From Escherichia phage nomo: a DNA stretch of 64,000 nt. The stretch lies in the sequence record MN850578.1; one strand, given 5' to 3'. Position numbers and translations under genes: made by a program. This document shows positions 1 through 64,000 of this stretch, piece after piece. Within the stretch, counting starts at the first letter, position 1. The number at the start of each line of letters is the position of its first letter. Under the pieces are notes generated by a model, which was given only the letters and a program-made list of their open reading frames with translations, made no database searches and had not been told where the DNA came from.

Positions 1-2061
1 GAGAAGCCGAAAGGGTTCAAGAAAATCACCTGGAAGAACGCATTACGCCGAGGCATGCTGCAGCACTTCCTGATGGAGCTGCAGGCCCGTCAGGGTGTGT
101 ATTTCGACATAGATGGGGCTATTGCTTTACGTGACCGTTGCGATGCGTGGATGAAAGAGATCGCTGATCGTGTTGAACCTCAACTTCCTTTAAAAGAGTT
201 GTCAATGTCTCAGCGGCCCAAGTTCCCTGAAAAGCCGTTTAACCAAGATGGGACAATCTCCAATAATGGTTGGAAATGGTTAAAAGATAAGCTTGGCTAT
301 CCTGTAGACATGAGCGCTTTAGAATTCAAAGCCCCGCCTAAGCGAGCATTTACCTCCACAGGAGATGTCAGCAAGATGGGGATAAAATGGTGCGAAGAGA
401 TGGGCTGCAAAGACCCCGACAAGATGGCTGATTTCTTGAGAGGTTATATTAAGGGCACCTCCACACCACAACCTTTACCTAAAGAGCTGATGGATCAGGC
501 AATAAGTGATCTGCAGCAGAAGCGAATGCCTGACTGCAAGATACCTATGAAAATCAGCAATCAGGACGACATTAAGCGATACCTGATCAGTGCTGGTTGG
601 CTTCCGACAATGTGGAGAACTAAGGATGTAACTAAGGACAGCAAGAAGAAAGCTCTACCTGATGCAGATGTTGATGCACGAGTATATGCATACATGGACG
701 AGCTTTTAGAGTCAGAGTATTGTGACCTAATTATCAACTTCTGGAACAAAACTGATGCTAAGTTTCAGACAACAGTGCACAAGTTCCGAAGCTTTCCTAA
801 CTCCGAAAGGATTAAAAAGGAAGTGTTCGGGAAAATACGCAGAAAAGCCAGGGCACTTATTACTTCTCCGCAACTGAAAGATACGTTTGGACACCTATGT
901 CCGAATCTTGAAAAATTGAACGGAGAGATGGCTAAAGATATCGTCTTGTGGTTATCATTGCGAAACCGCAGATCGGTCCTTGATCCAATCAAGGAGGATA
1001 AGGTTGATACTGGTCTTCTTAATCACCCACGTTTGAAGATTGACCATAAGCTTCCTGCTAAAAGCTCTGGATTAACAAACACTTCCCGACAGAAACACAG
1101 TATTTGTGCAAACATGCCTAAACCATCTCCTAAAGTGGTTATGGGTAAAGAGATGCGTAGCTTGTGGGGTGTTCCTCCTGGATACTTTGAGATCGGTATT
1201 GACGGGTCCAACTTAGAGCAGCTTATCGGGGCTTGGGGTGCCTTTGAGTTCGACAACGGCTTGTACTATGATGTTGTAAGTAACGGGGACGCACACCAAA
1301 ACAATGCTGAGGCATATACAAAAGTAGCAGGCAGAGAGGTGTCTCGTAACGACGGTAAACCTATCACGTATGGGGTTATGTACGGGGCACAAAAAGATAA
1401 AGTTGCAGATATGCTGGATATCTCCCCAGAGTTAGGGCAAAGAGTGATCGATGCACTTTGGGATGCCAACCCCGGTCTTAAGGGGCGCAAAGAGGATCTG
1501 GAGAAATTCTGGGAAGCAACAGGTAAGAAGTTTATCTACTCTTTTGATGGTCATGCTATCTGGACCCGATCTAAACACTCTTTACTTAATGCATACCAAC
1601 AAAATGGTGGTGCATCGCTGTGTGACTTAGTTGGGATACTCATGCACCACCAAATGGTGAAGCGTGGGTGGTACGATGAAGGTGTCCGTCGTATTATCTA
1701 TTACCATGACGAATATCAGCTTCAAGTGCCTGACACACCGAAGTATAAGACTGTGTACACCTTCGACACAATTGAAGAACTGGAAGCATTTAAGGCAGAG
1801 CAGGAAGCCAAACTTCATGTGTTCGACGGTCATAAGTACAAAAAGGCACGCAAGGATGAGGACGGAAACGAAGTGGTTGACAGAGACGGAAACACGGTGT
1901 ACGATCCTATCCTGAACGATGACGGAAAGCTTGAACTTATCTGGAGCCCTGTGGGTGAAATGGTGGTGCATTGCTTCTGGCAAGCTTCTAAAATGATGGG
2001 AGTCCCGTTCCAGATCACAGGTGAATACTTGTGTGGTCGTAACTGGGGTGATTGTCACTAA
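1..2061 (+). CDS. DNA polymerase, family A (PolA-like), C-terminal portion; 5' end lies outside the window
   Basis: Reading frame open from position 1; translation has motif B-like RNDGKPITYGVMYGAQ and motif C-like YYHDEYQ typical of family A polymerases. Confidence 0.85.
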   Translation, partial: EKPKGFKKITWKNALRRGMLQHFLMELQARQGVYFDIDGAIALRDRCDAWMKEIADRVEPQLPLKELSMSQRPKFPEKPFNQDGTISNNGWKWLKDKLGYPVDMSALEFKAPPKRAFTSTGDVSKMGIKWCEEMGCKDPDKMADFLRGYIKGTSTPQPLPKELMDQAISDLQQKRMPDCKIPMKISNQDDIKRYLISAGWLPTMWRTKDVTKDSKKKALPDADVDARVYAYMDELLESEYCDLIINFWNKTDAKFQTTVHKFRSFPNSERIKKEVFGKIRRKARALITSPQLKDTFGHLCPNLEKLNGEMAKDIVLWLSLRNRRSVLDPIKEDKVDTGLLNHPRLKIDHKLPAKSSGLTNTSRQKHSICANMPKPSPKVVMGKEMRSLWGVPPGYFEIGIDGSNLEQLIGAWGAFEFDNGLYYDVVSNGDAHQNNAEAYTKVAGREVSRNDGKPITYGVMYGAQKDKVADMLDISPELGQRVIDALWDANPGLKGRKEDLEKFWEATGKKFIYSFDGHAIWTRSKHSLLNAYQQNGGASLCDLVGILMHHQMVKRGWYDEGVRRIIYYHDEYQLQVPDTPKYKTVYTFDTIEELEAFKAEQEAKLHVFDGHKYKKARKDEDGNEVVDRDGNTVYDPILNDDGKLELIWSPVGEMVVHCFWQASKMMGVPFQITGEYLCGRNWGDCH

Positions 2062-2110
2062 TGTAAACTATCAGCACAGGGAGGTGCTGTTGAGCAAAGA
2101 GGAGACTTTT

Positions 2111-2395
2111 ATGGTAGTAGAGCCAACAAAAACATTTACATCCATGACCATTCCTGTTATTATGCAGGTGGAGTGTGTTCAGGTATCTCAAGTGTGGCCT
2201 GGCACCAAAATCCCAACAGGGCCTGATTTCTTTCAGGTTGGGAAAGTGTACAATGTCTGGAAGGCACCAGATTGTTACCCTTTCATTAAAGATGACCGTG
2301 GGATGCTGTGGTATCTTGGAAATGACTTGACACTGCACCTTGGGAATGCTATTATTGCAGTATTCAGACTTAACAAGAAGGAGACCGATCAATGA
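2111..2395 (+). CDS. hypothetical protein (94 aa)
   Basis: ORF with RBS agaggag 7 nt upstream of ATG; co-oriented tightly packed array. Confidence 0.4.
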   Translation: MVVEPTKTFTSMTIPVIMQVECVQVSQVWPGTKIPTGPDFFQVGKVYNVWKAPDCYPFIKDDRGMLWYLGNDLTLHLGNAIIAVFRLNKKETDQ

Positions 2396-2619
2396 CGACT
2401 TTGGTTAAAGCTACTTTTGTAGAAGAAAAGATGACAGACCTGTCATTCTTTAAAGAAGGAAAGACCTACGAGGTTTATTACGATAAAGCTCGTGCAAACA
2501 AAATGATTAAAGATGAGGAAGGGGTTGCCTGGTATATCTCTCACCTGGCAAACGGTGAGTATCATATCTACGGAACCACTTTGCTTGCCAAGTTTGTAGT
2601 TGTTGAAGAGGACCTATGA
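2392..2619 (+). CDS. hypothetical protein (75 aa)
   Basis: ATGA start/stop overlap with upstream ORF; RBS aaggag. Confidence 0.45.
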   Translation: MTTLVKATFVEEKMTDLSFFKEGKTYEVYYDKARANKMIKDEEGVAWYISHLANGEYHIYGTTLLAKFVVVEEDL

Positions 2620-2810
2620 AAGTAAAGTATCTTGCTGAAGGTATGAATAGGTATTTTACCCTTGGGGAAGAATATTGGCCCTTTACAAACAACGGTGATG
2701 TCTACGTGAAAGATAATTTCGGCACGCCGTGGTTTCTGCACTCTAATGGGCTGGGATACTCCATTTACTGCGGTGCAGTGAACAACACAACTCTTGCAGA
2801 GTTCGTTTAG
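2616..2810 (+). CDS. hypothetical protein (64 aa)
   Basis: ATGA overlap with upstream ORF (translational coupling). Confidence 0.4.
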   Translation: MKVKYLAEGMNRYFTLGEEYWPFTNNGDVYVKDNFGTPWFLHSNGLGYSIYCGAVNNTTLAEFV

Positions 2811-2820
2811 AGGAGGTAGG

Positions 2821-3192
2821 ATGTTAGTAAAAGGTACCCACACAGTCAAACAACGTATTGAAGTTGAGATTGATGATTGTGAGCTGAAGCATATTTTACG
2901 GTCATGCTCCAACGTTTTGCTCCTTAGTATTCTTCAGGAGCGAGCGGAGAACGAGTTCTTAAATGCATTGGCAGGCCGTCCCGGTGACTTCTGTGTGCGT
3001 AAGCGTGGTGACAACAAGTCATGGTTGTGGGAAATCGATGCCGACTGGGATTACCACAAAAATGAGGGTATAGATGAGCCTATTCGTGAACTGACTGACA
3101 AAGAGATTCAGATGTACAATGAAGTTTGTCATTGGGCAACACGCCAACAAATTTACCTAGACCCTGTGTGGCTGATTGAAAATAGCCATTGA
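2821..3192 (+). CDS. hypothetical protein (123 aa)
   Basis: ORF with strong RBS agaggagg directly upstream of ATG at 2821. Confidence 0.45.
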   Translation: MLVKGTHTVKQRIEVEIDDCELKHILRSCSNVLLLSILQERAENEFLNALAGRPGDFCVRKRGDNKSWLWEIDADWDYHKNEGIDEPIRELTDKEIQMYNEVCHWATRQQIYLDPVWLIENSH

Positions 3193-3268
3193 CAAGAAGT
3201 AAGATTAGATATAAGATGCTTCGCACAAACAGAGTGTTGATTTTTAAATAACTAAGGAGACTGCTAAG

Positions 3269-3523
3269 ATGAAAATTACTTTGAAGTCAGAATGCGTTGC
3301 AAATGACCGAGCTTTTAAAGATTGCACAGTCGGTGCAATTTATGAAGCAGAGTTTTGTGAGAACCCTCTGGTAAAAGCCCTCCTGGAAGAAGGGGCCCCT
3401 TTATCACAAGAAGAGATCGATGAGCTGGAAAACTCAGCACAGTGCCTTACCTTTAAAGATGATGAAGGAGACTCTGTATGGTGCACTGTTAATGAAGTAG
3501 TTTTTGTAAAACCTGAACATTAA
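3269..3523 (+). CDS. hypothetical small Cys-containing protein (84 aa), paralog of 3587-3847
   Basis: RBS taaggag; shares F(K/R)DCT...DDxGDxV(W/F)CT pattern with the next ORF. Confidence 0.5.
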   Translation: MKITLKSECVANDRAFKDCTVGAIYEAEFCENPLVKALLEEGAPLSQEEIDELENSAQCLTFKDDEGDSVWCTVNEVVFVKPEH

Positions 3524-3526
3524 TAC

Positions 3527-3555
3527 TTGACAACAGTGATGGGGCCTAATATAAT
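3527..3555 (+). promoter_or_regulatory. sigma70-type promoter (TTGACA-17-TATAAT)
   Basis: Perfect -35 ttgaca 3527-3532, 17-nt spacer, perfect -10 tataat 3550-3555, upstream of ORF 3587. Confidence 0.6.
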
Positions 3556-3586
3556 GGCCCTATCAAAACGAAAGGGGACCACAGCA

Positions 3587-3847
3587 ATGACCAAACAATA
3601 CCAACGAATTAAAGCCAAGGTTAAGCCAGACTATCTGGAGAAAGACTCTGCTTTTCGGGACTGCACAGCCGACAAAGTTTACACAGGGGCTGTCCTGTTG
3701 AACGATAAACTTGAAGTAGATGTGCTGGGTAAAGAGGCCGTTATCGAGGATGACAACGGTGACTGTGTTTTCTGCACCACACGGGAGCTAGAAGTCTTAG
3801 AATACTTCGGTGAAATCTTCAACTCTTTAGACGACGAGGAAGCGTGA
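3587..3847 (+). CDS. hypothetical small Cys-containing protein (86 aa), paralog of 3269-3523
   Basis: ATG downstream of consensus promoter; RBS aaagggga; sequence similarity to preceding ORF. Confidence 0.5.
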   Translation: MTKQYQRIKAKVKPDYLEKDSAFRDCTADKVYTGAVLLNDKLEVDVLGKEAVIEDDNGDCVFCTTRELEVLEYFGEIFNSLDDEEA

Positions 3848-4236
3848 TGAAAAATATTTGGGATATTGATATCTTTGAAGCCTCTAAGCTTGACGGTGCT
3901 GATGGAGTTATTATGGTGTCTGATGGCAAGGCAACACTAACTTCCGGAGATATCATCTATGCCTTGGACGAGCTGGCGCTTCTGAAATCTACCGGTAACA
4001 CTTTAGAGGAGCGTCTTCAAGGCTTCGCCTTCAAAGAAGGCACAAATACCGCCATGATGTGCACCACACGGACAGTTCAGGTTGGTAACGGTGTCTATAT
4101 GATCATTGCGGTGTGTCCTAAATTCAGCAACGTCAATAAAGATGATGCTGACGCTGTCAACGATGTGGTTGTTCTCTTCGTAGGTGACGCTATGGCAGAC
4201 CTGATGAATGCAGGAGAAGCGGCAAATGAAGACTGA
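3844..4236 (+). CDS. hypothetical protein (130 aa)
   Basis: ORF overlapping stop of upstream gene (GTGATGA). Confidence 0.45.
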   Translation: MMKNIWDIDIFEASKLDGADGVIMVSDGKATLTSGDIIYALDELALLKSTGNTLEERLQGFAFKEGTNTAMMCTTRTVQVGNGVYMIIAVCPKFSNVNKDDADAVNDVVVLFVGDAMADLMNAGEAANED

Positions 4237-4528
4237 AAACATTACCCCAGCAGGGTTCTTAAAAGTATACCGTGAACTGCTATATACTACAGAGGACAGT
4301 GTTCTAGAGTATCCAGAATATCTTTTGCTGTATAAGTATCTGCAGGAGGCTGGTGAAAATCTGCCAGTTAGTGCAGAAGGTGGTCCGAACTGGATATACA
4401 GCGCATGGAGAAAGGTTGACATTCTCCCAGATCCAGGTAAAGATATGGTAGTTTGGCAGCTTATCAACAACATTGGGATTCCAATCTTTGATGAAGCTGT
4501 TAAAATCTATTTTGAACTTGACGATTAA
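4226..4528 (+). CDS. hypothetical protein (100 aa)
   Basis: ORF with RBS aggag upstream of ATG 4226. Confidence 0.4.
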   Translation: MKTENITPAGFLKVYRELLYTTEDSVLEYPEYLLLYKYLQEAGENLPVSAEGGPNWIYSAWRKVDILPDPGKDMVVWQLINNIGIPIFDEAVKIYFELDD

Positions 4529-4545
4529 TATCAGGAGACCTTAAG

Positions 4546-4791
4546 ATGACTGAAGTAGTTGCTCGCGCAGGACAGAAAGTACGTTGTGTTGAAGTAGGTT
4601 TTGGTGGCAAAGGGTGTCAAAACTTGACTCAAGGTAAGGAATATGCTGTTATTTCTGGTGGTGGCGACGAAAGTATTGTGTTCGAGGGCCACATCCTGGA
4701 TGCTGAAAACTTTGAAATCTTTGACGACGATGGGGATCCAATCACCTGCCTGCTGGACGGGAATTGGGGAACTTTCGAAGTGATTGGCTAA
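4546..4791 (+). CDS. hypothetical protein (81 aa)
   Basis: ORF with RBS caggag upstream. Confidence 0.45.
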   Translation: MTEVVARAGQKVRCVEVGFGGKGCQNLTQGKEYAVISGGGDESIVFEGHILDAENFEIFDDDGDPITCLLDGNWGTFEVIG

Positions 4792-4874
4792 CAAATACCT
4801 ATTGTAATTTGCAGAAGGGGATGCTAAAATAGTGTCTCCTTCTATGTTGTTCAAATAAAATCGGAGATTCCATA

Positions 4875-5240
4875 ATGGAACAAATGAACGATCAAGCGTC
4901 GGTTGCGATGAACGAGCAAGAACAACCTCAAGAATTTTTCTTAGGGTTAAGTAAAGATCAAGTGTCTCTTCTGCTAGTGCTTTCTTCTTTCATGGGAAGA
5001 CTTCAGGAGCTCACACAACAACCAGAGGCTGAACAATTATTTCAAGCTCTGCGTGAAGAAGAAAAATATCGTCGTTTGGACTATGCCTTAGGTTGGGTAG
5101 CTCAACAACGAGATATGCTGATGGCCCTCTCTGGGACCACAAGTTTTGCAATGGGGCTGTTGGCTCAAGTTCAGGACAAATTAATTCAAGCAGGGTTTGC
5201 ACACACGGCAAACACTAACGAAGAACAAGGAGACAAATAA
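4875..5240 (+). CDS. hypothetical protein (121 aa)
   Basis: ORF with RBS ggag upstream; stop overlaps start of next gene (TAATG). Confidence 0.45.
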   Translation: MEQMNDQASVAMNEQEQPQEFFLGLSKDQVSLLLVLSSFMGRLQELTQQPEAEQLFQALREEEKYRRLDYALGWVAQQRDMLMALSGTTSFAMGLLAQVQDKLIQAGFAHTANTNEEQGDK

Positions 5241-6466
5241 TGAGCGTTATTCAACAATTCGCTAACCCGATGAATCCGCGTGAAACTGTTTTACTGGCTC
5301 ACGGCATGATTAAACGTGTCAGCATCAAGCCTATCAAAGGTGCTGATCCTACAACAGGTATTAAAACCACTGTGTGGCAAGGTAAGAAAATTGAATCCAG
5401 CCACACCATCTCTTTACTGATTTCTGAACTGGATTCCTCTGATAACCTGCTTCAAGGTGGTGAAGAAGTTTGGATCAGCATGGGTGATAAGCTGCTTAAA
5501 CCTGGTCATCAAGACTCTGTCTCTGTTAAAATTGATGACAAGTGGGAAACCGTAACGCCGGGATGGATCGTAAATATTCCTTTGAAGGCAAACGAGCATA
5601 ACGGTAAGACCTATTACAAAGGCTCACTGGCTAAGATGGTCAAGCTGGGTGCAGGAGAGGCTCCAGCAGCGACTCAGCAGCAAAAACAGCAACAAGGTGC
5701 ACAATCACAAGGCCAGAAGCAGAAACCTCAGCAGAATGCCAATCAGGACGTTTTACGCATCTATGGCGATGTGACTCAGATTGTTGGCAACGTGGTTACT
5801 GTTAATGACCACAAGATTGGCGAAGGTGCTATGGTTGTAACTGATGAGCAGCTTAAAGACCTGGTGGTAGGTGGTCGTGTTGCAGCCATTGTTGACAAAG
5901 ACACCGGAAACATTATCAGTGGTTTCAAAGCCTATCCCCCTAAGGCAGAGAACGGCACTCAAGGCTCCGGTGGCAAGCGTAAATCCTCTTACGACCCTAT
6001 CGGTGTGGAAACGGGGCATAGCATCAATGCGTTGCAGATCATCCTGGATCGCGGGTTTAAGGTAGACGACCCACTGGGCGTGGCTAAAACACTGCACGTA
6101 GTCACCATTGAGCTTAAGAAAGAGTATGCTCAAGCCACCAACCGAACTGAAGATGAAGTAGGTGCCAGTGTCGGTAATGCGGTGTTGAACGCTTGTCGCC
6201 GTATTGACAAGAAAACGAAAGTTGATGATTTTGCAGCGGCAATTACTGCAGAAGCAAAAGATGTCTTGACTAATCTGGCTGAACCGTTGTACGATTGGAT
6301 CAAGAACGGTGCTGGGTCAACTGACTATCAAGAACCCCAGGCTGCCAAACAGGAAGCAGCTCCACAGCAAAACACTGTAGACGCTCCTCCTGTAAATGAT
6401 GAGGAAGATGACCCAATGGATCAGAATCCAGCACAGTATACCTTTGATGATGACATCCCTTTTTAA
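5240..6466 (+). CDS. putative single-stranded DNA-binding protein with Gln-rich linker and acidic C-terminal tip DDDIPF
   Basis: Translation ends ...YTFDDDIPF, identical to the conserved C-terminal tip of bacterial SSB; central QQQKQQQGAQSQGQKQKPQQ low-complexity linker. Confidence 0.55.
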   Translation: MSVIQQFANPMNPRETVLLAHGMIKRVSIKPIKGADPTTGIKTTVWQGKKIESSHTISLLISELDSSDNLLQGGEEVWISMGDKLLKPGHQDSVSVKIDDKWETVTPGWIVNIPLKANEHNGKTYYKGSLAKMVKLGAGEAPAATQQQKQQQGAQSQGQKQKPQQNANQDVLRIYGDVTQIVGNVVTVNDHKIGEGAMVVTDEQLKDLVVGGRVAAIVDKDTGNIISGFKAYPPKAENGTQGSGGKRKSSYDPIGVETGHSINALQIILDRGFKVDDPLGVAKTLHVVTIELKKEYAQATNRTEDEVGASVGNAVLNACRRIDKKTKVDDFAAAITAEAKDVLTNLAEPLYDWIKNGAGSTDYQEPQAAKQEAAPQQNTVDAPPVNDEEDDPMDQNPAQYTFDDDIPF

Positions 6467-6481
6467 CATCTAGTTAACATA

Positions 6482-6509
6482 GCCCTGCCCGAAAGGGTGG
6501 GGCATTTTT
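6482..6509 (+). terminator. rho-independent terminator candidate
   Basis: GC stem with GAAA loop (gccctgcccgaaagggtggggc) followed by atttttg, just after SSB-like gene stop. Confidence 0.5.
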
Positions 6510-6528
6510 GTATAAGGAGATCTGAAAA

Positions 6529-6945
6529 ATGACATTAGAAGATATCATTGTTAAGCCTGAGAACTATGACCAATACAACCTGTCAACTCAATCTGTAGAC
6601 CTTGGATGCGCCACGGTCAGTGCGTGGCTGGTTAACGGAAAAGAGCTGGATAAATGCTTAGAAGCTCACATGTCTATTAACAAGTTTCTGGATGAAAATA
6701 CTCACTGGCTTGAGGGTGCAGGCGTATATGCTTCATGGTTGGATAGTATGGGATTCGACTACCAATCTGAAGAGGGGTGGTGGAGCTATTTAGCTATCTG
6801 TCCAGAGACGCTACAATGCTTCATGAAATATTCTGAAGATTTGGAGTACCGGGCGGTGGTTGATAGTGCTATTGCCCGTTATAGCCGTAAACCTTTTTCC
6901 CACGACATTAAAACTGTGGAAGAATTTGTTGAAGTTTTCTGTTGA
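6529..6945 (+). CDS. hypothetical protein (138 aa)
   Basis: ORF with RBS taaggag upstream. Confidence 0.5.
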   Translation: MTLEDIIVKPENYDQYNLSTQSVDLGCATVSAWLVNGKELDKCLEAHMSINKFLDENTHWLEGAGVYASWLDSMGFDYQSEEGWWSYLAICPETLQCFMKYSEDLEYRAVVDSAIARYSRKPFSHDIKTVEEFVEVFC

Positions 6946-7041
6946 CACAGATTGAAAGGTGTGCAATTATAACTTCATAGAACGGGAGGACGTGATGAAC
7001 GAAGAAAACTGGGATGTATAACTAACAGGAGGCCACTGCCC

Positions 7042-7239
7042 ATGATTTATCGAATCCGTGTAAGAGAAGATGCACCAGGCTGTTACTTTGACTGGCGTGG
7101 GTGGTGGTTTATCCACCCAATGGATGGACTCACAGATAGAATGCTGGATGCTGCCCTTTACACAGATACCGACATAGAATATAATCTCTATCTGAAGGAC
7201 GGTATAGATAACGGCCTGTTTGAAGCAATTCCTGTGTAA
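7042..7239 (+). CDS. hypothetical protein (65 aa)
   Basis: ORF with RBS caggagg upstream. Confidence 0.4.
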   Translation: MIYRIRVREDAPGCYFDWRGWWFIHPMDGLTDRMLDAALYTDTDIEYNLYLKDGIDNGLFEAIPV

Positions 7240-7307
7240 GAGACTGTGATAGCTATGTTTTATGATCTTCCTGTAGCGCCACCACCTGTTGAACCAGGAG
7301 AACTAAG

Positions 7308-7733
7308 ATGATCTATGAAATGCCAAAACTGATTCGTGACGATGCCCAAAACGCTCACACCATTATTATGGGCAAACGCATGGATATTATTTGTCATAAA
7401 GATTTCTGGGAAGGAAGTTACTTCACAGAGTATTTTGGTAAACTGGACAATGGTCTGCTGATCCAGTTCTACACCGATGCGGAAAACAACATTCCCTGGG
7501 AGTTCGAAACTGAAGATGTCCATAAACTTTTCACCTTCCTCGGTATTAAGGTTAAGGCCAAGTTTGAAGAAGGTGAGTGCGACGATTGTGGATTTTATGA
7601 GGTAACAGATTTCTACCTTCCTAGCGGTAAGAACCTTTACTATGAAAGCCACTTCGGTAACTCCAATATGCCACAGTGCTGGACTGAGTTTTTTGAAATT
7701 GCGGAAGAGGAGCTGGCTTACCGTGATTATTGA
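7308..7733 (+). CDS. hypothetical protein (141 aa)
   Basis: ORF with RBS caggag upstream. Confidence 0.5.
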   Translation: MIYEMPKLIRDDAQNAHTIIMGKRMDIICHKDFWEGSYFTEYFGKLDNGLLIQFYTDAENNIPWEFETEDVHKLFTFLGIKVKAKFEEGECDDCGFYEVTDFYLPSGKNLYYESHFGNSNMPQCWTEFFEIAEEELAYRDY

Positions 7734-8181
7734 TACTGTAGAGGGGGATTTAATCTCCCTTTTTAAGAGCGGTGCTGGTCACCTGATCCACGGTTGTAAC
7801 TGCTTCCACACAATGGGCAAGGGTATAGCAAAACAGATTGCCCGTGAGTTTCCTCAAGCACTGTCAGCCGACAAAGAGACTAGATACGGTTGCCTAAGTA
7901 AACTGGGTGCGTTCTCCCGATGGGAGCACTTATCTCCGATAGGTATTGTCTACGGAATCAATCTATATACCCAGTTCTACCCAGGACCTAATGCTGAGTA
8001 TTTCTCAATCCTGAAAGGCTTTGAGCTAGTCAATGAAGTATTCAGCGGATCGACTTTACCATTCTACATCCCTAAGATCGGGTGCGGCATAGGCGGTTTG
8101 AAGTGGGAACACGTAGAGGACGTTATTAACCTTGCCACTTTCGACATAGATATTGTCGTGGTGGAGTACAAAAAGTGTTGA
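7723..8181 (+). CDS. macro-domain protein (ADP-ribose binding / processing); start codon uncertain (GTG 7723, or ATG 7642 with 92-nt overlap)
   Basis: Translation contains GHLIHGCNCFHTMGKGIAKQI, matching the conserved macro-domain core; RBS gaagaggag precedes GTG. Confidence 0.6.
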   Translation: MIIDTVEGDLISLFKSGAGHLIHGCNCFHTMGKGIAKQIAREFPQALSADKETRYGCLSKLGAFSRWEHLSPIGIVYGINLYTQFYPGPNAEYFSILKGFELVNEVFSGSTLPFYIPKIGCGIGGLKWEHVEDVINLATFDIDIVVVEYKKC

Positions 8182-8432
8182 CGACCATCTTCTGAGGTGA
8201 TATAGTTTCCACGACAACTAAGAGAGGAGAGCACTGTGGAGACTAAAATCTTAATTCTTGCTGTGGTAGATACAACCGAAGGAGCTATATTCGAATCTGC
8301 AGGAGGGTATTTCTACCTACCATACGGAAAAAGAACTTCCGAGCCAAGTAAAGATTCAATCATCAAAGTGTTCCCGTGTGCTTTCTGGCTGGAGATTTTG
8401 GTATAAGATTGCAGAGGATTTGGGAGAGAATT

Positions 8433-8627
8433 ATGAGAAACAAGAAAGAACTTTACTCCGGTGAGTGGATCAACGATCAACAGGTGGGAGAGGTAACCTG
8501 CTTCCGATGTTTTACCAGGTACAATCTTAAAACTGCACCAAAAAGTGTTCCAAAGACTGACGGTTACTACATAAAAGAACCTCATTGCCCAAAATGTAAA
8601 TGCCGATTGTACTGGAGCAATCTGTAA
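8433..8627 (+). CDS. small zinc-ribbon protein (64 aa)
   Basis: ORF with CxxC...CxxC pattern (CFRC ... CPKCKC). Confidence 0.4.
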   Translation: MRNKKELYSGEWINDQQVGEVTCFRCFTRYNLKTAPKSVPKTDGYYIKEPHCPKCKCRLYWSNL

Positions 8628-8631
8628 GAGG

Positions 8632-8659
8632 TTGACATCTGAAAACTGCAGTGTATAAT
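8632..8659 (+). promoter_or_regulatory. sigma70-type promoter (TTGACA-16-TATAAT)
   Basis: ttgaca 8632-8637 and tataat 8654-8659, upstream of ORF 8691. Confidence 0.6.
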
Positions 8660-8690
8660 ATACGCATAAACTAACAGAGGGTGATGTATT

Positions 8691-8882
8691 ATGGTAATTT
8701 TTAACCGGGATGGTATCATAGTTAGACAGCACCCGTTCCTTGAATACTATCAAATTGAGCAATGGTGCTACGGGGATTGCAGTCACTCCTATGGGCAAAG
8801 TTGGGGATATCGTACAGTTTTTGAATCCACAGACCTTGACAAAGTAAAACAGAAAGTTTTAGAACTTCTTAACAACAAGTGA
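8691..8882 (+). CDS. hypothetical protein (63 aa)
   Basis: ORF downstream of consensus promoter; RBS agagggtg. Confidence 0.45.
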   Translation: MVIFNRDGIIVRQHPFLEYYQIEQWCYGDCSHSYGQSWGYRTVFESTDLDKVKQKVLELLNNK

Positions 8883-8892
8883 GTATCGTGCC

Positions 8893-9225
8893 ATGGTAAC
8901 ATTGGAAAGACGTAAAGCTATTGCCGCCACACTGGCAGACATCTTTTGGGATTGTAATTTAAAATCTACCCGAAATTGTGGTGCATCTGTAGATGTATTA
9001 TTCCCACGGCCTACTATTGTTGCAATGGGCAACCTGCTCGATGTGGTATATGGAGCATGGGACAAGGAAGGTGGATTCTATATCTGGCAACCTGACTACG
9101 GGACTTGGAAAGAGGTTAGTGGTTCTTCGGACTTCACTCCTGCAGTGGCTAAAATGGATGGCTGGAAAATCTATGTCGGTAACGACATGGAACTGAAAGG
9201 CGAAATTGTTTACTGGTTACCTTAA
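8893..9225 (+). CDS. hypothetical protein (110 aa)
   Basis: ORF in co-oriented array. Confidence 0.45.
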   Translation: MVTLERRKAIAATLADIFWDCNLKSTRNCGASVDVLFPRPTIVAMGNLLDVVYGAWDKEGGFYIWQPDYGTWKEVSGSSDFTPAVAKMDGWKIYVGNDMELKGEIVYWLP

Positions 9226-9246
9226 GAAAGTCCAGGAGATAAAGTT

Positions 9247-9492
9247 ATGAACAAAGGGTGGACATTTGTAGACGGCGTTAAAAACATGCCTCTAGGAAAG
9301 TATATTGTAGCCATGGCAGATGAGAATGGCAAGGTTGATTTCGGAGTTTGCGAGGTTGTTCTTGCAGGATCTGGTGACTATGCTCACAAAACTGGGATAA
9401 TTAACGGTCATTTCTACTTTGATTACAACCCTGTTGTGGCGTATATGGCTATGCCAGAGTTCGAGCTCCCAAAGGAAGGTGCAGATGTTTAA
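9247..9492 (+). CDS. hypothetical protein (81 aa)
   Basis: ORF with RBS caggag upstream. Confidence 0.45.
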   Translation: MNKGWTFVDGVKNMPLGKYIVAMADENGKVDFGVCEVVLAGSGDYAHKTGIINGHFYFDYNPVVAYMAMPEFELPKEGADV

Positions 9493-9682
9493 GCTTAAAT
9501 CTGCATGGAACATCGCTGTGGGGGACGAGATCCGTATCCCAGGTGGAAAGACCATTATGAAAATATCTCGTATCGAGTACGAAGGTGATCGTGTATTTCA
9601 TATCTTTGCAGAAGATGGTCGAGAAATTTATATACAGGCAGGCTCTCACATCTATATTCGTAAGAAAGGGGAGGACAAATGA
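9485..9682 (+). CDS. hypothetical protein (65 aa)
   Basis: ATG 9485 with RBS ggaaggtg; overlaps neighbours by a few nt. Confidence 0.4.
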   Translation: MFKLKSAWNIAVGDEIRIPGGKTIMKISRIEYEGDRVFHIFAEDGREIYIQAGSHIYIRKKGEDK

Positions 9683-10008
9683 CAGAGATCATCATTTCAA
9701 CTGCAGGGTATGTATTCCTGACAATCATTGCGCTGGCTATTCTGGTGGCGGTGTATGGATTTGTTATCCTTCCTATCCTTGAGACATTTAGTTTGTGTCG
9801 GTGTTGGAGAAAAGCTTACGGTCCACAACCATGGAAGGACTGGCCCCACCTGGTGCGCTTAGCGTTCTCTTATGCTTACGATCACTCCAGTAGTGCATGC
9901 ATAACCGGATACCACGCCAACAACTGGAGCTGGGAAGGGTTGAGGAAATGGAATGTTACAAAGACCATACCTCTGCGCATGTACAAACCTAAAAACAAAG
10001 ACAACTGA
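9679..10008 (+). CDS. hypothetical membrane protein (109 aa, N-terminal TM helix)
   Basis: RBS aaaggggagg; hydrophobic segment VFLTIIALAILVAVYGFVILPIL. Confidence 0.45.
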   Translation: MTEIIISTAGYVFLTIIALAILVAVYGFVILPILETFSLCRCWRKAYGPQPWKDWPHLVRLAFSYAYDHSSSACITGYHANNWSWEGLRKWNVTKTIPLRMYKPKNKDN

Positions 10009-10039
10009 TACTTGAAAATTCCTGGCATATCAAGTATAA

Positions 10040-10500
10040 GGGGGATTTCTAAAATGGATTTCCTCCTTTTGATATTTCACCGGGCTGGATATTTTAAAAT
10101 TCTTAGAAAATCAGAAAATGGATCGAAAACTAAAATGGATTTTTCAGAGTAGGCGCGACAAGCTGAATAACTCATCCTATCGTTTGCACCATATTCCAGG
10201 CCACCATTATAGATTTCCCACACATGCTAACCTCCCTCTACTAGAACTTCCTCCACTTACCCTTGACCTTCTATGGTAACAATCTAACCGCTATCTTGAA
10301 GTTGCGGTGCAGCTTTCCAGGTACTCGATCTACTTTTCATTTCAGGGCTTGGATTTTCTGAAAATTTTTCTCGATAAATTTCTCAGTACTCGATCTGTTT
10401 TTCGTCTTCTGAATCGGATTTTCTGGAAATCGTTCCGGCTCTCAACCTGAAATTTTTGGGGACGAAATCGATTTTTCGTTTTCAGAAATGGATTTTTAAA
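10040..10500. repeat. iteron-like direct repeat region (AAATGGATTT x4; ~50-bp units GTACTCGATCT...GGATTTTCTGRAAAT x2-3)
   Basis: Direct repeats read at 10051, 10117, 10133, 10487 and tandem units 10317-10367 / 10382-10432; no ORF. Confidence 0.6.
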
Positions 10501-10610
10501 ATTTCTATATGGGAATATTTTAGTGGATACTATTTTATAGTAAATTGTTACGGAGGGTAATTAGCGTGCTAATTAAATTTATTAAATGCGAGGAGTTCTC
10601 ATTTAGAATC

Positions 10611-10629
10611 TTGAATGATAATCATTCTC
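10611..10629 (+). promoter_or_regulatory. Fur-box-like operator 1
   Basis: ttgaatgataatcattctc: 15 of 16 core positions match Fur consensus AATGATAATCATTATC. Confidence 0.55.
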
Positions 10630-10642
10630 GTTTGCAGAATAA

Positions 10643-10682
10643 CGGGCAGGCCCGGTGATTGTCTCCCGGCCCCTGTTGCCCC
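10643..10682 (+). repeat. conserved GC-rich element copy 1 (GGCAGGCCYGGTGATTGTCTCCC...CCTGTTGCCC)
   Basis: Near-identical copy in reverse orientation at 20262-20300 and diverged copy at 10787-10810. Confidence 0.5.
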
Positions 10683-10746
10683 GGCTTGTTATTATAGTAT
10701 CACACAGGACAAAGAAAGCAAGGATTTTTTTTTGCATAAATTTTTA

Positions 10747-10765
10747 AATGATAATGATAACCGTT
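10747..10765 (+). promoter_or_regulatory. Fur-box-like operator 2
   Basis: aatgataatgataaccgtt: 11 of 12 match to GATAATGATAAT half of Fur consensus. Confidence 0.5.
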
Positions 10766-11024
10766 CTCATTTTATGCAGCGCTCATCCCTGGTGGTTGTC
10801 TCCCCCGTCACCGGTGCCTGCCGTCCTTTCGATAGGTATATTGTGCCACCTGTCGGGGCCGCTGTCAACACTTTTCAAAAAATTTTTCTAACCTGATGCG
10901 CTAACCGCTGCAACCTGGCGGGGCCAGCCTGGCAGGACCTAACTGACCAGGTGGGAGAGGGTGAAATCTTGCAAACCTGGTAGGCCCATGCTGTAGGGTA
11001 AACAATTGAAGAGGAGGTACAAAA

Positions 11025-11150
11025 ATGAAAGGTAATGCTACTCACCTGGGAAATGTAGTGATTAATGATACAGAAGCGCGGGAACATAAAGAAGAGTACG
11101 AAAAAATGGTGGTTAACCTGGCGGGGGGCGGCAGGTGGATTCTATCATAA
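11025..11150 (+). CDS. hypothetical micro-protein (41 aa)
   Basis: Strong RBS gaggagg 6 nt upstream of ATG; below ORF-track size cutoff. Confidence 0.3.
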   Translation: MKGNATHLGNVVINDTEAREHKEEYEKMVVNLAGGGRWILS

Positions 11151-11247
11151 AAATAATTTAAAATAATCGTTGACAACAAGGTTAATCATGGTATTATTAC
11201 CCTACAAGGTGAACAACACCGCACTAACCAGTAAAGAGGATAAATTT

Positions 11248-11445
11248 ATGAACGCATACGGGATCAAAGTACGTCGCAACACTCGCCAGGTGGTCACCGA
11301 TCAAATGGTTTGCCAGGTGGACGTAACCATCAACAACGGGCAAGGCCTTTATAAATTCCGTCGCGGTCAGAGCTATACCCGGCAACAGCTTAATCGTTGC
11401 GCCCTGACAAAAGGACAGATCAACCACTGGTTTAATAAAAAATAA
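11248..11445 (+). CDS. hypothetical protein (65 aa)
   Basis: Promoter ttgaca at 11171; RBS aagagga upstream of ATG 11248. Confidence 0.45.
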   Translation: MNAYGIKVRRNTRQVVTDQMVCQVDVTINNGQGLYKFRRGQSYTRQQLNRCALTKGQINHWFNKK

Positions 11446-11509
11446 GTATTGACATATAGTCCGACACCAAATACACTAAAAGCACAAAAGACACTAAGAG
11501 GATAAAATC

Positions 11510-11908
11510 ATGAAAACCACTACCTTTAATTTTGATAATGCGGACTTTTCTTTTTCTGATGTCAAGAACTACCGCCGTGATCGTGGATTTTACAAGGCTT
11601 ATAATCTGGTGGGCCTGGACGATGACAATAATTTGCACGAAGTAGCTGAGATCCGGTATTATGCCGCCGCCAGCGGGAACACTCACTACTGCGTGTTTTG
11701 GATTCACGACAACAAGAACAATAAGTACGGTTATACTGGCGGCAAGGCGAGCGGTCACGGTTACGATAAAGCTAACGCAGCACTTGAGAGCGCATTAAAT
11801 GCTATGGGGATCACTGCCGACGGCTGGATCTACGAAGAAGAGTTTTTGTCGGCACTTGCTGACCACCTGGGCTATAAAAAACACATTGTAACATGCGCCC
11901 ACGAATAA
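11510..11908 (+). CDS. hypothetical protein (132 aa)
   Basis: Promoter ttgaca at 11450; RBS taagagga. Confidence 0.5.
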   Translation: MKTTTFNFDNADFSFSDVKNYRRDRGFYKAYNLVGLDDDNNLHEVAEIRYYAAASGNTHYCVFWIHDNKNNKYGYTGGKASGHGYDKANAALESALNAMGITADGWIYEEEFLSALADHLGYKKHIVTCAHE

Positions 11909-11990
11909 AAATCATTGACACGCTGCAAAATTTAAGTAAACTAGACACAAAAGGCGGGAATGTTTCCCGCCAGCACAAAGGAAAAAGATC

Positions 11991-12386
11991 ATGAATAAGA
12001 ACGTACGCCGCATCATGAACGAACTGGCAAACGATGAAAAAATTATTGATATGCATTTGGTCAACATTTGCCGCCGTTGTGTAACATATAACAACCGCGC
12101 CGCAAAAGCGTGTGAGATGAACGCAAAAGGCACCTTAAAGCCCTTTCAGGTGGTTGTAAAATCTATAACTAGCGCAGCAGGCCAGGCGCAGGACCACAAC
12201 AACGAGAGCGCTAATATTGATCCGTCTTACGTAATGAAACGGATCCGGACTTGCAAGAATAAAGAGCAGGTATATAACGTCATAGATTGGCTGGACTCCC
12301 TGGGCGATGTGGTTTACAATAGGTTTTCTGCAGCTATCGAGATCCAGCTTGACAGATTGGACGGGAAAGTACTAAAAACTTATTGA
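11991..12386 (+). CDS. hypothetical protein (131 aa)
   Basis: Promoter ttgaca 11915; 5' stem-loop ggcgggaatgtttcccgcc; RBS aaaggaaaaag. Confidence 0.5.
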   Translation: MNKNVRRIMNELANDEKIIDMHLVNICRRCVTYNNRAAKACEMNAKGTLKPFQVVVKSITSAAGQAQDHNNESANIDPSYVMKRIRTCKNKEQVYNVIDWLDSLGDVVYNRFSAAIEIQLDRLDGKVLKTY

Positions 12387-12387
12387 G

Positions 12388-12434
12388 TTTATTTTTAGAT
12401 GGCCTTGACACCAGGGCCATCAATAAAGTAAACT
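12388..12434 (+). promoter_or_regulatory. repeated ~47-bp promoter/palindrome element, copy 1
   Basis: tttatttttagatggccTTGACAccagggccatcaataaagtaaac; inverted repeat gatggcc/ggccatc flanks -35. Confidence 0.5.
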
Positions 12435-12466
12435 AACCACAGTTGAGCGGAAAAGGAGGCTTAAAG

Positions 12467-12586
12467 ATGAGCACTACACGCCAGCACACAAAGGTAACCA
12501 TCATCGTTTGCATCATTGGGTACATCCTGGCGCAAATGTTGATGGGTAGCGCCAACGGTGTCGCAAAATTTTTCTTAAACTTTTAA
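12467..12586 (+). CDS. small hydrophobic peptide (39 aa, one predicted TM helix)
   Basis: RBS aaaaggagg; translation MSTTRQHTKVTIIVCIIGYILAQMLMGSANGVAKFFLNF. Confidence 0.3.
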   Translation: MSTTRQHTKVTIIVCIIGYILAQMLMGSANGVAKFFLNF

Positions 12587-12665
12587 TTGACAAGCTAACT
12601 TAAATCGATATAATAAGCACATAAACGGGAAAACTTCCCAGAACACACAAAAGGAGAAAAACACC

Positions 12666-13007
12666 ATGACTACTATGACCGCCTCAGAAAAAGCTATGCA
12701 GATCGCTGAACTGAAAAAACAGATCGCAGACCTTGAGAATAAGATCGATAACTTTGAAATCGACGAGGACAAGTACGACGAAAACTATGATGAATGGTTA
12801 GACGAGATCTACGGAGAAATTATGATCGGAAACATTTCTTTTCTTCCGTCGCGTATCCTCAAGGAGCTAGATCCTATCGCTTACCGCTGCGGATTTAGCG
12901 ACTACATCGACAGCCTGGATATTGAGGACGATGAAGAATACCAGGAATTACAGACAGAGTTAGAAGAAGCAAAAGAAGAGCTTGCGGAGCTGGAAGAAAA
13001 CGAGTAA
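12666..13007 (+). CDS. hypothetical acidic protein (113 aa)
   Basis: Promoter ttgaca 12587 with tataat; RBS aaaggag; highly acidic, coiled-coil-like. Confidence 0.5.
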   Translation: MTTMTASEKAMQIAELKKQIADLENKIDNFEIDEDKYDENYDEWLDEIYGEIMIGNISFLPSRILKELDPIAYRCGFSDYIDSLDIEDDEEYQELQTELEEAKEELAELEENE

Positions 13008-13009
13008 GC

Positions 13010-13054
13010 TTATTTTTAGATGGCCTTGACACCAGGGCCATCAATAAAGTAAAC
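13010..13054 (+). promoter_or_regulatory. repeated ~47-bp promoter/palindrome element, copy 2
   Basis: Identical to 12388-12434 over about 45 nt. Confidence 0.5.
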
Positions 13055-13096
13055 TTTATACTGTTAACACTGAACTAATGCATAGGAGTTAAAACC

Positions 13097-13342
13097 ATGG
13101 CAGCACTAATCACCAAATATTATGCCCCTACCAACACCAAAAGCGCCCGTATCATGGTAAAAGGCTTCGGACGTAAAAAGGTGTACACCTGGGATTATGC
13201 CTTAGACACGGAAGACAACTACACCAACGCAATGACCGATTTTATTAATGAACTAAATAAGCAGATCTTGACAAGTTATAAAGTGACTGATATTGCTTAT
13301 ATAGGTGAAGGCGGGATCTGTTTTGTAGGCATTGTGAAATAG
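13097..13342 (+). CDS. hypothetical protein (81 aa)
   Basis: ORF downstream of repeated promoter element; RBS ataggag. Confidence 0.5.
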   Translation: MAALITKYYAPTNTKSARIMVKGFGRKKVYTWDYALDTEDNYTNAMTDFINELNKQILTSYKVTDIAYIGEGGICFVGIVK

Positions 13343-13416
13343 TTATTTTTTCGGTGGTCCTGGCTGCAGGGCCATCTATAAAGATAATTTATCAACACCA
13401 TGAAAGGAGAAAGTAC

Positions 13417-13770
13417 ATGATCAGCGGGGCTAGTTTTATTATTGGCGCTATTGCTACGGCTTTAATTGTAAACAAGATCCAATCTAAAAACGAAAAAGAT
13501 AGCAACGCGCTCACAGAATACCCATTTTGGGTATTCAACGACAACGAAGACTACATAATCAAGTACAAAGATGAGAGAGGCGACCAGGTAACACCGCGAC
13601 CGATCCCAGCTTACAAGATGCAGGAAACACTATACCGCCTAAAGGCCGGAGGCGCAAAGATCGTAGACTTTTGGGGATATGATTGCAAGGATCAGGAGGT
13701 CATAAAACGTCGTATCCGGGCGATTCAGGCAAATATTGAAATTAGTAAAGGGGAAATTTATGAAAATTAA
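13417..13770 (+). CDS. hypothetical membrane-anchored protein (117 aa)
   Basis: RBS aaaggag upstream of ATG 13417; N-terminal hydrophobic helix. Confidence 0.45.
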   Translation: MISGASFIIGAIATALIVNKIQSKNEKDSNALTEYPFWVFNDNEDYIIKYKDERGDQVTPRPIPAYKMQETLYRLKAGGAKIVDFWGYDCKDQEVIKRRIRAIQANIEISKGEIYEN

Positions 13771-13957
13771 TTTCGAAAAAATTGTAAAGCGCCCCCACGA
13801 TTCCGAAGAGCTGCCGGAACGCCGCCAGCGTAACAATAAACTGAATAAACCGAAAAGGTTCGGGAAGATCTGGAGGAATCACTATGATCGCAAATTACCG
13901 GGCCTGCTTTTGGAACGTGAACGACAGGCGGAACGATACCGCCACAAAGGCAAATAA
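13760..13957 (+). CDS. hypothetical basic protein (65 aa)
   Basis: RBS aaagggga; Arg/Lys-rich translation. Confidence 0.35.
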   Translation: MKINFEKIVKRPHDSEELPERRQRNNKLNKPKRFGKIWRNHYDRKLPGLLLERERQAERYRHKGK

Positions 13958-13963
13958 CAACCA

Positions 13964-13994
13964 ACGCCCCGCCATTGTGCGGGGCTTTTTATTT
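13964..13994 (+). terminator. rho-independent terminator
   Basis: Hairpin gccccgccattgtgcggggc followed by tttttattt. Confidence 0.6.
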
Positions 13995-14127
13995 CTATCC
14001 TACGAATAGCGCCCCTGGTTGGCACCACAAACGCCACAAAAGCCCCTACCTATGCAATCCCCTTTCTTAGCCTGAAAACATCACCCAGGACCGTTTTATG
14101 GTGTTAAAAATATCTTTTATTTAAAGC

Positions 14128-14156
14128 TTGACACCTTGGAATCGCCTGGATATACT
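14128..14156 (+). promoter_or_regulatory. sigma70-type promoter (TTGACA-17-TATACT)
   Basis: ttgaca 14128-14133, tatact 14151-14156, upstream of ORF 14192. Confidence 0.55.
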
Positions 14157-14191
14157 AACCACATCAAAGCAAGAAGAAAGGAGTAAACGCC

Positions 14192-14452
14192 ATGCGTAAA
14201 TTAAAAAATTTTGATAAAGTCGATGTTGTCCTGAATAATTTTTACTACTGCAATAATAAGGCCGTTTGGTGGCGTGATAGTTCCACCGATAAAGTTAAAG
14301 CGCGCTTTCTCCAGGGGCACTGGCAAGGCCGCCCAGTGATTAAGATCCGGGGGCAATTGGTAGCGTTTAAAAATTGCCGCCGTGTTGATGACGTTGAAGA
14401 GATTCTAAACATTTTACGCCACAATAATTTAAAAAATAGTGTTGACAAGTAA
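14192..14452 (+). CDS. hypothetical protein (86 aa)
   Basis: RBS aaaggag upstream. Confidence 0.5.
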   Translation: MRKLKNFDKVDVVLNNFYYCNNKAVWWRDSSTDKVKARFLQGHWQGRPVIKIRGQLVAFKNCRRVDDVEEILNILRHNNLKNSVDK

Positions 14453-14526
14453 GCCTCAATAAGTATACTTAAACACACAGGCGGGAAAACTTCCCGCCAC
14501 TAACAAAGAAAATAGGAGAAAATATC

Positions 14527-15150
14527 ATGACCACCGTTAACATTACCGCAGGTTACAATTTATCTTTCGACGTGCTGACCGACGAACAAAAAGAAAAAGC
14601 CGTTGAAATGGTCCGCGAAAGAGAAGAACACAGCGGGGATAACTTTTTTGCAGAAAGTGTAATTGAATACTATAAAGAATATGTTTTTCCAGAGTATGGC
14701 CTTGAAGATACCGAAGTACATTGGTCAGGCTTTTGGTGCCAGGGTGACGGCGCGTCAATCAGTGCTGAAAACGTGGATTTAGAAAAATTTTTGCGTAAAG
14801 TAAAGGCCCTGACCAAGTTCCGATCAATTCGTCACTTGTTCGGCACAATGCACGATGGCGAGTTATCAGCCAGTGTTGAGCGTGATCCATATAGCCGCTA
14901 TAGTCACGAAAACACTGTAAGCGGATACATTGATACCACCTGGCTAGATCTGACCGCCAAACAAGAAAACAAAGTGGAAGACTTGGAAGAGCTGATCACC
15001 GAGACGGTACGGGAGCTATCCCGCAAGGTTTACGTAGACCTGGAGGAGGCCTATCTTGAACAGTTTACTACCGAAAACCTGATCGGCCTTATTGAGGCCA
15101 ATGATTGGCGGTTTGATGTGGATGAATATGGCGAGATGACTTTTTCATAA
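14527..15150 (+). CDS. hypothetical protein (207 aa)
   Basis: Promoter ttgaca 14442; 5' stem-loop ggcgggaaaacttcccgcc; RBS aataggag. Confidence 0.5.
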   Translation: MTTVNITAGYNLSFDVLTDEQKEKAVEMVREREEHSGDNFFAESVIEYYKEYVFPEYGLEDTEVHWSGFWCQGDGASISAENVDLEKFLRKVKALTKFRSIRHLFGTMHDGELSASVERDPYSRYSHENTVSGYIDTTWLDLTAKQENKVEDLEELITETVRELSRKVYVDLEEAYLEQFTTENLIGLIEANDWRFDVDEYGEMTFS

Positions 15151-15239
15151 ATAAAGTGTTGCAATAACCTAAAAACCTGCTATATTAAAACTCAAGGGGG
15201 CAAGACGTTTGCCCCACACAAAACAAAGAGGAAAACATT

Positions 15240-15620
15240 ATGAAAAACACTACCAAGGCTATTGACACCGTTATGTTTAACCTGGTTACATTCCGTGAAG
15301 ATATGAAAGATCTTCCACGTGAAACAGTGTGCGATCACATTGAAAACTATCGCAAACTAATCAAAGAGTTGCCCCTAAAACGTGACCAGTATGCGGCTAA
15401 CGCTATGCTCAACGCCATGATCAAAAAGATGATCCAGTGTGATTTAACCCTGGCCTATGACTATGCGGGTGGTCGTTTTGCAGTATACAATCAGCCCGTG
15501 CCCGGTATGGGCACCACCGAAGAATTGCACGCGCTCAATCTAAAACAAGACGTATGGGATAACATGCCCCGCGTGGTGGTGTGGGCAGAAAGCGGAAAGA
15601 TTTACGGCGATAATTTTTAA
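15240..15620 (+). CDS. hypothetical protein (126 aa)
   Basis: 5' stem-loop ggggcaagacgtttgcccc; RBS aaagagga. Confidence 0.5.
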   Translation: MKNTTKAIDTVMFNLVTFREDMKDLPRETVCDHIENYRKLIKELPLKRDQYAANAMLNAMIKKMIQCDLTLAYDYAGGRFAVYNQPVPGMGTTEELHALNLKQDVWDNMPRVVVWAESGKIYGDNF

Positions 15621-15684
15621 TCAGGTAACAGGCGGCATATTTGCCGCCTTATTGTTAAACAGAACTGCAAAAGAGGTACATAGA

Positions 15685-16056
15685 ATGGAATTTATTATTT
15701 TGGCTGTAGTAGTTGCCTTGTTCAACGCCTGGATCGCTGGCAAGATGGGTAGATCCGCCTTTTTATGGTTTATTATATCTATTTTCCTGGGGGTGGTTGC
15801 AACTATTGTACTTGTTATCCTTGCAATTGTTGACAAGGGGAATAATAGAAAGGGTAAAGTATTTTCAGACCTGTACGACGCTCAAACGTTTGTCAACGCC
15901 TATTATAGTGATCTTCCAGTCTCCCTACGCTGCAGCCTGGCACAACAAGTTTTCGATGAGGCTAAAACCAGAGATCAAGCCCATGAGATATGTTTAACTG
16001 AGGCGGATCGCCTATTTGAGAGGAATAGAAAATATGTGGGCCAACCGTTTAAATAA
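15685..16056 (+). CDS. hypothetical membrane protein (123 aa, two predicted TM helices)
   Basis: RBS aaagagg upstream of ATG 15685; hydrophobic helices. Confidence 0.45.
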   Translation: MEFIILAVVVALFNAWIAGKMGRSAFLWFIISIFLGVVATIVLVILAIVDKGNNRKGKVFSDLYDAQTFVNAYYSDLPVSLRCSLAQQVFDEAKTRDQAHEICLTEADRLFERNRKYVGQPFK

Positions 16057-16541
16057 TGCCACGTTAATTAATCCCTTTAGTGAAGATTTGAAGCCAGCCG
16101 CCTGGCGTGATGGATTCAATAACGAACGCTTTATTTTCAAGCCTGATCTTGAGGAATTTTATAACAATGGATCGAACAACGACAGAGATAATTTTTCTTG
16201 TGGTGTGCGTAGTGATGGTACTCCTGGGGGCCATTGTAAACCACGTCGCTACTAACAGGGGGAAAGGGGGAGACGATGACACCCAAGGATAAGCCCCGCA
16301 CCGATAAGGCGCGCCGTGTTATGGTATGGCTTGAGATCATCGCCCTTGAAATATTGTTAGGGGTAGGGATGTACTTTATCGCTGTAAGTAACTAAGAACG
16401 GCCCCCCGATCATGGGGGCCTATCTTTAAAAAAAAAAAAAATTCTTCCGGGGTGTTGCAATCCGGTCCGGAATGTGGATAATAACAATCAACGGGGAGAC
16501 ACTCCCCACCGCATAGACAAAGTTCCAAAAGGAGAAACAAA

Positions 16542-16742
16542 ATGAGCAACAATATCCGCGTTATTAACTTCAAAAAAGAAGAAAAAATTGCCGTGCTGAT
16601 TGACGGTCAAGAAATCTTTAAAGGTGATTATGAAGATCATCAAACGGCGATTAGTATCACTCGCGTGATTGGTTACCATAATTTTTACCCTCAAGGCGCT
16701 GAGGCAGCAGTAAAACGAATTAAAGAGATTGTAGGCCTGTAA
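16542..16742 (+). CDS. hypothetical protein (66 aa)
   Basis: Promoter ttgcaa-17-taataa; RBS aaaaggag. Confidence 0.5.
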   Translation: MSNNIRVINFKKEEKIAVLIDGQEIFKGDYEDHQTAISITRVIGYHNFYPQGAEAAVKRIKEIVGL

Positions 16743-16743
16743 A

Positions 16744-16790
16744 ATTTATTTTTAGATGGCCTTGACTCCAGGGCCATCAATAAAGTAAAT
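16744..16790 (+). promoter_or_regulatory. repeated ~47-bp promoter/palindrome element, copy 3
   Basis: tttatttttagatggccttgactccagggccatcaataaagtaaat; one mismatch in -35. Confidence 0.5.
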
Positions 16791-16833
16791 TTAAACCCTG
16801 TTAAAATAATCAGTGCAAAAAGGAGTAATGATC

Positions 16834-17133
16834 ATGTTTATCCAGGCTAATAATCTTTATTTCTTTGATGGTCAGATCGTAGACGGCGTGGAGGTGGAAA
16901 TCACCGGGTGCCCTGGCGGTCAGGTTATGACTTTTCGGAATAATGCCTTTGATGATTCTCATATCGTTATGAGAATGGAAGTTAGTAAGCTGGATGACAA
17001 GAAAACACTTATCGACTATTCCGTCAAAGATCATCCAGACTACCACATGATCTATGGTGATTTGTGCATTGTTGACCGTGACAAGGTGGGCGGCATTGTG
17101 ATCGCTATTGTGAACGATGTTTTCTCAAACTAA
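16834..17133 (+). CDS. hypothetical protein (99 aa)
   Basis: RBS aaaaaggag about 8 nt upstream of ATG 16834. Confidence 0.45.
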   Translation: MFIQANNLYFFDGQIVDGVEVEITGCPGGQVMTFRNNAFDDSHIVMRMEVSKLDDKKTLIDYSVKDHPDYHMIYGDLCIVDRDKVGGIVIAIVNDVFSN

Positions 17134-17150
17134 TTTCAGCAGGTGATTTT

Positions 17151-17501
17151 ATGAAAGTAAAACTATATTACCTTAATGAGCTTAACCCCCTTGCCCAGGT
17201 CCGCGCCCTGGCTAATACCTTGATTTGTGAGAAATCTGTATATTGTGTTGAGCTTAACGCCATGCGTGAACGTCTCAAAGGTGGTTACTTTGACATCCAT
17301 GCTGCAATCAACGGCCTGAATATAGAATTTATCCGCTTACGTAACAGCCGCCAGAATCTGGCAAGAATGGAACAAGATCCGGCCCACCTTCGTAAGCTGG
17401 TTATTGAAAATCATCTGATGTTTAATGCCGATGGTGATTATTACCATTTTCACCGTAAACGCTGGTACCGTGGCGGCAATACAGGCAAGAATGCAAAATA
17501 A
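17151..17501 (+). CDS. hypothetical protein (116 aa)
   Basis: ORF with RBS caggtg upstream; hairpins follow the stop. Confidence 0.5.
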   Translation: MKVKLYYLNELNPLAQVRALANTLICEKSVYCVELNAMRERLKGGYFDIHAAINGLNIEFIRLRNSRQNLARMEQDPAHLRKLVIENHLMFNADGDYYHFHRKRWYRGGNTGKNAK

Positions 17502-17702
17502 GGCCCCAGGCAGGGCCTGCAGCGATATAATCACATAAAGGCTATGCGGTTGCATGGCCTTTATTATTTTAGCGTTACAGCGGCCCCAAGGCGCTTAAAA
17601 AATTTTTAAAGAAGTACTTGCATCAAGTCCTACAATATGGATAATAGGACGTGTCAGGGGGGCGGCCCCCAATCATTAACCGGATAGATAGGAGTTAAAA
17701 TC

Positions 17703-17987
17703 ATGGCTATTGTCACCGTTGGCGATGTAGTGGAAATGGAAGCAAAATACTTAAAAGCGGGTATGCATATCCTACGGAATGATCAAGAATTGTTATTAAC
17801 GATGGTAGACTATAATCCCGGCCAGGATTATCCAAGCATCGACTACTTTTTTGAGTATGTTGATGAAGAATTGAAAGAGGATGAGGCTTATCAGGGTGAA
17901 TTCTGCAATTTCTTTTGCCCTGATGAGGTTGTAAAAGTTATCTATCAACCTGGAGTACCTTTCCCGCTGCACGCTATCAATAAATAA
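17703..17987 (+). CDS. hypothetical protein (94 aa)
   Basis: Promoter ttgcat 17615; 5' hairpin gggggcggccccc; RBS taggagt. Confidence 0.5.
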   Translation: MAIVTVGDVVEMEAKYLKAGMHILRNDQELLLTMVDYNPGQDYPSIDYFFEYVDEELKEDEAYQGEFCNFFCPDEVVKVIYQPGVPFPLHAINK

Positions 17988-18041
17988 ACCTGGCGGGGCC
18001 GAAAAGGCCCCAATTATGAAAATAAAGAGAGGTAAATCATC

Positions 18042-18275
18042 ATGATGGAACAAATTAAACGCGCTGAGGCTATTAATGGCAATGTGATCTATTTTGTCAG
18101 CAAAAACGAAAAAGGCGTACCATATGCGGCGGTAATAGTACAACCTGACGGCGATTATTGGTTTACTGTATACGGATCTTATTCTTTCGGGCGTCCGGTT
18201 CATGATAGAATTTTGAAAGTAGCAAATCCGACCGGGAAAAATATCACAGCAGAAAAATTTTTTGAAAATAGTTGA
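18042..18275 (+). CDS. hypothetical protein (77 aa)
   Basis: 5' hairpin ggggccgaaaaggcccc; RBS agagagg. Confidence 0.5.
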   Translation: MMEQIKRAEAINGNVIYFVSKNEKGVPYAAVIVQPDGDYWFTVYGSYSFGRPVHDRILKVANPTGKNITAEKFFENS

Positions 18276-18351
18276 CATGACCATATAAGACTGTAATATA
18301 TAAATCAAAGGGGGGCAACAAGCCCCACCAACCACAAAGAGGATAAAAATC

Positions 18352-18531
18352 ATGGCTATTATTGCAAAGACTGAGATCGTAGGCTTAGATTCTATTCTCC
18401 TCGCATATGAGGAAGCTATAGAAATGTATGTGGTTTCCTATGGTGAATATATCCGTGAATATAAATCTATTGATCTAGCTTTTGAATGTTATATTCGCCA
18501 GGTCAATAAAGCATATGATGATTATCGTTAA
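18352..18531 (+). CDS. hypothetical protein (59 aa)
   Basis: Promoter ttgaca 18272; 5' hairpin; RBS aaagagga; below ORF-track cutoff. Confidence 0.4.
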   Translation: MAIIAKTEIVGLDSILLAYEEAIEMYVVSYGEYIREYKSIDLAFECYIRQVNKAYDDYR

Positions 18532-18613
18532 AATAGTTTGACAACAGTCAACAATCTGGTAAAGTGTACTACATAGCGCGGGAATACTTCCCGCCATTAA
18601 TGAGGGTAATTTA

Positions 18614-18751
18614 ATGAAAACTTTCAACGCAACAGCCTCGACAATTGGTTATATTATTACAGTACAAGCCGTGGATCTGGTAGCAGCAGCAAACAAGATT
18701 AAAAAGATGATTCCGCCAGGTAGTGAATTTTCCGTTTGGGAAGTAAAATAA
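18614..18751 (+). CDS. hypothetical micro-protein (45 aa)
   Basis: Promoter ttgaca 18538; 5' hairpin gcgggaatacttcccgc; RBS tgagggt. Confidence 0.3.
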   Translation: MKTFNATASTIGYIITVQAVDLVAAANKIKKMIPPGSEFSVWEVK

Positions 18752-18940
18752 ATCTTGACAATAATTTATTACTTGATAGACTGTATTTCGTAGTGCGGGG
18801 CAATAAGGCAACGCCCATTAATGAGGGTAGAATCATGTTAGAGAAAATTTTCACGGTTGTAGTAGTTGGCCTGGCATTATCGGTTGGATGGGTTGCAACT
18901 ATGGCTAACATGATCCTATCTTCCCACGGTATCGGTTAAA

Positions 18941-19165
18941 GTGAATCAAATGATCACGAATAAAACAGGTAAAACGGAATTCTTGCGCGGCTTGCAGGTC
19001 GGCAAGCCTGAGATCTGGCATTGCACTAAAACACCACGTGACGAAATGAAAGACTTCACCGCCACGCTGCAACGGGTAAAGATATCCATCACGCAGAAAA
19101 AGGCCTTGATAGTGGTGGAAGGTGAGATCCCTCAAACCGTTGTTATAGTTGAGCGTACAGCATAG
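18941..19165 (+). CDS. hypothetical protein (74 aa); start may be ATG 18950
   Basis: ORF in array; start codon ambiguous. Confidence 0.4.
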   Translation: MNQMITNKTGKTEFLRGLQVGKPEIWHCTKTPRDEMKDFTATLQRVKISITQKKALIVVEGEIPQTVVIVERTA

Positions 19166-19256
19166 TTTAATTTATACCGATACCCGAAAATTAACCAACA
19201 AAGCATAAACAGGCGGTTACCGCCGCCTTAAACGTAGCAGAAAGAGGATAGACACA

Positions 19257-19541
19257 ATGAAAAAGATGATCGCAGTGGTTGCCCTGGTTGTTGGACTTAA
19301 TGCGCCTGTAATGGCTAAAGAGCTGGCAAAAGAGGTTAATCTAACGGATATCCATGCCGTCAATCAAATCGGGGTTACTTATCGCTTATGCCTTGCCGCT
19401 AAAACTTTTAATGACGGTACAACAGAGTACTACGGATTCGAGGGTATCCGGTGCGGTGAGCTTGCTCGCGACCTTAAGGAAGATCCAGACCTGGAGGATC
19501 TACCCATAACCGTGAACGGTAAAGCTTACTTTAACCGTTAA
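19257..19541 (+). CDS. hypothetical secreted/periplasmic protein (94 aa) with N-terminal signal peptide
   Basis: RBS aagagga; translation starts MKKMIAVVALVVGLNAPVMA (signal-peptide-like, AxA cleavage motif). Confidence 0.5.
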   Translation: MKKMIAVVALVVGLNAPVMAKELAKEVNLTDIHAVNQIGVTYRLCLAAKTFNDGTTEYYGFEGIRCGELARDLKEDPDLEDLPITVNGKAYFNR

Positions 19542-19690
19542 CCGTGAAAAAGATAATCATTACCTTGGGGATTGTGGCGGGATCGCTGGCGCTCTTTCCC
19601 CTTATGGTTAGATATGTGCTGATCAGTATTGTCCTGGTGGTCAGTGATCTACTAGAAACGGTTGGCACCTTGTTTTAAAGAGCGATAAAA

Positions 19691-19882
19691 ATGAATGTTG
19701 AACAAGTTAGAAAGGTATTGGCGGTACTGCGTTATCATAATCATTGCAAGGTGAAGAATGATCCTGATTATCTTGATTCATCCCTTGAAGAGGATACACT
19801 ACAAGCCATAAGCAACATGCAAGAATTGCTTAAGCGTATGACAGAGAAAAACCGACCGGACTACATAGGGGGTAAAATATGA
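19691..19882 (+). CDS. hypothetical protein (63 aa)
   Basis: ORF in array. Confidence 0.4.
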   Translation: MNVEQVRKVLAVLRYHNHCKVKNDPDYLDSSLEEDTLQAISNMQELLKRMTEKNRPDYIGGKI

Positions 19883-20190
19883 TCGCTATTACGCCAACCG
19901 TTTTAGATTGGTATCGGCAACGCATAGCGCCTCCGCTGGCTATCTTCAAAGATGCGGAAGCAAAACAACGCCGGATCTCAATACATGAGATCATCAACCT
20001 TAACGCTGGAGGCACACCATACCGCCCAGGACCTGGCCGTGAGATGGACAATACGTTAGCGATCCTGAAGATACGCCGTAAACGGTCCTCCCTTACGCTG
20101 GACTCATTACACACAATGCAGCCTCCGTTCCAGGTGACCGGGAAACGGATCGCCAGGTCCTGGACAAAGGCCAATGATCGGACCGTATAA
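19879..20190 (+). CDS. hypothetical protein (103 aa)
   Basis: ATGA overlap with upstream ORF. Confidence 0.4.
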   Translation: MIAITPTVLDWYRQRIAPPLAIFKDAEAKQRRISIHEIINLNAGGTPYRPGPGREMDNTLAILKIRRKRSSLTLDSLHTMQPPFQVTGKRIARSWTKANDRTV

Positions 20191-20261
20191 ATAAAAGTGT
20201 TTTGGTACTGATTTTGGGGTTGACTTGTTCGGCCCCTTTTGCTATTCTTATTAAACGGGCG

Positions 20262-20300
20262 GCACTTGGGAACAGGGGGAGACAATCACCAGGCCTGCCT
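20262..20300 (-). repeat. conserved GC-rich element copy (reverse orientation) matching 10643-10682
   Basis: Reverse complement reads ggcaggcctggtgattgtctccccctgttccc. Confidence 0.5.
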
Positions 20301-20407
20301 GTCATATAAGAACTATAAAAACCGTTGACATCTGCCATGGGGTGAGGTAACATTTATCTTGAAGGGGCAAAAGTGCCCACACAACAACCAGAAGAGAGGA
20401 AAACATT

Positions 20408-20680
20408 ATGTCAAGCTGGATTAATCAAGAAGTCGAATCACGTTTTAATGCTATTTGGGATCTCATCGAAAAAGAGGACGGAACATCAAGCCCTTATCTC
20501 AATAATCTTGAATTCCATTTCGTGGAAGCGATGAACGCAGAACATGATCACGAAGGTGGTGCGGATGAGTTCGCTAAAGGGTATGGCTTCAACAATGCCA
20601 ACGAAATGATCGAGGCGGTTGTACTCCAGGCTGAGGAAGATTATCAATTAAAAACGCTTGAATTCTGCCGCCGTAAGTAA
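20408..20680 (+). CDS. hypothetical acidic protein (90 aa)
   Basis: Promoter ttgaca 20325 - 17 - taacat; 5' hairpin gggcaaaagtgccc; RBS agagagga. Confidence 0.5.
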   Translation: MSSWINQEVESRFNAIWDLIEKEDGTSSPYLNNLEFHFVEAMNAEHDHEGGADEFAKGYGFNNANEMIEAVVLQAEEDYQLKTLEFCRRK

Positions 20681-20742
20681 TAAGATAATGACACGGGCCA
20701 AAAGGCCCACTAAACAAAAACCACATAAAGAGGAAAAACATC

Positions 20743-21006
20743 ATGAAACGTCTTGACCAGCTCAAACTAGTTCAATATATGGCTTATCGTGTTCTGGAAG
20801 TCCAGAAAGGTAGCAAAAAAGAGGTTTGCGAGAAAGCTTATAAGATCTTTACCCGCAAAAAAGATGACTGGATGCTACGCCAGACCAAAAAGGCTGACAT
20901 CTTGGGGTACCTGGAAGAAGAGATCCGACTTGAAGAACAAGAAGAGATCCGCCGTAGTGAGGCAGATTATCAGGCAGCTTGGGAAAACTGGATGAGCAAC
21001 AAATAA
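20743..21006 (+). CDS. hypothetical protein (87 aa)
   Basis: 5' hairpin gggccaaaaggccc; RBS aaagagga. Confidence 0.5.
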   Translation: MKRLDQLKLVQYMAYRVLEVQKGSKKEVCEKAYKIFTRKKDDWMLRQTKKADILGYLEEEIRLEEQEEIRRSEADYQAAWENWMSNK

Positions 21007-21025
21007 TACAACAAGATGAACGGTC

Positions 21026-21050
21026 AGGGGCTTAAAGCCCCTTTCTTTTT
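21026..21050 (+). terminator. rho-independent terminator ending the + strand gene block
   Basis: Hairpin aggggcttaaagcccct followed by ttcttttt. Confidence 0.65.
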
Positions 21051-21059
21051 GTCTTCTCT

Positions 21060-23500
21060 TTTCCTACCATAAACGGCCCTACCTGGCAAGTGGAATAATT
21101 GACGAGCCATCAATCCCACACACTGTACAAATATACATGGAAAATAACTATTGCATAATTTTTCATTGTGTGGTAGCAAGGCCATTTTTACACGTTTTTC
21201 CTTCCAAAATTGCACGTAATGCAGCATTTGCACAAAATTTAACCTGATGCATATCTTCAATAGCTTGTCAACAACTAAAAATCTTTATAAGTCATACACT
21301 TACATAACTACAAAAACGTTTTCTACGTGAAAAATCGAGTATAACTATAGCCGCCAGATCTCAGAATTTACGTACGCTCGCCATTCTATAGCCTGCTAAG
21401 CATTTATTCCAACCATAGAATAACTGAATAGTCAATACCTGCATAAAATAATTATTCGTGTAAACTGCATAACATAAATCGGCCCAGGTGTCAACATTTT
21501 TCGTAAACAGTCTGGAATTGTCACGTTAGGTTACCATAAGTAGAGAAATCTTTAGTCGTCTAATGTTTACTGTACGTTACTATATTAACTGAAATCATTA
21601 GATGACTAATAGAAAGATAAGAAATAATTAACAATACAATTATTTTATCTGTAACAATAAGGCAACTATGCAAACGAATGGCATGGCGCGACGGAGTCGC
21701 GACATAATATAAAAGCAGTAACCATCACCCCCGTGATAGTTTGTCTGCAAACTATTAATCAGATCATAGTTGCCTTGTATTTAGTTAATCATGACATAAC
21801 AAGCAAGGCAACTATAGATCTGCTAATAGTTGCCCTGCTTTTATATTATGTCATGCTAATTATAATCAGTGCGATTATTGTCATGTATAATTATTGTCAT
21901 GCAAACGAATGGCATGGCTGATTATCGGTGTGTAAACAGTCAATCATGTAAATGGTTAGCATGTGAACAATCAGGAATGTAAACAATCCAGTGTGTAAAC
22001 TAATAGGTGTGTAAAAGTGTCATGTTGTGTCAGTTAGGTCACATTATGTCAGACAAGTTTTTCTCCTCTTTGTCAAGTGCTGCATGAAAAATTTACAAGC
22101 TTGTATGGTAGCATTTTTGCGGCCCTGTTTACATTCAGGAGTGTATGTATAATCCTTGTTGTGTGGGCGTTTAGACGTCTGGACGGTCAGAAGTCTGCAG
22201 GTCAATATCTAATCTATTGGCTGCTAACTATATCCCCCACAAATAATAAGAAATATAATTGTTATGTGCGTAAACAGTAACCCATGTTATCAATCCCTGT
22301 ATGTATCGCCAGTTGTGCGCATAATGGGTATTATGTTAAATTGCCCGTAATGATAACTATTCTCACAATGATAGGTATTCTCATTCACCCCCACAAGATA
22401 GGTTGCAAATGTTGTGCCACTGTGTGAACGGCCTCACCTATTAATTTGCCTCACTGCCTCGATATTTGAGAATTGTTATAAGAATGAGAAGTATTCCCAT
22501 TCCGTCCGCCTGGCAGCACTCCAGTCGCTACGGCTCCTGACAGGGCAGCACTCCTGTAGGTCAGGTCAAAATCGTGGTAGAACTGGACCTGTTCGGATAT
22601 TTCTGGCTGACTCTTCAGGTCTGTGTGGGAAAAGCCAACCCCTCCGGCGGGGCAGGGGATATCTGCAGGAAAATTGCAGGTCAATTAAAAATTTACGTGG
22701 TGTATGAAGCGCTCTTCAGGCAAGGCATGTATTAGAGGATGAAACCCTCTTCAGGCAATGATATTTGTGGGTGGGATATTTGCTGGAAAGCCAGATATGA
22801 CGGGACTCCCGGCGGGGCAGGGGTAGTACAGACAGGGAAAATATGAGGATGTAATTGGGGAAATTGATCAGACAGGTAGAGTATGGAATATGTTACAGGT
22901 ATGTTAAATATGGAGGTTGAATATCTGTAGGATTTGTGTGTAAAATCAAAGACTTAAGGGGTGTTGTGGTATTTTCTATAAATAATTCAAGTTTAATAGG
23001 CAATATTTGTCTCTATCCGCTTTGTGTGGTAAACAGATTCAGATGAAATTGGTTTACAAGTGTATACATAATATACAAATTAAAGATACAAGAAACCCCC
23101 CTCCCCCCTCGGCTACCATTCACCTTTTCCTCTGACTGGTACTTAAACACTTATTCAGACTCTTCAGGTTATCACCCATATATCATATGGCAGTGACTGG
23201 TGTCCTCCGGCCCCTCTTTCGTCACCCGTCCGCTTCGCCATGCTAATGCCATAGCCAATGGTTCGGTTGTTCACCCTGTTCACTCAGGTGTATCTCCATA
23301 CCCCTTCAAACCGAAGAGAACAGAAAACCCGAATTACTCGGTAAAAGAAAAGAGAAGAACTTAATTTTATCAGGATAGGCAAGAATGTCAAGGCATGACT
23401 GCTCACTAAACAAGCAAACAGTCATGTGTGGAAGGTAAGTGATTGTGGTGGTGGGAAATTTAGTTGAAAGATGTGTTATAGGTGCGCTTCCAGCACTTTA
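21060..23500. other. 2.5-kb non-coding convergence region with several repeat families
   Basis: No convincing ORF; repeats gcaaacgaatggcatggc (x2), tgtgtaaac-like array 21928-22016, ctcttcagg...ccggcggggcagggg units 22606-22840. Confidence 0.55.
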
Positions 23501-23520
23501 GCCTGGCAGCTAATTGTGTG

Positions 23521-23736
23521 TCAGTCCAGCGGTTCATCCTCTACTTCACTGAAATCAATGTTCATGGTCTCTTCCCAACCATCGATCTCAGCACAAGAGT
23601 GGAGTTCTTTAGGGTTTACTCCCAAAGCCTCAGCAACAGAGTCTATATTTAACACCTCTGGTAGGTATGATTCATCGAATTCAAGGTAAATCAGGCCACG
23701 AGTGTTGTCAGCCCCACCAAATATTTCTATCTTCAT
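23521..23736 (-). CDS. hypothetical small acidic protein (71 aa), MKIEI-type N-terminus
   Basis: ORF with RBS; first gene of leftward block. Confidence 0.4.
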   Translation of the reverse strand: MKIEIFGGADNTRGLIYLEFDESYLPEVLNIDSVAEALGVNPKELHSCAEIDGWEETMNIDFSEVEDEPLD

Positions 23737-23857
23737 GAAATCTCCTCTGGAAATGAGAGTGTGAACAGGGTTTTATACGTTCCAATGCACAAGAATTATA
23801 CACGTTTGCCTCTTCAGGCCATGCTTTAGCATGAGGAACCTGTGTGGGCTCGGTGCT

Positions 23858-24073
23858 TCATAGTCTACCACCTCTGAACTCTTCGTGCTCAGGCATAATA
23901 GAGAACCAGATATCTACGATGTCTCCCCACGTCAGGTCATCAGCCTCAGGATCTATCTGGGACGAAGATGAAGAGTCATCAGAATCTAAGTTTTCCTCTT
24001 TCACTGGCTCAGCCAATGGACAACATATGGTCACTCCTTCAGATGTCTCTTCAGATGCATGCGTGTTGATCAT
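23858..24073 (-). CDS. hypothetical acidic protein (71 aa); start uncertain
   Basis: ORF downstream of - strand consensus promoter (ttgaca...tagtat near 24215-24245). Confidence 0.3.
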   Translation of the reverse strand: MINTHASEETSEGVTICCPLAEPVKEENLDSDDSSSSSQIDPEADDLTWGDIVDIWFSIMPEHEEFRGGRL

Positions 24074-24433
24074 GTTCCACCCGTGAGTATTCCGGCAACA
24101 GCCGCTATGGACGTAATGATCATCAGGATCACCACTAAAACTTCGGACAATGTTCTCATTGTGTATCCCATATTCTCCAAACGATGTGTGGATACTATCA
24201 CTGGAACGGTAATGTGTCAACAGAAACGCCGCGAGGGTTTGGTTAAAATCCGAGCGTATGGTGATTTGGGTCAAAACGGACGTGCGTTCTCGCTACGCTC
24301 GAAAGAGAGATTTGTTTGTAGGAAGCTCTTAAACGCTCTGTAATGAGATTATCTGTCCAAGGTATGCAATCGTGCACCAGATAAAGAAAAGGACGCCACA
24401 GAGCGTCCTAGGTGTCTTAAATTTGATATTTTG

Positions 24434-24745
24434 TTATACCCATGAGGGTTTATCAAGGTTGGAGTAGCTGAAAGGTGTCAAAAGGTGATTGTCAAAATCT
24501 CTCAAACTATCCAGATCTTTCTCCTCGTCCTGACACCATCTGTGCCTACATTTATTGTTGTAGTGCATAGAATGCATAGCGTTCTGCAACTTAACAGGTA
24601 CAAGTGATTCAGGAGTAGATAGTATTGTTGGGTATGCCAGAACCACCTCAAACAGTGGAAACACATCGAAACTAAAGTCTACCTCTGCAGAGGTTGATGG
24701 CATATAGGAGTATTTAGCCGCCTTTGTAGACATAATCCACCTCAC
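24434..24745 (-). CDS. hypothetical protein (103 aa)
   Basis: ORF in co-oriented array; ATGA overlap with upstream gene. Confidence 0.4.
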   Translation of the reverse strand: MRWIMSTKAAKYSYMPSTSAEVDFSFDVFPLFEVVLAYPTILSTPESLVPVKLQNAMHSMHYNNKCRHRWCQDEEKDLDSLRDFDNHLLTPFSYSNLDKPSWV

Positions 24746-25074
24746 ACAGGTTTGATAATACCTTCACCGAATAGCTCTTCGTATCTAATCTTGTCCGGAT
24801 CCCACTCCTGGATAATTTCGAAGACAATATCCAACCCAGGAACAATCACTTCTCCAGTGTCAAGCTTAGCAAGAACAAAACCTGAAGGTTGAATGGTTTC
24901 CCAGTTACGGCGATCAGAATAAAATACTTCGAAAATATCACCAACCTCAATCCGTTTCTGTTGCTCAAGATGCTCAAGGTTCTCTTTCATACGGATGCAG
25001 CGTATTTTTCGTGCAGGCCATAGACCACCTGCATCACGTTCATTCAATTCTTTTACAGTGATCGGTATACCCAT
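24742..25074 (-). CDS. hypothetical protein (110 aa)
   Basis: ORF in co-oriented array. Confidence 0.45.
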   Translation of the reverse strand: MGIPITVKELNERDAGGLWPARKIRCIRMKENLEHLEQQKRIEVGDIFEVFYSDRRNWETIQPSGFVLAKLDTGEVIVPGLDIVFEIIQEWDPDKIRYEELFGEGIIKPV

Positions 25075-25129
25075 CTCAAATCTCCTTCATAGATAGTAAA
25101 AAGAGGGGCCCAAGCCCCTCTCTTTGTCA

Positions 25130-25435
25130 TTATTCTACAGAGCGTTTGAACAGAATGTCTGCCTCGGACATGTGCTCAACCTCTTCTTCGATTTTAGCTC
25201 GACGTTTTTCAGCCTCATAGCGAATATCGAACTCGGTAGCCACCAGAGATTTGATGAATTTAGGAGAATACAGGTGATCCTGCTTCTCAACGAGAATGAT
25301 ATCCTTAATGGCATCTTTCAGATCTTTAATCTGAAGTTGGAGTTCCACCAGTTCTTCGATTGTCTTGCGAAGGCGATCACGCTCTGCAGTGTCAGAAGGA
25401 AGAGAGGTGAACAGTTCAACTTTAGATTTAGCCAT
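25130..25435 (-). CDS. hypothetical protein (101 aa)
   Basis: ORF with RBS; charged, helical-looking translation. Confidence 0.45.
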   Translation of the reverse strand: MAKSKVELFTSLPSDTAERDRLRKTIEELVELQLQIKDLKDAIKDIILVEKQDHLYSPKFIKSLVATEFDIRYEAEKRRAKIEEEVEHMSEADILFKRSVE

Positions 25436-25463
25436 AGTAAGAGTCTCCTTATGTTGTTTTAAA

Positions 25464-25715
25464 TTAACGTTCTACAAAAATACCGTTCAGTTCAATAACC
25501 AGGAATTTCTGGTCTTCACTGTCGTCTCGTGCCAGCACCTCACAGACGTATCGGTCATCTCCATCATCATCGCAGTCAAATACAAGACTGAGGACTTTAT
25601 CATGATAAACCTTCGCCACTACCGCCTCGTAAGTATTGCCGATTGTGAATCCAAGATAATCTCCGATGCATTTGACAACAACATGGTCGCCAGCATTCAA
25701 GTCAATCTTCGTCAT
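25464..25715 (-). CDS. hypothetical protein (83 aa)
   Basis: RBS aaggag upstream of ATG at 25715. Confidence 0.45.
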   Translation of the reverse strand: MTKIDLNAGDHVVVKCIGDYLGFTIGNTYEAVVAKVYHDKVLSLVFDCDDDGDDRYVCEVLARDDSEDQKFLVIELNGIFVER

Positions 25716-25870
25716 TACTGCGCTCCTTGGGTAATAATACTGTATGTAAAACTTTAACCAGAGATGTGAATAACGCCCCAAAACACACCGATAGCGCTAA
25801 AACAGACAAGGCCATCATCAAAGCTTCAGTAAAATCAGTCATTCCTCACCTCTTGTTAGTCACTATACTA

Positions 25871-26134
25871 TCATTTATCCTTGCCGTCAAGAACTTTTTT
25901 AAATCTTTCAGGGATATCCCCCGTTCTTAGATAGTTCATGACCTCACAAGGTTCCCACTTGAATTTCTTACAGAGCAGGGCGGCTGAGATTGTTTCATTG
26001 CGAAAAGAAAGGATATTAATATCCCACTCTGAGAACCCCAACTTCCGAAGGGTAGCTACAGAAATCCTCACCGCAACCCAGCAGCAAAAACATGCAACAA
26101 ACGCCACTGCTACAACCCACATCAGGATGTTCAT
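25871..26134 (-). CDS. hypothetical membrane protein (87 aa)
   Basis: N-terminal hydrophobic helix MNILMWVVAVAFVACFCCWVAV. Confidence 0.4.
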   Translation of the reverse strand: MNILMWVVAVAFVACFCCWVAVRISVATLRKLGFSEWDINILSFRNETISAALLCKKFKWEPCEVMNYLRTGDIPERFKKVLDGKDK

Positions 26135-26223
26135 ATAAGCACCTTACTGAAATACAAGACACAGTGTTAAGGTTACTGACCAGCAAATAATTAACAGTGC
26201 CGTTGCAACCTTGGCAAGATTTA

Positions 26224-26511
26224 TCATAGTGCCTCTAAGATTTCATACCCTTCGGGTCGGAATACAAGCCACTCCGTGGCTCCGTTTGGTCGATACGCTT
26301 TATACAGAACAACCTGGTCTCGGCACATGCACATGGCTACATAGTTTTCATCCACACCTGCAGCCTGCATTGCATCTTCTTCTCCGGCAACTGCTTTGCT
26401 TACAACTTCCTTGGTAGGCAGGTGTGCGATCAGCTCGTCACCATCATTAATTCCAAAATGGCTGAGTTCGCCGTTGGTATCTTTAATCTTAATCTTAACC
26501 AGATCTTTCAT
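26224..26511 (-). CDS. hypothetical small acidic protein (95 aa)
   Basis: Translationally coupled array (TAATG/ATGA overlaps). Confidence 0.45.
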   Translation of the reverse strand: MKDLVKIKIKDTNGELSHFGINDGDELIAHLPTKEVVSKAVAGEEDAMQAAGVDENYVAMCMCRDQVVLYKAYRPNGATEWLVFRPEGYEILEAL

Positions 26512-26840
26512 TAGTCTTCCCCCAGGTTCAAAGGTCCTAAGATTTCATATGCCAGATTAGAAGTTACCAGAGGGTCTTCTGCATCTTTAGTATTGTACCA
26601 CCCGTGAATAACCAGAGTCCCACTTTGTTTCATATCCAACTGGAACTGTTCTGCAGTTTCCTCATCCATCTCTAAGATCTCCATGAGGTATTTGATGTTA
26701 GGAAGGTATGCAGCTGTTACAGTTCCCTCCACCAAACCTTCGGGCCAACCTACATCCGGATGACAAGTAGGAACCAGATTAGTCAGCTTAATAGTGTACG
26801 CTTTTTCTGCACGAGCCTTCAGTAACGGGTCAATCTTCAT
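26511..26840 (-). CDS. hypothetical protein (109 aa)
   Basis: TAATG overlap with neighbours. Confidence 0.45.
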   Translation of the reverse strand: MKIDPLLKARAEKAYTIKLTNLVPTCHPDVGWPEGLVEGTVTAAYLPNIKYLMEILEMDEETAEQFQLDMKQSGTLVIHGWYNTKDAEDPLVTSNLAYEILGPLNLGED

Positions 26841-27190
26841 TATTCGTCCTCCTCTTCGGTGCCTGCTTCCAGTAATAAGTTAAGAATATCTTCTGCACAA
26901 GGTTCATAGAACTCTTGGCCTTCATTATCGATGATTTTGTAGTCATCTCCACGAATAATCAGGGGATCACTCTCAAAATTATCGAGACCTTTAACAACTA
27001 CAACACGATCGATTGCCATCATCGTAAGAACTTTATCGACATCTTCCTCTGCTACACCATACTGCAGCAGAATGTCTTTGGTAGGAGGAACAGCATCCAC
27101 CACAACGCCGTTACCAAAACCTTCTGGAAGTTTAGCTAAAATATCTTCCGGAACCACATTCACATCAAAACCGGTAATTTCTACTTTCAT
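26840..27190 (-). CDS. hypothetical small acidic protein (116 aa), MKVEI-type
   Basis: Tightly packed array; N-terminal MKVEITG shared with other members. Confidence 0.45.
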   Translation of the reverse strand: MKVEITGFDVNVVPEDILAKLPEGFGNGVVVDAVPPTKDILLQYGVAEEDVDKVLTMMAIDRVVVVKGLDNFESDPLIIRGDDYKIIDNEGQEFYEPCAEDILNLLLEAGTEEEDE

Positions 27191-27451
27191 TTACAGCACC
27201 TCTTCGTCAACTACTTCATAAAAATGGCCTGGGATTGCAATAGCGTTCTCACCTTCACCTACAAACACAGTTCCGTCAAGAATCAACATCATAAGAATTT
27301 CTGTAATATCCTCTTCCGGAACGTTGCCAAAACCTTTAATCAGCTCGTAGGTTGGAATATTTACCTCTAAGATGTCACCATCTTTAGAACGGAAATCAAC
27401 ACCGTCCTGAATCTCTGCCTTTTCAAGGTTTTTCAATTTAATCTTCATCAA
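27191..27451 (-). CDS. small acidic protein, paralog family A (86 aa)
   Basis: N-terminal MMKIKL and C-terminal FYEVVDEE pattern shared with 28615, 30135, 30379, 34029. Confidence 0.45.
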   Translation of the reverse strand: MMKIKLKNLEKAEIQDGVDFRSKDGDILEVNIPTYELIKGFGNVPEEDITEILMMLILDGTVFVGEGENAIAIPGHFYEVVDEEVL

Positions 27452-27527
27452 TCGGTCTCCTGTCTTGTTAAGATGAAGGTATTATTTCACACAGGGTTGG
27501 CGTTGTCAACACCTGTGTGCAAGAAAA

Positions 27528-27923
27528 TTACTGAAACAGTGCGGATAAATTACCTTCTGGTGGGAACTTATCTGCCAAAAACGGTGTTAGCACAGTAGCC
27601 TTCTGAAGATCTGGGGTCCACTCGTTGTTCAGAACATCCCAGTAGTACGCAATGTTGCTGTGTGGGTGCCGCATTACGAACTTTTTCCCTTCGTAGTCAT
27701 CTGAAACCTCTACAGAAGAAATAACAACAGAATCTTCAAGGGTTTCTTCATAGAAAGATCCGCCTTCAAATTTCCAACGAGATGCAAGAGCCCCTGCCTT
27801 GAACGCTGCAGATAACGGACTGTCGGCAAGAACATACATTTCTTGCACTCTGTCGCTGCGATCTTTGCTTCTTACGTTGTATACAGTATCTGAGCTATAC
27901 TCAACACGGTATAGGCTTACCAT
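27528..27923 (-). CDS. hypothetical protein, paralog family B (131 aa)
   Basis: Shares HPxS...YW...WTP...AT.L motif with 29735-30133. Confidence 0.45.
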   Translation of the reverse strand: MVSLYRVEYSSDTVYNVRSKDRSDRVQEMYVLADSPLSAAFKAGALASRWKFEGGSFYEETLEDSVVISSVEVSDDYEGKKFVMRHPHSNIAYYWDVLNNEWTPDLQKATVLTPFLADKFPPEGNLSALFQ

Positions 27924-28255
27924 TACCGCACCTCCTCAATAACTTCCACATCTGAACCTACCACAAATGCAAAAGGACAGGTTTCATGAAAGACATCCGG
28001 ATCGCCGCCAAGCTTGCTAACAATCTCTCCACCACTAATAAACACAAGCTCACCGATATTCATCAGATTGCTGAAATAGTACCCATAATGATTAAAGAAT
28101 GCAGCAGGGTCAGGTAGATTAGTAGCCTCAAGCACTACATCGGTTGAGGTTACTTTCTTATCATAACCTCTCGCCTTTTGAGATGCAAGATCTGCAGAAT
28201 CCTCAGGCGACCGGAGATGCACAGGAATTGTTTCACCAATAAAGCGTACTTTCAT
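27923..28255 (-). CDS. small acidic protein, paralog family A (110 aa)
   Basis: Starts MKVRFIG, ends SDVEVIEEVR. Confidence 0.45.
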   Translation of the reverse strand: MKVRFIGETIPVHLRSPEDSADLASQKARGYDKKVTSTDVVLEATNLPDPAAFFNHYGYYFSNLMNIGELVFISGGEIVSKLGGDPDVFHETCPFAFVVGSDVEVIEEVR

Positions 28256-28259
28256 ATTA

Positions 28260-28523
28260 TCACCCAACAACCATAGCTTCAAAAGGAGTCATGAACGAAT
28301 AAACGGCATCATCATCTGCTTCAGGGAATGCTCCCAAAGACTTCATATCTGAGCCCTTGACAAATACAAGGTTTTGATCAAAGGCTTCTTGGGGGTCAAT
28401 CCGATACATATTTCGTAAAATATCGCTTACCTCCTCATCAAGAGGTGAGTATGCTGTGCACGTTTTTCCGATCAAGCTTTGAGAATCAGGGTATCCACCT
28501 GAAGTTTTAAAATAAACAATCAT
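28260..28523 (-). CDS. hypothetical protein (87 aa)
   Basis: ORF in array. Confidence 0.4.
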   Translation of the reverse strand: MIVYFKTSGGYPDSQSLIGKTCTAYSPLDEEVSDILRNMYRIDPQEAFDQNLVFVKGSDMKSLGAFPEADDDAVYSFMTPFEAMVVG

Positions 28524-28614
28524 ATAGTATCACCTCTGGTAAGAGATTGGGACTCCTTTCCCACAAATAATTACAAATCTTCCTTAGCGAGGAAGTATGC
28601 TAATCCAAGCAGGA

Positions 28615-28884
28615 TTATTCCTCTACAATCTCATACACATCAGGAGTTACAATCAACTCTTCTCCGTTACCCGGTGCAACAAACACCACCAAACCTTCAG
28701 GTGTGTGCTTTTTAGCCATCTCGATAACATCTTCTCGCAGAGCTGGCTCCATCAGATCAAAACCTTCACCTAGGGCATCACGAACCACCTTCATATAGTC
28801 CACTGGTTGTGCTTCAACAATCATGCCTTCAACCAGTCCACAGTTTTTGTCTGCCAGCTCAGTTTTGAATAATTTAATTTTCAT
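28615..28884 (-). CDS. small acidic protein, paralog family A (89 aa)
   Basis: Starts MKIKLFK, ends PDVYEIVEE. Confidence 0.45.
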   Translation of the reverse strand: MKIKLFKTELADKNCGLVEGMIVEAQPVDYMKVVRDALGEGFDLMEPALREDVIEMAKKHTPEGLVVFVAPGNGEELIVTPDVYEIVEE

Positions 28885-29021
28885 TTAGAGGTCTCCTCAA
28901 TTATTTGATATTAATAGCCGTAACCTAACACATTAACTACAACTGCGATTGCAAACATAATTTCAAAGCATGCAATCTCTACATTTGGGACTAATTTCTT
29001 AATCACACCCATTGTAGCACC

Positions 29022-29342
29022 TCATTCTCCAAAGTCAATCTTTACTTTGCCTTTCCCCTTACCTTTCTTTCCACCGCATTTAGCCAGCTGACGTGCTGCG
29101 ACATCTACCATACGGTCAGTTGCCTCGTAAGCATCACTGACTTTAGCCTTGGCAATAACTTCTTTTCCAGAATTGTCAAAAATGAACGCCATAACTTCCT
29201 GGTGATCATTTTCAACTTTTACACTCACACGTGCATAGTTAACAGAGGGATGTAAACGCTCCAGCTTGGACATTTTGCGGGAAATAAAAGATACCATACC
29301 TTCTGTGATTTCTACATTGTTGCCAGTGATTTCAATTTGCAT
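29022..29342 (-). CDS. ribosome hibernation factor homolog (RaiA/YfiA/HPF family)
   Basis: Translation begins MQIEITGNNVEITEG, nearly identical to the conserved N-terminus of bacterial RaiA/HPF (MQLNITGNNVEITEA), with further conserved positions. Confidence 0.75.
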   Translation of the reverse strand: MQIEITGNNVEITEGMVSFISRKMSKLERLHPSVNYARVSVKVENDHQEVMAFIFDNSGKEVIAKAKVSDAYEATDRMVDVAARQLAKCGGKKGKGKGKVKIDFGE

Positions 29343-29426
29343 AACGTGTTCCTTTTAAGGAAGAGGGAATAACTATCTCTCTTTGAAAACAATGATACTA
29401 AATCTGAAGCGTTGTGTCAACAGTTT

Positions 29427-29717
29427 TTACAGCTTGTTGTCGATAGTTTTTAAAATATCCACAGCAAGATCTGCCATTTTTCGAACATACTCTGCAAACT
29501 CAACAGGATCCTTGATCAAAGAATTCACAGGGTCGTACCCTAGAGCGTTTAAAATGGCTGCAGCATCTACAACCTTCTCATCATTTGCGAAGATCTCTCC
29601 GTCAAACTTGTAGGTCCATTTTGAGTCAACCTTAGCAGAGCAGGGTTTGTCCATGCTTGTTACACCATCGTCTTTAAACTCTCCTGCGTTATCAATATTT
29701 AGAATTAAATCCATCAT
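29427..29717 (-). CDS. hypothetical protein (96 aa)
   Basis: ORF in array. Confidence 0.45.
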   Translation of the reverse strand: MMDLILNIDNAGEFKDDGVTSMDKPCSAKVDSKWTYKFDGEIFANDEKVVDAAAILNALGYDPVNSLIKDPVEFAEYVRKMADLAVDILKTIDNKL

Positions 29718-29734
29718 GGTGACACCTCACTGTT

Positions 29735-30133
29735 TCAGTCTAGCTTTTCTTCAACAACCCCATAACTTGGGGCAGAGTCAAGAGCTTTCTGGTTTAAAAG
29801 TGGCGTAGCAGAATCTGCAAACGGTGTCCAAGTTTTTGTTCTGGCATTCCAGTAATGCTTCACTCTGGAATCTGGATGCACTATAACAAAAACTTTTTCA
29901 CTTGTCAACACATTAATTTCTTCTACACCCTTGCTGATAATTTCTCCGTCGTAGCCCCCAGTCTGGTATCCTTCGTACCAGGTTCTTGCATAGGCATAGC
30001 CAGCCTGCCAGCATGCAGCCTCCTCCGAGGTGGAGACTACGTAGAAGTCTTTCTCAAATTCCGGAATACGCCCTTGCTTTACGCTCCAAGCTCCGCGAAT
30101 TTTCATTGTTACTTTGAAAAGCTTGTTCTTCAT
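29735..30133 (-). CDS. hypothetical protein, paralog family B (132 aa)
   Basis: HPDSRVKHYWNARTKTWTP matches HPHSNIAYYWDVLNNEWTP of 27528-27923. Confidence 0.45.
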   Translation of the reverse strand: MKNKLFKVTMKIRGAWSVKQGRIPEFEKDFYVVSTSEEAACWQAGYAYARTWYEGYQTGGYDGEIISKGVEEINVLTSEKVFVIVHPDSRVKHYWNARTKTWTPFADSATPLLNQKALDSAPSYGVVEEKLD

Positions 30134-30134
30134 A

Positions 30135-30389
30135 CTACCGCTCTACAATCTCTACGTCTGTTCCTACACCGAAGGCATAGTAATGTTCTTCCCCAAAGTA
30201 ATACTTGGGGACACCCGCTTTGATCAGATCTAACCCGCGAATAAATACCACACCGTGTGATACAGTGGAATGCTTCTGACGCACAGGATCGTTGTCAGGC
30301 AACCATTCAAAGTACACCGCAGGTACAACCTTTCCCTTCAGGAAGGATTGTCCCAAGTAGACGTTAGAATCAAGAATTTTAACCTTCAT
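30135..30389 (-). CDS. small acidic protein, paralog family A (84 aa)
   Basis: Starts MKVKILDSNVYLGQ, ends TDVEIVER. Confidence 0.5.
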   Translation of the reverse strand: MKVKILDSNVYLGQSFLKGKVVPAVYFEWLPDNDPVRQKHSTVSHGVVFIRGLDLIKAGVPKYYFGEEHYYAFGVGTDVEIVER

Positions 30390-30606
30390 TCTCGTCCTCC
30401 ACTATCTCTACATCCTCACCAAGGGCAAAGTTGTAGGTCCACTGGCTGTCAAAGCAGTCCTGAGATGCACCAGCGGCAATAAGATCTGCACCTTTTATTT
30501 TTAAAAGGTCAGGATAATCTTCGTTAGGGATAGCGGTAAACACTTTCCCCACTAAGGGCTCCTGACCAATATAGAAGCTTGAATCTAAAACTTTAACTTT
30601 CATCAA
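30379..30606 (-). CDS. small acidic protein, paralog family A (75 aa)
   Basis: Starts MMKVKVLDSSFYIGQ, ends EDVEIVEDENEG. Confidence 0.5.
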   Translation of the reverse strand: MMKVKVLDSSFYIGQEPLVGKVFTAIPNEDYPDLLKIKGADLIAAGASQDCFDSQWTYNFALGEDVEIVEDENEG

Positions 30607-30890
30607 CGGTCTCCCTCAGGCGGTTGTGGGACGTAAACACTGTTACGAATATCGTCAGCAGTGTAGTAATAAGTGGTTCCAACCCTATCTCGGGCTGCAA
30701 TGTACTCTGCTATACCAACAAGTGCCATTGATTTGGTGGCGTATCTTCCCCACTCGTTAGCTCCCCAGTAGAATTTAGACCAGTAGGGAATAAGACCGAA
30801 CAAATATACCTTTTGACGAACTTCCCAGTAAGTGCCTTTTCCGACAAGTTTAAACTCTACTTCACTACTGTTAATCTTTTTCATTATCAA
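30603..30890 (-). CDS. hypothetical protein (95 aa)
   Basis: ATGA overlap with neighbours. Confidence 0.45.
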   Translation of the reverse strand: MIMKKINSSEVEFKLVGKGTYWEVRQKVYLFGLIPYWSKFYWGANEWGRYATKSMALVGIAEYIAARDRVGTTYYYTADDIRNSVYVPQPPEGDR

Positions 30891-31183
30891 TCTCCCTCTA
30901 CCGTGGTCGGATTGTCAGTAAGAAATTGAGCATTGGCTGGAGGCACGCCTGACATTTTCCACACAACCATAAGTTTATAACCAGGCACTCTATTAAGTGC
31001 AGATCGAGTAGAGTTTGTGCACGTATACTTTCGCTTTCCAAACCCGTTCTCCATCATAATCCAGTACCCAGTATCTTTGTCACCAGGTATCGGTAGACCA
31101 CCTTCATCAACCCACTGAATTGACCACGGCACGATGGCTACAGCTTTATATTTAAACTTTTTAAACCACTCAAAAAGTTTCAT
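30887..31183 (-). CDS. hypothetical protein (98 aa)
   Basis: ORF in array. Confidence 0.45.
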   Translation of the reverse strand: MKLFEWFKKFKYKAVAIVPWSIQWVDEGGLPIPGDKDTGYWIMMENGFGKRKYTCTNSTRSALNRVPGYKLMVVWKMSGVPPANAQFLTDNPTTVEGD

Positions 31184-31278
31184 AATTCAGCCCCGCATAG
31201 ACATAATCACTATAAACAGGCAAACAATGAATCCGAATGCCACGCCACCCATAAACGTTAATATTGATGCAATCATAG

Positions 31279-31464
31279 TCAATCAGCCTCGCCTGGCAAC
31301 TCTTCTACCTTAACATGCCGAAAAGTGTTACCGTAATGGTTGATCCATGACATCAGCTCACTTTCTTGCTCTTCCTCTGGGATGAACTCTCGAATACTGA
31401 CAAGTTTTAAGAAAACCCAATCACAATCTGCACCCATTCTACCAGACAGACAATAGTGCTTCAT
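31279..31464 (-). CDS. hypothetical protein (61 aa)
   Basis: Strong RBS gggaggg upstream of ATG at 31464. Confidence 0.4.
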   Translation of the reverse strand: MKHYCLSGRMGADCDWVFLKLVSIREFIPEEEQESELMSWINHYGNTFRHVKVEELPGEAD

Positions 31465-31483
31465 AAAAACCCTCCCGCCCGGT

Positions 31484-31678
31484 TTAGAATATTGCTTCTT
31501 CCATTGCGCCTGAGAGCAACAAAGAGGTGATCTGGCTAACATTCATCTCAGACTCTACTTCCTCCCCTTTGAAAGGTTCGCGGCAGAATAGGACTGTTTC
31601 AGGACTTTTACTTCGAACAATATAATACAAATCATTCAATGTGTTGTAGTAATAAGTGTTAAAACGTAAGTTTTTCAT
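31484..31678 (-). CDS. hypothetical protein (64 aa)
   Basis: ORF in array. Confidence 0.4.
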   Translation of the reverse strand: MKNLRFNTYYYNTLNDLYYIVRSKSPETVLFCREPFKGEEVESEMNVSQITSLLLSGAMEEAIF

Positions 31679-31962
31679 TTTCTAGTCCTCTTCTTAGATT
31701 TTTGGGGAGAAACGCTTTCTGCAATACGAGACAGACGTTCTTCTGAAGCCTTACCTACTCCAGGTTTTTTGAGTGGATTATCTTTATGACCACAATCCAA
31801 CTGGATATTGGATACCTCTCCAACTTTGTAAGTCAATTCTAGCAAAAGGTTGTCGTCCTTGTCAAATGTTTTTACGATAAATTTTTTATCGTTCTCCTGA
31901 ACTTCATATCTGGTACCTGCAGTATACAGCATGGTGCCATCAGCATAGGATATCCAGATCAT
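31675..31962 (-). CDS. hypothetical protein (95 aa)
   Basis: ATGA overlap with neighbours. Confidence 0.45.
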   Translation of the reverse strand: MIWISYADGTMLYTAGTRYEVQENDKKFIVKTFDKDDNLLLELTYKVGEVSNIQLDCGHKDNPLKKPGVGKASEERLSRIAESVSPQKSKKRTRK

Positions 31963-32306
31963 TGAGCCTCCTTTTGCTGCAACAGCATTAACTCTTTGTT
32001 AGAGATCTTTACTGCTGTTTTTATTGTTCCATCTTCACGAAACCACGACCAGAACTCTACAGTGTCACCACTATCAAGTAAAGCATGCCCATGGTAAAAA
32101 TCTTTGTCCTTAGACAGTTTCTCATCTATATCTGCATCAACACATTCGTGATCCAGAGCATTTTGCCTGAACGCATCGGTTATGCCAATGCACGCCTTGC
32201 TCTCAAGACTGGTATATCCGATATCTTTTAATTCAGTTTCCCAAGTCCAGTACCCTATAAAAGCTAAAACAGCTACCCACAGTAATAACGTTTTAATCTT
32301 TGGCAT
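31959..32306 (-). CDS. hypothetical exported or membrane protein (115 aa)
   Basis: N-terminal hydrophobic segment MPKIKTLLLWVAVLAFIGYWTW. Confidence 0.45.
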   Translation of the reverse strand: MPKIKTLLLWVAVLAFIGYWTWETELKDIGYTSLESKACIGITDAFRQNALDHECVDADIDEKLSKDKDFYHGHALLDSGDTVEFWSWFREDGTIKTAVKISNKELMLLQQKEAQ

Positions 32307-32368
32307 TCTCTCTACCTCTTTCTTAGTTTATTTCACTATGGCATATCCTTTGTGCCATATCTCAACTA

Positions 32369-32839
32369 CTACTTAAATAGTAGTTCAAAATAGTGCAAAA
32401 TTAACAGAAGTTGAACTACACCTAGTGCAACGGCGAGTATGTTAATCTTAGAATCGAAAAACTTCTTAACTTTTACTCTAAAAGGTTCCTTAATGTCCTT
32501 TACGATCCTATCTATAGATGACCTCATATCTCTGATTACCATCCTGAACATTAAAGACGGATGCTCCCCCATCTCTGTAACGGAATCGAAAACATACTCT
32601 CTTCGGTCATAAGGGCCGCCAGCTCTGCGTATTAACCTCTCCACAGAGACCTCGAACGTCACACCTGTAACGTAATCATCTATAACAAGTCGTGACGGGT
32701 CTTTACCTTTACTATCAAGAGGTATCAAAGTTATCTTTCCAGATTTTGTTAAAATTTCCCCTTTTTCAAGCAAGGTGTACCAATGCTCTCTGCCAAGACT
32801 GTTGAGGCACGTTTTTACATATTTAACAAACATCGTCAC
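32369..32839 (-). CDS. hypothetical protein with C-terminal TM helix (156 aa)
   Basis: C-terminal INILAVALGVVQLLLILHYF hydrophobic segment. Confidence 0.45.
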   Translation of the reverse strand: MTMFVKYVKTCLNSLGREHWYTLLEKGEILTKSGKITLIPLDSKGKDPSRLVIDDYVTGVTFEVSVERLIRRAGGPYDRREYVFDSVTEMGEHPSLMFRMVIRDMRSSIDRIVKDIKEPFRVKVKKFFDSKINILAVALGVVQLLLILHYFELLFK

Positions 32840-33039
32840 CCCTCATCGCACGTCTGATATAACCACTCTATAAAATCTTGATACCATTCGCCCTCTGAGC
32901 GCTCCGTAGGCCAATAATCTTCACCCTCTCGTGCATTAAAATCTGAGTATTCAACTTTCCACTCCTTTACCAGCTCGTGGAGAAGGTTTTCAGCCTGCTC
33001 TAAAGATTTATTTTTTACCATTACTGTCTCCTTTTTCAA
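32836..33039 (-). CDS. hypothetical protein (67 aa)
   Basis: ATGA overlap with downstream gene. Confidence 0.4.
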   Translation of the reverse strand: MKKETVMVKNKSLEQAENLLHELVKEWKVEYSDFNAREGEDYWPTERSEGEWYQDFIEWLYQTCDEG

Positions 33040-33240
33040 GATAGTTATACATCAGAACTGCACCACCTAAGATGGCTACCAGTAACAATATCCCAGATAG
33101 CATCTCAATAAACATGGCTTGAAACACTGGAAGGTCTCCCTAAATTAACGCACCATTTTAAATACATGCTCTTTTCCCATAAAGGTGCCTGGCTAAGATC
33201 TGCGTAGAACGCAATCTCTTTAAGAACAGTATAGATAGTT

Positions 33241-33468
33241 TTAGGTGCGGTCTCCATCCCTACTCTCCTTCCTGATATTCTTGTAGTAATCAACTAGGCA
33301 CATTATTACGATGAAGATAACAACAGGCCAAAAAGGTGCAGCAGTGATGATGGTGATAAAATCATCAAACTTCACCCTTCGTCTGGACACGATGCATACA
33401 CCTGTCAAGAATACCGCTGTTATAACGGACATTACCAGGTAACCTATTAGCACAACATTTATACTCAT
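33241..33468 (-). CDS. hypothetical membrane protein (75 aa, two TM helices)
   Basis: Two hydrophobic helices in translation. Confidence 0.45.
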   Translation of the reverse strand: MSINVVLIGYLVMSVITAVFLTGVCIVSRRRVKFDDFITIITAAPFWPVVIFIVIMCLVDYYKNIRKESRDGDRT

Positions 33469-33498
33469 TGGTCCTCCCTTTGTAGGTTAAATTGTATA

Positions 33499-34032
33499 CT
33501 ACAAATGGTCGCTGAGGGTGTCAAGAAAATTATCCCGTTCTTTCTCAGAGTTTTCATGTGTGTAGCTGAAAAACATATCGAGAATAACCTTATTGATATA
33601 TTCCAGCTCCTCTGTGTTCAGATGCTTAGCAGGATCTACAATGACATCCCAAATATCATACAGACCACACTCATGATACCCATAACGCCACTCAATTGTC
33701 AAGCTGAGCGGCAAATCTTTACCTTCACAAACAACCTTCCATCTACATATGTTGGTATCTGGTCGTACCTGTGCACGGTACACCTGCACAAAATCCAATT
33801 TGAATTTGAGGTACTCGTCATACAATTTAAGCACAAAGCTCTCGATTTGTGGAGACACTTTTGCAGCAAACTGTGCGTATTTGTACTTGCACTGGATGAT
33901 CTTTCTGCGTTTTGCAGTTAAATTTTTTGCCGCCAGTTGTTCTTCAGTGTATCTCCACCTACGATCAACAAACGCAACAGGGTCTTTGTCCCCATATAGG
34001 TCTTCCCAGTTAATCAGAAGCATACCTGTCAC
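33499..34032 (-). CDS. hypothetical protein (177 aa)
   Basis: ORF in array. Confidence 0.5.
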   Translation of the reverse strand: MTGMLLINWEDLYGDKDPVAFVDRRWRYTEEQLAAKNLTAKRRKIIQCKYKYAQFAAKVSPQIESFVLKLYDEYLKFKLDFVQVYRAQVRPDTNICRWKVVCEGKDLPLSLTIEWRYGYHECGLYDIWDVIVDPAKHLNTEELEYINKVILDMFFSYTHENSEKERDNFLDTLSDHL

Positions 34033-34262
34033 TCCTCCACAACTTCAAGGCCTTTACCGCCTCGCTCTGGCAGATTACTTAAAGATAGGTAATACATATA
34101 ATCAGGAGAGATCCTGCCAGACTCTGCACCTGCAGCTAGTAAATCCTTCCCTTTAACCAGGACAACATTCTCGTTTGCAGATAGCCGTTTTGCTTCCACA
34201 ATTTTACCAACACAGTCAACCAAGGAAGGGTACCCTAAATCTGTAAGAAATTTAACTTTCAT
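34029..34262 (-). CDS. small acidic protein, paralog family A (77 aa)
   Basis: Starts MKVKFLTDLGY, ends GLEVVEE. Confidence 0.45.
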   Translation of the reverse strand: MKVKFLTDLGYPSLVDCVGKIVEAKRLSANENVVLVKGKDLLAAGAESGRISPDYMYYLSLSNLPERGGKGLEVVEE

Positions 34263-34299
34263 GCTACCTCCTACCTACCGTCCCTGGTGAGATAAATTA

Positions 34300-34698
34300 T
34301 TACTGAACAGAGCGCGGTGCTGGGAAGGATAACTCTTCTAAAGAGAAGATTTCATTTCCTACCACCCAAGTTGCTGGGTCATCTGGATCAACAGGTTGGA
34401 TAATCATTACCTCATCCGCCTCGCACACACGTTTCCCACCCATAGTAGCGTCAGCCACTAACATACGCGGCTCTTCAGAAATGCACAGGTAGCCACCTCG
34501 GCCCACTGTTCCTTCCACGGGATCCTGCCCTTTGACCACAATGAATACCTTCTCTCCTGTGGCGATATTACTTTTCACACTAACAGTTTGACCAACTTTA
34601 GATGTACCGATCTTGGTGGCTTCAAACATTAAATCCCGAATTACTGTTGCATAGTTGCCGGACACTTTCTTACCTTCTTTAGTAATCTCAATCTTCAT
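34300..34698 (-). CDS. hypothetical protein (132 aa)
   Basis: ORF with RBS; MKIEIT N-terminus. Confidence 0.45.
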   Translation of the reverse strand: MKIEITKEGKKVSGNYATVIRDLMFEATKIGTSKVGQTVSVKSNIATGEKVFIVVKGQDPVEGTVGRGGYLCISEEPRMLVADATMGGKRVCEADEVMIIQPVDPDDPATWVVGNEIFSLEELSFPAPRSVQ

Positions 34699-34970
34699 AA
34701 TCTAGGCTCCTTAAATGAATCTATGTAATCAATTAAATCCCAAGCATCGCGATGGGCTGTCAGAGGGTATACTTCTCCGAGAGGGATCATAGCAATAAGT
34801 CTATCAAAAACCCAGTCTGGACGCAACATTTTATGGTGATATTCCCACTCACCTTCCACAGATTTTTTCTCAGTGATCAGGATCTCTGTGTAGTGTTTCG
34901 CCTGTCTTGAGTAGATTGAAAATGACTTGTACATAAATGACCCCCTCTTGTTGAAAACAACAATACACAA
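34695..34970 (-). CDS. hypothetical protein (91 aa)
   Basis: ATGA overlap. Confidence 0.45.
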   Translation of the reverse strand: MCIVVFNKRGSFMYKSFSIYSRQAKHYTEILITEKKSVEGEWEYHHKMLRPDWVFDRLIAMIPLGEVYPLTAHRDAWDLIDYIDSFKEPRL

Positions 34971-35285
34971 CTACCAGGTTACTGTCAAGTAGGCAACCGT
35001 ATTATTTTTCTCTGGGGAGATGCCAACAACATCTACCTGCAGACCTCCTGCCCTTAAATCTCCAACAATGTGCGGGAAGTAATCTGAGAGATGCGAGGGT
35101 AGATTTATCGAAAATCCGCACCCCAGAAAGCCTGCTAACGCTTTATTTTGTATCTCCCCTACAATCGCATCATAAATGGAGTTAAGCTCGTCAGGGAGCG
35201 TTACAGGACGTTTTAGCGCTAACTGGTGTAATTTGTCCTTAGCACTCATTTTCATTTCAGGTCTACCTCTGGTGGTGCCAACCAC
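34971..35285 (-). CDS. hypothetical protein (104 aa)
   Basis: ORF in array. Confidence 0.45.
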   Translation of the reverse strand: MVGTTRGRPEMKMSAKDKLHQLALKRPVTLPDELNSIYDAIVGEIQNKALAGFLGCGFSINLPSHLSDYFPHIVGDLRAGGLQVDVVGISPEKNNTVAYLTVTW

Positions 35286-35785
35286 ATAAATGGCGGCAAG
35301 CCTAAACGGTTTTTCTTATCCCACACAAAATATGCATATGCTTGCCCGTCAGTTCTGCCATTTGATTGAAAAGATGGACGCTTAGATATTGTGATCACAG
35401 TGGTAGGTGCATTATCAAGCCACCATTCAAATCTGGCTTTGCTTTCCAGAAAATTAAGACGCAAAAGCATAATAACTACGTCAGCATCTTTCAACGCCTT
35501 GTCTACAAACTCACGAGCCAAACTGTATGGTGGGTTGGTGATAATACAGTCAACATGGTTGTATTCTGTATTCAGATAGTCAACACCTTCTTGGATTTCT
35601 CCCCATGCAGATCCTAACGGCATACGGGAGTAGAACACACCTGAGGCACTATTCCTGCAAGGCTCTAAGTAGGTCCAGTCTTCTGGGAACGGAATAAGGT
35701 CATACAGCCCTTCTGCACACCACTCCGGTGTCACATACTCATCGTAGGCGTTACGTTGTTCATCAGGTTTTCGAGCACAAGTCAT
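35252..35785 (-). CDS. DNA N6-adenine methyltransferase, small phage Dam-like
   Basis: Translation contains IITNPPY (motif IV NPPY of amino-methyltransferases) in a ~177-aa protein. Confidence 0.6.
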   Translation of the reverse strand: MTCARKPDEQRNAYDEYVTPEWCAEGLYDLIPFPEDWTYLEPCRNSASGVFYSRMPLGSAWGEIQEGVDYLNTEYNHVDCIITNPPYSLAREFVDKALKDADVVIMLLRLNFLESKARFEWWLDNAPTTVITISKRPSFQSNGRTDGQAYAYFVWDKKNRLGLPPFMWLAPPEVDLK

Positions 35786-35836
35786 GCAAATCTCCAGATC
35801 ATAAAAGCCCTCCGAAGAGGGCTTTAGAATTAATGT

Positions 35837-36886
35837 TTAAGCTTCTTCGACAATCCCTGCACCCAGGATTTTTTCATTGAGCTCTTTTGCTGTTTTAATA
35901 ATATTGTCCACCAGACGCTTGCGAGTCTTATCTTTTACCTTAACCTCTTCACCGCCGTTCAGGGTTGTCTTCAATTGGGACAGAATGTCTTGAAGTTCAA
36001 CGACAGAGAATCGCTGCAGATCTTCTGAGGTAATCTCGCCTAAGGCAATCTTAACGGTCTCACCACTTTCCATCTGCAGGTTCAGGAACACAGTGTGAAC
36101 ATCACCTTTCGAACCACCCGCTTTTGCAGATTCAACAGCATGAACTAGCTCATCTAAAGAGGTGCACTGGTGAATCTCCGGAAGACCTGCTTCACCTAGC
36201 ACACCTTCTTCATCACCTTTTGCCAAAAGCTTTTTAGGTTTTTGTCCGTTCTGGATGCGTTGTATGTTGCCTTCATCCAGAATGATAGCTCCAGTTCGAG
36301 CTGCCAGCTCCTCTCCGTCCAACCACACTTCGCCACCAGCTGTGATGGATGCGATCTCATCTTCTGTCAGCACCCAACCGTAGTATTTTTCGATCAGGCG
36401 TTCGAAACGTTTTTTCCAGTAGCTGACCTGAGTATTCATGTTCACACCATTGCCATAAGTGCCGCCTTGATAGTAGTGGAACATAAACTCTGTGTCCGGA
36501 GCCACAGTGCGTTCTTTGCAACCCAGCCATAGGATTGTTCCAGCAGAGCAGCACATCCCTTCAGCATGTGCAACAACGCTTGCCTGAGACTCGCGGAATG
36601 CCTGTAGATAAGCCATTGCAATGTGCACGCAACCCCCAGGGCTATTGATGATCACACGAATGCTTTCTTCCGGCTGAGCCATACGGATCGTCTGCAGACG
36701 AGACATATGATCCTGCAGGTCCTCCAAATCGTCGATATAAAGAACGTGGTCAACAACAGGTGTTGGGTAGCTGTATGTTTCCATAATACCACCCGGCATA
36801 CCAAACATTTTATTACTCATAGGTTCGAAACCGTTCTGTTTTTCTTTCATGCCGTGTACCATGGTGCTGCGAGGTGTTAAATTCAT
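35837..36886 (-). CDS. ClpP-like serine peptidase (S14/S49 fold) with C-terminal extension
   Basis: INSPGG motif identical to the ClpP oxyanion-hole region; downstream GMCCSAGT resembles the catalytic Ser segment. Confidence 0.5.
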   Translation of the reverse strand: MNLTPRSTMVHGMKEKQNGFEPMSNKMFGMPGGIMETYSYPTPVVDHVLYIDDLEDLQDHMSRLQTIRMAQPEESIRVIINSPGGCVHIAMAYLQAFRESQASVVAHAEGMCCSAGTILWLGCKERTVAPDTEFMFHYYQGGTYGNGVNMNTQVSYWKKRFERLIEKYYGWVLTEDEIASITAGGEVWLDGEELAARTGAIILDEGNIQRIQNGQKPKKLLAKGDEEGVLGEAGLPEIHQCTSLDELVHAVESAKAGGSKGDVHTVFLNLQMESGETVKIALGEITSEDLQRFSVVELQDILSQLKTTLNGGEEVKVKDKTRKRLVDNIIKTAKELNEKILGAGIVEEA

Positions 36887-36946
36887 GAGAAATCCTTAAT
36901 ATTGGAAGTTGAAAGCTATTTATTTAAACCTGATTCACATTTACCT

Positions 36947-37258
36947 TTATTTAGCAATCACTATGGAATACTTACGATTGTCAGAAGCATCACAACTCAA
37001 TGATTGCCAGTCTACCACATACCACGTATCATTGTCAACAATTACTTTATCGCCTGTTCTGTAGCAGATGCTGCTTTCAATAATTCGAGACTCGATAAAG
37101 AATCTGTGTCGGCGCTCACGTAGCAACGCTAAGTTGATTATGTTACCACCGCTGTCCTTGATCCACACATTCTTGGATCCTTTATTTGCCAAAATTGTCT
37201 CGCCGTTATAGACAAACAGGCAGTATATTTTATTCAGTTTCTCTTGTATTGTAGCCAT
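36947..37258 (-). CDS. hypothetical protein (103 aa)
   Basis: ORF in array. Confidence 0.4.
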   Translation of the reverse strand: MATIQEKLNKIYCLFVYNGETILANKGSKNVWIKDSGGNIINLALLRERRHRFFIESRIIESSICYRTGDKVIVDNDTWYVVDWQSLSCDASDNRKYSIVIAK

Positions 37259-37359
37259 ACTGTCCTTCTCTCTGTTTTGTCCGATAATAATATCTAAAGT
37301 TTACCTATTTGTCAACAACTGTTTTAGATATTTAAGGGTGGAATAACCACCCTTCTGTA

Positions 37360-38148
37360 TTACTCGGAAACAGGGGTCCAAATATGATTTGCACGATCCT
37401 CAATAAGATTGAGTGCGATCTGACGACCCAACCCAGAACGAACGACATCGTCTGGACTATCAAAGCTGATCATTCCAACCTCAGGATCTGGATGACGAGT
37501 AAAGAAATCCGTCACCCATGCAAGGCCAGATTTACCAGGGATGTCACGTTGGCTATTATCACCCATAATTACAAGGGTGGCTTGATCAGAGATCCTTGTG
37601 ATAATTGACAACATTTCTTCAGGGTTAGTTTGCTGTGCCTCGTCAATCAGGACAAAGCATCGCTCATCGAAACTACGACCACGAATGCTTTCAACTTCAC
37701 AAATCTCGATACGGCTGTTCTGACCGTCTCCCAGCATTGCGGCAAAAGCACCTTTGCCAACACGACGACAAATCGTGTCCATCATGCTTCGAAGATAGGG
37801 CCACAGTTTCTGCATTGCATTTCCAGGTTTAAATCCTGAAGTCTTTCCTGTCTGAACGTAAGGACGTGCAACAATAATCTTATCAATCTCGTTCTTACGC
37901 AGAAGATCACCTGCATATGCAGATGCCATGAATGTCTTACCGGATCCAAACACACCGTTTACAATAATAATCTTACGTGACCCTAGATAATCAAGATACT
38001 TTTGCTGCTTCTTATTCATTGGTCGGAGAGCTGGAGCGGTGTGCTCTCTTTCGTCAGCAAATTTCTCAGCAGCCTTACGCAGGCGATCAGATTTGCGAGC
38101 CTCTCTAGCTTCATCACGCATGCGTTTTGTTTCTTTAGCTCGACCCAT
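37360..38148 (-). CDS. phoH: PhoH-like ATPase
   Basis: Walker A GVFGSGKT, DEAQ and GD..Q.D motifs in arrangement typical of PhoH family. Confidence 0.75.
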   Translation of the reverse strand: MGRAKETKRMRDEAREARKSDRLRKAAEKFADEREHTAPALRPMNKKQQKYLDYLGSRKIIIVNGVFGSGKTFMASAYAGDLLRKNEIDKIIVARPYVQTGKTSGFKPGNAMQKLWPYLRSMMDTICRRVGKGAFAAMLGDGQNSRIEICEVESIRGRSFDERCFVLIDEAQQTNPEEMLSIITRISDQATLVIMGDNSQRDIPGKSGLAWVTDFFTRHPDPEVGMISFDSPDDVVRSGLGRQIALNLIEDRANHIWTPVSE

Positions 38149-38186
38149 GTTGGGACTCCTTTCAGATTGAGATGTGCCAAGTACTT

Positions 38187-38537
38187 TTACTGCAACAGTT
38201 TTTCAATAGCCGCTTCCATGCTGCTTGCAACAGCCTGAACTCGGATATTCATCTCTTCTTGGTGGATCAGCTCCTTAAGCTCTTTAATGGTAAATTCTTT
38301 AGAGAAACCTTCCACCATAATCTTGTGCAAGGCTTCTTGCGTGTCTACTTGCAAGAACTTTTCCAGTTTGTTGGCAGAGGCTTCTAAATCAGCCCGAATA
38401 CGAGGGTCATCTGTGCGATTCAGCATTAGGCGTAAGCCATCAAGATTAGTAGAAATAGCATCTGCATGTTGAGTAACTAACCGTGGCAAAATGAGGTCTA
38501 CAAACTTATTAGCCAAATCGATACGTTCTTGTGTCAC
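38187..38537 (-). CDS. hypothetical protein (116 aa)
   Basis: ORF in array. Confidence 0.45.
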   Translation of the reverse strand: MTQERIDLANKFVDLILPRLVTQHADAISTNLDGLRLMLNRTDDPRIRADLEASANKLEKFLQVDTQEALHKIMVEGFSKEFTIKELKELIHQEEMNIRVQAVASSMEAAIEKLLQ

Positions 38538-38709
38538 TGTTGCACCCCCTCTTCATCTTCATGATGTTTCTTTTCACGCTTGTGTTTTTTCTTAAGCTCA
38601 AGCGCAATCTCTTTCTTGTACGCCTTCTTCAAGGCTTTTTTAGCCATTTGGCACCTCCTCTGCTTTCATTACGGCAATTATAACCAACTCAACAAAGCTT
38701 TGTCAACAA

Positions 38710-39183
38710 CTAGTCTACCTGAACCCAACCGCCTGATACTTTTTTAAACATTCTTTGGTTATCACTGCCTCGGAACGGTTTCTTGGTTGGTAAATCTTTT
38801 ACATACTTACCGTCAATGATGATATCAGCCAGTTTAAGAACATCACTAGAGATATGGTCAAATGTGAACCCAGTATATACAAGAATAGTTTTCTTGTCAC
38901 CAAATTTTTCCTTAATTTTCTCCATCAGGCTAATAATATCTGGCTCATTATAGTATGCTAAGGGTTCTCCACCCAGTAGAGAGATACCGCACACAGACGG
39001 GTTATCTAAATCTGACAAGATTTTTTGCAAGTCTTCTTCAGTGAACTTCCTCCCCTTATCTTTTGACCAAAATGCCTGATTAAAGCAACCAGGGCAAGCG
39101 TGTGGGCACCCAGATACCCACAAGGCAGTTCTAATACCTGGTCCTTCGGTGTAAGATATTTCTGTGTATCCAGCAATGTTCAT
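38710..39183 (-). CDS. nrdG: anaerobic ribonucleotide reductase activating protein (radical SAM)
   Basis: N-terminal GPGIRTALWVSGCPHACPGCFN cysteine cluster; adjacent to nrdD. Confidence 0.7.
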   Translation of the reverse strand: MNIAGYTEISYTEGPGIRTALWVSGCPHACPGCFNQAFWSKDKGRKFTEEDLQKILSDLDNPSVCGISLLGGEPLAYYNEPDIISLMEKIKEKFGDKKTILVYTGFTFDHISSDVLKLADIIIDGKYVKDLPTKKPFRGSDNQRMFKKVSGGWVQVD

Positions 39184-39296
39184 AGATACTCCGCATCACA
39201 TTTAGGGCAATGCCAAATAAAATCGTCTAGTGCCTTGCACCAACGAAGATTACAACTACAGCCGCACTTGCAAATTTTATAAATACCTGATGACAT
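39180..39296 (-). CDS. zinc-ribbon micro-protein (38 aa) between nrdD and nrdG
   Basis: Strong RBS aggagg; translation MSSGIYKICKCGCSCNLRWCKALDDFIWHCPKCDAEYL; stop overlaps nrdG start (ATGA). Confidence 0.4.
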   Translation of the reverse strand: MSSGIYKICKCGCSCNLRWCKALDDFIWHCPKCDAEYL

Positions 39297-39359
39297 ACTG
39301 CACCTCCTAGCTCACTGTGTGTCAATAATATGCCACATCCTTGTGGCTTTTGTCAAGAA

Positions 39360-40568
39360 TCAGCAACCACAACTTCCGTAGTGCTTAACTCGCTCGATAA
39401 CTTCCGCTTGCTTACCTTTATTGTAAGGACGGGAGTTAGGACTGGAAAGGTATCCAGACACACGTCGAATTACACTGATCGTTCCCTCTTCATGGTTTCC
39501 ACACTCTGGGCATACAAAGCCTTTAGCTGTTGCACTGAACTCACCAGAGAAACCACACTTGAGACATTTATCCACAGGTTGGTTAATACCAAAATACATA
39601 ATGTGTTTATACCCGAAGTCAACAAGAGCCTCTAAAGCATCCAGGTTGTTTTTCAGGTTAGGTGTTTCTACGTATCCGATGTTGCCACCAGAGGAGATCA
39701 TAGCAAAACCTTCCTCATACTCCCACTTATCAAAAGGAGAGCTATTTATCCATACTGGCTGATGGAAACTGTTGGTGAGATATTCATGCTCGTGCTTCAA
39801 CACTTCAGGATATTCACGATCCAGACAGGTTGCAGCTTTATAGCATAGACTCTCAGAAGGAGTGCCGTACAAGCTAAATGCTAGTCTACTTTCCTTCTTG
39901 TACCGCTCACAAGCATCTCTCATGTGCTGAAGGATTCCAAGAGCTAAAGCCTTGTCACCTTCTCTGCCCAAAATCTGACAGGTTTCATACACACCAATAT
40001 ACCCAATGCTGATGGAAGCGTACCCATCATAGAAGAGTTTATCAATACTTTCTTCAGGATCCAGGCGAGCAAGAGCGCCTTCACACCACATGATGGGGTT
40101 CTGCCCTGCCTTTGTTCCTTTTAGACGGTTAACCCTTACAAGGTGAGCCTCGTATGCAAGATCCAAGTATTCGTCAAGAACTGCAAAGAAATCAACACCT
40201 TCCGTCTTAGCTTTTGCCGCAATCATTGGCAGGTTAAGGCTAACAACGCCTAAGTTAAATCTGCCAAGGTATTTCTCCTCGCCTGTTTCCAAGTCATTGT
40301 ATTTGCTAAGAAAACTCCGGCAACCCATGCTCGTTACTTTGCCATCTGTCGAGCCTGTCACTTTCCTATTTAGTGGTACAGATACGAAGTCAGGATAGAT
40401 ACGTTCTGCACAGCATTCCAGAGCTAATCGTTTCAAATCATAGTTAGGATCTCCAGGGTTCATGTTGACACCCTCTTCTAGGAAGAACAGCACTTTAGGG
40501 AACACAGGTGTGATCCGTTCTTCACCAAGACCCATTTTGTGGACTTTCAAGTAATTTTTGGTAATCAT
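39360..40568 (-). CDS. nrdD: anaerobic ribonucleoside-triphosphate reductase, C-terminal part (glycyl-radical domain); true 5' boundary may lie upstream of the first ATG
   Basis: C-terminal RRVSGYL glycyl-radical motif and CxxC...C cluster; frame stays open upstream of annotated ATG. Confidence 0.7.
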   Translation of the reverse strand: MITKNYLKVHKMGLGEERITPVFPKVLFFLEEGVNMNPGDPNYDLKRLALECCAERIYPDFVSVPLNRKVTGSTDGKVTSMGCRSFLSKYNDLETGEEKYLGRFNLGVVSLNLPMIAAKAKTEGVDFFAVLDEYLDLAYEAHLVRVNRLKGTKAGQNPIMWCEGALARLDPEESIDKLFYDGYASISIGYIGVYETCQILGREGDKALALGILQHMRDACERYKKESRLAFSLYGTPSESLCYKAATCLDREYPEVLKHEHEYLTNSFHQPVWINSSPFDKWEYEEGFAMISSGGNIGYVETPNLKNNLDALEALVDFGYKHIMYFGINQPVDKCLKCGFSGEFSATAKGFVCPECGNHEEGTISVIRRVSGYLSSPNSRPYNKGKQAEVIERVKHYGSCGC

Positions 40569-41416
40569 TCTACCAAAGACCGAGGTATCCAGTCCTAAAC
40601 TTAATGTGATGAATGGAGTCTGCTGTCTCCTCCCTGTGTTTCCACAGGGCCAGACTATCTCTTACTCTACTTCAATAAGATAATAACCCTTTATTGTGAG
40701 ATGCTTACCTTCGGCATTTCCTTCAATAGCCCTATGAACGTTACCTACGTTCAAATTTAAGGCTTTTGCACAGGCATAGAGTGAAGGATATTCACCCACC
40801 AAGGTTTTCCCTTTGTATGCCTGCACTTTCCTATAGCACTTACCTGGACAAAGTCCTGTTCGGAAAGCATGTCTCTTATTATCTTCCGGCAAAACCCACT
40901 CTAGGTTAGACGGATGATCATTCAATGTATTGCCATCTTTATGATTCACTTCCCAGTTTTCAGGGTCTTCTGGGACATCCGGCAAACAATACAAGGCAAC
41001 AATCCTTGAGGTTTGGATTCGAATCTTTTTACCTTTGTGGTTGAAAGAGTACATATAACGGCGTTTAACATGCTTGTTACCTTTTCCATAACCTCCCCAC
41101 AATATTGGGTGTAGCATTCCACGTTTTCCGTATACGTTTCCAACCTCATCAATCACATAGTTTGATTCTTCACCATTAAGAATGATCTTTTTCATAGAGC
41201 CTCTCCATTTCGAAGTTAGTATTTCAACTAACCCCTACACTACTTGGTTCAGAAATGTTTGTCAAGCATTTCTGCCTTTCGTTAGTCGTTACAACCGTTC
41301 CAACTCCTGTAAGAACTAGTCACGGGATTGGCATAGCTTTCGCCTTAGCGTTCCCCGTTAGCCGGATTTACCGACCCCTCTTATGAGGTTAGGAGAGTTT
41401 TACAACGGCCAGTTTG
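40569..41416 (-). mobile_element. ~850-bp insertion splitting nrdD, carrying an HNH homing endonuclease gene; candidate group I intron
   Basis: Separates the N- and C-terminal nrdD reading frames; contains free-standing HNH ORF; flanking segments non-coding. Confidence 0.5.
40662..41195 (-). CDS. HNH homing endonuclease
   Basis: Translation contains EVNHKDGNTLNDHPSNLEWV (HNH motif); located inside nrdD. Confidence 0.65.
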   Translation of the reverse strand: MKKIILNGEESNYVIDEVGNVYGKRGMLHPILWGGYGKGNKHVKRRYMYSFNHKGKKIRIQTSRIVALYCLPDVPEDPENWEVNHKDGNTLNDHPSNLEWVLPEDNKRHAFRTGLCPGKCYRKVQAYKGKTLVGEYPSLYACAKALNLNVGNVHRAIEGNAEGKHLTIKGYYLIEVE

Positions 41417-42280
41417 TTAACCGTTGACAGAAGTTAATGTATTGATTTGATAGAGCAAAGTCTGCATGCTGTCAAATACGTCTTTATCTGTCATTTGCAT
41501 TGCAACAGTTTCAGCATCCGGCAACCAATGTTCCTGGCAAAATTTAAGGTTCTTCTCATAGGTTGCTTCAGCATACTGTGCCAGATAATGATCAATATGG
41601 CTCATAGTCTGACCACCATATTGAGCACTAGCTACCGCACTAGAGATTTGGCTAAGGATTGTTGTTGCAACCCCTATTGACTTCGGCTTACTGACATGGG
41701 CGTTACCAATGTTGAATCCGTTTTCCAACATATCTGGATAATTTACCAAACAACAGTTTGTTAACGGACTGATCAAGTAGTCAAGATCATGCACATGGAT
41801 GAATCCTTTATTGTGCTCTTCGGAGACACGGTCTGGCAGGATCTGTGTTGATGCAAGGTGTTTGCTAAGAATACCTGCAAGCAGGTCGCGATGAGTGTGT
41901 ACATGATTAGTAGGCTTATTTGCGTTTTCTTTTGTAAATTCATCACAAGTTCGATCCAAGAAGCCACTAATATCTGCAAGCAGTTTTCCACCTGCCTCTC
42001 TGTTATTATCTCTTGTCTGTCTATACTGGATGTATTCTCTGGCTGCACATTTTAAACCCATATCCATAAGAGCATCTTCAACAAGGATATGGATATTTTT
42101 TACAGAGATCGTGCACTGGTCGGTTGGTAGATTGTTAGCAACAACTTCATTAACCGCGCAGGCGATCCGGTAAGCTTCTTCTTCAGTATGTCCAGACTCA
42201 AGTAAGGCGGACTCTGCCGCCTTGATCACCTTAATTCCGTTATAGAACTCTTCTCTACCGTCCCGTTTTACAACTTTCAC
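41417..42280 (-). CDS. nrdD: anaerobic ribonucleoside-triphosphate reductase, N-terminal part (ATP-cone)
   Basis: Starts MKVVKRDGREEFYNGIKVIKA (ATP-cone-like); frame terminates at the insertion. Confidence 0.7.
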   Translation of the reverse strand: MKVVKRDGREEFYNGIKVIKAAESALLESGHTEEEAYRIACAVNEVVANNLPTDQCTISVKNIHILVEDALMDMGLKCAAREYIQYRQTRDNNREAGGKLLADISGFLDRTCDEFTKENANKPTNHVHTHRDLLAGILSKHLASTQILPDRVSEEHNKGFIHVHDLDYLISPLTNCCLVNYPDMLENGFNIGNAHVSKPKSIGVATTILSQISSAVASAQYGGQTMSHIDHYLAQYAEATYEKNLKFCQEHWLPDAETVAMQMTDKDVFDSMQTLLYQINTLTSVNG

Positions 42281-42555
42281 TTTTTCTCTCCAAAACCATT
42301 CTTAACAAAAGAGATGAAATCGTCGGCACCGCCTATATGGACACTGTCAAGATCGCTTTCTAAGAAGATCTGCGGCAACGTTCTGGGGACAATTGGACTG
42401 CACTTCTTAATAAGCTCTTCTTTTGTGTAGCCCTCGCCAAGTGTCTTATATACAAAAGGCAGACCTTTGCTGATTGCAAATTCTTTTGCTCTGACACAAT
42501 GTGGGCAGTTATCCTTACCGTAAATGATGATGAAAAAAGATTTTTCGCAGCTCAT
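42277..42555 (-). CDS. glutaredoxin/thioredoxin-like protein
   Basis: IIIYGKDNCPHCVRAK active-site CxxC in thioredoxin-fold context; adjacent to nrdB. Confidence 0.6.
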   Translation of the reverse strand: MSCEKSFFIIIYGKDNCPHCVRAKEFAISKGLPFVYKTLGEGYTKEELIKKCSPIVPRTLPQIFLESDLDSVHIGGADDFISFVKNGFGEKK

Positions 42556-42558
42556 ATA

Positions 42559-43647
42559 TTAAAACTCCCAAATTTCTTCTTCAGCGTCGTTAACAGTTGT
42601 GTTGACGCGGTAGTCAGTGTTCGACATTTCTTGGTTCGCCGTCTGTTGTAATGAAGGTTTCATCCACACCTGCATAAACGGTAGCGGGTCCTTTGTTGGC
42701 GGCACAAAGTCTTTGTCGATGTCGTAGTAATCATAAATCGGTGAGCAGTTATAGTCAACCCACTCTTTAAGCAACGGTGAGTTAAGACCTATAATCGCTC
42801 TTCCTTCGCTGAAAATATAGTCACTCCAACCGTACTCTTTGGTTCGTACTTCATCAAGAATCTCTTTTAACTCCCCTTTTATCTCCAGGAAGCTTTTCTC
42901 CCATGCGGGATCGTTAAGCAAGATATCAATGATGGCAAAATCACCTTTCGAATGTAGCATTTCGTCAAGCATGATTTTTTGAACAAGCTGCGCCACCTGA
43001 ACAAAAATACCCTGTTCAGCTACTGCGAAAGTGCATGCAAAACTTGCAATAAACTCAATACTTTCCAGGGCTAAAAGTGCAAAAAGCGCTCTAAGAATGC
43101 ATTTCCGCACAATATCTTCTTCAACACTAGAAGGATCCAGTCGGTATTTTGCACCAATAACCTCAAGCTCTTGCATGTATTTGACAATAACGCCAGATCT
43201 GCTCAGAACGTTTTGGTTTTCCTGAATCTCTTCTATAATCTCACGGGCATTGGGGAGGCATTGTCTAACAATCTCTGAGTAAGTTAGTGCGTGAAGAACT
43301 TCAATCTCTGACTGTTTCATCAATAGAGTGAAAAGCTCACTATTAGTGATGAATGGTGAAAAGAGGCAGATGATCGATCTTGCCGCAACGCTATCAGCCT
43401 CCCATTGCCACATCAAGGTCTGCACCATCACGTCATAAGTTGACTTTGAGCATGTTACAAAATCTGAAATAGATTGCGACAAATCCACTTCATCCTCTGC
43501 CCAATCTTGCTCTTTTTGTTTTTTGTATAGTTCAAACAGTTGTGGATATTTTTTGTTGATAGAGTCGTACATACCCATTTGCTGTCCCAGAAACAGCGGA
43601 TAGTCACCAGTTTTATGAGCGGTGTTCTCAGCATTAAATACAGCCAT
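42559..43647 (-). CDS. nrdB: ribonucleotide reductase class I small subunit
   Basis: Ferritin-like ExxH motif (EVLHALTYSEIV); RBS agagg upstream of ATG at 43647; downstream of nrdA. Confidence 0.75.
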   Translation of the reverse strand: MAVFNAENTAHKTGDYPLFLGQQMGMYDSINKKYPQLFELYKKQKEQDWAEDEVDLSQSISDFVTCSKSTYDVMVQTLMWQWEADSVAARSIICLFSPFITNSELFTLLMKQSEIEVLHALTYSEIVRQCLPNAREIIEEIQENQNVLSRSGVIVKYMQELEVIGAKYRLDPSSVEEDIVRKCILRALFALLALESIEFIASFACTFAVAEQGIFVQVAQLVQKIMLDEMLHSKGDFAIIDILLNDPAWEKSFLEIKGELKEILDEVRTKEYGWSDYIFSEGRAIIGLNSPLLKEWVDYNCSPIYDYYDIDKDFVPPTKDPLPFMQVWMKPSLQQTANQEMSNTDYRVNTTVNDAEEEIWEF

Positions 43648-43685
43648 TATTCTACCTCTAAAATGGGGCCGAAGCCCCTTTAAAA

Positions 43686-46001
43686 TTATAGTGCACAGCT
43701 TTCGCAATACGGATCTTCAACTGAACTATCTGCAATCAAAGGATAGTTCTTTCTGGTTTCATCTTCAGCCTGTTTCTTGGCATGGAGTTCCTCTGCCAAG
43801 GAGTCACCAGCACCAACCCTAGAGTTTAAATAATACCATGTCTTCATCCCGAATTTAGTGGCACGGATAAGGTACCCTAGCTGCTCCTTCATTGAAATTT
43901 TACCATCTTTCAACTTGGTGTAGTCTATGTATAAATCCGCGCTGATTGCCTGACCTGTGAATTTTTGAATCACAGCATACATATCGATCATGTCGTTAGT
44001 ATCAACGTCCCAAGCCGAAGTGTAATACTCTTTCAACTCATCGTATTCAGGAACGATAAACAGCACCTGCCCTTGTGGCGACTTTTTAAAGATAATGTGC
44101 TCACGGACAGGATAAACCCCGTTAGTGGTGTTTGTTGCCAGAGAAGAGCTTTCATTAGGCATATATGCTTCAAGAACGCTATTACGTAGCCCACCATTTT
44201 CAATGATTTCTTTACGTAACCCTTCCCAATCCTGTTTAAGAGAAGGATCTTTCACCACACTATCGACCTCTTTGTTATAAGTGTCGATTGGTAACCAACC
44301 TTCTGGATATTTTGTTTTATACATCCACTCGCAGACACCACGCTCTTTTGCCAACCGTAAACTTGCCTTATGCAAGCTGTAGCTGTGAAGTTCTGCAAGA
44401 TCGTGAACAAGCTGTTTACTTTCAGGAGATCCGTAAGTAACCTTGTGGCTGGCAATAAAATGTGCAACATTGGTAAGGCCAACCCCGATGGATCTGCGTT
44501 TTTTAACAGTACTCTCCATGTTTTCATACGGATATGTCATGATTTCCATAACATTGTCAATCATAAGCACCGTGTAGTATGCAACATCCTCATACTCCTC
44601 TGGGGTAACCCTTCCAGCTACAAGAGATGACAGGAAGCACAATGCAACCTCACCATCATCAACATCGTACTTGAAGATATTACGCATATCTGAATAGCCT
44701 TTTGTCGGGAGGGCTATTTCTGCACACAGGTTGCTTGAATAGATCACATCTTTAAAAGGTGTATGTCTATTCATCTCATCTGTCCAGTATACGTACAGCC
44801 TTCCCACCTCAGTACGCTGCGTGATCAGCTCAACAGCAAGATCTCTAGCCCGGATCCATGTCTTAGGAATACTGTCATCTTTAGCAATACGCTCAACCTC
44901 TGCATCGAACTCCTCCATAGACATGGTGAAGATACCCTCATGCAGTTGAGGAGCGTGCTTATAAGAAACAAGCATCCAATCTAAATTCTTAGCCACACGG
45001 TTGATAAACGACCTATTAATACCGATGGAGTAGTCCATGGTGTTGATTCTTTTTGAAGCAACAGTCATAGGGTTTCTCAAACGGATTAGCTCATCAATCT
45101 GCGGGTCCAGTGCAAGGAATGATACTGTTGCAGAACCGCCACGTGATTGTTGTCTGTTCTCCTTAACACCAGCATCAATACCTCGATAATATGGAATCTT
45201 ACCCATGTGTTTAATAGTGTTACCGCGAACACCATCACCTGCAGATCTTGATGATAAATAGTAGCCGATACCTGCTTGGTTAACCGTCATTGTGTACGCA
45301 ACTTCACGTGCCACACCAATAGATTTTGCTGTATCGTCAGCTTTTATTACACAACAAGATGCATACCCTGTCTTACCTGTGCGCAGCCCGTTTAAGTACG
45401 GTGTCGGGGCATTGATCTTTAAGTCGGACAGATAAGTGTATAATTTTACAACATCGTTGATACGACGTTCTTTCGGCATATTCTTCATGACAGCCATTGC
45501 TATCCCCATAAACATCATCTGGGGAGATTCAAACAAGGTGTCTTTAAGAGTATCCTTGATCCCGTATTTGTCGCGAAACTGTTTAAGGACTGCATAGCCA
45601 TAACCGAGATCTTTACTGTGGTCAATAACAGCGTCTAAAGTGTTTAGCTCGGTAAAGCTATATCCCATATCCTCCCAATACCCTTTCTCAACCATGTCGT
45701 TGTAAAATGATGGTAAGGAAGGGATCTTTGTAAACCCTCCAAAAGCCTCTTTATAAATCTGACCAATAAGAACACGACCAGCCATACGGGAATGTGCTTC
45801 GTCTTTACGGCTAACACAGGAGTCTATGATAGCTTGGTTAACTTCTTTGGTTGTACATCCATCATACAGTCGTTTGTATGCATCCAGTGCAATATGTGAC
45901 CAATTGCCGTTACCGTCGTCACCGAAAATAGCTGCCTTATTTAAACGTTCTGGATCGAATGCCACTTCACATCCGTTGCTTTTAATTACCTTGGTGATCA
46001 A
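43686..46001 (-). CDS. nrdA: ribonucleotide reductase class I large subunit
   Basis: 771-aa ORF with ATP-cone N-terminus and NLCAEIALP active-site segment. Confidence 0.85.
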   Translation of the reverse strand: MITKVIKSNGCEVAFDPERLNKAAIFGDDGNGNWSHIALDAYKRLYDGCTTKEVNQAIIDSCVSRKDEAHSRMAGRVLIGQIYKEAFGGFTKIPSLPSFYNDMVEKGYWEDMGYSFTELNTLDAVIDHSKDLGYGYAVLKQFRDKYGIKDTLKDTLFESPQMMFMGIAMAVMKNMPKERRINDVVKLYTYLSDLKINAPTPYLNGLRTGKTGYASCCVIKADDTAKSIGVAREVAYTMTVNQAGIGYYLSSRSAGDGVRGNTIKHMGKIPYYRGIDAGVKENRQQSRGGSATVSFLALDPQIDELIRLRNPMTVASKRINTMDYSIGINRSFINRVAKNLDWMLVSYKHAPQLHEGIFTMSMEEFDAEVERIAKDDSIPKTWIRARDLAVELITQRTEVGRLYVYWTDEMNRHTPFKDVIYSSNLCAEIALPTKGYSDMRNIFKYDVDDGEVALCFLSSLVAGRVTPEEYEDVAYYTVLMIDNVMEIMTYPYENMESTVKKRRSIGVGLTNVAHFIASHKVTYGSPESKQLVHDLAELHSYSLHKASLRLAKERGVCEWMYKTKYPEGWLPIDTYNKEVDSVVKDPSLKQDWEGLRKEIIENGGLRNSVLEAYMPNESSSLATNTTNGVYPVREHIIFKKSPQGQVLFIVPEYDELKEYYTSAWDVDTNDMIDMYAVIQKFTGQAISADLYIDYTKLKDGKISMKEQLGYLIRATKFGMKTWYYLNSRVGAGDSLAEELHAKKQAEDETRKNYPLIADSSVEDPYCESCAL

Positions 46002-46228
46002 TTTGCTTCCTCCACTTCATCAACGTATTTATCAAGGCAGGTATCAGTATCTTGCTGGATAAAGGTATCCTCTTCTACAGAGATATTTATAATTTTGCCT
46101 GTATACTCGTCATAATAAACATCATCATACATTTTAATATCGTTTGTCAGGCCGTTGAACCAAAGCCAACCAACATACTCTGACCGACTTGCAAAACCAA
46201 GATCCTTCCACTTGGAGTTATGACTCAT
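45998..46228 (-). CDS. hypothetical protein (76 aa)
   Basis: RBS aaggtgg upstream of ATG at 46228; ATGA overlap with nrdA. Confidence 0.4.
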   Translation of the reverse strand: MSHNSKWKDLGFASRSEYVGWLWFNGLTNDIKMYDDVYYDEYTGKIINISVEEDTFIQQDTDTCLDKYVDEVEEAN

Positions 46229-46238
46229 CTTCACCACC

Positions 46239-46739
46239 TTAGCTTTCAATACCGAATAATTTTTCCAGGCGATGCAGATCTTCAAAATTGAAAGGTTCAT
46301 CAACAATATGAATATCTTCAGCCTTTTCAGATTGTTTTGTATACTTTCTTACATTAACACGATCCTCTACAGGAATATCATACGGAAGATCTTGAACAAG
46401 CATTGCCTCACCAGGTGCTTTATCCACATCTAAAATATCTACACCGTTATACATTTGCGGGTATCTAAAGTCTGCACGCATGACACCAGCAAATACATCT
46501 GCCTTTCGATAATGTGTTGGCTTATTTTTGCATCGAACGTTTTTTCCACGAAGAACATCAATACTTTTTAAATCAAACCCTACGGCAAAGAGTGCAGCTC
46601 GGAGACCGTTTCGTGTGCGAACGTTAAACCCGGGAACGGTAGATAGGAAATCCAAAGTAACTGAAATAAATGTCTTTTTAGGAATCATAACATTACTCAT
46701 ATCTGTCTCCATTTCTGGCTCACCAACAAAGTGAGCCAT
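46239..46739 (-). CDS. hypothetical protein (166 aa)
   Basis: ORF in nucleotide-metabolism cluster. Confidence 0.45.
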   Translation of the reverse strand: MAHFVGEPEMETDMSNVMIPKKTFISVTLDFLSTVPGFNVRTRNGLRAALFAVGFDLKSIDVLRGKNVRCKNKPTHYRKADVFAGVMRADFRYPQMYNGVDILDVDKAPGEAMLVQDLPYDIPVEDRVNVRKYTKQSEKAEDIHIVDEPFNFEDLHRLEKLFGIES

Positions 46740-46798
46740 TATTATAGATTATCTAATACTATTAGTCAACACAAAAGTTACCTATCGCTGTGATAGGA

Positions 46799-47782
46799 TT
46801 AACCTTTCACGAAGTGGTTATTAAGCAGTTGTCTGTGCTGAACCCACCCACAAAAGTTGGCAGACCAGAATTTACCATCACGGTCTTGATGGGTTACACC
46901 TTCCTGCCAAGTACTGATGTCTTGTGTGATTTCACATGAAGACAGGTAGTAGTTTAAACGTTCCATTGCGTTATCGTGATCCATAGGTGTTGCCTGGTGC
47001 TCGTAAGGGCTTGCATGAATACGATCCCCACCAATCAATTTTTTAGCCACACTGTCTGCCTTTTCAAACGTGCTGTCAATATTTCGATAAGATACTTGTG
47101 CACAGCAACTAGCACTGATAGACAGAGCTTCTTTAGTATCGAGAATGCAGAGCTTTCCTTCTGTGTCACGTACAGCGTAGTTAAACTCCCCGTCCAAATA
47201 AACGTGCTCTACATATGGAGTGTGCCATTGACCCGGTTTAAGGATTTCAGGAGTGCTATTCACAAGAGCCTCCCACATACAATTAGCTAACATCTGAATC
47301 GTAGGATCCGCATCGTGCCAGCAACGGAGGTGGAAAAAATTATTCCACTCGGTGCTTGTTACAACTGTTTTCATGCGCTGAAAAGGCTCCACTAAGCGGT
47401 TACATACTTGCTTATGGTAACCAGCAAGGGCAAACTTCTCTGCATGCCAAGCGGCGTTTTTTGCAGCTTCTTTCCAAAACTCTTCCGGAGTTAGCTCCAT
47501 ATCAGTGTACTCTACACGGATCTTTTGATCGTGTTCCCCACCATCTTCCATTCCTCGCTTATTTACACCGAAGCGAACTGGCATTGCCGGATTCTCCACA
47601 ATCTGTTGCAGCATCTTTCCGACAGGCACTGCACGGGAAGACATGGCGTTTCGGCTGAACACTCGGTGCGTCATAAGCTCTGAGTGAATAATTCGAGGAT
47701 ACTCTAGCTCAAAAGTGGTGATGCGCTTACCTTTCTCGGAAATGCTGTCAGCAATGATCTTTGCAGTGCACAGTTTTAGCAT
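46799..47782 (-). CDS. thyX: flavin-dependent thymidylate synthase
   Basis: ThyX signature (R/T)HRx7S present as ELMTHRVFSRNAMSSRA. Confidence 0.7.
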   Translation of the reverse strand: MLKLCTAKIIADSISEKGKRITTFELEYPRIIHSELMTHRVFSRNAMSSRAVPVGKMLQQIVENPAMPVRFGVNKRGMEDGGEHDQKIRVEYTDMELTPEEFWKEAAKNAAWHAEKFALAGYHKQVCNRLVEPFQRMKTVVTSTEWNNFFHLRCWHDADPTIQMLANCMWEALVNSTPEILKPGQWHTPYVEHVYLDGEFNYAVRDTEGKLCILDTKEALSISASCCAQVSYRNIDSTFEKADSVAKKLIGGDRIHASPYEHQATPMDHDNAMERLNYYLSSCEITQDISTWQEGVTHQDRDGKFWSANFCGWVQHRQLLNNHFVKG

Positions 47783-47982
47783 TATTTAGCTCTCCTTGTT
47801 TTAATTTTGGAAATTTCGTCTGGGTTTATGTTGGCCTTAAATGCAAGGTATCTGTTGAACATATCGGAGCACATGTCTTGGGTGATCCTGGAGGCATACA
47901 CCAGCTTACCTCCCAGATCATACACCTCTAGCCAGTCACCGTATCTGACTACAGGATCGCCACCTTTAGAACATCTGCCCAT
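47782..47982 (-). CDS. hypothetical protein (66 aa)
   Basis: ORF abutting thyX. Confidence 0.4.
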   Translation of the reverse strand: MGRCSKGGDPVVRYGDWLEVYDLGGKLVYASRITQDMCSDMFNRYLAFKANINPDEISKIKTRRAK

Positions 47983-47983
47983 T

Positions 47984-48577
47984 TCAAATACCTTCTAAAA
48001 ACTTTCCTATTTTATACCAGCTATTAGCGGTATAGTCAACACTGACCTTTAACTCCTCAAATTGCTCATAAGGCGTATCTTTTAGGATTTTAATAACTTC
48101 AGGGCGTGAAGCGAATTGGTTCAGGTATTCATGCCTGTCGTCAATTATAACATCTACAGCCACATTTCCCTTGAAATGCGTGGCGTAGAAGCCGTGACCC
48201 TGGGTGTGATCGTCCAGATCCATAAAATCACTAGTCCAACGCTTTAAGAACCTTGATTTAGATGCAAGGTGACCTTTCTTGCATACCGAGATAAATGCAA
48301 GCTTGTGACCACGAGCCACCAAATCTTTCATAACCTCAATAGCCCCCTCTTCAGGCTTAAGAAAGTCGTAGAGGAACGGGTCACTCCAGAAATCAAAAGG
48401 TCCTATGATGTTTTCTTTGGGGCGATCAGGCCAATACTTTGACAGATCGTAATACATTAACCCATTAGAAGGTTTAGTGACTGTCTTACTGGCTGGACCA
48501 TATAAACGCTCCAACCACTCCCACCATGCTGTTCCTGAATCTACCAGTGTCAAATCTACATCAATACCGATTAACAT
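47984..48577 (-). CDS. HAD-superfamily hydrolase (putative nucleotidase/phosphatase)
   Basis: N-terminal IGIDVDLTLVD resembles HAD motif I (DxDxT). Confidence 0.45.
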   Translation of the reverse strand: MLIGIDVDLTLVDSGTAWWEWLERLYGPASKTVTKPSNGLMYYDLSKYWPDRPKENIIGPFDFWSDPFLYDFLKPEEGAIEVMKDLVARGHKLAFISVCKKGHLASKSRFLKRWTSDFMDLDDHTQGHGFYATHFKGNVAVDVIIDDRHEYLNQFASRPEVIKILKDTPYEQFEELKVSVDYTANSWYKIGKFLEGI

Positions 48578-49188
48578 TCTTCTTGGGCCTCTTTAGCATC
48601 AATATACTTGCACACAATCTCCGATGCACATTCCCAAGGTGCACCTTCAGGGTTTACAACATCTAACTCAATTCCTTTTATTCCGTTCTTTTCCAGACTT
48701 AGATAGGTTCTGGAATCATTTCCCCAGTCATATCCGACACGGTGAATACGGAACAACAACAGATCTCCACCTGTGCTGTACGCGTACTCGCTAAGGCATG
48801 CCAGCTCCTCTTTGAATCCACCATCGGAGTAAACAACAACCCCTTTACCTTTAGGGAAATCTTTCTTCAAAGATGCGACTGCGGCTTTACCGAAAGCATC
48901 TTCACCAAAGATAGGTTTAATCAGATTTTCACTACAATGGATCATCCATTCTCGCGGAGAAACATGCTTGCCGTCTATCATTAAGAAAGGGCAAGGCTCT
49001 TCTTTGTAGTGGCGGTCATAAAGTGCATTCCAGAGTTGAGGAGTTACACCAGCTGCCTTAATTGCCACACTGAAGAGCATCTCCTTAACCTCACGGTGGT
49101 GTGAGTTAGGAATAGCTTCCAACAAGAGATCTGCAATGTGATCCTTACCACTGCTGGGTGGGGCGTTAAGAACAATAATATCCATCAA
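48571..49188 (-). CDS. P-loop kinase, putative deoxynucleoside monophosphate kinase
   Basis: N-terminal IIVLNAPPSSGKDHIAD resembles the P-loop of phage dNMP kinases. Confidence 0.4.
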   Translation of the reverse strand: MMDIIVLNAPPSSGKDHIADLLLEAIPNSHHREVKEMLFSVAIKAAGVTPQLWNALYDRHYKEEPCPFLMIDGKHVSPREWMIHCSENLIKPIFGEDAFGKAAVASLKKDFPKGKGVVVYSDGGFKEELACLSEYAYSTGGDLLLFRIHRVGYDWGNDSRTYLSLEKNGIKGIELDVVNPEGAPWECASEIVCKYIDAKEAQEEC

Positions 49189-49388
49189 AAACCTCCGTGG
49201 TATTCTTCAACTGCATCAATAATACTTTTACACTTATCTACCAGCTCGTTAGCCACTACAGCATCGTCTTCCCAAACAGCTTCCTCGATCTGATCAAGCA
49301 ATGATCGCATCTTACCCATCATTTCTGGGATAAAGTCTTCTGAAAAGCTGTCTGGAATTGTTAACTTTAGTGTCATTGCGTTCTCCAA
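49185..49388 (-). CDS. hypothetical protein (67 aa)
   Basis: ATGA overlap with downstream gene. Confidence 0.4.
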   Translation of the reverse strand: MENAMTLKLTIPDSFSEDFIPEMMGKMRSLLDQIEEAVWEDDAVVANELVDKCKSIIDAVEEYHGGF

Positions 49389-49403
49389 TCATACTATGCG
49401 TTA

Positions 49404-49862
49404 TTAGAAGTTTGTTTTTACACGTCCCTTTTCATCAACCTCGTTGTTGGCTAGAAGCGTTACAAAGTCTGTGAAACGGACATGAAGAACTCTTTTCTTA
49501 TCAAGGTATCCTAAAGCCACCCCTGAGAAATTTAGCATCAAAGGGGCTAAAGAAGCTCTGGCACTGAAATGCTGTTGTTCTACCCTTCCAACACCCTTAG
49601 TGTAGGATGGGTTAAGATTGTAAGTTCTGAATCCCAGTTTTGTTGGAGCTTTAGAATTAAAAACAACTTTATAGCGTTTCTTACTCAACTTATGCTCCAG
49701 GATAAGCATTCCCTTATCACCCTTGATAAGTTGAAAATCTGTAAAGTGCTCTTTTAATACGAAAGGTAGTGCCAGTCCCATCGCCTGCCCCCTTTGTACC
49801 GCTGTCTCACCAAAAGCTTTTGCATCAGTAAGTTCTTTGGTCAAGTCTATGCTTTTGATCAT
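49404..49862 (-). CDS. hypothetical protein (152 aa)
   Basis: ORF in array. Confidence 0.45.
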   Translation of the reverse strand: MIKSIDLTKELTDAKAFGETAVQRGQAMGLALPFVLKEHFTDFQLIKGDKGMLILEHKLSKKRYKVVFNSKAPTKLGFRTYNLNPSYTKGVGRVEQQHFSARASLAPLMLNFSGVALGYLDKKRVLHVRFTDFVTLLANNEVDEKGRVKTNF

Positions 49863-50673
49863 ACCTAGTCTCCAAAATGTATTGTAGTTCTTTCTTACCT
49901 ATACTCTTCATTCCGGCAGTCTTACCTGCTTCTTCTTGAAAAGAAGAATAGCATTCAGCAAACACTCTGTCAACACCGTCAACTAAAGATTTTATGAAAT
50001 ATGTTGATTCTTCAGATTTTGGGTCATCCTCCCCCAATACTTTTCCAGCATTATACCCAACACGTCTTACACAGAAGTCGTAGTCATCTGGAGTGCTAAA
50101 AGAAAATAACTTATTCTCCCCAATCTCTACAGGATCCCTGTTGCACGCCTTTTTCTCCCAAATTTGGAAAACACACGGCACGTCATAAGGTTTGCCATTA
50201 AGTAGAAACGAGTTCTTAGGGCACCTTTCACTGTAGACAAGGTGCATCGACATGTCCAGTTTGTTTGCAAAAAATATTTTTTCAAATGTCCGTGGCAAGA
50301 TGAAGGCTATAGCCCCTCCAAGCTCTAGCAATGATGCACAATGGTTAAAGAATTTGCAAGCTAAAGATGAATTCTTGCCAAATGGTGGGTTACCTATGAA
50401 GACATCTGCCTTGGGATGCACCTCCAAGAAGTTTGCCTGAATGCACGGTGTTGGTCCTTCAAATTCAGGATCTGGTACTAGATCGTAAGACAGTATCTCT
50501 GAAAATAGTTTTGAAAAAGAACCCCTTCCAGCAGAAGGCTCAACGTATGCACAATTTCCATACTTATCTTTTACTTTACCAACAAGATATTCTGCATACT
50601 CAGGGTTTGTGTAATATTTGTCGTTGGACTCTTTCTTGCTCAAAGTGCCTCCAAAAGGAAAAGGGAGGCGCAA
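49825..50673 (-). CDS. DNA adenine methyltransferase (NPPF-type)
   Basis: VFIGNPPFG motif IV and N-terminal YYTNP segment. Confidence 0.55.
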   Translation of the reverse strand: MRLPFPFGGTLSKKESNDKYYTNPEYAEYLVGKVKDKYGNCAYVEPSAGRGSFSKLFSEILSYDLVPDPEFEGPTPCIQANFLEVHPKADVFIGNPPFGKNSSLACKFFNHCASLLELGGAIAFILPRTFEKIFFANKLDMSMHLVYSERCPKNSFLLNGKPYDVPCVFQIWEKKACNRDPVEIGENKLFSFSTPDDYDFCVRRVGYNAGKVLGEDDPKSEESTYFIKSLVDGVDRVFAECYSSFQEEAGKTAGMKSIGKKELQYILETRYDQKHRLDQRTY

Positions 50674-50689
50674 GCCTCCCTATACTTGA

Positions 50690-51679
50690 TTAGATTATCT
50701 GAATCAGGGTGTTTTTCATTTCTTCTCTGGTACGGATGTTGTTACGGTCACGAACAACAGATCCACAACCTTCGCAGCGATATGTTTTAAATGCACTCAG
50801 TTGAGTATACGCCAAAGCTTCTTCCTCGTGAAGGTGTTCTCCACCGCAGCGTGGGCAACGAACTTTTGGCTCCTCATCATGGTAGTACAATGACATGTTG
50901 GGGTGCTGCTTAGCAAACGGGCGTGCCAGCAAATACAGGCCTTCCAGAGATAGGATATCACCAACATTGTACTCCCGCATCTGTTTAAACGCCTCAAGAT
51001 CACCATGAACACACTTGATCCACATTTCAAATGTGTGGTCAATCAGTTTCTGTCGGGCAAGTTGGAAGTATTTGCATGCATACTCCAAAGTGTTTGCATT
51101 CAAACGGAATGCCTTCTTGATCATTTTAAGGGTGTCAACCTCTTTGTATGGGCTTGTTGGAGGCAACCCGTGAAATGCAAATCGTTGGTTTGCCCACCCA
51201 CAGTCAAAACCTGAATTGTGGGCTACTGCGACATCACATTTATCCAGATAATACCACAAGTCCTGAATCAATTCGAGGTCATTGTGAATATCCTCATCCC
51301 ACATTTTGTAATCGGGAAGAGCGCAGTCAACCACACTAGGACTGTCTAACCACTTACCTGCGAAAGTTAGCATATAGGGCATAATTTCAATACCGCAGGT
51401 TTGAATGTTGGTCTTATAGTGCCCAAAGAACCAGCCGTTTGTTGGTGATGTTTCTGTATCATACACCCAAACTTTAGCTCCTTTGTGTTCTTCAAGGAAG
51501 CGCTCCGTTGCTTCTCCTACAATCTCTGACATATTCTCTTGTGCACGTTTAAGCTGTAGTCGGATCCAACTCTCACGTGACTCACGGCCTAAAAATTCAC
51601 GAGCAATTTGTCTATTAGTGTATCCCTGCTGCTTTAGTGTTAAAATTTGCTCAAGAGTTAACTTTGTCATCATCGTCAA
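50690..51679 (-). CDS. DEDD-family 3'-5' exonuclease with N-terminal HTH and C-terminal zinc ribbon
   Basis: VWVYDTETS (Exo I), AHNSGFD (Exo II), C-terminal CPRCGG...CEGCG. Confidence 0.5.
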   Translation of the reverse strand: MTMMTKLTLEQILTLKQQGYTNRQIAREFLGRESRESWIRLQLKRAQENMSEIVGEATERFLEEHKGAKVWVYDTETSPTNGWFFGHYKTNIQTCGIEIMPYMLTFAGKWLDSPSVVDCALPDYKMWDEDIHNDLELIQDLWYYLDKCDVAVAHNSGFDCGWANQRFAFHGLPPTSPYKEVDTLKMIKKAFRLNANTLEYACKYFQLARQKLIDHTFEMWIKCVHGDLEAFKQMREYNVGDILSLEGLYLLARPFAKQHPNMSLYYHDEEPKVRCPRCGGEHLHEEEALAYTQLSAFKTYRCEGCGSVVRDRNNIRTREEMKNTLIQII

Positions 51680-51685
51680 AATTCC

Positions 51686-51907
51686 TTAGTAAAACTGAAG
51701 AATGTCTTTTAAAGCGAAGTCACGATATTCGCCCTTGTCTACATCAAAGGCATGCATCAACCACTGCTCTTCTTTATGATACTCTGTAGAGCCAAACCAT
51801 AAATTAGGCTCAGTAACGCAGCGATCTGCAACAACACCTTTCCAGTTACGGTATTTCATCCTGATCAGGACTGAGTCGCAAGGATTGAATACCTTTTTCA
51901 TCCCCAT
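51686..51907 (-). CDS. hypothetical protein (73 aa)
   Basis: ORF overlapping 3' end of upstream gene. Confidence 0.35.
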   Translation of the reverse strand: MGMKKVFNPCDSVLIRMKYRNWKGVVADRCVTEPNLWFGSTEYHKEEQWLMHAFDVDKGEYRDFALKDILQFY

Positions 51908-52451
51908 AGAAATCTCTCTCCTCAGTTTTCTTTATAAACTCCTGCATGTAGGACTCAATAGCCTCATGCTTGGTGCACTCTGGATTAATGACAAGATTGA
52001 GATCTGATTCTGCTCGTGCAATAATCGTAGCTTTAGAGCATCTCCTCAAGAACTTTGTCATATCATCTCTGTAGTTTTTGTGGAGCGGGAAGTCGCTGTA
52101 GTCTTTCTCCAGATAGTCAGCCATCCGGCGCAACGCCTCTGATAAACTGCAATCTGTATACTCGTTACAGTATTTCATCCAGTATTTAAGCACATACCCC
52201 TCAAAGGTATTAGTGCACTGAGACAAAACACCCCTGCAACGACCAGTCAGATGATCATGATCTAAACAAGGCTTACGGAGTGGCTCGCACAAGATCGGAT
52301 CAAGACCATCCTGCTCCTCTGACAATTCTTTTCGAAAGTTGGCTATGTCCTTAGAATCTTTTAGCCACCCGCTATGAACGGGGGCTTTGACAGCTTTCTT
52401 TCTTATTTTACGCTTTGCGATAACCCCTCCAGATGCGCCCTGCCTATCCAA
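51846..52451 (-). CDS. endonuclease VII-like (His-Me finger) junction-resolving nuclease
   Basis: CEPLRKPCLDHDHLTGRCRGVLSQCTN resembles T4 endonuclease VII Zn/HDH core. Confidence 0.55.
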   Translation of the reverse strand: MDRQGASGGVIAKRKIRKKAVKAPVHSGWLKDSKDIANFRKELSEEQDGLDPILCEPLRKPCLDHDHLTGRCRGVLSQCTNTFEGYVLKYWMKYCNEYTDCSLSEALRRMADYLEKDYSDFPLHKNYRDDMTKFLRRCSKATIIARAESDLNLVINPECTKHEAIESYMQEFIKKTEERDFYGDEKGIQSLRLSPDQDEIP

Positions 52452-53032
52452 TAAGCATCTGCGAGATCGGCCTTACCTTGTACCAAATTGATCCCATCTA
52501 GGAACCCTGGTTCAGATACTTCGCAGGCCTTAACCATCAACTTTTTATCCATCGTAACAGGTTTCTTCACAGTATGCTCTTTACCTGTCTTTTTGTCAAG
52601 CTTTTTCTTCTCCTCAAAAGCAAGTTCTTCAGGAAGATGACTACGAGCAAACTTTTTGGCAGTTGTTGGTGTCACTGTGTGAACCTTAAACAGGCCGTCA
52701 TTTTCACAATCAGCTAAAGCATCCCAAAGCATAACTTCGAGACCGTAAAACAACCCAGCCAGTTCACGTGTGGCATCCCCGCGAGATCCGAAGGAAAGTC
52801 CTTCCATAACCACGGTGTCAACTCCGTGCGTGTGGATATAATATCTGACCTGTTTGCAGATCCAGTCAATACGCTCAGCAGCTGTTGCAAAAGAAACCGT
52901 CCCTGGTTTCTTCTCTTTTGCAGATGAGCTTTGAGTTCGTAACACAACCTTATGAACAGGCTTTCCATCGTCCCATACAACGCAAGCTGTGTGTGTCAAC
53001 GACTGGTCTATGGATAATAGACGCTCTCTCAT
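52403..53032 (-). CDS. RuvC-like Holliday junction resolvase
   Basis: N-terminal LLSIDQSLTHTACVV, VVMEGLSF and DLADAYWIGR segments match RuvC catalytic D/E/D positions. Confidence 0.55.
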   Translation of the reverse strand: MRERLLSIDQSLTHTACVVWDDGKPVHKVVLRTQSSSAKEKKPGTVSFATAAERIDWICKQVRYYIHTHGVDTVVMEGLSFGSRGDATRELAGLFYGLEVMLWDALADCENDGLFKVHTVTPTTAKKFARSHLPEELAFEEKKKLDKKTGKEHTVKKPVTMDKKLMVKACEVSEPGFLDGINLVQGKADLADAYWIGRAHLEGLSQSVK

Positions 53033-53364
53033 ACTTCCTCATCCTCCTCTCCTTCATCAGGAGCATAAGCCTTATCTTTGAACAAGACGAGAGAGCAAAG
53101 CTTAACATCTGTTTCCACACTGGTGAACATGCATAACCGCTCGCCCTCAATCAGTTCACAATCCTCTTTTAAAACAGCAGACCATACACGGTCATCTGCG
53201 TAATCATCAGTGTACAGGATGTATGAAATGGTGTCATCTTCATACAACCGCCACATACCTGTGGCAACAACGAATGTATTTTTTGTTTTAAGTGTCCCTG
53301 TTGTATGATCATCCTCAAAAACAGCTTCCATAATTGCACTATCTACAGAATTTTTAGTCATCAA
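53029..53364 (-). CDS. hypothetical acidic protein (111 aa)
   Basis: ATGA overlaps on both sides. Confidence 0.45.
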   Translation of the reverse strand: MMTKNSVDSAIMEAVFEDDHTTGTLKTKNTFVVATGMWRLYEDDTISYILYTDDYADDRVWSAVLKEDCELIEGERLCMFTSVETDVKLCSLVLFKDKAYAPDEGEEDEEV

Positions 53365-54500
53365 ATTGCTCCAACATTTCTAAGAACGTTAACAAGTTTT
53401 GTTTGATCATTGAATGTTCGCTTCATATACAAACAGTCAAAAATTATACTCATCCACTGACCTACGGAAATTCTACGATCAACACCATTGAAGTCAGTAT
53501 ACTTAACAACACCTTTCGGGAACCACTTCTTGTACTGATCAATAATAGCCACCCACATCTCCTTTGGAGTGCTGCACTGAGACAGTAGGTAGAATGCTGA
53601 GGCATCCCCGAACTTACCCTTACCGATAAGTCCTTGATACGGCTTGATATTGTCGGCAGAGTCACCACACAGCATTTGGTATCCGAAGAACAGCATTCCG
53701 TAACCACCAACCTCTCCATTAGGCTTCATGAAGATGTTCCCCATACCGTTATCGATCAGCATAGGGGTTTCCCTTACAAAATCTCCCTTATCGTTTCGCA
53801 TGGGATCGAACACAAGCCCCGGCAGTGTTCTTTGGTCCTTATCAATAGAGATAATAAACTTGTTGAACTTACCTGTTTTTTGGTAGTGGTTCCAACCTTC
53901 AAATTGCTGGATAGCTAACCAGTCGTCAGCCTCGATACCGTTGATCACTTGAGCATTATACTGCTTTTGGAGATACTGTCTTGCATCTCCAAGCAGCAGT
54001 GGTCGAAGAGTATTGTTACGGTTGGCTTTATATCTTTCCGGCATGGGAAGATCTAGTCTGAAATTACCTGTGCCTCCAAGTACCCCCACGCACCGATCTT
54101 CCGGAATACCGAGATAATTAAGGACTGCATTCGCTTTACACTTAATTGTGTGCAAGCAGTTCTCTACAGGATCAGGGGTTTGGATATCCAAGACATCGAA
54201 ATCTTCTCGTGTCCACGGAATAAACTCCTTGCCAGCCTTTTTACATGCAGCTTCACGGTTGGTATTCTCAGCTTTTAACCAACCACCAACTGTGTTCTTC
54301 TGCCGCCCCCAGAACTCTGTTCGTGTTTTAAACATCTTCTTACGTCCGGAGGCTTTGTGTGTTACCTCAATTGTCCTTTTTTCACAACTTGCTGCAGCTT
54401 GATATGCAACCTGATCGAAGTCATAATAAACTATAGCGTCAGGTTCAAGAAGATCAGCCAGACAATCTATGGACTCAATAAGTGGATATTCTCTACTCAA
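53361..54500 (-). CDS. RNase H / flap endonuclease (5'-3' exonuclease family, T4 rnh-like)
   Basis: GIEADDWLA and MLCGDSADNIKPY resemble FEN-family acidic-cluster and H3TH motifs. Confidence 0.55.
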   Translation of the reverse strand: MSREYPLIESIDCLADLLEPDAIVYYDFDQVAYQAAASCEKRTIEVTHKASGRKKMFKTRTEFWGRQKNTVGGWLKAENTNREAACKKAGKEFIPWTREDFDVLDIQTPDPVENCLHTIKCKANAVLNYLGIPEDRCVGVLGGTGNFRLDLPMPERYKANRNNTLRPLLLGDARQYLQKQYNAQVINGIEADDWLAIQQFEGWNHYQKTGKFNKFIISIDKDQRTLPGLVFDPMRNDKGDFVRETPMLIDNGMGNIFMKPNGEVGGYGMLFFGYQMLCGDSADNIKPYQGLIGKGKFGDASAFYLLSQCSTPKEMWVAIIDQYKKWFPKGVVKYTDFNGVDRRISVGQWMSIIFDCLYMKRTFNDQTKLVNVLRNVGAI

Positions 54501-54801
54501 AGACCCTCCTGTTAGTTATTCTGCAAGATGGTTGGATGCTGTAATGGAATGCATCATCACTCTCTGCAATAAGTGACTCAACATCCCAATACTTTTCAAA
54601 AAGGAACGGATTAGACCCCCAGTGGTGGGTTATTTTCATCAAGGAGTCTGGTATCATATAACCACAGATCTTAATTACATCGCCAGGTTGAATTGTGTTT
54701 TCATGAAGGTTGCTTGCCTTCTTCAGAATCATACCTTTATGATTCTCGTTTGCATACAACTGGACAATATCTTTATCTTCAACAATAAAAATTTTAAGCA
54801 T
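54493..54801 (-). CDS. hypothetical protein (102 aa)
   Basis: ORF in array. Confidence 0.45.
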   Translation of the reverse strand: MLKIFIVEDKDIVQLYANENHKGMILKKASNLHENTIQPGDVIKICGYMIPDSLMKITHHWGSNPFLFEKYWDVESLIAESDDAFHYSIQPSCRITNRRVFE

Positions 54802-54860
54802 ATCTAGTTCTCCTAGTTTATAGATATCTGACCGATAATATCAGATTAATAACACTTTTG

Positions 54861-55154
54861 TCAAGACTTTTTAGTCTTTCTTGGAGAGCTTTTTGTTGAT
54901 CTTTTCCTTTTGTGGTAGATTCCAAGTGCAGCGTTTTCTTGGGCGCACGTTTTAACAGTTCTCAGAGAAGAACTTTCAGCTTTAGGCAGGTTTAACTCCC
55001 ACCAACCGAGCCAGTAAAGTTCTGATTCCGACAGCTGCTCAGATTCAGCCTTCCGATACAATGATTGCATACCTCTAATGATGTCGTCCAGAGGTGTATC
55101 GAATACAAAAGCTGTCTTATCGAATTTCTCTTTTACAGGTCTCTTAGCCATCAA
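54861..55154 (-). CDS. hypothetical basic protein (97 aa)
   Basis: ORF; Lys/Arg-rich C-terminus. Confidence 0.4.
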   Translation of the reverse strand: MMAKRPVKEKFDKTAFVFDTPLDDIIRGMQSLYRKAESEQLSESELYWLGWWELNLPKAESSSLRTVKTCAQENAALGIYHKRKRSTKSSPRKTKKS

Positions 55155-55590
55155 GGTAACCCTCTATCCACGAAAAGTCAGTCTTCCATTCTGGAACTTT
55201 ACTAAGCTCACGCCACTCTGCAAAGCAGTCTCGGTAATACGCCTCTGCCATACTCTTGGTGATCTTATTCACCTTAGCCAACTGATTAACTGCCTGAGCA
55301 TACTTTCCACGGATATTTGCTAACCCAGGATGCACCGATGTGTGACAATCCGGGCACAGTGCTATCAGTCCGACAAGCCGGATCACTCCCTCTTCGAAAG
55401 TGTAAAGTTCATGACACTCCACTGGGTGTTTGCTGCCTTTACCGCCGCACACCTCACAAGTGTAGTTGGCTTCTCTATAGCACTTCTTACGTATCTTATC
55501 CCACTCACTCTTCTTCACAGCGTTTCGGAGGTTATTATACCAAGCTGTTTCTGGGATCAGTTGCACAATAAGCCTGCGTTCAGACTTCAT
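55144..55590 (-). CDS. zinc-finger protein, possible HNH-type nuclease; start uncertain (55590 or 55659)
   Basis: CEVCGG...H...CPDCH pattern. Confidence 0.3.
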   Translation of the reverse strand: MKSERRLIVQLIPETAWYNNLRNAVKKSEWDKIRKKCYREANYTCEVCGGKGSKHPVECHELYTFEEGVIRLVGLIALCPDCHTSVHPGLANIRGKYAQAVNQLAKVNKITKSMAEAYYRDCFAEWRELSKVPEWKTDFSWIEGYLDG

Positions 55591-55618
55591 TAAACGTCCG
55601 TCTTCCACGTGTTCTCTC

Positions 55619-55825
55619 TCATTCAAAGAAATGGGTGCGAGGGCAGGAACCTGCCTCACCTTGTTTCACAAGCTCGTAGAGCTCACCTTGACTTGTCTCA
55701 TAAAGGCAAATACGTTTACCATTGTCCCGATATACATCGACAAGATACGCTGTTTCACCTGCAAACACGACACCACAGGACAGACATGCTACCATGAACA
55801 AAATTGCCAACAGAAAATCTTTCAT
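55619..55825 (-). CDS. small secreted protein or lipoprotein (68 aa) downstream of endolysin
   Basis: Signal peptide MKDFLLAILFMVACLSCGVVFAG with possible lipobox. Confidence 0.4.
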   Translation of the reverse strand: MKDFLLAILFMVACLSCGVVFAGETAYLVDVYRDNGKRICLYETSQGELYELVKQGEAGSCPRTHFFE

Positions 55826-55888
55826 GGTTAAGCCCTCCTAAACATTTTATGAGGTAACAATACCACGTCCGTGTGGTTATGTCAATGA

Positions 55889-56359
55889 TCAATCAAGGAC
55901 AACACCGCCTGCCTTTTTAAACACCTCGATCAACTTCTCGATCTTCTGTTCATGCTGACCATATCCAGCACCAGGTAACGAAGCCCAGCGGGAACGGCAT
56001 TTATGGATAGCCTCGTGGATACGCCCTTCGTCAATGTCGGCGAGAGCCTTGCACTCACGGATCAGTTGCAACGCAATCTTGTCCTGACTGGCGGGGCCAA
56101 AATCTGGCAATCCTAACTGTTCCATGTAGTGTTTAGCAAACTTCTCCAAAACCTGGTAACGACCAGCAGCGGAGGAGGTAAGTTTAGCATTTAGCTTAAC
56201 GTACACACCTGGATGCTTGCTGTAATCGCTAAACAGCTTGCCACCAACTATGACATCGTATCCCCGATCCTTAGTGGGTTGCCTACCATTATCTGTGCCT
56301 TCCGAATATGCGATCATGTCCAAGAAAGCTTTTCGTTGAACATTTTTATCAAGTTTCAT
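55889..56359 (-). CDS. endolysin, lambda R-type lytic transglycosylase
   Basis: QRKAFLDMIAYSEGTDNGRQ...GYDVIVGG...RWASLPGAGYGQ closely matches lambda R lysozyme. Confidence 0.9.
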   Translation of the reverse strand: MKLDKNVQRKAFLDMIAYSEGTDNGRQPTKDRGYDVIVGGKLFSDYSKHPGVYVKLNAKLTSSAAGRYQVLEKFAKHYMEQLGLPDFGPASQDKIALQLIRECKALADIDEGRIHEAIHKCRSRWASLPGAGYGQHEQKIEKLIEVFKKAGGVVLD

Positions 56360-56482
56360 TTTTCATACTCTCCAGTTTACTCATAACTAACACGATCAAC
56401 AACACTACACAGTGTGGTTATGTAGGTGCCGATTGAAAACCATCATTCAATTGGCTACCGTTACCTACTGAACCTTCCTACA

Positions 56483-57766
56483 TCATTCAAGCACCTCCCA
56501 AGTGTCTGGGTTAACATTTCGGACGCAGATACCGACAGGGAATTGGTAGTTGTTGTCTTCTGTCCTTGCTTGGTATTTGAAGGTGACAAACTTGCCGATC
56601 ATTTCCTGCATCCTGTCATAGCTACGCTCCTCGTGCGTGCCTTTCATCTTCATTTTAACAACAACACCTTCCTTGTCAACACAGATAAGAACACCTTCAT
56701 CATTCTTATCTTTCTCAACGTCAATAACTTTCACCTCTGCGTCGTTGAACTTTTTCCATTTCAATGCTTCAGATGTTCGCTGACCATACTCATATTTACC
56801 GCAGAAATTACGCATGATAGTACCTTCATATCCTTCGGACATGAATATACCAACAGATTCTTCGCAATGATCAACTGTGTACGCAAGCTCTGCGTCAACA
56901 ACCTTGATATGATCAAGCATCAGAGTGGTAACGGTATCCTCTGCATCCATAAGATCCTTGCAGCGTCCAGACTCTGTTTCTGGATCCCACCACACCTTGT
57001 CGCTAGGAATATCAAAAATGTGATACTCCAGATCGTAGCTACAGTATCCACCGTAACGCAAATCATCACGAACAGGCTCAACATCGACAGGAATATCTAC
57101 CTTGTTGAAGTTTTTGTATGTTGATAAGCCTGCCTTAATTGCTGCATGACGGCGTTTTTTATCTGCCTCATAGTCTTTATCGATCTCGGCCTGAATCTCT
57201 TCCTGTGTGCGCCACCGTTTAGCAAGAGACACTATTTTCTGCAAAGGAAGACCATGAATGTATAGTTCCCCATCAAGTTGTTTAATCCCAGTGGTAGAAT
57301 GGAAAGAACGAAGTTGCTCTAAAAGCTTTCCTTGAATAGGGTAGGACTTATTACCACGGGAAATAAATTTAGGCTCACCATTTTGGAAAACAACAAGCAG
57401 ACGAAGGCCATCTAACTTACGCAAGATCCAGCAAGGTAATTTAAGTGCCTTGCCACGCTTCAGGTAGTCATGCACCAGCATAGGTAAAAGATCAACACCC
57501 TGCTCGCAATCTTCCATGTTTTCAACATACCCCAGACGGACTTGTTTTTCCCACTTGCTGATAGCCTCAAGCTCGGCCTGTTGCTCAGCTGTAGTCTCGT
57601 TGGCACGACCTACGTTTTTAGGTGTACATACCGTCTCTTTGTACTGCAATTTACCGTCAAGCTTGCCAAACTCTACGATAACCTTTTCGCCATCAGTGAA
57701 TACTTTCCACTGTTGGTAGCTGCCATCTTTGTTCAGTGCGTACAGTGTTGTTTTGATTTGATGCAT
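56483..57766 (-). CDS. ATP-dependent DNA ligase
   Basis: Nucleotidyltransferase motif I KLDGLR, motif III DGELYIHG, motif IV EGTIMR, motif V LKWKK. Confidence 0.7.
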   Translation of the reverse strand: MHQIKTTLYALNKDGSYQQWKVFTDGEKVIVEFGKLDGKLQYKETVCTPKNVGRANETTAEQQAELEAISKWEKQVRLGYVENMEDCEQGVDLLPMLVHDYLKRGKALKLPCWILRKLDGLRLLVVFQNGEPKFISRGNKSYPIQGKLLEQLRSFHSTTGIKQLDGELYIHGLPLQKIVSLAKRWRTQEEIQAEIDKDYEADKKRRHAAIKAGLSTYKNFNKVDIPVDVEPVRDDLRYGGYCSYDLEYHIFDIPSDKVWWDPETESGRCKDLMDAEDTVTTLMLDHIKVVDAELAYTVDHCEESVGIFMSEGYEGTIMRNFCGKYEYGQRTSEALKWKKFNDAEVKVIDVEKDKNDEGVLICVDKEGVVVKMKMKGTHEERSYDRMQEMIGKFVTFKYQARTEDNNYQFPVGICVRNVNPDTWEVLE

Positions 57767-58035
57767 TACTCGGCCTCTTCCTTAAAAATTTTAAACATCT
57801 CTTCTTTACTCATTACCAACCAGTCTCCCATAAAGTCAACTAACCAATCTCCCTGGTACAAAACCAAGTTGCCAAACGGCTCAACAAGCTCACACATGCG
57901 ACGAATATCTCTGGTCCGAACAGGTGACGATGTAAACACACCTGTATCAATCCACCGTTGCAGATCAGATACTGATGAAGAGCTTCCATCAAACTGGTGT
58001 GCTTCTACAGGTTTAGCAAGATTAAATAACGGCAT
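57766..58035 (-). CDS. hypothetical protein (89 aa)
   Basis: ORF abutting ligase gene. Confidence 0.4.
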   Translation of the reverse strand: MPLFNLAKPVEAHQFDGSSSSVSDLQRWIDTGVFTSSPVRTRDIRRMCELVEPFGNLVLYQGDWLVDFMGDWLVMSKEEMFKIFKEEAE

Positions 58036-58330
58036 TGCAGTCCTCCTTCTGTAGTAGGTCTTTTATAGGATAAACAAGTAAGTGTGGATCGGAATAACGT
58101 ATAGTCCTATTCTGCCACACTATGAACTTTATTACAACCAAATTTACAATATCTTTATCACCATGTAGCCCAACACACACATTTGTCCATATTTTGTGGT
58201 TGAAGATCTTGCTATCGATGTAGATTTTAGTGTCAAACTTATCTTCCATTCTACCTATAAGTTTGATCAGCTCCTTCATCTGGTCGCCAAACACAGCATC
58301 TTTTTCAAGATCTCTGGAATGCTTGTACAT
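58022..58330 (-). CDS. hypothetical protein (102 aa)
   Basis: ORF in array. Confidence 0.4.
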   Translation of the reverse strand: MYKHSRDLEKDAVFGDQMKELIKLIGRMEDKFDTKIYIDSKIFNHKIWTNVCVGLHGDKDIVNLVVIKFIVWQNRTIRYSDPHLLVYPIKDLLQKEDCNAVI

Positions 58331-58392
58331 AACTAACTACCTCACTGCATACTTTCCATAATAAGTAAAGCCGGGTAATCCCGGCTATGTTG

Positions 58393-59106
58393 TTAAATAT
58401 ACTCTGTTACATCCTTGAAGCTCGAAGGCTTCATAATCTTACCTTTACTGTCAAGGAATATAATAACTTTATTACCGTTGTAGAACTCCTCTTTAGCAAC
58501 GAAACCTTCGTAGCGACCACCAAAACGACGCTCAAGATCTTCAATCTCTAACTCTATGAGCAATTCAGTAGACATATCTGCACTGGCACCGTGAGAATAT
58601 CGTAGATGGTTGATCCGTGCAAACTTGCTGTCATTAGATTTGAGAACCTTCCGCATCATCCCACACACATCGCCGCGAAGCTGGAACAGCAAAGCTGTTG
58701 ACAACTCCGCTAAGCGGTAAGCTGACGCTCTTTGCTTGGATGTGTTTTTCGCAGCGATCAGTGTATCATAGAACTCACCGATCTTGAACTTAAGACCTCG
58801 TGGATTATCAAACAGGTTTGACCACTTTTCGTGATTATCATTAACAAGATAAGCGGCATAACTTGTGACAACGTGAAGATCGCAGGCCTCTTTTAGCAGG
58901 TGATCTCCACCATCACCTTTCTCCAGCTCTTCCAAAACCTCATTGAACTCTTCCTCAATGAAGCTAAGCTGTAATTCGAATGGTGTGTATGATTTTTTCA
59001 CTTTAGCTGCCACACGGTTCCAGTTTTCCACCCAGTTGGCAGACCAAAGGTAGTTTTCAGGCTGAGACAGTTTTTCCAGGTTGTCGATCAGTTTAGTATT
59101 CAGCAT
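58393..59106 (-). CDS. MazG-like nucleotide pyrophosphohydrolase (putative)
   Basis: EEEFNEVLEELEKGD...EACDLHVV resembles MazG EExxE...D motif region. Confidence 0.4.
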   Translation of the reverse strand: MLNTKLIDNLEKLSQPENYLWSANWVENWNRVAAKVKKSYTPFELQLSFIEEEFNEVLEELEKGDGGDHLLKEACDLHVVTSYAAYLVNDNHEKWSNLFDNPRGLKFKIGEFYDTLIAAKNTSKQRASAYRLAELSTALLFQLRGDVCGMMRKVLKSNDSKFARINHLRYSHGASADMSTELLIELEIEDLERRFGGRYEGFVAKEEFYNGNKVIIFLDSKGKIMKPSSFKDVTEYI

Positions 59107-59119
59107 TAAAGGTCTCCTT

Positions 59120-59881
59120 TTAAAGTTCCATAAAGTTTTCTACGGTCTCAATGAATGTTTTATCAGAGAAAGCGTCAACCGCCCCGTTAAACCAAACCGG
59201 GATGCCGCGATCCTCGTACTGGTAAATATCACTACGTGAAATGCCATTCTCCTCTAGATGCTGTGAGTCGTATTTGTTAACGATCAGCAGTTTGGTGCCC
59301 TTATTGCAGGCAGGGAATAGCTCCCAGTTAAAATTGATAACTGTGTTGGAACACCCTACAAGGATAACCATATCATTGCTTGTAAGAGAAGTCAACAGGT
59401 CATACATGTCTGTATACTTCGGAGCTACTTCTCCGAAGAACACCACATTAGGTTTAACCCAGGTATACTTTCCTGCATCTACCTCAGAGTATCCAATGTC
59501 CTTAATGACGTCACTTCCTTCATCGTCCTCATAGACTATTTCTGGCAAATACCCGTGAACATGTAAAATATCTTCATGTTTTACACCAGCACGCTCCAGC
59601 AAATCATCTACATTGGTGGTAAGGTTGATCACACGACCAGACCAGCGGGAATACCACTCAGCGATCCGAAGATGTGCAAGGTTAGGCTCAACACCGCCTA
59701 GAGCTACACGACGTGCATTGTAAAAGTCATGCACCTTGTAGTAGTTCTTGGCAAAGGTGTGGATGTTGCACACCTCATCGATGCTGAAATTCTCCCACAT
59801 TGCAGTGCTACCAGATCGGAAAGTGGGAATACCAGATTCAGCGCTCAAACCAGCACCGGAGATAATAATCAGTCGTCGCAT
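59120..59881 (-). CDS. Sir2-like (sirtuin-fold) NAD-binding protein lacking the canonical zinc ribbon
   Basis: GAGLSAESGIPTFR matches sirtuin NAD-binding signature; no CxxC...CxxC module seen. Confidence 0.65.
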   Translation of the reverse strand: MRRLIIISGAGLSAESGIPTFRSGSTAMWENFSIDEVCNIHTFAKNYYKVHDFYNARRVALGGVEPNLAHLRIAEWYSRWSGRVINLTTNVDDLLERAGVKHEDILHVHGYLPEIVYEDDEGSDVIKDIGYSEVDAGKYTWVKPNVVFFGEVAPKYTDMYDLLTSLTSNDMVILVGCSNTVINFNWELFPACNKGTKLLIVNKYDSQHLEENGISRSDIYQYEDRGIPVWFNGAVDAFSDKTFIETVENFMEL

Positions 59882-59889
59882 AAGTGTCC

Positions 59890-60240
59890 TCAGTAGATGT
59901 TTTGTTTAATCTCTATTCCAAACTTTTTAAACGAGTCAGCTGCAAGCATGAATTTACGAGCCGCTGATGGGTTAGAAGTATGCACGAAAATCTTCACGTT
60001 GTCAACTACAGGGGGCTTACCAAATACAAATTTTTCCTCCAACATAGATAGGCAATCGTACCCTTCGAACAACTCTCCAAGGTCGTTGTCCATGTGCCAC
60101 TCAGAAACGCGTCTGTAGAGCTTTCCCCTATCGTTAATAAAATCTATAAACTCGGAGGAATTCTTTAGCCAAATAGCGTCGGGGAGCCCATAATTTGACG
60201 GATCTCTCAAGTCATCCAGCCACACAATCAACTTCTTCAT
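59890..60240 (-). CDS. hypothetical protein (116 aa)
   Basis: ORF between Sir2-like and ligase-like genes; ATGA overlap. Confidence 0.4.
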   Translation of the reverse strand: MKKLIVWLDDLRDPSNYGLPDAIWLKNSSEFIDFINDRGKLYRRVSEWHMDNDLGELFEGYDCLSMLEEKFVFGKPPVVDNVKIFVHTSNPSAARKFMLAADSFKKFGIEIKQNIY

Positions 60241-61172
60241 TGCATATAGTTCTCGTTGTGGAAATAGTAATCAAGTATCTCACGGCGTTCCTGCTCCAGG
60301 AGGCAGTTCCACACATCTTCTGTGTAATTGTTACGAATGAAGTTTACCATGCCGTAAAACTCTTCGTCAACACGTTTAAAGATATCATCATCCCAAATCT
60401 TCCAAGCTTTACCCCTCATTACGGCCTTCCGTGCCAGGTAGTATGGAGACTTGATCTTCAGCTGCAGGTCATAAGGGTAGTAAGGCTTACGGATCATATA
60501 CCCTTCGCCCCTTGTTTCTGCGGCTAATTCTTTTGCATAGCTGAACGGGATTTCACGCACAGTGTGAGGACGTTTTGCACCAAGGTATTTGGCAATCCCA
60601 TCTAAAGCTGCTTCTGGTAGCATTATTCCAGAATCATTATATCTGCAACCTATCAAATATGCGCCATGGTCTTCTTGAACAATATGCGGATCTGAAGGGT
60701 GACAAATTTCAAACATGAATGTCATGTTTTCATTGCCCATAACCTTCTTGATAAGATCTAAATTACCACATTGCTCTTGGATGGTTTCCTTTGCAAGGTT
60801 ACAATATGGAGAATCAAGAGACCCGGTTGTTGAGAACAATAGGTCACCTTTATGAGATGATACCACACCAAGGAATCCGTTCTTTTTCTCTACCGCAGTC
60901 ACAAGCTTATTGTCAGGCAGGTTGGTGGAGTTTTCTCCCAAGTTAAACACTTTTGTGAAGGGCCATGCCACAACATTTCCTTCATTACCTACAACAATGC
61001 CTCGGCACTCCAGTAAACGAGGGGACAAATGCCATAAATTGTTGTAAAATACTTTTCTAGCATATTTATAGATCTTTAACCCGAGATCTGGGTAATACCT
61101 ACTGGTTACAAGACCTTTGTCAACCAGGTCGTCTGCATTAAAATACTTCATTATACGTTCCTCATTTGTCAT
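60237..61172 (-). CDS. RNA-ligase-like nucleotidyltransferase (putative RNA repair ligase)
   Basis: Motif I-like EKKNG, motif IV-like EGYMIR, motif V-like LKIK; distinct from the DNA ligase at 56483. Confidence 0.5.
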   Translation of the reverse strand: MTNEERIMKYFNADDLVDKGLVTSRYYPDLGLKIYKYARKVFYNNLWHLSPRLLECRGIVVGNEGNVVAWPFTKVFNLGENSTNLPDNKLVTAVEKKNGFLGVVSSHKGDLLFSTTGSLDSPYCNLAKETIQEQCGNLDLIKKVMGNENMTFMFEICHPSDPHIVQEDHGAYLIGCRYNDSGIMLPEAALDGIAKYLGAKRPHTVREIPFSYAKELAAETRGEGYMIRKPYYPYDLQLKIKSPYYLARKAVMRGKAWKIWDDDIFKRVDEEFYGMVNFIRNNYTEDVWNCLLEQERREILDYYFHNENYMQ

Positions 61173-61272
61173 TTTGTCAGTCTATCCTGCCACACAAATA
61201 ACCTAGTGTCAACACTTGAAATTAACAAAACAGTTAGGTATACTACCGTTGAAATTAAAACGGAGGGTCACT

Positions 61273-61683
61273 ATGTCTAAAATGCTATATATCGTGCGTG
61301 GTCTACCAGGGTCTGGCAAATCAACACTGGCGAATGCGCTATCTTTAGAGGGTCTGTATCCACATTTTGAGAACGACATGTTCTGGTATGACGATGACGG
61401 CAATTACAACTGGGATGCAAGTAAAGTAACACTCGCAGCAAAATGGTGCAAAGATAACGTAGAAGATATGATGCGTATGGGATACGACCGTATCGTGGTA
61501 AGTAATACGTTTACAAAAGAAAAACATGTGCAGGAATATGTTGACATGGCAATCAGTCATGGGTATAGTTATACCGTGATCGTGGTTGAAAACCGCCACG
61601 GTAATAAAAGCATTCATGATGTTCCAGACAAGGTTGTGGATCGTATGGAACGCCAGCTTAAAAACTGCATTAAACTTAAATGA
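61273..61683 (+). CDS. P-loop kinase (polynucleotide kinase-like)
   Basis: Walker A GLPGSGKST near N-terminus; RBS ggaggg upstream of ATG 61273; small kinase-only protein. Confidence 0.55.
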   Translation: MSKMLYIVRGLPGSGKSTLANALSLEGLYPHFENDMFWYDDDGNYNWDASKVTLAAKWCKDNVEDMMRMGYDRIVVSNTFTKEKHVQEYVDMAISHGYSYTVIVVENRHGNKSIHDVPDKVVDRMERQLKNCIKLK

Positions 61684-61690
61684 GGAATGT

Positions 61691-62245
61691 ATGAAATACT
61701 TTGTAACAAGCGACACACACTTTCTCCACCAGCGGGTCATGGAGTTTGATTCATGTCAAAAACACAGATCTCAGTATGATCACAATCTTGACAGTATGAA
61801 TGCTGGAATCATCGCCGAGTGGAACTCTGTTGTGTCACCTGCAGACACTGTGTTCCACTTGGGAGATATTGCGTGCACTAATGATAAGAATATCAACAAC
61901 TTACTTCCAGATATTCTAAATATGTTGAACGGACATATTATTCTTGTTCGTGGCAACCATGACACAAGGACGACTGTCAGAATTATGAAAGAGTTCGGTC
62001 ATGAGGTTGTAGATTATTACGAGCTTCGCCACAACAAGAATTTGATCTGTATGAGCCATTACCAGTTTGCAAAGTGGAACAGAAAGCCTCACGGATCAGT
62101 CCAACTGTTCGGTCATGCTCACGGAACCACACAACAGTTGTTTGGCAGGCAGCTTGATGTCGGTTGGGATGTGTGGGGGAGACTCTTACCATTAGAAGAG
62201 GCATACCGTATTGCAATGAGTTTTGATATTGACAGCAGGGAGTAA
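61691..62245 (+). CDS. calcineurin-like metallophosphoesterase
   Basis: SDTHF, HLGDIA, RGNHD motifs of metallophosphoesterases; RBS gagga upstream of ATG 61691. Confidence 0.6.
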   Translation: MKYFVTSDTHFLHQRVMEFDSCQKHRSQYDHNLDSMNAGIIAEWNSVVSPADTVFHLGDIACTNDKNINNLLPDILNMLNGHIILVRGNHDTRTTVRIMKEFGHEVVDYYELRHNKNLICMSHYQFAKWNRKPHGSVQLFGHAHGTTQQLFGRQLDVGWDVWGRLLPLEEAYRIAMSFDIDSRE

Positions 62246-62292
62246 TCCCTGCTATTTTAAAGAAAATTGCCACACAAGGAGAATCAGGAGAT

Positions 62293-62643
62293 ATGAAAGA
62301 TGGGGATAAGCTGCTATATCTTAAAGTCCCCCTTGAAATACTATCTATGTCAAAAGTTTTGAATGACACAACTGGGGAGGTTGTTGTTCTTGACTTGTAT
62401 GACAAGATCGTATACTGCTACCTGCACAACTGGTATAAGCTTGGAGGAAATTCACGCTTCACACCAAGCACAAGGAAAATTGCAGCAGATGTTGGGATAA
62501 AGAAAACAAAAGCAGCAGCGTGCGTTAAAACTTTAGAATGTGCAGGAGTGGTTGAAACATCCACACAAGGGAGAGGTAAAAGATGCACATTTTCCAAAGT
62601 TTTGCCACCAGAAGAAGTTATTCGGATGTCAACAACTGGTTAG
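62293..62643 (+). CDS. putative winged-helix DNA-binding protein (116 aa)
   Basis: RBS aaggag; segment STRKIAADVGIKKTKAAACVKTLECAGVV resembles an HTH. Confidence 0.4.
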   Translation: MKDGDKLLYLKVPLEILSMSKVLNDTTGEVVVLDLYDKIVYCYLHNWYKLGGNSRFTPSTRKIAADVGIKKTKAAACVKTLECAGVVETSTQGRGKRCTFSKVLPPEEVIRMSTTG

Positions 62644-62699
62644 ACCAGTAAAAACTTAAATATCTGTACTATAAGGATTCGTATGTTTTATGTTCGCCA

Positions 62700-62890
62700 T
62701 GGAACGGATACTATTAACTGTCCGTCACGCGGACACATCTGCCCGTAATACGGACACTAACTGTCCGTGATACGGACACATAAAGAATATAACTAAAATA
62801 ACTAAATAATAAAAAATAAAAGATCTAGTACTTATGGTACTAAGTACATATACTTAACTTATGTAGAATATACTAGATCCTAAGTACCAT
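62700..62890. repeat. palindrome cluster: GTCCGT/ACGGAC dyads (e.g. tgtccgtgatacggaca), AT-rich spacer, and long dyad around agatctagtact...agtactagatc
   Basis: Inverted repeats read directly; intergenic. Confidence 0.55.
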
Positions 62891-63282
62891 GTTTTAAATT
62901 TATTACTTACTATGGGCAGTGTCGGCCCTTCATTGGCACTCGCCTACGAGGGGCGAGATGCCGGGCCTCCTTGGTGCACACAATAACAGAAGTTCATACA
63001 TGCAGGTCTGTTAACATGTGTGGGAGCGAAGCGATAGCGCAGGCCAAAGGCCGAGCACTGATGTGGACCACCGACGAAAGCTTGCCAGCGCCGTAAGGAG
63101 TCGGTTGAGAGTCTCCCGCGCGAGCTTGGATGAAGTTTATGTGTGGAAACTGACAAGAAGGCCCCTAAATCGCTCCACAGCTATATAAACTATACCAGGT
63201 AATGCAATCGCACCAGTTTGATAGAAAAGCTCGTTACAAAGCGATACAGTGAGTTTTTCTATAACTTGAAGAGGAGGCAGCT

Positions 63283-63861
63283 ATGGGTTCACGCAAAGAT
63301 GACCGTGAAAAGATTGCAAAACGTTATCAGAATGAAGAACAGATGGAGAAAACTTTCAAGTGGAAGCCCGGTTTCCAGCGTAATCATTCTAACGCTCGTG
63401 ATCGTAAGCATCCGGATAAGTGGCTAACACCGCCAAATGATGGCATGCAGGTTGGGGATGAGAAGGAGATGTCGCCTGGAAAAGATGGCAACTACATTCG
63501 CACTAAGGACGCTGGTCCAAAGGATGACAGCTATCTTGTAGATAAGGTTCTTGATGGTATCAATGTAGATGTTGACACTGCACGAAACCTTTTTCTTGGG
63601 TGGTATCGCACAGGTTTTTTCGACATCAAGGCTATTCGTCGTGTTTGTGATATTAAAAAGTCTGTATATGATGACGACTCGTTACATCGCACCCTGAGAC
63701 AATATTCAGAAAGATATGGTCATCCGGTTATCACTCTTGACGATGTTAACGAAGTGATGTATCATGCAGAGGTTGTTGCAGGAAGATTTGGTGATGCATA
63801 TCTTGATATCCTTTCTGCAAAGGATGAGGTAATGTTAAATAAGATTTACTATGAACGCTGA
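63283..63861 (+). CDS. hypothetical protein (192 aa)
   Basis: Strong RBS agaggagg upstream of ATG. Confidence 0.5.
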   Translation: MGSRKDDREKIAKRYQNEEQMEKTFKWKPGFQRNHSNARDRKHPDKWLTPPNDGMQVGDEKEMSPGKDGNYIRTKDAGPKDDSYLVDKVLDGINVDVDTARNLFLGWYRTGFFDIKAIRRVCDIKKSVYDDDSLHRTLRQYSERYGHPVITLDDVNEVMYHAEVVAGRFGDAYLDILSAKDEVMLNKIYYER

Positions 63862-63871
63862 GGAGCGCTTA

Positions 63872-64000
63872 ATGAACAACCCGGTAGCAAAGAACTGTAA
63901 TAAGTTCAACAAGTCTGCAATTCACACTGACAGGAAAAAGAGCTGGTCTCCTGACATTGACGAGGAGCTTGAGAGTTACTTTGAAGACCTGGTCACTAAT
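63872..64000 (+). CDS. hypothetical protein, 5' portion (continues beyond window)
   Basis: RBS gaggag upstream of ATG 63872; frame open to window end. Confidence 0.35.
   Translation, partial: MNNPVAKNCNKFNKSAIHTDRKKSWSPDIDEELESYFEDLVTN

What the first reader, a model, noticed from the sequence alone, without database searches (positions are those of the whole stretch)
12467..12586. Multiple promoter-driven hydrophobic micro-proteins (about 27-45 aa)
Several very short ORFs with good ribosome-binding sites encode single-helix hydrophobic peptides: 12467-12586, 18835-18939, 19548-19678 (GTG start), 16276-16398, and on the - strand about 33014-33118 and 28906-29012. They are below standard ORF cutoffs and are easy to miss; such peptides often act on host membrane proteins or act as holin/antiholin-like factors.
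Basis: seen in the sequence. Interest (0 to 1): 0.45.

Follow-up and report, generated by a model that had tools for sequence, protein, structure and literature searches.

The report
Known tiny membrane proteins of rV5-like phage
The six very short hydrophobic ORFs are real in an rV5-like E. coli phage, and five of them are clearly conserved protein-coding genes, but the rV5 genome paper already listed all six in 2013 as one-helix membrane proteins, and what they do is still unknown.

Summary
The window comes from an rV5-like E. coli myovirus (Vequintavirus). All six ORFs exist, with small coordinate corrections. Each has one hydrophobic stretch long enough to span a membrane. Each is intact, in frame and the same length in every relative examined. 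Five (C1-C5) show purifying selection, with dN/dS between 0.03 and 0.46. The sixth (C6, 28911-29012 on the - strand) is conserved, but mainly at the nucleotide level: its synonymous sites vary about three times less than those of the flanking genes. It may therefore also, or instead, be an RNA or DNA element. C4, C5 and C6 sit inside operons. C3 has no Shine-Dalgarno sequence and is translationally coupled to the gene upstream. None of this is new. Table S3 of the rV5 genome paper (2013) lists all six orthologues as "membrane protein, 1 TMD", and each has its own PHROG family of unknown function. The holin/antiholin idea is unsupported for five of them. Only C5 lies two genes downstream of a predicted, untested two-helix "putative holin". 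The most likely role is as small inner-membrane modulators of host or phage membrane proteins, but that is inference. Side findings: a conserved 27-aa hydrophobic ORF that none of the annotations I checked calls (26144-26227 -), and a 29-aa one shared with E. coli prophages.

The parts
12467..12586 (+). C1: 39-aa single-pass micro-protein (rV5 ORF193/gp188; phrog_16391). It has a basic N-terminus, a transmembrane stretch at about residues 10-28, and a conserved C-terminal SANxxAKFFLxF.
   Evidence: Searches give the ORF, the AGGAGG at 12454-12459 and KD19 of 2.08. Searches show it intact in 15 genomes with dN/dS 0.22 (P 8e-9). One search gives the invariant columns. Searches show it only in Vequintavirus (112 records, 11 protein clusters, all 39 aa).
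12398..12434 (+). Promoter-like site for C1 (TTGACA-18-TAAACT, 12405-12434). Its -35 hexamer lies in the loop of an invariant 7-bp palindrome, GATGGCC...GGCCATC (12398-12421).
   Evidence: The stems are invariant across 15 genomes, and the loop varies.
16276..16395 (+). C4: 39-aa micro-protein (rV5 ORF181/gp176; phrog_13629). Its basic N-terminus varies between genomes. Its transmembrane stretch WLEIIALEILLGVGMYFIAV, which carries two Glu, is invariant. It is the last gene of an operon, and the terminator at 16400-16420 follows it.
   Evidence: dN/dS 0.20, P 4e-5; 118 records.
18835..18939 (+). C2: 34-aa micro-protein (rV5 ORF173/gp168, annotated there as 46 aa; phrog_14631). It has its own promoter-like site at 18755-18782. 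Two allelic N-terminal types share the C-terminal ATMxNxILSSxGIG.
   Evidence: (dN/dS 0.46, P 1.5e-3). Searches show it in Phapecoctavirus/Justusliebigvirus too, at 94-97% amino-acid identity.
19544..19678 (+). C3: 44-aa hydrophobic micro-protein (rV5 ORF170/gp165; phrog_16005). It starts with GTG here and ATG elsewhere. It is translationally coupled to the upstream 94-aa gene, which has what reads as a signal peptide (19257-19541).
   Evidence: (dN/dS 0.45, P 2e-6). Searches show a 59%-identical, same-length orthologue with the same TAAnnATG junction in Phapecoctavirus.
33008..33127 (-). C5: 39-aa micro-protein (rV5 ORF131/gp126; phrog_15251). Its transmembrane core is IEMLSGxLLLxxILGGA and its C-terminus is charged. 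It is the third gene of the overlapping operon ORF129 (two transmembrane helices) - ORF130 - C5 - ORF132.
   Evidence: dN/dS 0.03, P 7e-19; variable fraction by codon position 0.05/0.05/0.50. Searches show a 55%-identical orthologue with the same gene order.
28911..29012 (-). C6: 33-aa hydrophobic ORF directly after the HPF/RaiA gene (rV5 ORF145/gp140; phrog_15151). The evidence that it is coding is weak. It overlaps a nucleotide-conserved island (28990-28871) and a promoter-like site (29038-29011).
   Evidence: (117 records). Searches give dN/dS 0.5 (not significant), third positions variable at 6/33 against 100/195 in the flanking genes, Fisher P 5e-4.
26144..26227 (-). Its ATG overlaps the TGA of the upstream gene (ATGA). 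None of the annotations I checked calls it.
   Evidence: dN/dS 0.26, P 4e-4; 117 records. One search found no PHROG. One search showed the exact sequence is absent from the 15-billion-protein collection.
31187..31276 (-). Only a few records annotate it. Near-identical copies lie just past the lysis cassette in E. coli prophages.
33241..33468 (-). Neighbour of C5: a 75-aa protein with two transmembrane helices, which the rV5 paper calls "putative holin" (ORF129). It is the first gene of the operon that contains C5.

Best explanation
At least five of the six ORFs, plus two more that I found, are real conserved genes of Vequintavirus. They encode 27-44-aa peptides, each with one transmembrane helix.

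They are transcribed by host RNA polymerase from sigma-70-type promoters. These lie in the two large arrays of small non-structural genes, not in the late structural region. The peptides are translated from their own Shine-Dalgarno sequences or by coupling to the gene upstream.

Once made, they most likely insert into the E. coli inner membrane. There they would act through sequence-specific helix-helix contacts on larger host or phage membrane proteins. Plausible roles are host-takeover factors, superinfection-exclusion factors or envelope modulators, comparable to bacterial small membrane regulators and to phage early membrane effectors.

Shown here: the ORFs exist, they are conserved under purifying selection, their translation and promoter signals are conserved, and they contain a hydrophobic helix. 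Inferred: membrane insertion, the existence of specific partners, and the biological role.
For: - Identity of the phage and of the orthologues.
- All six are intact and the same length in 10-17 genomes. Only the proposed frame is open.
- dN/dS is 0.03-0.46 for C1-C5, with P from 1.5e-3 to 7e-19.
- Diverged orthologues at 52-70% amino-acid identity keep the length and the hydrophobic pattern.
- The start contexts are conserved.
- KD19 is at least 2.08 for all six. TMHMM and Phobius gave "1 TMD" for the rV5 orthologues.
- The conserved parts are specific motifs, not just hydrophobic stretches: the C1 C-terminal tail, the shared C2 C-terminus, the invariant C4 helix with two Glu, and the C5 core IEMLSG...LGGA kept at 55% identity. 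This argues for a defined partner.
- Genomic position: the rV5 paper places these genes in the transcription units 10-1-238-164 and 82-163, outside late genes 27-66.
- Some of these genes move between phage lineages as small units: C2 and C3 in Phapecoctavirus, and X2 in temperate prophages.
- A precedent for an early phage small membrane protein that binds host membrane enzymes is PhiNM1 Gp11 (PMC11237401).
Against: - No expression, localisation or interaction data exist for any of them. Literature searches found none.
- No similarity to any characterised family in Pfam, NCBIfam or PHROG, so the function rests on analogy.
- dN/dS for C2 and C3 (about 0.45) is looser than in neighbouring genes (0.05-0.2).
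- C6 does not show a coding signature.
- Timing of expression is inferred from promoter consensus and gene position only.
Confidence: 0.55

Rival explanations
1. Some or all are lysis-timing factors (holin, antiholin or holin accessory). They would accumulate in the inner membrane and control when the endolysin reaches the cell wall.
For: - C5 lies two genes downstream of ORF129, a protein with two transmembrane helices and a basic C-terminus that the rV5 paper calls "putative holin". It shares an overlapping operon with it. That gene order is kept in a relative only about 70% identical in DNA.
- C5 has a charged C-terminal tail.
- C4 follows a 123-aa membrane protein that one BASEL record labels "putative holin".
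- X2 homologues sit just past holin-lysozyme-Rz in E. coli prophages.
Against: - Both "holin" labels are predictions from transmembrane helices only. They also disagree with each other.
- The lysin (rV5 ORF89) is more than 20 kb away.
- C1-C4 are in an array of small genes with sigma-70-type promoters.
- No hit to any holin or lysis family in Pfam or PHROG.
- At 33-44 aa with one transmembrane helix, they are below the size of characterised holins (from my own knowledge).
- In prophages the slot after the lysis cassette is also a typical moron position (PMC3594210).
Confidence: 0.12
2. They act on the lipid bilayer itself, not on a protein partner. Small oligomeric pores or depolarising peptides, like type I toxins or YohP, or viroporin-like, would lower the membrane potential early in infection.
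For: - Their size and single hydrophobic helix resemble the depolarising small proteins described for E. coli (YohP papers listed).
- C4 and C6 carry two Glu spaced about one helical turn apart, which could line a channel.
Against: - The conservation is of specific motifs and tails rather than general hydrophobicity.
- There are eight different families in one genome, which a generic depolarising function would not need.
- No similarity to known toxin families in NCBIfam.
Confidence: 0.15
3. For C6 only: the conserved feature is a nucleotide-level element, and the ORF is incidental or secondary. The element could be the promoter and 5' leader of the downstream 89-aa gene, or an RNA structure.
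For: - Third codon positions are variable at 6/33 in C6 against 100/195 in the two flanking genes (Fisher P 5e-4).
- A 120-nt island (28990-28871) with about 10% variable sites spans the C6 core, the spacer and the next gene's ribosome-binding site.
- dN/dS is 0.5 and not significant.
- A conserved promoter-like site, TTGACT-16-TACAAT with TG, ends at the C6 start codon, so transcripts from it would lack that start.
Against: - The ORF is open only in this frame (8 haplotypes) and the peptide aligns over at least 80% of its length in all 117 matching records. It has a conserved GAGGTG Shine-Dalgarno sequence and ATG.
- Its strongly hydrophobic, helix-length composition is rare by chance (4.8% of small ORFs).
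- The predicted RNA fold is no better than shuffled sequences (z = -1.37).
- No Rfam match.
Confidence: 0.25
4. They are chance ORFs or annotation artefacts with no function.
For: They are very short, and short ORFs are common. There are 499 ORFs of 25-50 aa in the window.
Against: - Intact in all genomes, with only one open frame.
- Strong excess of synonymous changes for C1-C5.
- Conserved start contexts.
- Orthologues at 52-60% amino-acid identity keep the length and the junctions.
Confidence: 0.03

Closest known systems
rV5 ORFs 193, 181, 173, 170, 131 and 145 (gp188, gp176, gp168, gp165, gp126, gp140). Kropinski et al. 2013, Virol J 10:76, Table S3. PHROGs 16391, 13629, 14631, 16005, 15251 and 15151.
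   Same: They are direct orthologues, 53-100% identical in amino acids, with the same length and position. That paper already labels them "membrane protein, 1 TMD".
   Different: Nothing essential. The window carries the other allele of C2 (53% identical to rV5) and a GTG start for C3. rV5 annotates C2 as 46 aa and FV3 annotates C5 as 57 aa, but comparison across genomes supports 34 and 39 aa.
Bacterial small inner-membrane regulators of 50 aa or fewer, such as AcrZ, MgtS, MgrB, KdpF, CydX and YohP (review PMC12648545; YohP insertion PMC7549839)
   Same: One transmembrane helix, 27-50 aa and no enzymatic domain. They are expected to work by binding larger membrane proteins, and probably insert by the same route.
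   Different: These are encoded by a lytic phage. No sequence similarity was found (NCBIfam and Pfam negative). No homologue of the six was found in 5,426 complete E. coli genomes at blastn level.
Phage early or moron-type small proteins that target host envelope functions, such as PhiNM1 Gp11 (PMC11237401), DicB (PMC6832061), superinfection-exclusion proteins (PMC11436027) and morons (PMC3594210)
   Same: Small, non-structural and probably not late-expressed. C1 and C2 have their own promoters. C2, C3 and X2 have been exchanged between unrelated phages, as morons are.
   Different: No target, phenotype or expression is known for the rV5 genes. The rV5 peptides are 27-44 aa, and I did not check the sizes of these comparators. 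DicB is not a membrane protein.
Holins and antiholins, and the single-gene lysis peptides of small phages
   Same: Small hydrophobic phage membrane proteins. C5 is next to a predicted holin.
   Different: No family match. The genomic neighbourhood is wrong for five of the six. They are shorter than known holins. rV5 has a conventional lysin, so a single-gene lysis peptide is not expected.

Membership tests
Vequintavirus small membrane protein families (rV5 ORF193/181/173/170/131/145; PHROGs 16391/13629/14631/16005/15251/15151) | Full-length sequence match to the family profile or the type protein | tested here: met
   One search gave full-length PHROG hits with E from 4e-22 to 7e-32. One search gave tblastn matches to the rV5 locus. 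One search gave matching lengths and coordinates in Table S3.
Vequintavirus small membrane protein families | Same position in the gene order as in the type genome | tested here: met
   Searches show the same neighbours in rV5, FV3, ECP26, JES2013, JeffSchatz, HMD-6, LL12 and MiataMamis. C1 is absent from ECP26.
Small single-pass membrane proteins (50 aa or fewer) | A conserved protein-coding ORF of 50 codons or fewer | tested here: met
   Searches support C1-C5, X1 and X2. C6 is inconclusive.
Small single-pass membrane proteins (50 aa or fewer) | One hydrophobic segment long enough to span the bilayer | tested here: met
   One search gave a 19-residue KD mean of 2.08-2.49. TMHMM and Phobius gave "1 TMD" for the rV5 orthologues.
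Small single-pass membrane proteins (50 aa or fewer) | Translated, and located in the membrane | not testable with these tools
   This needs ribosome profiling, tagging and fractionation. No published data were found.
Holin | Match to a known holin family, or a lysis-category PHROG | tested here: not met
   All hits are families of unknown function, and no holin Pfam was found.
Holin | Genetic linkage to the endolysin or lysis cassette | tested here: not met
   The rV5 lysin is ORF89, 20-45 kb from the orthologues. Only C5 is near a predicted holin (ORF129), and that label is itself untested.
Holin | At least one transmembrane helix plus a highly charged hydrophilic C-terminal domain | tested here: inconclusive
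   C5 ends in EKGDSNGKK. C1-C4 and C6 have short or uncharged C-termini.
Holin | Causes timed membrane permeabilisation that the endolysin needs for lysis | not testable with these tools
   This needs lysis curves of deletion mutants or complementation of a lambda S mutant.
Moron (an independent transcription unit spread by horizontal transfer; PMC3594210) | Own promoter and terminator flanking a single gene | tested here: inconclusive
   C1 and C2 have conserved promoter-like sites of their own but no terminator directly after them. C3-C6 are inside operons.
Moron | Patchy distribution and transfer between unrelated phages | tested here: met
   This holds for C2 and C3 (Vequintavirus and Phapecoctavirus/Justusliebigvirus) and X2 (E. 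coli prophages). It does not hold for C4, C5 and C6, which are restricted to the genus and near-universal in it.

The most novel reading that the evidence does not exclude
The window carries at least eight independent families of membrane micro-proteins. Several of them (C2, C3, X2) move as tiny modules between unrelated lytic and temperate coliphages. Each may be a dedicated inhibitor or modulator of a particular E. coli inner-membrane protein. In addition, the C6 segment after the phage ribosome-hibernation gene may be a dual-function element. It would be a hydrophobic leader peptide together with a nucleotide-conserved RNA or promoter that controls the downstream gene.
Probability: 0.2. Interest if true: 0.5.

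Novelty: already known. Interest (0 to 1): 0.2.

Why it matters
If their targets were found, these peptides would be compact, naturally evolved ligands for E. coli inner-membrane proteins. They would also help explain what the roughly 88 small genes of unknown function in rV5-like phages, a group used in phage therapy and biocontrol, do during host takeover. As a genome-scan finding, though, this one is ordinary. The genes and their membrane character have been published since 2013, and nothing here reveals a function. The modest additions are these. There is quantitative evidence that five of the six are coding. C6 behaves more like a nucleotide-level element. One conserved 27-aa ORF is missing from every annotation I checked. 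Some of these genes are shared across phage lineages.

Tried and rejected
- Remote homology found nothing informative. Pfam and NCBIfam gave only sub-threshold noise. PHROGs gave only the genes' own families of unknown function. PHROG searches of eight neighbouring genes also returned only unknown-function families.
- The search for homologous proteins refuses queries under 40 aa. With the 47-aa TTG-extended C1 it returned only 11 clusters, all from Vequintavirus.
- An exhaustive phmmer search of 1.84 billion representatives with C5 gave its own family, one diverged 40-aa orthologue and one spurious hydrophobic match.
- IMG/VR yielded only a few relatives.
- I looked for distant phages carrying HPF, to see whether a hydrophobic ORF follows that gene there too. 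HPF occurs only in Vequintavirus within the phage collection, so the test could not be done.
- RNA-level explanations for C6: the fold is no better than shuffled sequences and there is no Rfam hit. With almost no variation, a covariation test is not possible.
- blastn of all six ORFs plus X1 against 5,426 complete E. coli genomes found no match.
- Literature searches for expression or functional data on Vequintavirus small genes found none.
- I did not predict structures. A single helix would be uninformative, and complexes cannot be submitted.

Full report
**What the window is.** A 10-kb stretch around the finding is 98% identical to Escherichia phages nimi and HdK5. It matches 289 phage records, most of them rV5-like E. 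coli myoviruses of the genus Vequintavirus. The - strand region that holds two of the candidates matches 120 such records. No tRNA genes lie in the window.

**Check of the observation.** All six ORFs exist.

|---|---|---|---|---|---|
| C1 | 12467-12586 | + | ATG | 39 aa | exact |
| C2 | 18835-18939 | + | ATG | 34 aa | exact |
| C3 | 19544-19678 | + | GTG | 44 aa | start given as 19548 |
| C4 | 16276-16395 | + | ATG | 39 aa | end given as 16398 |
| C5 | 33008-33127 | - | GTG | 39 aa | about 33014-33118 |
| C6 | 28911-29012 | - | ATG | 33 aa | start given as 28906 |

Each has a 19-residue window with a mean Kyte-Doolittle hydropathy of 2.08-2.49. Among all 499 ORFs of 25-50 aa in the six frames of the window, only 4.8% reach 2.0. 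Among small ORFs that lie in gaps between longer genes, run in the same direction as them and have a Shine-Dalgarno-like sequence, 5 of 12 do.

**Are they genes?** I collected the orthologous regions from up to 17 genomes. These were nimi, HdK5, rV5, FV3, ECP26, JES2013, JeffSchatz, HMD-6, LL12, MiataMamis, Aya, four unverified "Campylobacter phage" records that are really Vequintavirus, and IMG/VR contigs.
- Every candidate is intact, with the same length and stop position, wherever the locus is present.
- Only the proposed frame is free of stops in all haplotypes, and it has the lowest dN/dS of the six frames.
- I counted changes along a minimum spanning tree of haplotypes:

| ORF | Synonymous / non-synonymous changes | dN/dS | P |
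|---|---|---|---|
| C1 | 35 / 29 | 0.22 | 8e-9 |
| C4 | 16 / 11 | 0.20 | 4e-5 |
| C2 | 29 / 38 | 0.46 | 1.5e-3 |
| C3 | 62 / 75 | 0.45 | 2e-6 |
| C5 | 34 / 4 | 0.03 | 7e-19 |
| C6 | 7 / 12 | 0.50 | 0.12 |

- Diverged versions keep the length and the hydrophobic pattern. C2 has two allelic types, MLEKIFTVVVVGLALSVG... and MKQKLIDAVILVIALGIG..., that share the C-terminus ATMxNxILSSxGIG. C3 has a 59%-identical orthologue in a Phapecoctavirus. C5 has a 55%-identical orthologue in a contig that is about 70% identical in DNA.
- The start contexts are conserved: AGGAGG or AGGGGG before C1, GGGGGAG before C4, GGGAGA or GGGGGA before C5, and GAGGTG before C6. For C3 the start falls two bases after the upstream stop (TAAnnATG), including in the Phapecoctavirus.

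**C6 is different.** Its third codon positions are variable at 6 of 33 sites. In the HPF/RaiA gene upstream and the 89-aa gene downstream together, the figure is 100 of 195 (Fisher P 5e-4). A 120-nt island (28990-28871) with about 10% variable sites covers the C6 core, the spacer and the ribosome-binding site of the next gene. A conserved promoter-like site, TTGACT-16-TACAAT with an upstream TG, ends exactly at the C6 start codon. The predicted RNA fold is not better than shuffled sequences (z = -1.37) and there is no Rfam match. The ORF may be translated, but selection here acts largely on the nucleotides. I leave this unexplained.

**Transcription context**.
- C1 has its own promoter-like site (TTGACA-18-TAAACT, 12405-12434). 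A perfect consensus promoter for the next gene begins right after the C1 stop (12587-12614).
- C2 has its own site (TTGACA-16-TAGACT with TG, 18755-18782).
- C4 closes an operon that ends at the hairpin 16400-16420.
- C3 is coupled to a 94-aa gene whose N-terminus, on my reading, looks like a signal peptide.
- C5 is the third gene of an overlapping operon driven from 33702 or 33524.
- C6 follows HPF.

"Promoter-driven" therefore describes two of the six.

**What is already known.** The rV5 RefSeq record annotates all six, and so does the BASEL phage JeffSchatz. Table S3 of the rV5 genome paper lists ORF193, ORF181, ORF173, ORF170, ORF131 and ORF145 as "membrane protein, 1 TMD", based on TMHMM and Phobius. 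The text of that paper notes 88 mainly small ORFs in this part of the genome and 15 proteins with transmembrane domains. Each candidate has its own full-length PHROG family of unknown function. None has a Pfam or NCBIfam family. Annotation is uneven across records, and several omit individual members. So "easy to miss" is partly fair, but the genes are not new.

**Distribution.** C1, C4, C5 and C6 occur in 112-118 phage records, all of them Vequintavirus. C1 has only 11 clusters among 5.8 billion proteins, all 39 aa long. C2 (227 records) and C3 (162 records) also occur in phages of about 150 kb from the genera Phapecoctavirus and Justusliebigvirus. There the window's C2 allele is 94-97% identical, which is closer than to rV5's own allele, and both genes are unannotated. 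None of the six has a blastn-detectable copy in 5,426 complete E. coli genomes.

**Mechanism.** The ORFs, their conservation and their translation signals are shown. That the peptides insert in the inner membrane and act there is inferred. The conserved parts are specific rather than merely hydrophobic:
- the C1 tail SANxxAKFFLxF;
- the shared C-terminus of the two C2 alleles;
- the invariant C4 helix WLEIIALEILLGVGMYFIAV, with two Glu, next to a variable basic N-terminus;
- the C5 core IEMLSGxLLLxxILGGA.

Membrane-embedded acidic residues and small-residue motifs usually mark helix-helix contacts (established knowledge). I therefore favour binding to defined host or phage membrane proteins. 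This would resemble the bacterial small membrane regulators, or the early phage protein Gp11 of PhiNM1, which binds MurG and DivIC. The genes lie in the transcription units 10-1-238-164 and 82-163 of the rV5 paper, outside the late genes 27-66. That position fits host takeover, envelope remodelling or superinfection exclusion better than lysis.

**The holin/antiholin idea.** There is no family match. The lysin, ORF89, is far away. The peptides are shorter than known holins (my own knowledge). The one lead is C5. It sits two genes after ORF129, a 75-78-aa protein with two transmembrane helices that the rV5 authors proposed as the holin purely from topology. The gene order ORF129-130-C5-132-133 is kept in a distant relative. 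A BASEL record labels a different gene, the 123-aa protein upstream of C4, as "putative holin". Both labels are therefore guesses.

**Additional micro-ORFs.** My census found two more on the coding strand.
- X1 (26144-26227 -, 27 aa, MINLAKVATALLIICWSVTLTLCLVFQ). Its ATG overlaps the upstream stop (ATGA). It is present in all 117 matching records, all rV5-like, and has dN/dS 0.26 (P 4e-4). It has no PHROG. Its exact sequence is absent from a collection of 15 billion predicted proteins. None of the eight annotated records I inspected for this locus calls it.
- X2 (31187-31276 -, 29 aa) is annotated only in a few records. A 27/29-identical peptide is annotated in E. coli genomes. In 10 complete E. 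coli chromosomes the DNA match covers only the micro-ORF, at 77-88% identity. In the two chromosomes I examined it lies in a prophage, just after holin-lysozyme-Rz and one further gene.

**Verdict.** The feature is already known and its function remains open.

Noticed in passing
window 26144-26227 (-): X1 is a 27-aa hydrophobic ORF whose ATG overlaps the upstream stop (ATGA). It is conserved in all 117 matching rV5-like phage records, with dN/dS 0.26. No inspected record annotates it, it has no PHROG, and its exact sequence is absent from a collection of 15 billion proteins.
   Followed up: yes
window 31187-31276 (-); L030 5001-5106; L031 3501-3606: X2 is a 29-aa hydrophobic ORF. It has 77-88% identical DNA copies, confined to the micro-ORF, in 10 complete E. 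coli chromosomes. In the two that I examined, the copy lies in a prophage just past holin-lysozyme-Rz and is unannotated there.
   Followed up: partly
window 28871-28990 (-): A 120-nt island with about 10% variable sites covers the C6 core, the spacer and the ribosome-binding site of the next gene. Synonymous sites there vary about three times less than in the flanking genes. A promoter-like site at 29038-29011 ends at the C6 start codon. No RNA family or significant fold was found.
   Followed up: partly
window 12398-12421, 13019-13042, 16755-16778 (+): A palindrome, GATGGCC-TTGACnCCAG-GGCCATC, occurs three times. The -35 hexamer of a promoter-like site lies in its loop. At the C1 copy, the stems are invariant across genomes while the loop varies. 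It may be a regulated class of early promoters or a protein-binding site.
   Followed up: partly
window 39180-39296 (-): A 38-aa cysteine-rich micro-ORF (CKCGCSC...CPKC) with a perfect AGGAGG Shine-Dalgarno sequence. It is 92% conserved in an IMG/VR relative and looks like a zinc-ribbon micro-protein.
   Followed up: no
window about 21100-23700: This stretch has no long ORFs and sits where the coding strand and the GC skew switch. It corresponds to the "non-coding" region 104013-106618 described for rV5. It may be a replication origin or a regulatory region.
   Followed up: no
window 18538-18751 (+): A 45-aa non-hydrophobic ORF (18614-18751) with its own promoter-like site. It was found in only four of the relatives examined (nimi, HdK5, MiataMamis and one IMG/VR contig), so it behaves as a small insertion/deletion cassette next to C2.
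   Followed up: partly
L021 (NC_052654.1 124982-125113 and 126729-126830): The early-gene modules C2-71aa and 94aa-C3-63aa are shared between Vequintavirinae and Stephanstirmvirinae (Phapecoctavirus) at 77-88% DNA identity. The two micro-ORFs are unannotated in that RefSeq record.
   Followed up: partly
GenBank MG0656xx records (L023-L026): Eighteen or so "UNVERIFIED: Campylobacter phage" records are ordinary Vequintavirus genomes by sequence and by NCBI taxonomy. The host label is probably wrong.
   Followed up: no

Follow-up and report, generated by a model that had tools for sequence, protein, structure and literature searches.

The question raised by the locus described here is why a phage should carry some 2.5 kb of DNA free of genes at the point where its rightward and leftward gene blocks converge. 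The locus lies within a stretch of 64,000 nucleotides (the window) from Escherichia phage nomo (sequence record MN850578.1), a Vequintavirus, that is, an rV5-like E. coli myovirus, with a genome size of ~137 kb. An initial annotation, made from the letters alone, had described the zone as lacking credible ORFs, and this description holds, the gap measuring 2,514 bp between coding sequences that end at 21006 (+ strand) and 23521 (- strand) and containing no conserved ORF. Its further remark, that such a zone is unusual for a compact phage, calls for correction, since the genome is ~137 kb long and at least three genera of the subfamily have this gene-poor zone, 1.75-2.3 kb in size, in syntenic position.

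The locus and its borders

The features of the zone are collected in Table 1. The terminator that closes the rightward block is annotated as such in the records of Alma, HdK5, Gotham and Murica and corresponds to t164 in rV5. On the opposite side, the first ORF of the leftward block is intact in all relatives covering that locus (it is outside the aligned part of one virome contig, L074). No Pfam domains were found in the small proteins encoded on the flanks, and their PHROG families are without known function with a single exception, 25130-25435, a putative transcriptional regulator. A tRNA scan found none.

Table 1. Coordinates (window positions) of features in and around the gene-free zone
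Feature	Position	Strand	Remarks
Last + strand coding sequence	20743-21006	+	264 nt
Intrinsic terminator closing the rightward gene block	21026-21050	+	7-bp stem with 5 G-C pairs, then T run
Conserved A+T-rich non-coding stretch	21060-21640		92% mean pairwise identity, 15 genomes
Inverted-repeat cluster	21668-21918		Same 20-bp direct repeat at each end
18-nt perfect inverted repeat	Arms 21701-21718 and 21835-21852		116 nt between arms; 200 nt left of terminal repeat
Short-repeat array	21928-22051	+	Two unit types; abuts left boundary of terminal repeat
Direct terminal repeat (assigned by homology)	22052-22510		459 bp, one copy in permuted assembly
Left-end segment conserved across genera	22053-22099		ACAAGTTTTTCTCCTCTTTGTCAAG...AAATTTACAA
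Block B, GTGCGCATAATGGGTATTATGTTAAAT	22314-22343	+	Strongest cross-genus conservation inside terminal repeat
Indel-rich region right of terminal repeat	22512-22700	+	Pairwise identity 89%
GGCTGACTCTTCAGGTC	22605-22621	+	Within indel-rich region
Two more CTCTTCAGG copies and second G-box	22712-22823	+	CTCTTCAGG at 22712 and 22747
Nearly invariant non-coding block	23086-23440	-	355 bp, Vequintavirus only
Near-consensus sigma-70 promoter	23364-23391	-	TTGACA-16 nt-TGATAAAAT; extended -10
G6AG6 tract, then TTTCTT	23085-23110	-	Far end of invariant block
First gene of leftward block	23521-23736	-	71 aa; PHROG 12108, E-value 1.9e-52

Along its entire length the zone shares 88-97% identity with ~100 Vequintavirus records; nucleotide searches with it returned no relatives beyond this genus, and it took chaining through the corresponding zone of the Klebsiella phage KPP-1 (Mydovirus) to arrive at other genera. 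Within 21100-22000 the G+C fraction drops to 0.32-0.38. On the genome map of rV5 the same locus appears as a grey 'non-coding' box with the converging genes 163 and 164 on either side (Kropinski et al. 2013, PMC3606486). The text and Table S4 of that paper, in their accessible portions, give the box no function, and no promoters or terminators are listed there inside it because only gene-upstream regions were scanned (PMC3606486).

The terminal repeat and its flanks

We consider it likely that the zone is the DNA-maturation (concatemer-junction) region of the phage and that 22052-22510 is a 459-bp repeat present at both ends of the packaged chromosome, on the strength of the terminal-repeat boundary, the switch in conservation that coincides with it, the flanking arrays and a co-varying inverted repeat. 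The terminal repeat itself is already known from close relatives. In the HdK5 record the two ends share 459 bp at 100% identity, which correspond exactly to window positions 22510..22052, and the EdH4, Gotham, ECP2309 and YN3 records likewise have the repeat at both ends, that of Gotham carrying the annotation repeat_region 1-459. The Pr121LW and ECP2303 records end at 22052 and those of bov11CS3 and bov25_3 at 22510; nine records have exactly the same two end positions. The copy in the window is 97.8% identical to the HdK5 repeat (97-98% to Vequintavirus terminal repeats in general). Published accounts of HdK5, EdH4 and Gotham give terminal repeats of 459 bp (Korf et al. 2019, PMC6563267; Dias et al. 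2020, PMC7471380), which are the same sequence with the same two boundaries as 22052-22510; the portions of these papers that treat genome ends report the repeat length (458/459 bp) and one fixed packaging start (PMC6563267; PMC7471380). A term search of their available text found no mention of a location in the rV5 'non-coding' box, of the arrays, of the inverted repeat or of the invariant block (PMC6563267; PMC7471380). Thus the suggestion in the initial annotation that the zone may hold genome ends or a packaging site in a permuted assembly, with comparison to related phages as the check, is borne out by the relatives: it is in their records that the same sequence is found at both ends of the linear DNA, mapping inside the zone with shared boundaries, and the ends of the present phage are assigned by homology.

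Both boundaries are also visible in the pattern of conservation. Invariance starts at most 5 nt from 22052, immediately after a hypervariable array, and a second indel hotspot starts ~15 nt past 22510. For the left boundary a comparison is available outside the genus: KPP-1 has a 514-bp direct terminal repeat, called T7-type by PhageTerm (PMC9862379). This repeat sits in the syntenic convergence zone and its boundary falls in the same alignment column as 22052 (TGYYA/RACA, the slash marking the boundary), while the record of KP12 begins at the other KPP-1 boundary. The right boundary is conserved within Vequintavirus; between genera no significant sequence conservation was found there (z <=2.7 vs shuffles), and a likeness suggestive by eye (TCCGTC...T.GCA.CAC) failed to beat shuffled controls.

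Inside the repeat two elements extend across genera. The left-end segment gives shuffle z-scores of 6.3-7.6 in four of six phages from other genera and block B gives 7.9-10.5 in all six. Block B resembles the late-promoter motif proposed for rV5 (P030, GTGTTAAAATAG), and it is possibly a late-type promoter or a protein-binding site. To the right of the repeat the G-box, CTCC[CG]GGCGGGG[CG]AGGGG, is conserved in Seunavirus phages (z ~4-5) and GGCTGACTCTTCAGGTC is retained at 17/17 positions in GAP31 and EC152 and at 16/17 in KPP-1; all four elements stand well above shuffled controls across genera.

The repeats on either side of 22052-22510 had been listed in the initial annotation; all are present and enriched. 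On the left, ATGCAAACGAATGGCATGGC occurs in two copies, 100% identical, at 21668-21687 and 21899-21918. There are five copies of GGCAACTAT in the window, four of which fall in 21661-21834 as two inverted pairs (sites at 21661, 21766, 21807 and 21826), against a chance expectation of 0.49; five copies were reached in 0/100 shuffles. The cluster further contains a small hairpin, GCGCGAC-GGA-GTCGCG, and over 21640-21860 pairwise identity is 97% with 88% of the columns invariant.

A long-range inverted repeat of 18-20 nt, situated 200-310 nt left of the terminal repeat, is found across genera, with arms that match without a single mispair over 15-20 nt and a spacer of 115-217 nt in each of three genera, Vequintavirus, Mydovirus and Seunavirus. 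The sequence of the arms differs between genera and they are complementary nonetheless; therefore both arms have changed together. The inverted repeat 21701-21852 is a candidate fold-back or cruciform element, or a paired protein-binding site, and matched arms could also be explained by two co-evolving protein-binding sites or by gene conversion between the arms. The combination of 20-bp direct repeats with an 18-bp inverted repeat was also considered as a small mobile element with target duplication, a reading that was rejected because the direct repeats lie 13 and 46 nt away from the arms and because the inverted repeat is syntenic and co-varies across genera.

Between this cluster and the terminal repeat lies the array, in which TGTAAAC-type units with a period of 15-16 nt (~21928-22016) give way to TGTCA units with a period of 9-10 nt, the last of them ending at 22051. 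Pairwise identity over 21928-22051 is 72%, with many indels, and in those relatives where the segment is cleanly delimited it spans 107-220 nt and comprises 1-12 units. Counted with at most one mismatch over the whole window, TGTGTAAAC is weakly enriched (26 matches vs 19.7 expected); the TGTAAAC-type array stands out by its clustering and periodicity. The right flank has large indels at ~22525-22560 and 22640-22690, two copies of GGCAGCACTCC (22512 and 22544) and two of the G-box CCGGCGGGGCAGGGG (22644-22658 and 22809-22823). The window holds six copies of CTCTTCAGG, five of them at 22611, 22712, 22747, 23160 and 23810, all on the + strand, where 0.6 would be expected by chance and six copies appeared in 0/100 shuffles. 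A scan of viral contigs with the 15-mer G-box returned mostly unrelated G+C-rich contigs and was uninformative.

If the zone is indeed a concatemer junction, then the assembly in the window would be a circular permutation in which two copies of the repeat have collapsed into one. Replicating genomes would be joined head to tail via the terminal repeat, and terminase would cut at two fixed sequences, TGTCA/GACAAG at the left boundary and ...CCGTCCGCC/TGGCAGC at the right one, with duplication of the repeat providing two copies per virion as in T7-type phages. By the estimated correspondence of coordinates with rV5, the gene for terminase falls outside the window. Virion DNA would be expected to start with GACAAGTTTTTC... 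and to finish with ...CCGTCCGCC. By analogy with such phages we infer that the arrays and the long-range inverted repeat may act in cis, as sites at which DNA is recognized and cut and from which the repeat is duplicated by fold-back or strand displacement; any role of the invariant block 23086-23440 would be a separate one.

Transcription, replication, packaging and coding alternatives

The invariant block is the part of the zone from which other readings draw most. Its pairwise identity is 98.4%, with 92% of columns invariant, as compared with 95.6% in neighboring coding sequence, and the 117 GenBank records covering 80% or more of the block all match it at 97% identity or higher. Copies from metagenomes and viromes are at least 95.5% identical; a hunt for divergent copies gave 2 loci in a virome scan and 30 in a metagenome scan, 6 of the latter being true copies, all 95.5-99.4% identical. 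Matches to E. coli genomes were absent, and the block is therefore not copied host DNA; no counterpart was found in other genera having the syntenic zone. The promoter within it agrees with the consensus at 11/12 hexamer positions, is of the same type as promoters listed for rV5 (e.g. P074) and is directed leftward, to the terminal repeat; no gene follows it. L074, the copy that diverges most, retains both hexamers and differs in the sequence and length of the spacer. An 8-bp inverted repeat, CATGACTG-N17-CAGTCATG (23396-23428), lies immediately upstream. The G6AG6 tract, whose length differs among relatives, is the only G5NG5 tract in the window, and none was seen in 100 shuffles.

A conserved promoter followed by invariant sequence would be in keeping with a zone that encodes at least one non-coding RNA, the main candidate being ~260 nt long and running on the - strand from 23357, behind the promoter 23391-23364, to ~23090, with a second candidate on the + strand starting inside the terminal repeat and crossing the G-rich stretch of CTCTTCAGG units. 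The composition of the strands is like that of transcribed DNA, G being more frequent than C on the + strand over 22600-23000 and on the - strand over 23100-23300, and there is a terminator-like hairpin on the - strand at 22653-22638. Against these observations, Rfam 15 gives no matches, either at gathering thresholds over the whole window or at E-value <=5 over 20900-23900, and the predicted fold of 23080-23357 is no more stable than that of shuffled sequence on either strand (z of -0.9 on the - strand and -0.14 on the + strand). In a consensus fold of 15 copies of the block 0/115 predicted base pairs show a compensatory change, the copies barely varying. We regard such an RNA as unlikely.

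A replication origin, which like non-coding RNA genes was among the options of the initial annotation, is a further reading for all or part of the zone, and one that would be compatible with genome ends. An iteron-type origin would combine the A+T-rich DNA of 21100-21650 with the four GGCAACTAT sites and the TGTAAAC array, and A+T-rich DNA does adjoin clustered inverted sites; a transcription-primed one would use the promoter 23391-23364, conserved in its hexamers, with no gene behind it and followed by 260 nt that are nearly invariant, to make an RNA ending at G6AG6-TTT as a persistent priming hybrid. Cumulative GC skew turns at ~23000, but for rV5 the turns were noted by its authors, in the relevant part of their text, to coincide with changes in transcription direction, leaving an origin undefined (PMC3606486). 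Scans for DnaA boxes, IHF sites and Chi gave no origin-like cluster, the only DnaA boxes being two relaxed matches that are both TGTGTAAAA units on the other strand, and no initiator protein is linked to the repeats. Moreover, the invariant block is missing from other genera that share the rest of the zone, which is not what one would expect of an essential origin. An origin here is thus, in our estimate, improbable.

The single G6AG6 tract with its T residues has the form of human mitochondrial CSB2, GmAGn and then a T tract, and in both cases the tract lies behind a promoter and its G-rich strand is the non-template one; CSB2 forms a hybrid G-quadruplex, ends transcription and makes the replication primer. 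A specific and novel proposal, to which we attach little probability, is that 23086-23440 is a CSB2-like transcription-primed origin or other R-loop/G-quadruplex device. Host RNA polymerase would start at 23391-23364, copy ~260 nt of constrained sequence and stall or terminate at G6AG6-TTT, where an RNA:DNA hybrid G-quadruplex would give rise to a primer ~600 bp from the left chromosome end. The polymerases differ, however (mitochondrial vs E. coli RNA polymerase), the resemblance is in form alone, and in mitochondria G6AG6 produces basal termination only. Should the proposal hold, a phage would possess a CSB2-like priming element that a multi-subunit bacterial polymerase reads. The 355-bp invariant block, with its promoter without a gene, is the one real loose end at this locus.

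A different account of the ends themselves is that packaging is headful from a pac site, virion DNA being circularly permuted and the 459-bp 'repeat' an assembly artefact or a copied convention. Of two reports based on PhageTerm, one calls Vequintaviruses 'circular permutated' (PMC8407724) and the other classes them as headful, pac-type (PMC13211470), and the accessible literature on end type favors fixed ends in Gotham (PMC7471380) and KPP-1 (PMC9862379) and conflicts for the bov phages and BpE1AUH. However, the revised record of one phage from those reports, MT884009.2, starts exactly at the position of 22510. As far as the consulted parts of the papers go, the repeat was reported independently by two groups (PMC6563267; PMC7471380), one of which separated genomes with a defined repeat (e.g. 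Gotham) from permuted ones lacking a region of 2-fold coverage. The scattered ends expected from headful packaging are not seen in the nine records that share both end positions, the KPP-1 boundary in the same alignment column was determined independently, and conservation is discontinuous at the boundary. Transposase-based libraries often conceal fixed ends from PhageTerm. Headful packaging is in our judgment most improbable.

Scarcely credible, finally, is a hidden protein-coding gene or several mini-genes, as annotated in some records (FFH2 ORF150, Murica gp129, 15 coding sequences in MiataMamis), for the annotated ORFs vary from record to record and, of 13 zone ORFs of at least 39 aa compared across 15 relatives, 12 contain a stop or frameshift in one relative or more. 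A conserved coding gene, the discovery of which the initial annotation had held would refute its view of the zone, was thus not found by homology in these 15 relatives. The sole long ORF of 21060-21640 (21024-21260, - strand) has stop codons in most relatives, and ORFs 22414-22707 and 22451-22684, which cross the indel-rich region, suffer frameshifts or interruptions in the majority; ORF 23164-23283, whose changes are all non-synonymous, is open in relatives only because the block is nearly invariant.

Implications and comparison with known systems

With the concatemer-junction reading preferred, the true start, end and length of the genome would follow from 22052-22510, the length being 459 bp above that of the collapsed assembly. 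Most of the ~120 Vequintavirus GenBank records are linearised arbitrarily, with the zone left blank or filled with spurious mini-ORFs, and this matters for therapeutic and biocontrol phages of the group and for their engineering. Comparison across genera yields a candidate set of cis-acting elements, consisting of the cut-site motif, the flanking arrays, the co-changed inverted repeat and block B, that makes short-terminal-repeat maturation directly testable in a large myovirus.

Counterparts in other genera are the zones of KPP-1 and of PVP-SE1 and other Seunavirus phages, which occupy the same position between converging blocks, preceded by a last gene of 264 nt and its terminator. Homology extends to the left-end segment, to block B and the G-box, to the CTTCAGG motif and to the long-range inverted repeat. 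They differ in being shorter (1.75-2.3 kb), in lacking the invariant block 23086-23440 and most of 22620-23520, and in right boundaries whose homology with that of the present phage is not clear.

A more distant comparison is with T7, to which there is no sequence similarity. T7 is a podovirus with its own RNA polymerase, whereas the present phage is a ~137-kb myovirus with host-type promoters, flanking genes that point toward the ends rather than inward, and a terminal repeat 3 times longer than the 160 bp of T7. In T7 the repeat must be duplicated before cutting, hairpin intermediates have been reported (PMC4281155), and the start of packaging is aided by transcription that enters the junction (PMC3276506). 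The likeness lies in the layout: fixed ends at a short repeat, 7-nt units arrayed next to it with a period of ~13-16 nt, and a host-type promoter toward an end. As checked here, 7-nt units of the T7 genome with a 13-nt period form arrays that abut both copies of the terminal repeat, with CCTAAAG-type units at nt 175-341 and a matching array left of the right-hand repeat, and the host promoter A0 is directed to the left end; in the present phage arrays flank the repeat in the same manner, TGTAAAC/TGTCA units on the left and GGCAGCACTCC/CTCTTCAGG units on the right.

Gene content and repeats of the convergence zone

A nucleotide search with positions 21000-23600 returned 121 phage records that match at 88-97% identity over almost the full length, the closest being phage MaxBurger (97.4%). 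Nearly all are Vequintavirus, rV5-like E. coli myoviruses with genomes of ~137 kb, so that the genome is a large one and the remark in the initial annotation about a compact phage genome does not hold. The 2.5-kb non-coding zone that it described between converging gene blocks is confirmed, however, with 2,514 bp separating the end of the rightward-block CDS (21006) from the leftward-block CDS (23521). The zone was aligned with 15 relatives and 13 of its ORFs, none shorter than 39 aa, were translated; in keeping with the earlier statement that credible ORFs are absent, stops or frameshifts in one or more relatives break 12 of the 13, and the sole exception, 23164-23283, is uninterrupted in the 15 relatives with differences that are only non-synonymous. 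Small ORFs annotated here in some GenBank records vary from record to record, and neither a tRNA nor an Rfam family was found in the zone. The rV5 genome paper (PMC3606486) draws the zone as a grey "non-coding" box, which "contained no ORFs"; bidirectional terminators were expected between genes 163 and 164 and not found, and GC skew could not define an origin. No promoter within the box appears in the table of that paper, since the scan covered only sequences upstream of genes.

Features of the zone and its surroundings (window coordinates)
Feature	Position	Strand	Sequence or product
Last rightward CDS	20743-21006	+	87-aa product
Intrinsic terminator closing rightward block	21026-21050		
Perfect inverted repeat, 18 nt	arms 21701-21718, 21835-21852		
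Inverted-repeat arm, Vequintavirus			GACATAATATAAAAGCAG
Inverted-repeat arm, KPP-1			GACACAATAACACGGGAG
Inverted-repeat arm, PVP-SE1			GACACTATAACACGAGAG
Inverted-repeat arm, 4MG			...CGAGGG
Terminal repeat, 459 bp	22052-22510		
Block B, within terminal repeat	22314-22343		GTGCGCATAA.G.GTATTATGTTAAAT
G-box	22644-22658, 22809-22823		CCGGCGGGGCAGGGG
A+T-rich segment	23012-23090		
Invariant block	23086-23440		
Near-consensus sigma-70 promoter	23391-23364	-	
First CDS of leftward block	23521-23736	-	
Tandem repeat, 3 copies	62715-62779		TAACTGTCCGTAATACGGACAC

All of the repeats previously listed were found. The 20-mer ATGCAAACGAATGGCATGGC and the G-box are each present in two copies, GGCAACTAT in four arranged as inverted pairs (5 in the window against 0.49 expected) and CTCTTCAGG in five on a single strand between 22611 and 23818 (6 in the window against 0.6 expected); the TGTAAAC-type array has a period of 15-16 nt and a window-wide enrichment that is only marginal. 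GATC sites, 354 in the window or ~5.5 per kb, number 4 in 21007-23520 versus ~14 expected from the window average, and are thus ~3.5-fold rarer. The A+T-rich segment of ~80 bp separates the invariant block from a region whose + strand is G-rich, and is swapped for unrelated sequence in two relatives, A135 and MiataMamis; since strand composition flips here, it may be the true meeting point of transcription from both sides. The tandem repeat, with a partly palindromic 22-nt unit, adjoins the ~61 kb switch of gene orientation and GC skew and so may be an operator array at divergent promoters.

The 87-aa protein is annotated 'DNA translocase FtsK' in several records, a name that looks carried over between them since the protein has no Pfam domain and its PHROG is of unknown function; Mydo, EspYZU15, EC152 and GAP31 have a last gene of 264-267 nt in the same position. 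In many fetched relatives the 87-aa gene is separated from the zone by an additional 139-aa gene (rV5 ORF164, Murica gp128, FFH2 ORF151, others; positions 165-584 of the fetched sequence L130), noted in one record as 'contains Rel homology domain' and missing from the window (21006-21026), Alma, pangalan, HdK5 and Gotham. Nineteen MG0656xx records named 'Campylobacter phage' are Vequintavirus genomes 87-94% identical to the nomo zone, and are probably mislabelled or contaminating coliphages; MG065690.1, the single one of these that was fetched, bears an UNVERIFIED mark and no annotation. In PLSDB, positions 4496-6927 of CP057073.1 match the whole zone at 91.7% identity; this record of 137,565 bp, listed as an 'E. 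coli plasmid' and derived from pooled cattle faeces, is evidently a misfiled Vequintavirus genome.

Probable genome ends within the zone

Several database records stop at the same nucleotide inside the zone. The HdK5 record opens and closes with the same 459 bp (100% identity), which map to window 22510..22052, and a search with this segment located it at both record ends of HdK5, EdH4, Gotham (where repeat_region 1-459 is annotated), ECP2309 and YN3 and at one end only of Pr121LW and ECP2303, with the bov11CS3 and bov25_3 records beginning at the 22510 boundary. Two papers report the terminal repeat in sister phages, Korf et al. (PMC6563267), who give "short terminal redundancies of 458 bp" in EdH4 and HdK5, and Dias et al. 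2020 (PMC7471380). We assign physical ends inside the zone to the present phage by homology; since the repeat lies at both ends of the relatives' records, the window would be a permuted assembly with the two copies collapsed into one. Genome ends or a packaging site had been offered initially alongside a replication terminus or origin and non-coding RNA genes, and it is this option that the mapping of the relatives' end repeat supports.

The pattern of conservation in a 16-genome alignment argues independently for ends at the terminal-repeat boundaries. Pairwise identity is 94% in the repeat and 72%, with many indels, in the adjoining 190 bp on its left; invariance starts at TGTCA/GACAAG, within 5 nt of 22052, and another indel hotspot starts ~15 nt past 22510. 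In relatives where it can be cleanly delimited, the left-flanking segment comprises 107-220 nt with 1-12 TGTAAAC-type units.

PhageTerm-based papers have described Vequintaviruses as circularly permuted (PMC8407724) or headful (PMC13211470). We give these reports less weight because the same two end positions are common to nine records, the 459-bp repeat was reported independently by two groups, and the boundary matches both that determined in another genus and the break in conservation. Moreover, the paper on bov11CS3 and bov25_3 gives 'circular permutated' and a length of 135,960 bp (PMC8407724), whereas the current version 2 records, MT884009.2 and MT884011.2, are 135,883 bp long and begin exactly at the equivalent of 22510.

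Conservation in other genera

In Klebsiella phage KPP-1 (Mydovirus) the terminal repeat is 514 bp long, is T7-type by PhageTerm (PMC9862379) and sits in the equivalent convergence zone; the KP12 record begins at one of its boundaries. The KPP-1 zone is 70-77% identical to Seunavirus phages (PVP-SE1, 4MG, GAP31, others), each with a 264-267-nt last gene, then a 1.75-2.3-kb gene-poor zone and then a leftward block, the terminator after the last gene being annotated in PVP-SE1 and Mydo and matched by a terminator-like hairpin in the other aligned sequences. Reverse-complemented, the KPP-1 zone is collinear with that of nomo, and the KPP-1 repeat boundary and 22052 share one alignment column, TGYYA/RACA. 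Four elements were significant when cross-genus conservation was scored against shuffled sequence: the left-end segment of the terminal repeat (z 6.3-7.6 in four of six phages of other genera), the 30-nt block B (z 7.9-10.5 in all six), the G-box (z about 4-5) and GGCTGACTCTTCAGGTC, identical at 17/17 positions in two phages of other genera. The right boundary (22510) gave no significant cross-genus conservation in this shuffle test. Units of the type AATGAKAA..ATTCYCA, repeated inside the nomo terminal repeat (22349-22383, 22483-22499), are also present in and beside that of KPP-1 (4214-4267 and 4740-4960 of the fetched sequence L008) and may be a protein-binding motif common to both phages, with a similarity only marginally above shuffled controls.

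The inverted repeat has counterparts in every genus examined, with arms of 15-20 nt spaced by 115-217 nt and located 200-310 nt to the left of that terminal repeat. Arm sequences differ between phages, yet both arms stay perfectly complementary, which indicates selection for pairing (fold-back or cruciform, ssDNA or RNA) or, alternatively, two matched protein-binding sites.

The invariant block and comparison with known systems

Among the sampled genomes the invariant block shows 98.4% identity and 92% invariant columns (neighbouring gene, 95.6%), with at least 97% identity in 117/117 GenBank records covering at least 80% of it and 95.5-99.4% in metagenome and virome copies; it was found neither in the other genera examined nor in E. 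coli genomes. Its sigma-70 promoter has an extended -10 element, retains both hexamers with an altered spacer in the most divergent copy, and is preceded just upstream by an 8-bp inverted repeat, and at the far end of the block G6AG6 followed by TTTCTT is the window's sole G5NG5 tract. Each ORF in the block either is interrupted in one or more relatives or varies by non-synonymous changes only; folding gave no signal, and covariation was not found among the copies because there is almost no variation. A small RNA gene, a regulatory region and an origin are all possible readings of the block. Its G6AG6-T form resembles the CSB2 element of mitochondria, at which a hybrid G-quadruplex ends transcription and generates the primer for replication (PMC3488243, PMC5027508), although a CSB2-like reading, by analogy, would be a low-probability lead.

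For sister phages the core finding has been reported already. Three points, all of them incremental, have to our knowledge not been described before: the location of the repeat within the "non-coding" box of rV5, the cross-genus architecture and the invariant promoter-bearing block.

Short-terminal-repeat phages replicate as concatemers with one repeat per junction, which must be duplicated and then cut at two fixed sites. For T7, models of duplication involve nicking, strand displacement and a hairpin intermediate (PMC4281155), and the start of packaging is aided by transcription pausing at the junction (PMC3276506). Each copy of the 160-bp T7 repeat is adjoined by CCTAAAG-type units with a period of 13 nt, and the host promoter A0 is directed towards the left end; the nomo terminal repeat likewise has arrays on both sides and a host-type promoter directed towards the left end, with the inverted repeat located on the right-end side. 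Given that the layout is the same as in T7, 21640-22700 may be read as a set of cis-acting sites that would serve terminase recognition, cutting and repeat duplication. There is evidence for the cut sites and for the repeat, and the maturation roles of the arrays and inverted repeat are ones that we infer by analogy with T7.

Follow-up and report, generated by a model that had tools for sequence, protein, structure and literature searches.

Phage-encoded translation factors are rare, and a lytic coliphage that carries a relative of the proteins that silence ribosomes raises the question of what such a protein does during infection. The gene studied here lies on the minus strand of a 64-kb stretch of phage DNA (hereafter the window; 64,000 nucleotides), where an original prediction had placed a homologue of the ribosome hibernation factors RaiA and HPF, with an N-terminus of this family and a Lys/Gly-rich tail.

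The hpf-like gene and its relatives in phage genomes

The ORF list confirms the coordinates, the N-terminus and the tail. The complete 106-residue product is MQIEITGNNVEITEGMVSFISRKMSKLERLHPSVNYARVSVKVENDHQEVMAFIFDNSGKEVIAKAKVSDAYEATDRMVDVAARQLAKCGGKKGKGKGKVKIDFGE, starting with MQIEITGNNVEITEG and ending with CGGKKGKGKGKVKIDFGE; tail residues 90-101 read GGKKGKGKGKVK. The features of the gene are as follows.

29022..29342, minus strand: hpf-like coding sequence, 106 amino acids plus stop, with an ATG start (ORF list)
29350..29353, minus strand: Shine-Dalgarno sequence AGGA, 7 nt 5' of the hpf ATG (read from the sequence; conserved in Vequintavirus loci)
29073..29342, minus strand: predicted folded core, residues 1-90, beta1-alpha1-beta2-beta3-beta4-alpha2 (AlphaFold2, Foldseek)
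29025..29072, minus strand: Lys/Gly-rich C-terminal tail, residues 91-106, GKKGKGKGKVKIDFGE (low pLDDT, charge, conservation)

Judging from nucleotide comparisons, the window is from an rV5-like coliphage (Vequintavirus). Over the 3-kb neighbourhood of hpf, nucleotide identity reaches 99.3% with Escherichia phage rV5_ev146 and 99.2% with naswa; this neighbourhood matches 120 phage records, of which the classified ones inspected are Vequintavirus. The protein itself is found by tblastn in about 118 phage records with 90-99% identity. By protein identity (96%), position after promoter P144, location in an array of small genes and the Lys/Gly tail, the gene is the orthologue of rV5 gp139/ORF144 (YP_002003641.1, ABI79209). 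The two products differ at residues 8-9, where rV5 has a single N and the window NN, and at residue 68 (G in rV5, V in the window). The NN of the window allele (29319..29315 region) is shared with E. coli HPF, naswa and rV5_ev146, and a single N is found in rV5 and most relatives; V68 is replaced by G in all other phage copies compared. Both look like minor allelic variation at loop positions.

The record of rV5 gp139 notes a similarity to the Klebsiella sigma-54 modulation protein P17161. The gene is named RaiA in RefSeq and HPF or 'ribosome hibernation factor' elsewhere, and many records keep the historical name 'sigma 54 modulation factor'; in several records hpf itself is labelled 'ATP-dependent protease La Type I'. 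In the literature, rV5 HPF was counted by Mizuno et al. (2019, Nat Commun, PMC6375957) with the ribosomal proteins that viruses encode, and hpf was mentioned again, for five rV5-like phages, by Mathieu et al. (2020, PMC6969025). Since the gene is annotated in rV5 and was described in these two papers, the gene, its family and the functional puzzle were already known, and the novelty implied by the original prediction does not hold. A literature search on phage HPF function found nothing later than Mizuno 2019 and the mention in Mathieu 2020, and none on expression timing, deletion phenotype or transcriptome for any Vequintavirus.

Eighteen 'Campylobacter phage' records (MG0656xx, host C. jejuni), several of them unannotated or fragmentary, are 93-97% identical to this rV5-like region. 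Their host label looks doubtful, and coliphage contamination of the preparations is possible.

Family membership and predicted structure

Membership of the phage protein in the HPF/RaiA (Ribosomal_S30AE) superfamily is secure. The profile comparison that had been proposed as a check of the original prediction gave scores above the curated cut-offs for both Pfam PF02482 Ribosomal_S30AE (54.8 bits against 23.7, E 1.6e-14, residues 3-89) and NCBIfam TIGR00741, the HPF/YfiA family (56.1 bits against 40.9), and structural and residue evidence likewise supports the predicted family. The more specific models gave scores below their thresholds, with 63.2 bits against 125 for the short HPF (YhbH) equivalog NF007780 and 22.9 bits against 158 for the RaiA (YfiA) equivalog NF007654. 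In PHROGs, the protein falls in a family of its own, phrog_12469 ('unknown function', 228 bits), with a weaker link to phrog_8990 (S30AE, E 1.2e-7). The best sequence matches in the PDB are E. coli HPF (2rql, 4v8h, 6h4n; E 8e-14 to 4e-13, residues 1-90), and RaiA/protein Y is matched only at E ~0.03.

An AlphaFold2 model was built from a 28-sequence alignment (mean pLDDT 83). Block-mean pLDDT lies at 83-95 in residues 1-90 and drops below 50 in residues 92-106, and the predicted elements are strands 2-8, 34-44, 47-56 and 61-68 and helices 14-30 and 71-90. With this model as the query, the top 35 Foldseek matches in the PDB are exclusively HPF, RaiA or pY proteins, including Vibrio HPF (4hei; TM 0.93-0.96, rmsd 0.9-1.0 A), E. 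coli HPF in the 100S ribosome (6h4n_x; TM 0.89, rmsd 1.0 A, 42% identity) and RaiA on the 70S ribosome (4v8i; TM 0.83-0.87, 23-24% identity). Weak fold matches to dsRNA-binding domains are found at ranks 37-47. The protein stops at residue 106, and a second (dimerisation) domain after a linker was found neither in the Pfam scan nor in the AlphaFold2 model; it is thus not a long HPF of the Gram-positive type.

E. coli short HPF (YhbH; 2rql, 6h4n, 4v8h) is the best match in both sequence and structure (40-42% identity, rmsd 1.0 A), and both proteins have the N-terminal motif MQxxITGNNVEITE. The E. coli protein has 95 residues and the phage protein 106, with a one-residue insertion before beta4; whereas the former ends in a short helical basic C-terminus, the latter ends in a disordered 15-residue tail that is 11 residues longer. 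E. coli RaiA (YfiA/protein Y; 4v8i, 1n3g; 113 residues) occupies the ribosomal site of the family and shares the predicted fold and a C-terminal extension past the length of HPF, but it is only 21% identical, and its tail is acidic (-4), unlike the basic phage tail (+4), and unrelated in sequence. Overall, the phage protein is nearer to short HPF than to RaiA, and it is an equivalog of neither.

Ribosome-contact residues and the C-terminal tail

The near-invariant residues of the family (M1, G7, K23, D70, Y72, D76, and Q85) are all present in the phage protein. A cryo-EM preprint on Gram-negative hibernating ribosomes (bioRxiv 2025.10.07.680626) describes basic contacts of HPF alpha2 at K80, R83, K87, K89, and K91, of which K80, R83, K87, and K91 are the sole contacts identical between E. 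coli HPF and RaiA. In the same preprint, K26 and Q29 contact the region around m3U1498, T53 and H62/V62 lie on m2G966, H55 and E60 lie on the C-terminus of uS9, and D75 is also named as an essential contact. These positions were mapped onto the phage protein and 111 diverse cellular representatives.

The E. coli HPF contacts K26, E44, E60, D75, R83, K87, and K91 are retained in the phage protein, where, together with R29, the kept positions are K26, R29, E44, E61, D76, R84, K88, and K92. Position 29 is basic in 81% of the family. Three of the four basic contacts shared by HPF and RaiA are thus kept (R83, K87, and K91 as R84, K88, and K92), although K92, the equivalent of K91, falls in the tail and not in the folded core. 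The fourth, K80, is replaced by V, which is also found in 12 of the 111 cellular representatives. K89 is replaced by G (2 of 111), H62 by I (9 of 111) and Y30 by L (8 of 111), and both T53 and H55 are replaced by F. The binding surface, as far as it can be read from the aligned residues, appears largely intact.

In place of the basic end of alpha2, the phage protein has a flexible polylysine-glycine segment. Net charge over residues 1-90 is -1 in the phage protein, -3 in E. coli HPF and +1 in RaiA; after residue 90, the values are +4, +2 and -4, respectively. The tail had been predicted to be atypical of host HPF, which holds in comparison with enterobacterial short HPF only, because basic stretches right after alpha2 are frequent in the wider family (e.g. 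YKGKRKRKGGGG and HKAKLRDRRGRRSGR); the notion of a unique Lys/Gly tail was dropped for the same reason. Within Vequintavirus, the tail is conserved with small length variants: YN3 lacks one dipeptide, ECP32 ends in IDFLD, and one IMG/VR contig reads GKGKGKGKIDFE. In a divergent lineage described below, the tail has a different sequence (KYSKSKGIDKRTAKWDY) and is yet basic, as are all tail variants compared.

Evolutionary history and selection

A word-indexed search recovered the phage clade alone. In an exhaustive HMMER search of 1.84 billion representatives, the phage clade formed one 50%-identity cluster, represented by a protein (P0004) with 65% identity to the window protein, and all remaining matches had at most 43% identity and E-values of 1e-8 or weaker. 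With the phage protein, enterobacterial HPFs share 37-42% identity, and with E. coli HPF more than 76%. The best non-enteric match is from MAGs of uncultured Gammaproteobacteria (P0128). A recent transfer from a close cellular donor is not supported, as the non-phage HMMER matches are at most about 43% identical. These matches point to a gammaproteobacterial origin of the phage gene with no recent donor visible, and the same origin was found by Mizuno et al. (2019, PMC6375957).

P0004 is encoded on phage-like contigs of up to 137 kb (one of 136.8 kb), and the two long contigs that were read are 124-126 kb. Three Logan/ENA contigs of 44-126 kb (L005-L007) from E. coli-associated assemblies belong to an uncultured Vequintavirus relative. 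This lineage shares 10-13% of a 12-kb stretch with known phages, at 81-88% nucleotide identity, and it may be one that is absent from the collection of cultured phages so far. Gene-for-gene synteny is preserved around its hpf, with neighbours that are 28-86% identical and an hpf product that is 63-65% identical to the window protein. Since synteny is kept, hpf was in the array before the lineages split, and it has diverged about as much as its neighbours. It is an old resident of the small-gene array that has been inherited vertically in this phage lineage. Scans of IMG/VR found nothing beyond two Vequintavirus-like contigs.

Informative Vequintavirus pairs gave dN/dS values of 0.04-0.12, and the near-identical pair with naswa gave 0.27, a value based on two substitutions alone. 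Summed pN/pS within Vequintavirus is 0.072 for the core (residues 1-90) and 0.087 for the tail. Core and tail are both under strong purifying selection.

S30AE-family genes are also present in the large genomes of Cronobacter phage GAP32 and Xanthomonas jumbo phage XaC1. A tblastn search that used the window protein as query (E 1e-5) did not find these HPF-like genes, and GAP32 was placed elsewhere in the tree of Mizuno et al. (PMC6375957). The genes are not close relatives and probably represent independent acquisitions.

Expression signals and gene neighbourhood

As the original prediction had it, the gene lies among small genes: hpf is part of a long array of small minus-strand genes in which Pfam matches are lacking. 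In the direction of transcription, the array is downstream of the genes for thymidylate synthase, aerobic and anaerobic ribonucleotide reductases, PhoH, ClpP, and Dam. Scans of the whole 64-kb window for tRNA genes and Rfam families found none. The plus-strand array of small genes gives way to the minus-strand one at about 21200..24100, where the closest record (L012, 13.2-16.0 kb) has few annotated genes. The signals and repeated genes around hpf are as follows.

29392..29420, minus strand: sigma-70-type promoter-like site, TTGACA-17 nt-TATCAT, about 50 nt 5' of the start codon (consensus scan, 11/12 matches)
27528..27923 and 29735..30133, minus strand: family A paralogues (28% identity, E 1.6e-9)
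27923..28282, 30135..30389, 30379..30606 and 34029..34262, minus strand: family B paralogues (C-terminal G-x-DVE(I/V)(V/I)E motif)

The promoter-like site corresponds to the annotated rV5 promoter P144, and its extended -35 region (AAACTGTTGACACA) does not vary among seven loci, that of the divergent lineage (L005) included. The window contains 24 matches to the motif AAACTGTTGACA where 9.6 are expected, an enrichment. Up to 20.3 kb, these matches are on the plus strand with one exception, and beyond 21.4 kb they are mostly on the minus strand, a distribution in keeping with the orientation of the two divergent gene arrays. The match of the site to the host sigma-70 consensus fits transcription of hpf by the host RNA polymerase in its unmodified form, and for that reason early expression is probable. 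A hairpin in the 5'-UTR, between promoter and Shine-Dalgarno sequence, was rejected, as its folding is no better than that of shuffled sequences (z -0.7 to -1.4; +0.4 at one locus).

The hpf cassette is flanked by modules of paralogous small genes on the minus strand, at 27528..28282 and 29735..30606, with a further member at 34029..34262. In the direction of transcription, the order is B, B, A, a 96-aa gene, the promoter-like site, hpf, genes of 33, 89 and 87 aa, B, and A. Neither family has a Pfam match. The modules may have arisen by tandem duplication with an inserted segment.

Two neighbours of hpf deserve a comment of their own. The 89-aa gene at 28615..28884 (minus strand) is called 'sigma 54 modulation factor' in naswa, ECP32 and apparently several other records. 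As a second factor of this kind it was rejected: it has no Pfam/S30AE match and no similarity to the hpf product, and therefore the label is a propagated annotation error. At 28911..29012 (minus strand), a hydrophobic ORF of 33 aa (MGVIKKLVPNVEIACFEIMFAIAVVVNVLGYGY) starts 10 nt past the hpf stop; it is gp140 in rV5, is unannotated in FFH2 and ECP32, and is absent from L005. It may encode a small membrane peptide that is co-transcribed with hpf.

The published binding experiment

Mizuno et al. (PMC6375957) expressed rV5 HPF from pBAD24 with arabinose in E. coli NM522 grown to an OD600 of 1, passed the ribosomes through a sucrose cushion with 0.5 M NH4Cl, and analysed the 70S and 100S fractions by mass spectrometry. 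Phage peptides, including the C-terminal VKIDFGE, were detected in the extract and none in the 70S or 100S ribosomes, and the 100S peak was unchanged on expression. Short HPF converts the 90S dimers that RMF induces into 100S dimers, and the unchanged 100S peak is the one observation on the phage protein that bears on such an activity. The original prediction had suggested that the protein may manipulate host ribosome activity, e.g. by a block of 100S dimers, and had named a lack of ribosome association as a finding that would speak against it; this one published test goes in that direction. Growth phase, stripping by salt and a true loss of binding were given by the authors as possible causes. 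The cells had been harvested at the end of exponential growth, when few ribosomes are vacant; because of this, and because of the wash in 0.5 M NH4Cl, the negative result is not decisive. Washes of this strength also remove host hibernation factors.

Proposed function and alternatives

The explanation preferred here for the evidence as a whole, and judged somewhat probable, is that Vequintavirus encodes an hpf-like, ribosome-binding factor that preserves the host ribosome pool. All of its relatives with a characterised structure bind the decoding channel of the 30S subunit, and by analogy the phage protein most likely does so too, on host ribosomes that are vacant. Its action can be potentially described as follows. 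The protein would be made during infection from the promoter-like site, probably early, and would, in vacant host ribosomes, insert into the head-body channel of the 30S subunit and so cover the A and P decoding sites. The disordered polylysine-glycine tail may add rRNA contacts that replace the lost helical lysines K80 and K89, and it could run, on a purely conjectural path, towards the RMF pocket as in RaiA. Ribosomes would then be parked as protected 70S monomers and not as 100S dimers. In E. coli, the RaiA tail hinders the binding of RMF and inactive 70S monomers are favoured (PMC7764885, bioRxiv 2025.10.07.680626). The phage tail reaches 11 residues further than E. coli HPF, and for this reason a RaiA-like outcome appears to be the most economical reading, although the phage tail is basic and that of RaiA acidic, which counts against this model of the tail.

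The likely benefit to the phage would be that, through the shielding of 16S rRNA from ribonucleases, it keeps a ribosome pool that cannot be renewed after host shut-off or during starvation of the infected cell. Such shielding is demonstrated for the E. coli factors: RMF, HPF and RaiA protect 16S rRNA from YbeY and RNase R in starvation (PMC7913689). In dormant hosts, phage infection can come to a halt that lasts until the cells resuscitate (PMC10761892, where Vequintavirinae are not mentioned). Counting against the preferred explanation are the published absence of rV5 HPF from ribosomes with an unchanged 100S peak, the changes at the K80, K89, T53, H55, H62, and Y30 positions, and the scores below both equivalog thresholds. 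A more specific version, which is possible but tentative, is that the protein is a functional hybrid, with an HPF-like core and a RaiA-length polybasic tail, that would yield nuclease-protected 70S ribosomes from which RMF is excluded, and that was stripped by salt in the published assay. If so, the phage would gain a ribosome pool that can be quickly reactivated after shut-off or on resuscitation of the host, in effect a virus-run version of ribosome hibernation.

The same predicted fold could serve the opposite end. Mizuno et al. (PMC6375957) proposed an anti-hibernation role, an idea echoed by the original prediction, in which the phage protein displaces or pre-empts host HPF, RMF, and RaiA so that the ribosomes of slow or stationary cells are free for phage mRNAs. 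The binding fold, which the model gives as that of the host factors, and a tail longer than that of HPF, with a reach comparable to the RMF-excluding tail of RaiA, are both consistent with such a competitor. However, the 100S fraction did not change on expression (PMC6375957), and since all known family members occlude the A and P sites, the phage factor, once bound, would be a block to translation in its own right unless very easily released; there is no sign of weaker or more reversible binding. This role is regarded as rather doubtful. A loss or repurposing of ribosome binding, by which the dsRBD-like fold and the polybasic tail would bind other RNA or protein (e.g. mRNA, tRNA, or free rRNA), would account for the absence of the expressed protein from purified ribosomes (PMC6375957), and it is in line with the substitutions at K80, K89, T53, H55, and H62, with an identity of about 40% to enterobacterial HPFs that are themselves more than 76% identical to each other, and with the weak Foldseek matches to dsRNA-binding domains. 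It is nevertheless unlikely: most of the contacts that are universally conserved are kept (R84, K88, K92, K26, R29, and D76), the substituted residues are also found in cellular members of the family, and dissociation in stringent salt washes is named as a possible cause by the authors of the experiment themselves.

It is quite improbable that the protein is a tool of translational shut-off, made early and abundantly to inactivate free host ribosomes and to slow host synthesis or defence. The phage needs the same ribosomes and a mechanism of selectivity is not evident, and arabinose-driven expression in E. coli, kept up in the overnight pre-culture and then in the culture up to an OD600 of 1, was without reported toxicity or an altered ribosome profile. 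Such a role would nonetheless suit the strong sigma-70-like promoter site, the small-gene array and the inhibition of initiation by family members through blocked tRNA and mRNA sites. Small-gene arrays of this kind often hold host-takeover genes. Finally, the historical name 'sigma 54 modulation factor' in many records could be taken to mean that the protein acts on transcription, or the gene might be a neutral hitch-hiker; this pair of readings is effectively refuted. The name stems from the position of hpf in the rpoN operon, and every solved structure of the family is on the ribosome or is described as that of a ribosome factor. Neutrality is excluded because pN/pS is about 0.07-0.09 and because the gene is retained in 118 genomes and in the divergent lineage. 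A ribosome-binding factor that preserves the host ribosome pool therefore remains the preferred explanation, at the strength given above.

Significance

As a discovery, this adds little: the 2019 publication had already covered the gene and its family and had raised the functional puzzle. What is new is the lack of a close cellular donor, the old syntenic residence, the constraint on both core and tail, the retention of three of four shared contacts, the scores below both equivalog thresholds, and a conserved promoter-like site of its own. The analysis also supplies a residue-level rationale and a concrete reason to see the published negative binding result as inconclusive. rV5-like phages are in use against E. 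coli O157. If the protein does bind host ribosomes, phages would manage the integrity or availability of the ribosome pool, which would bear on the infection of slow-growing or dormant bacteria and on phage therapy.
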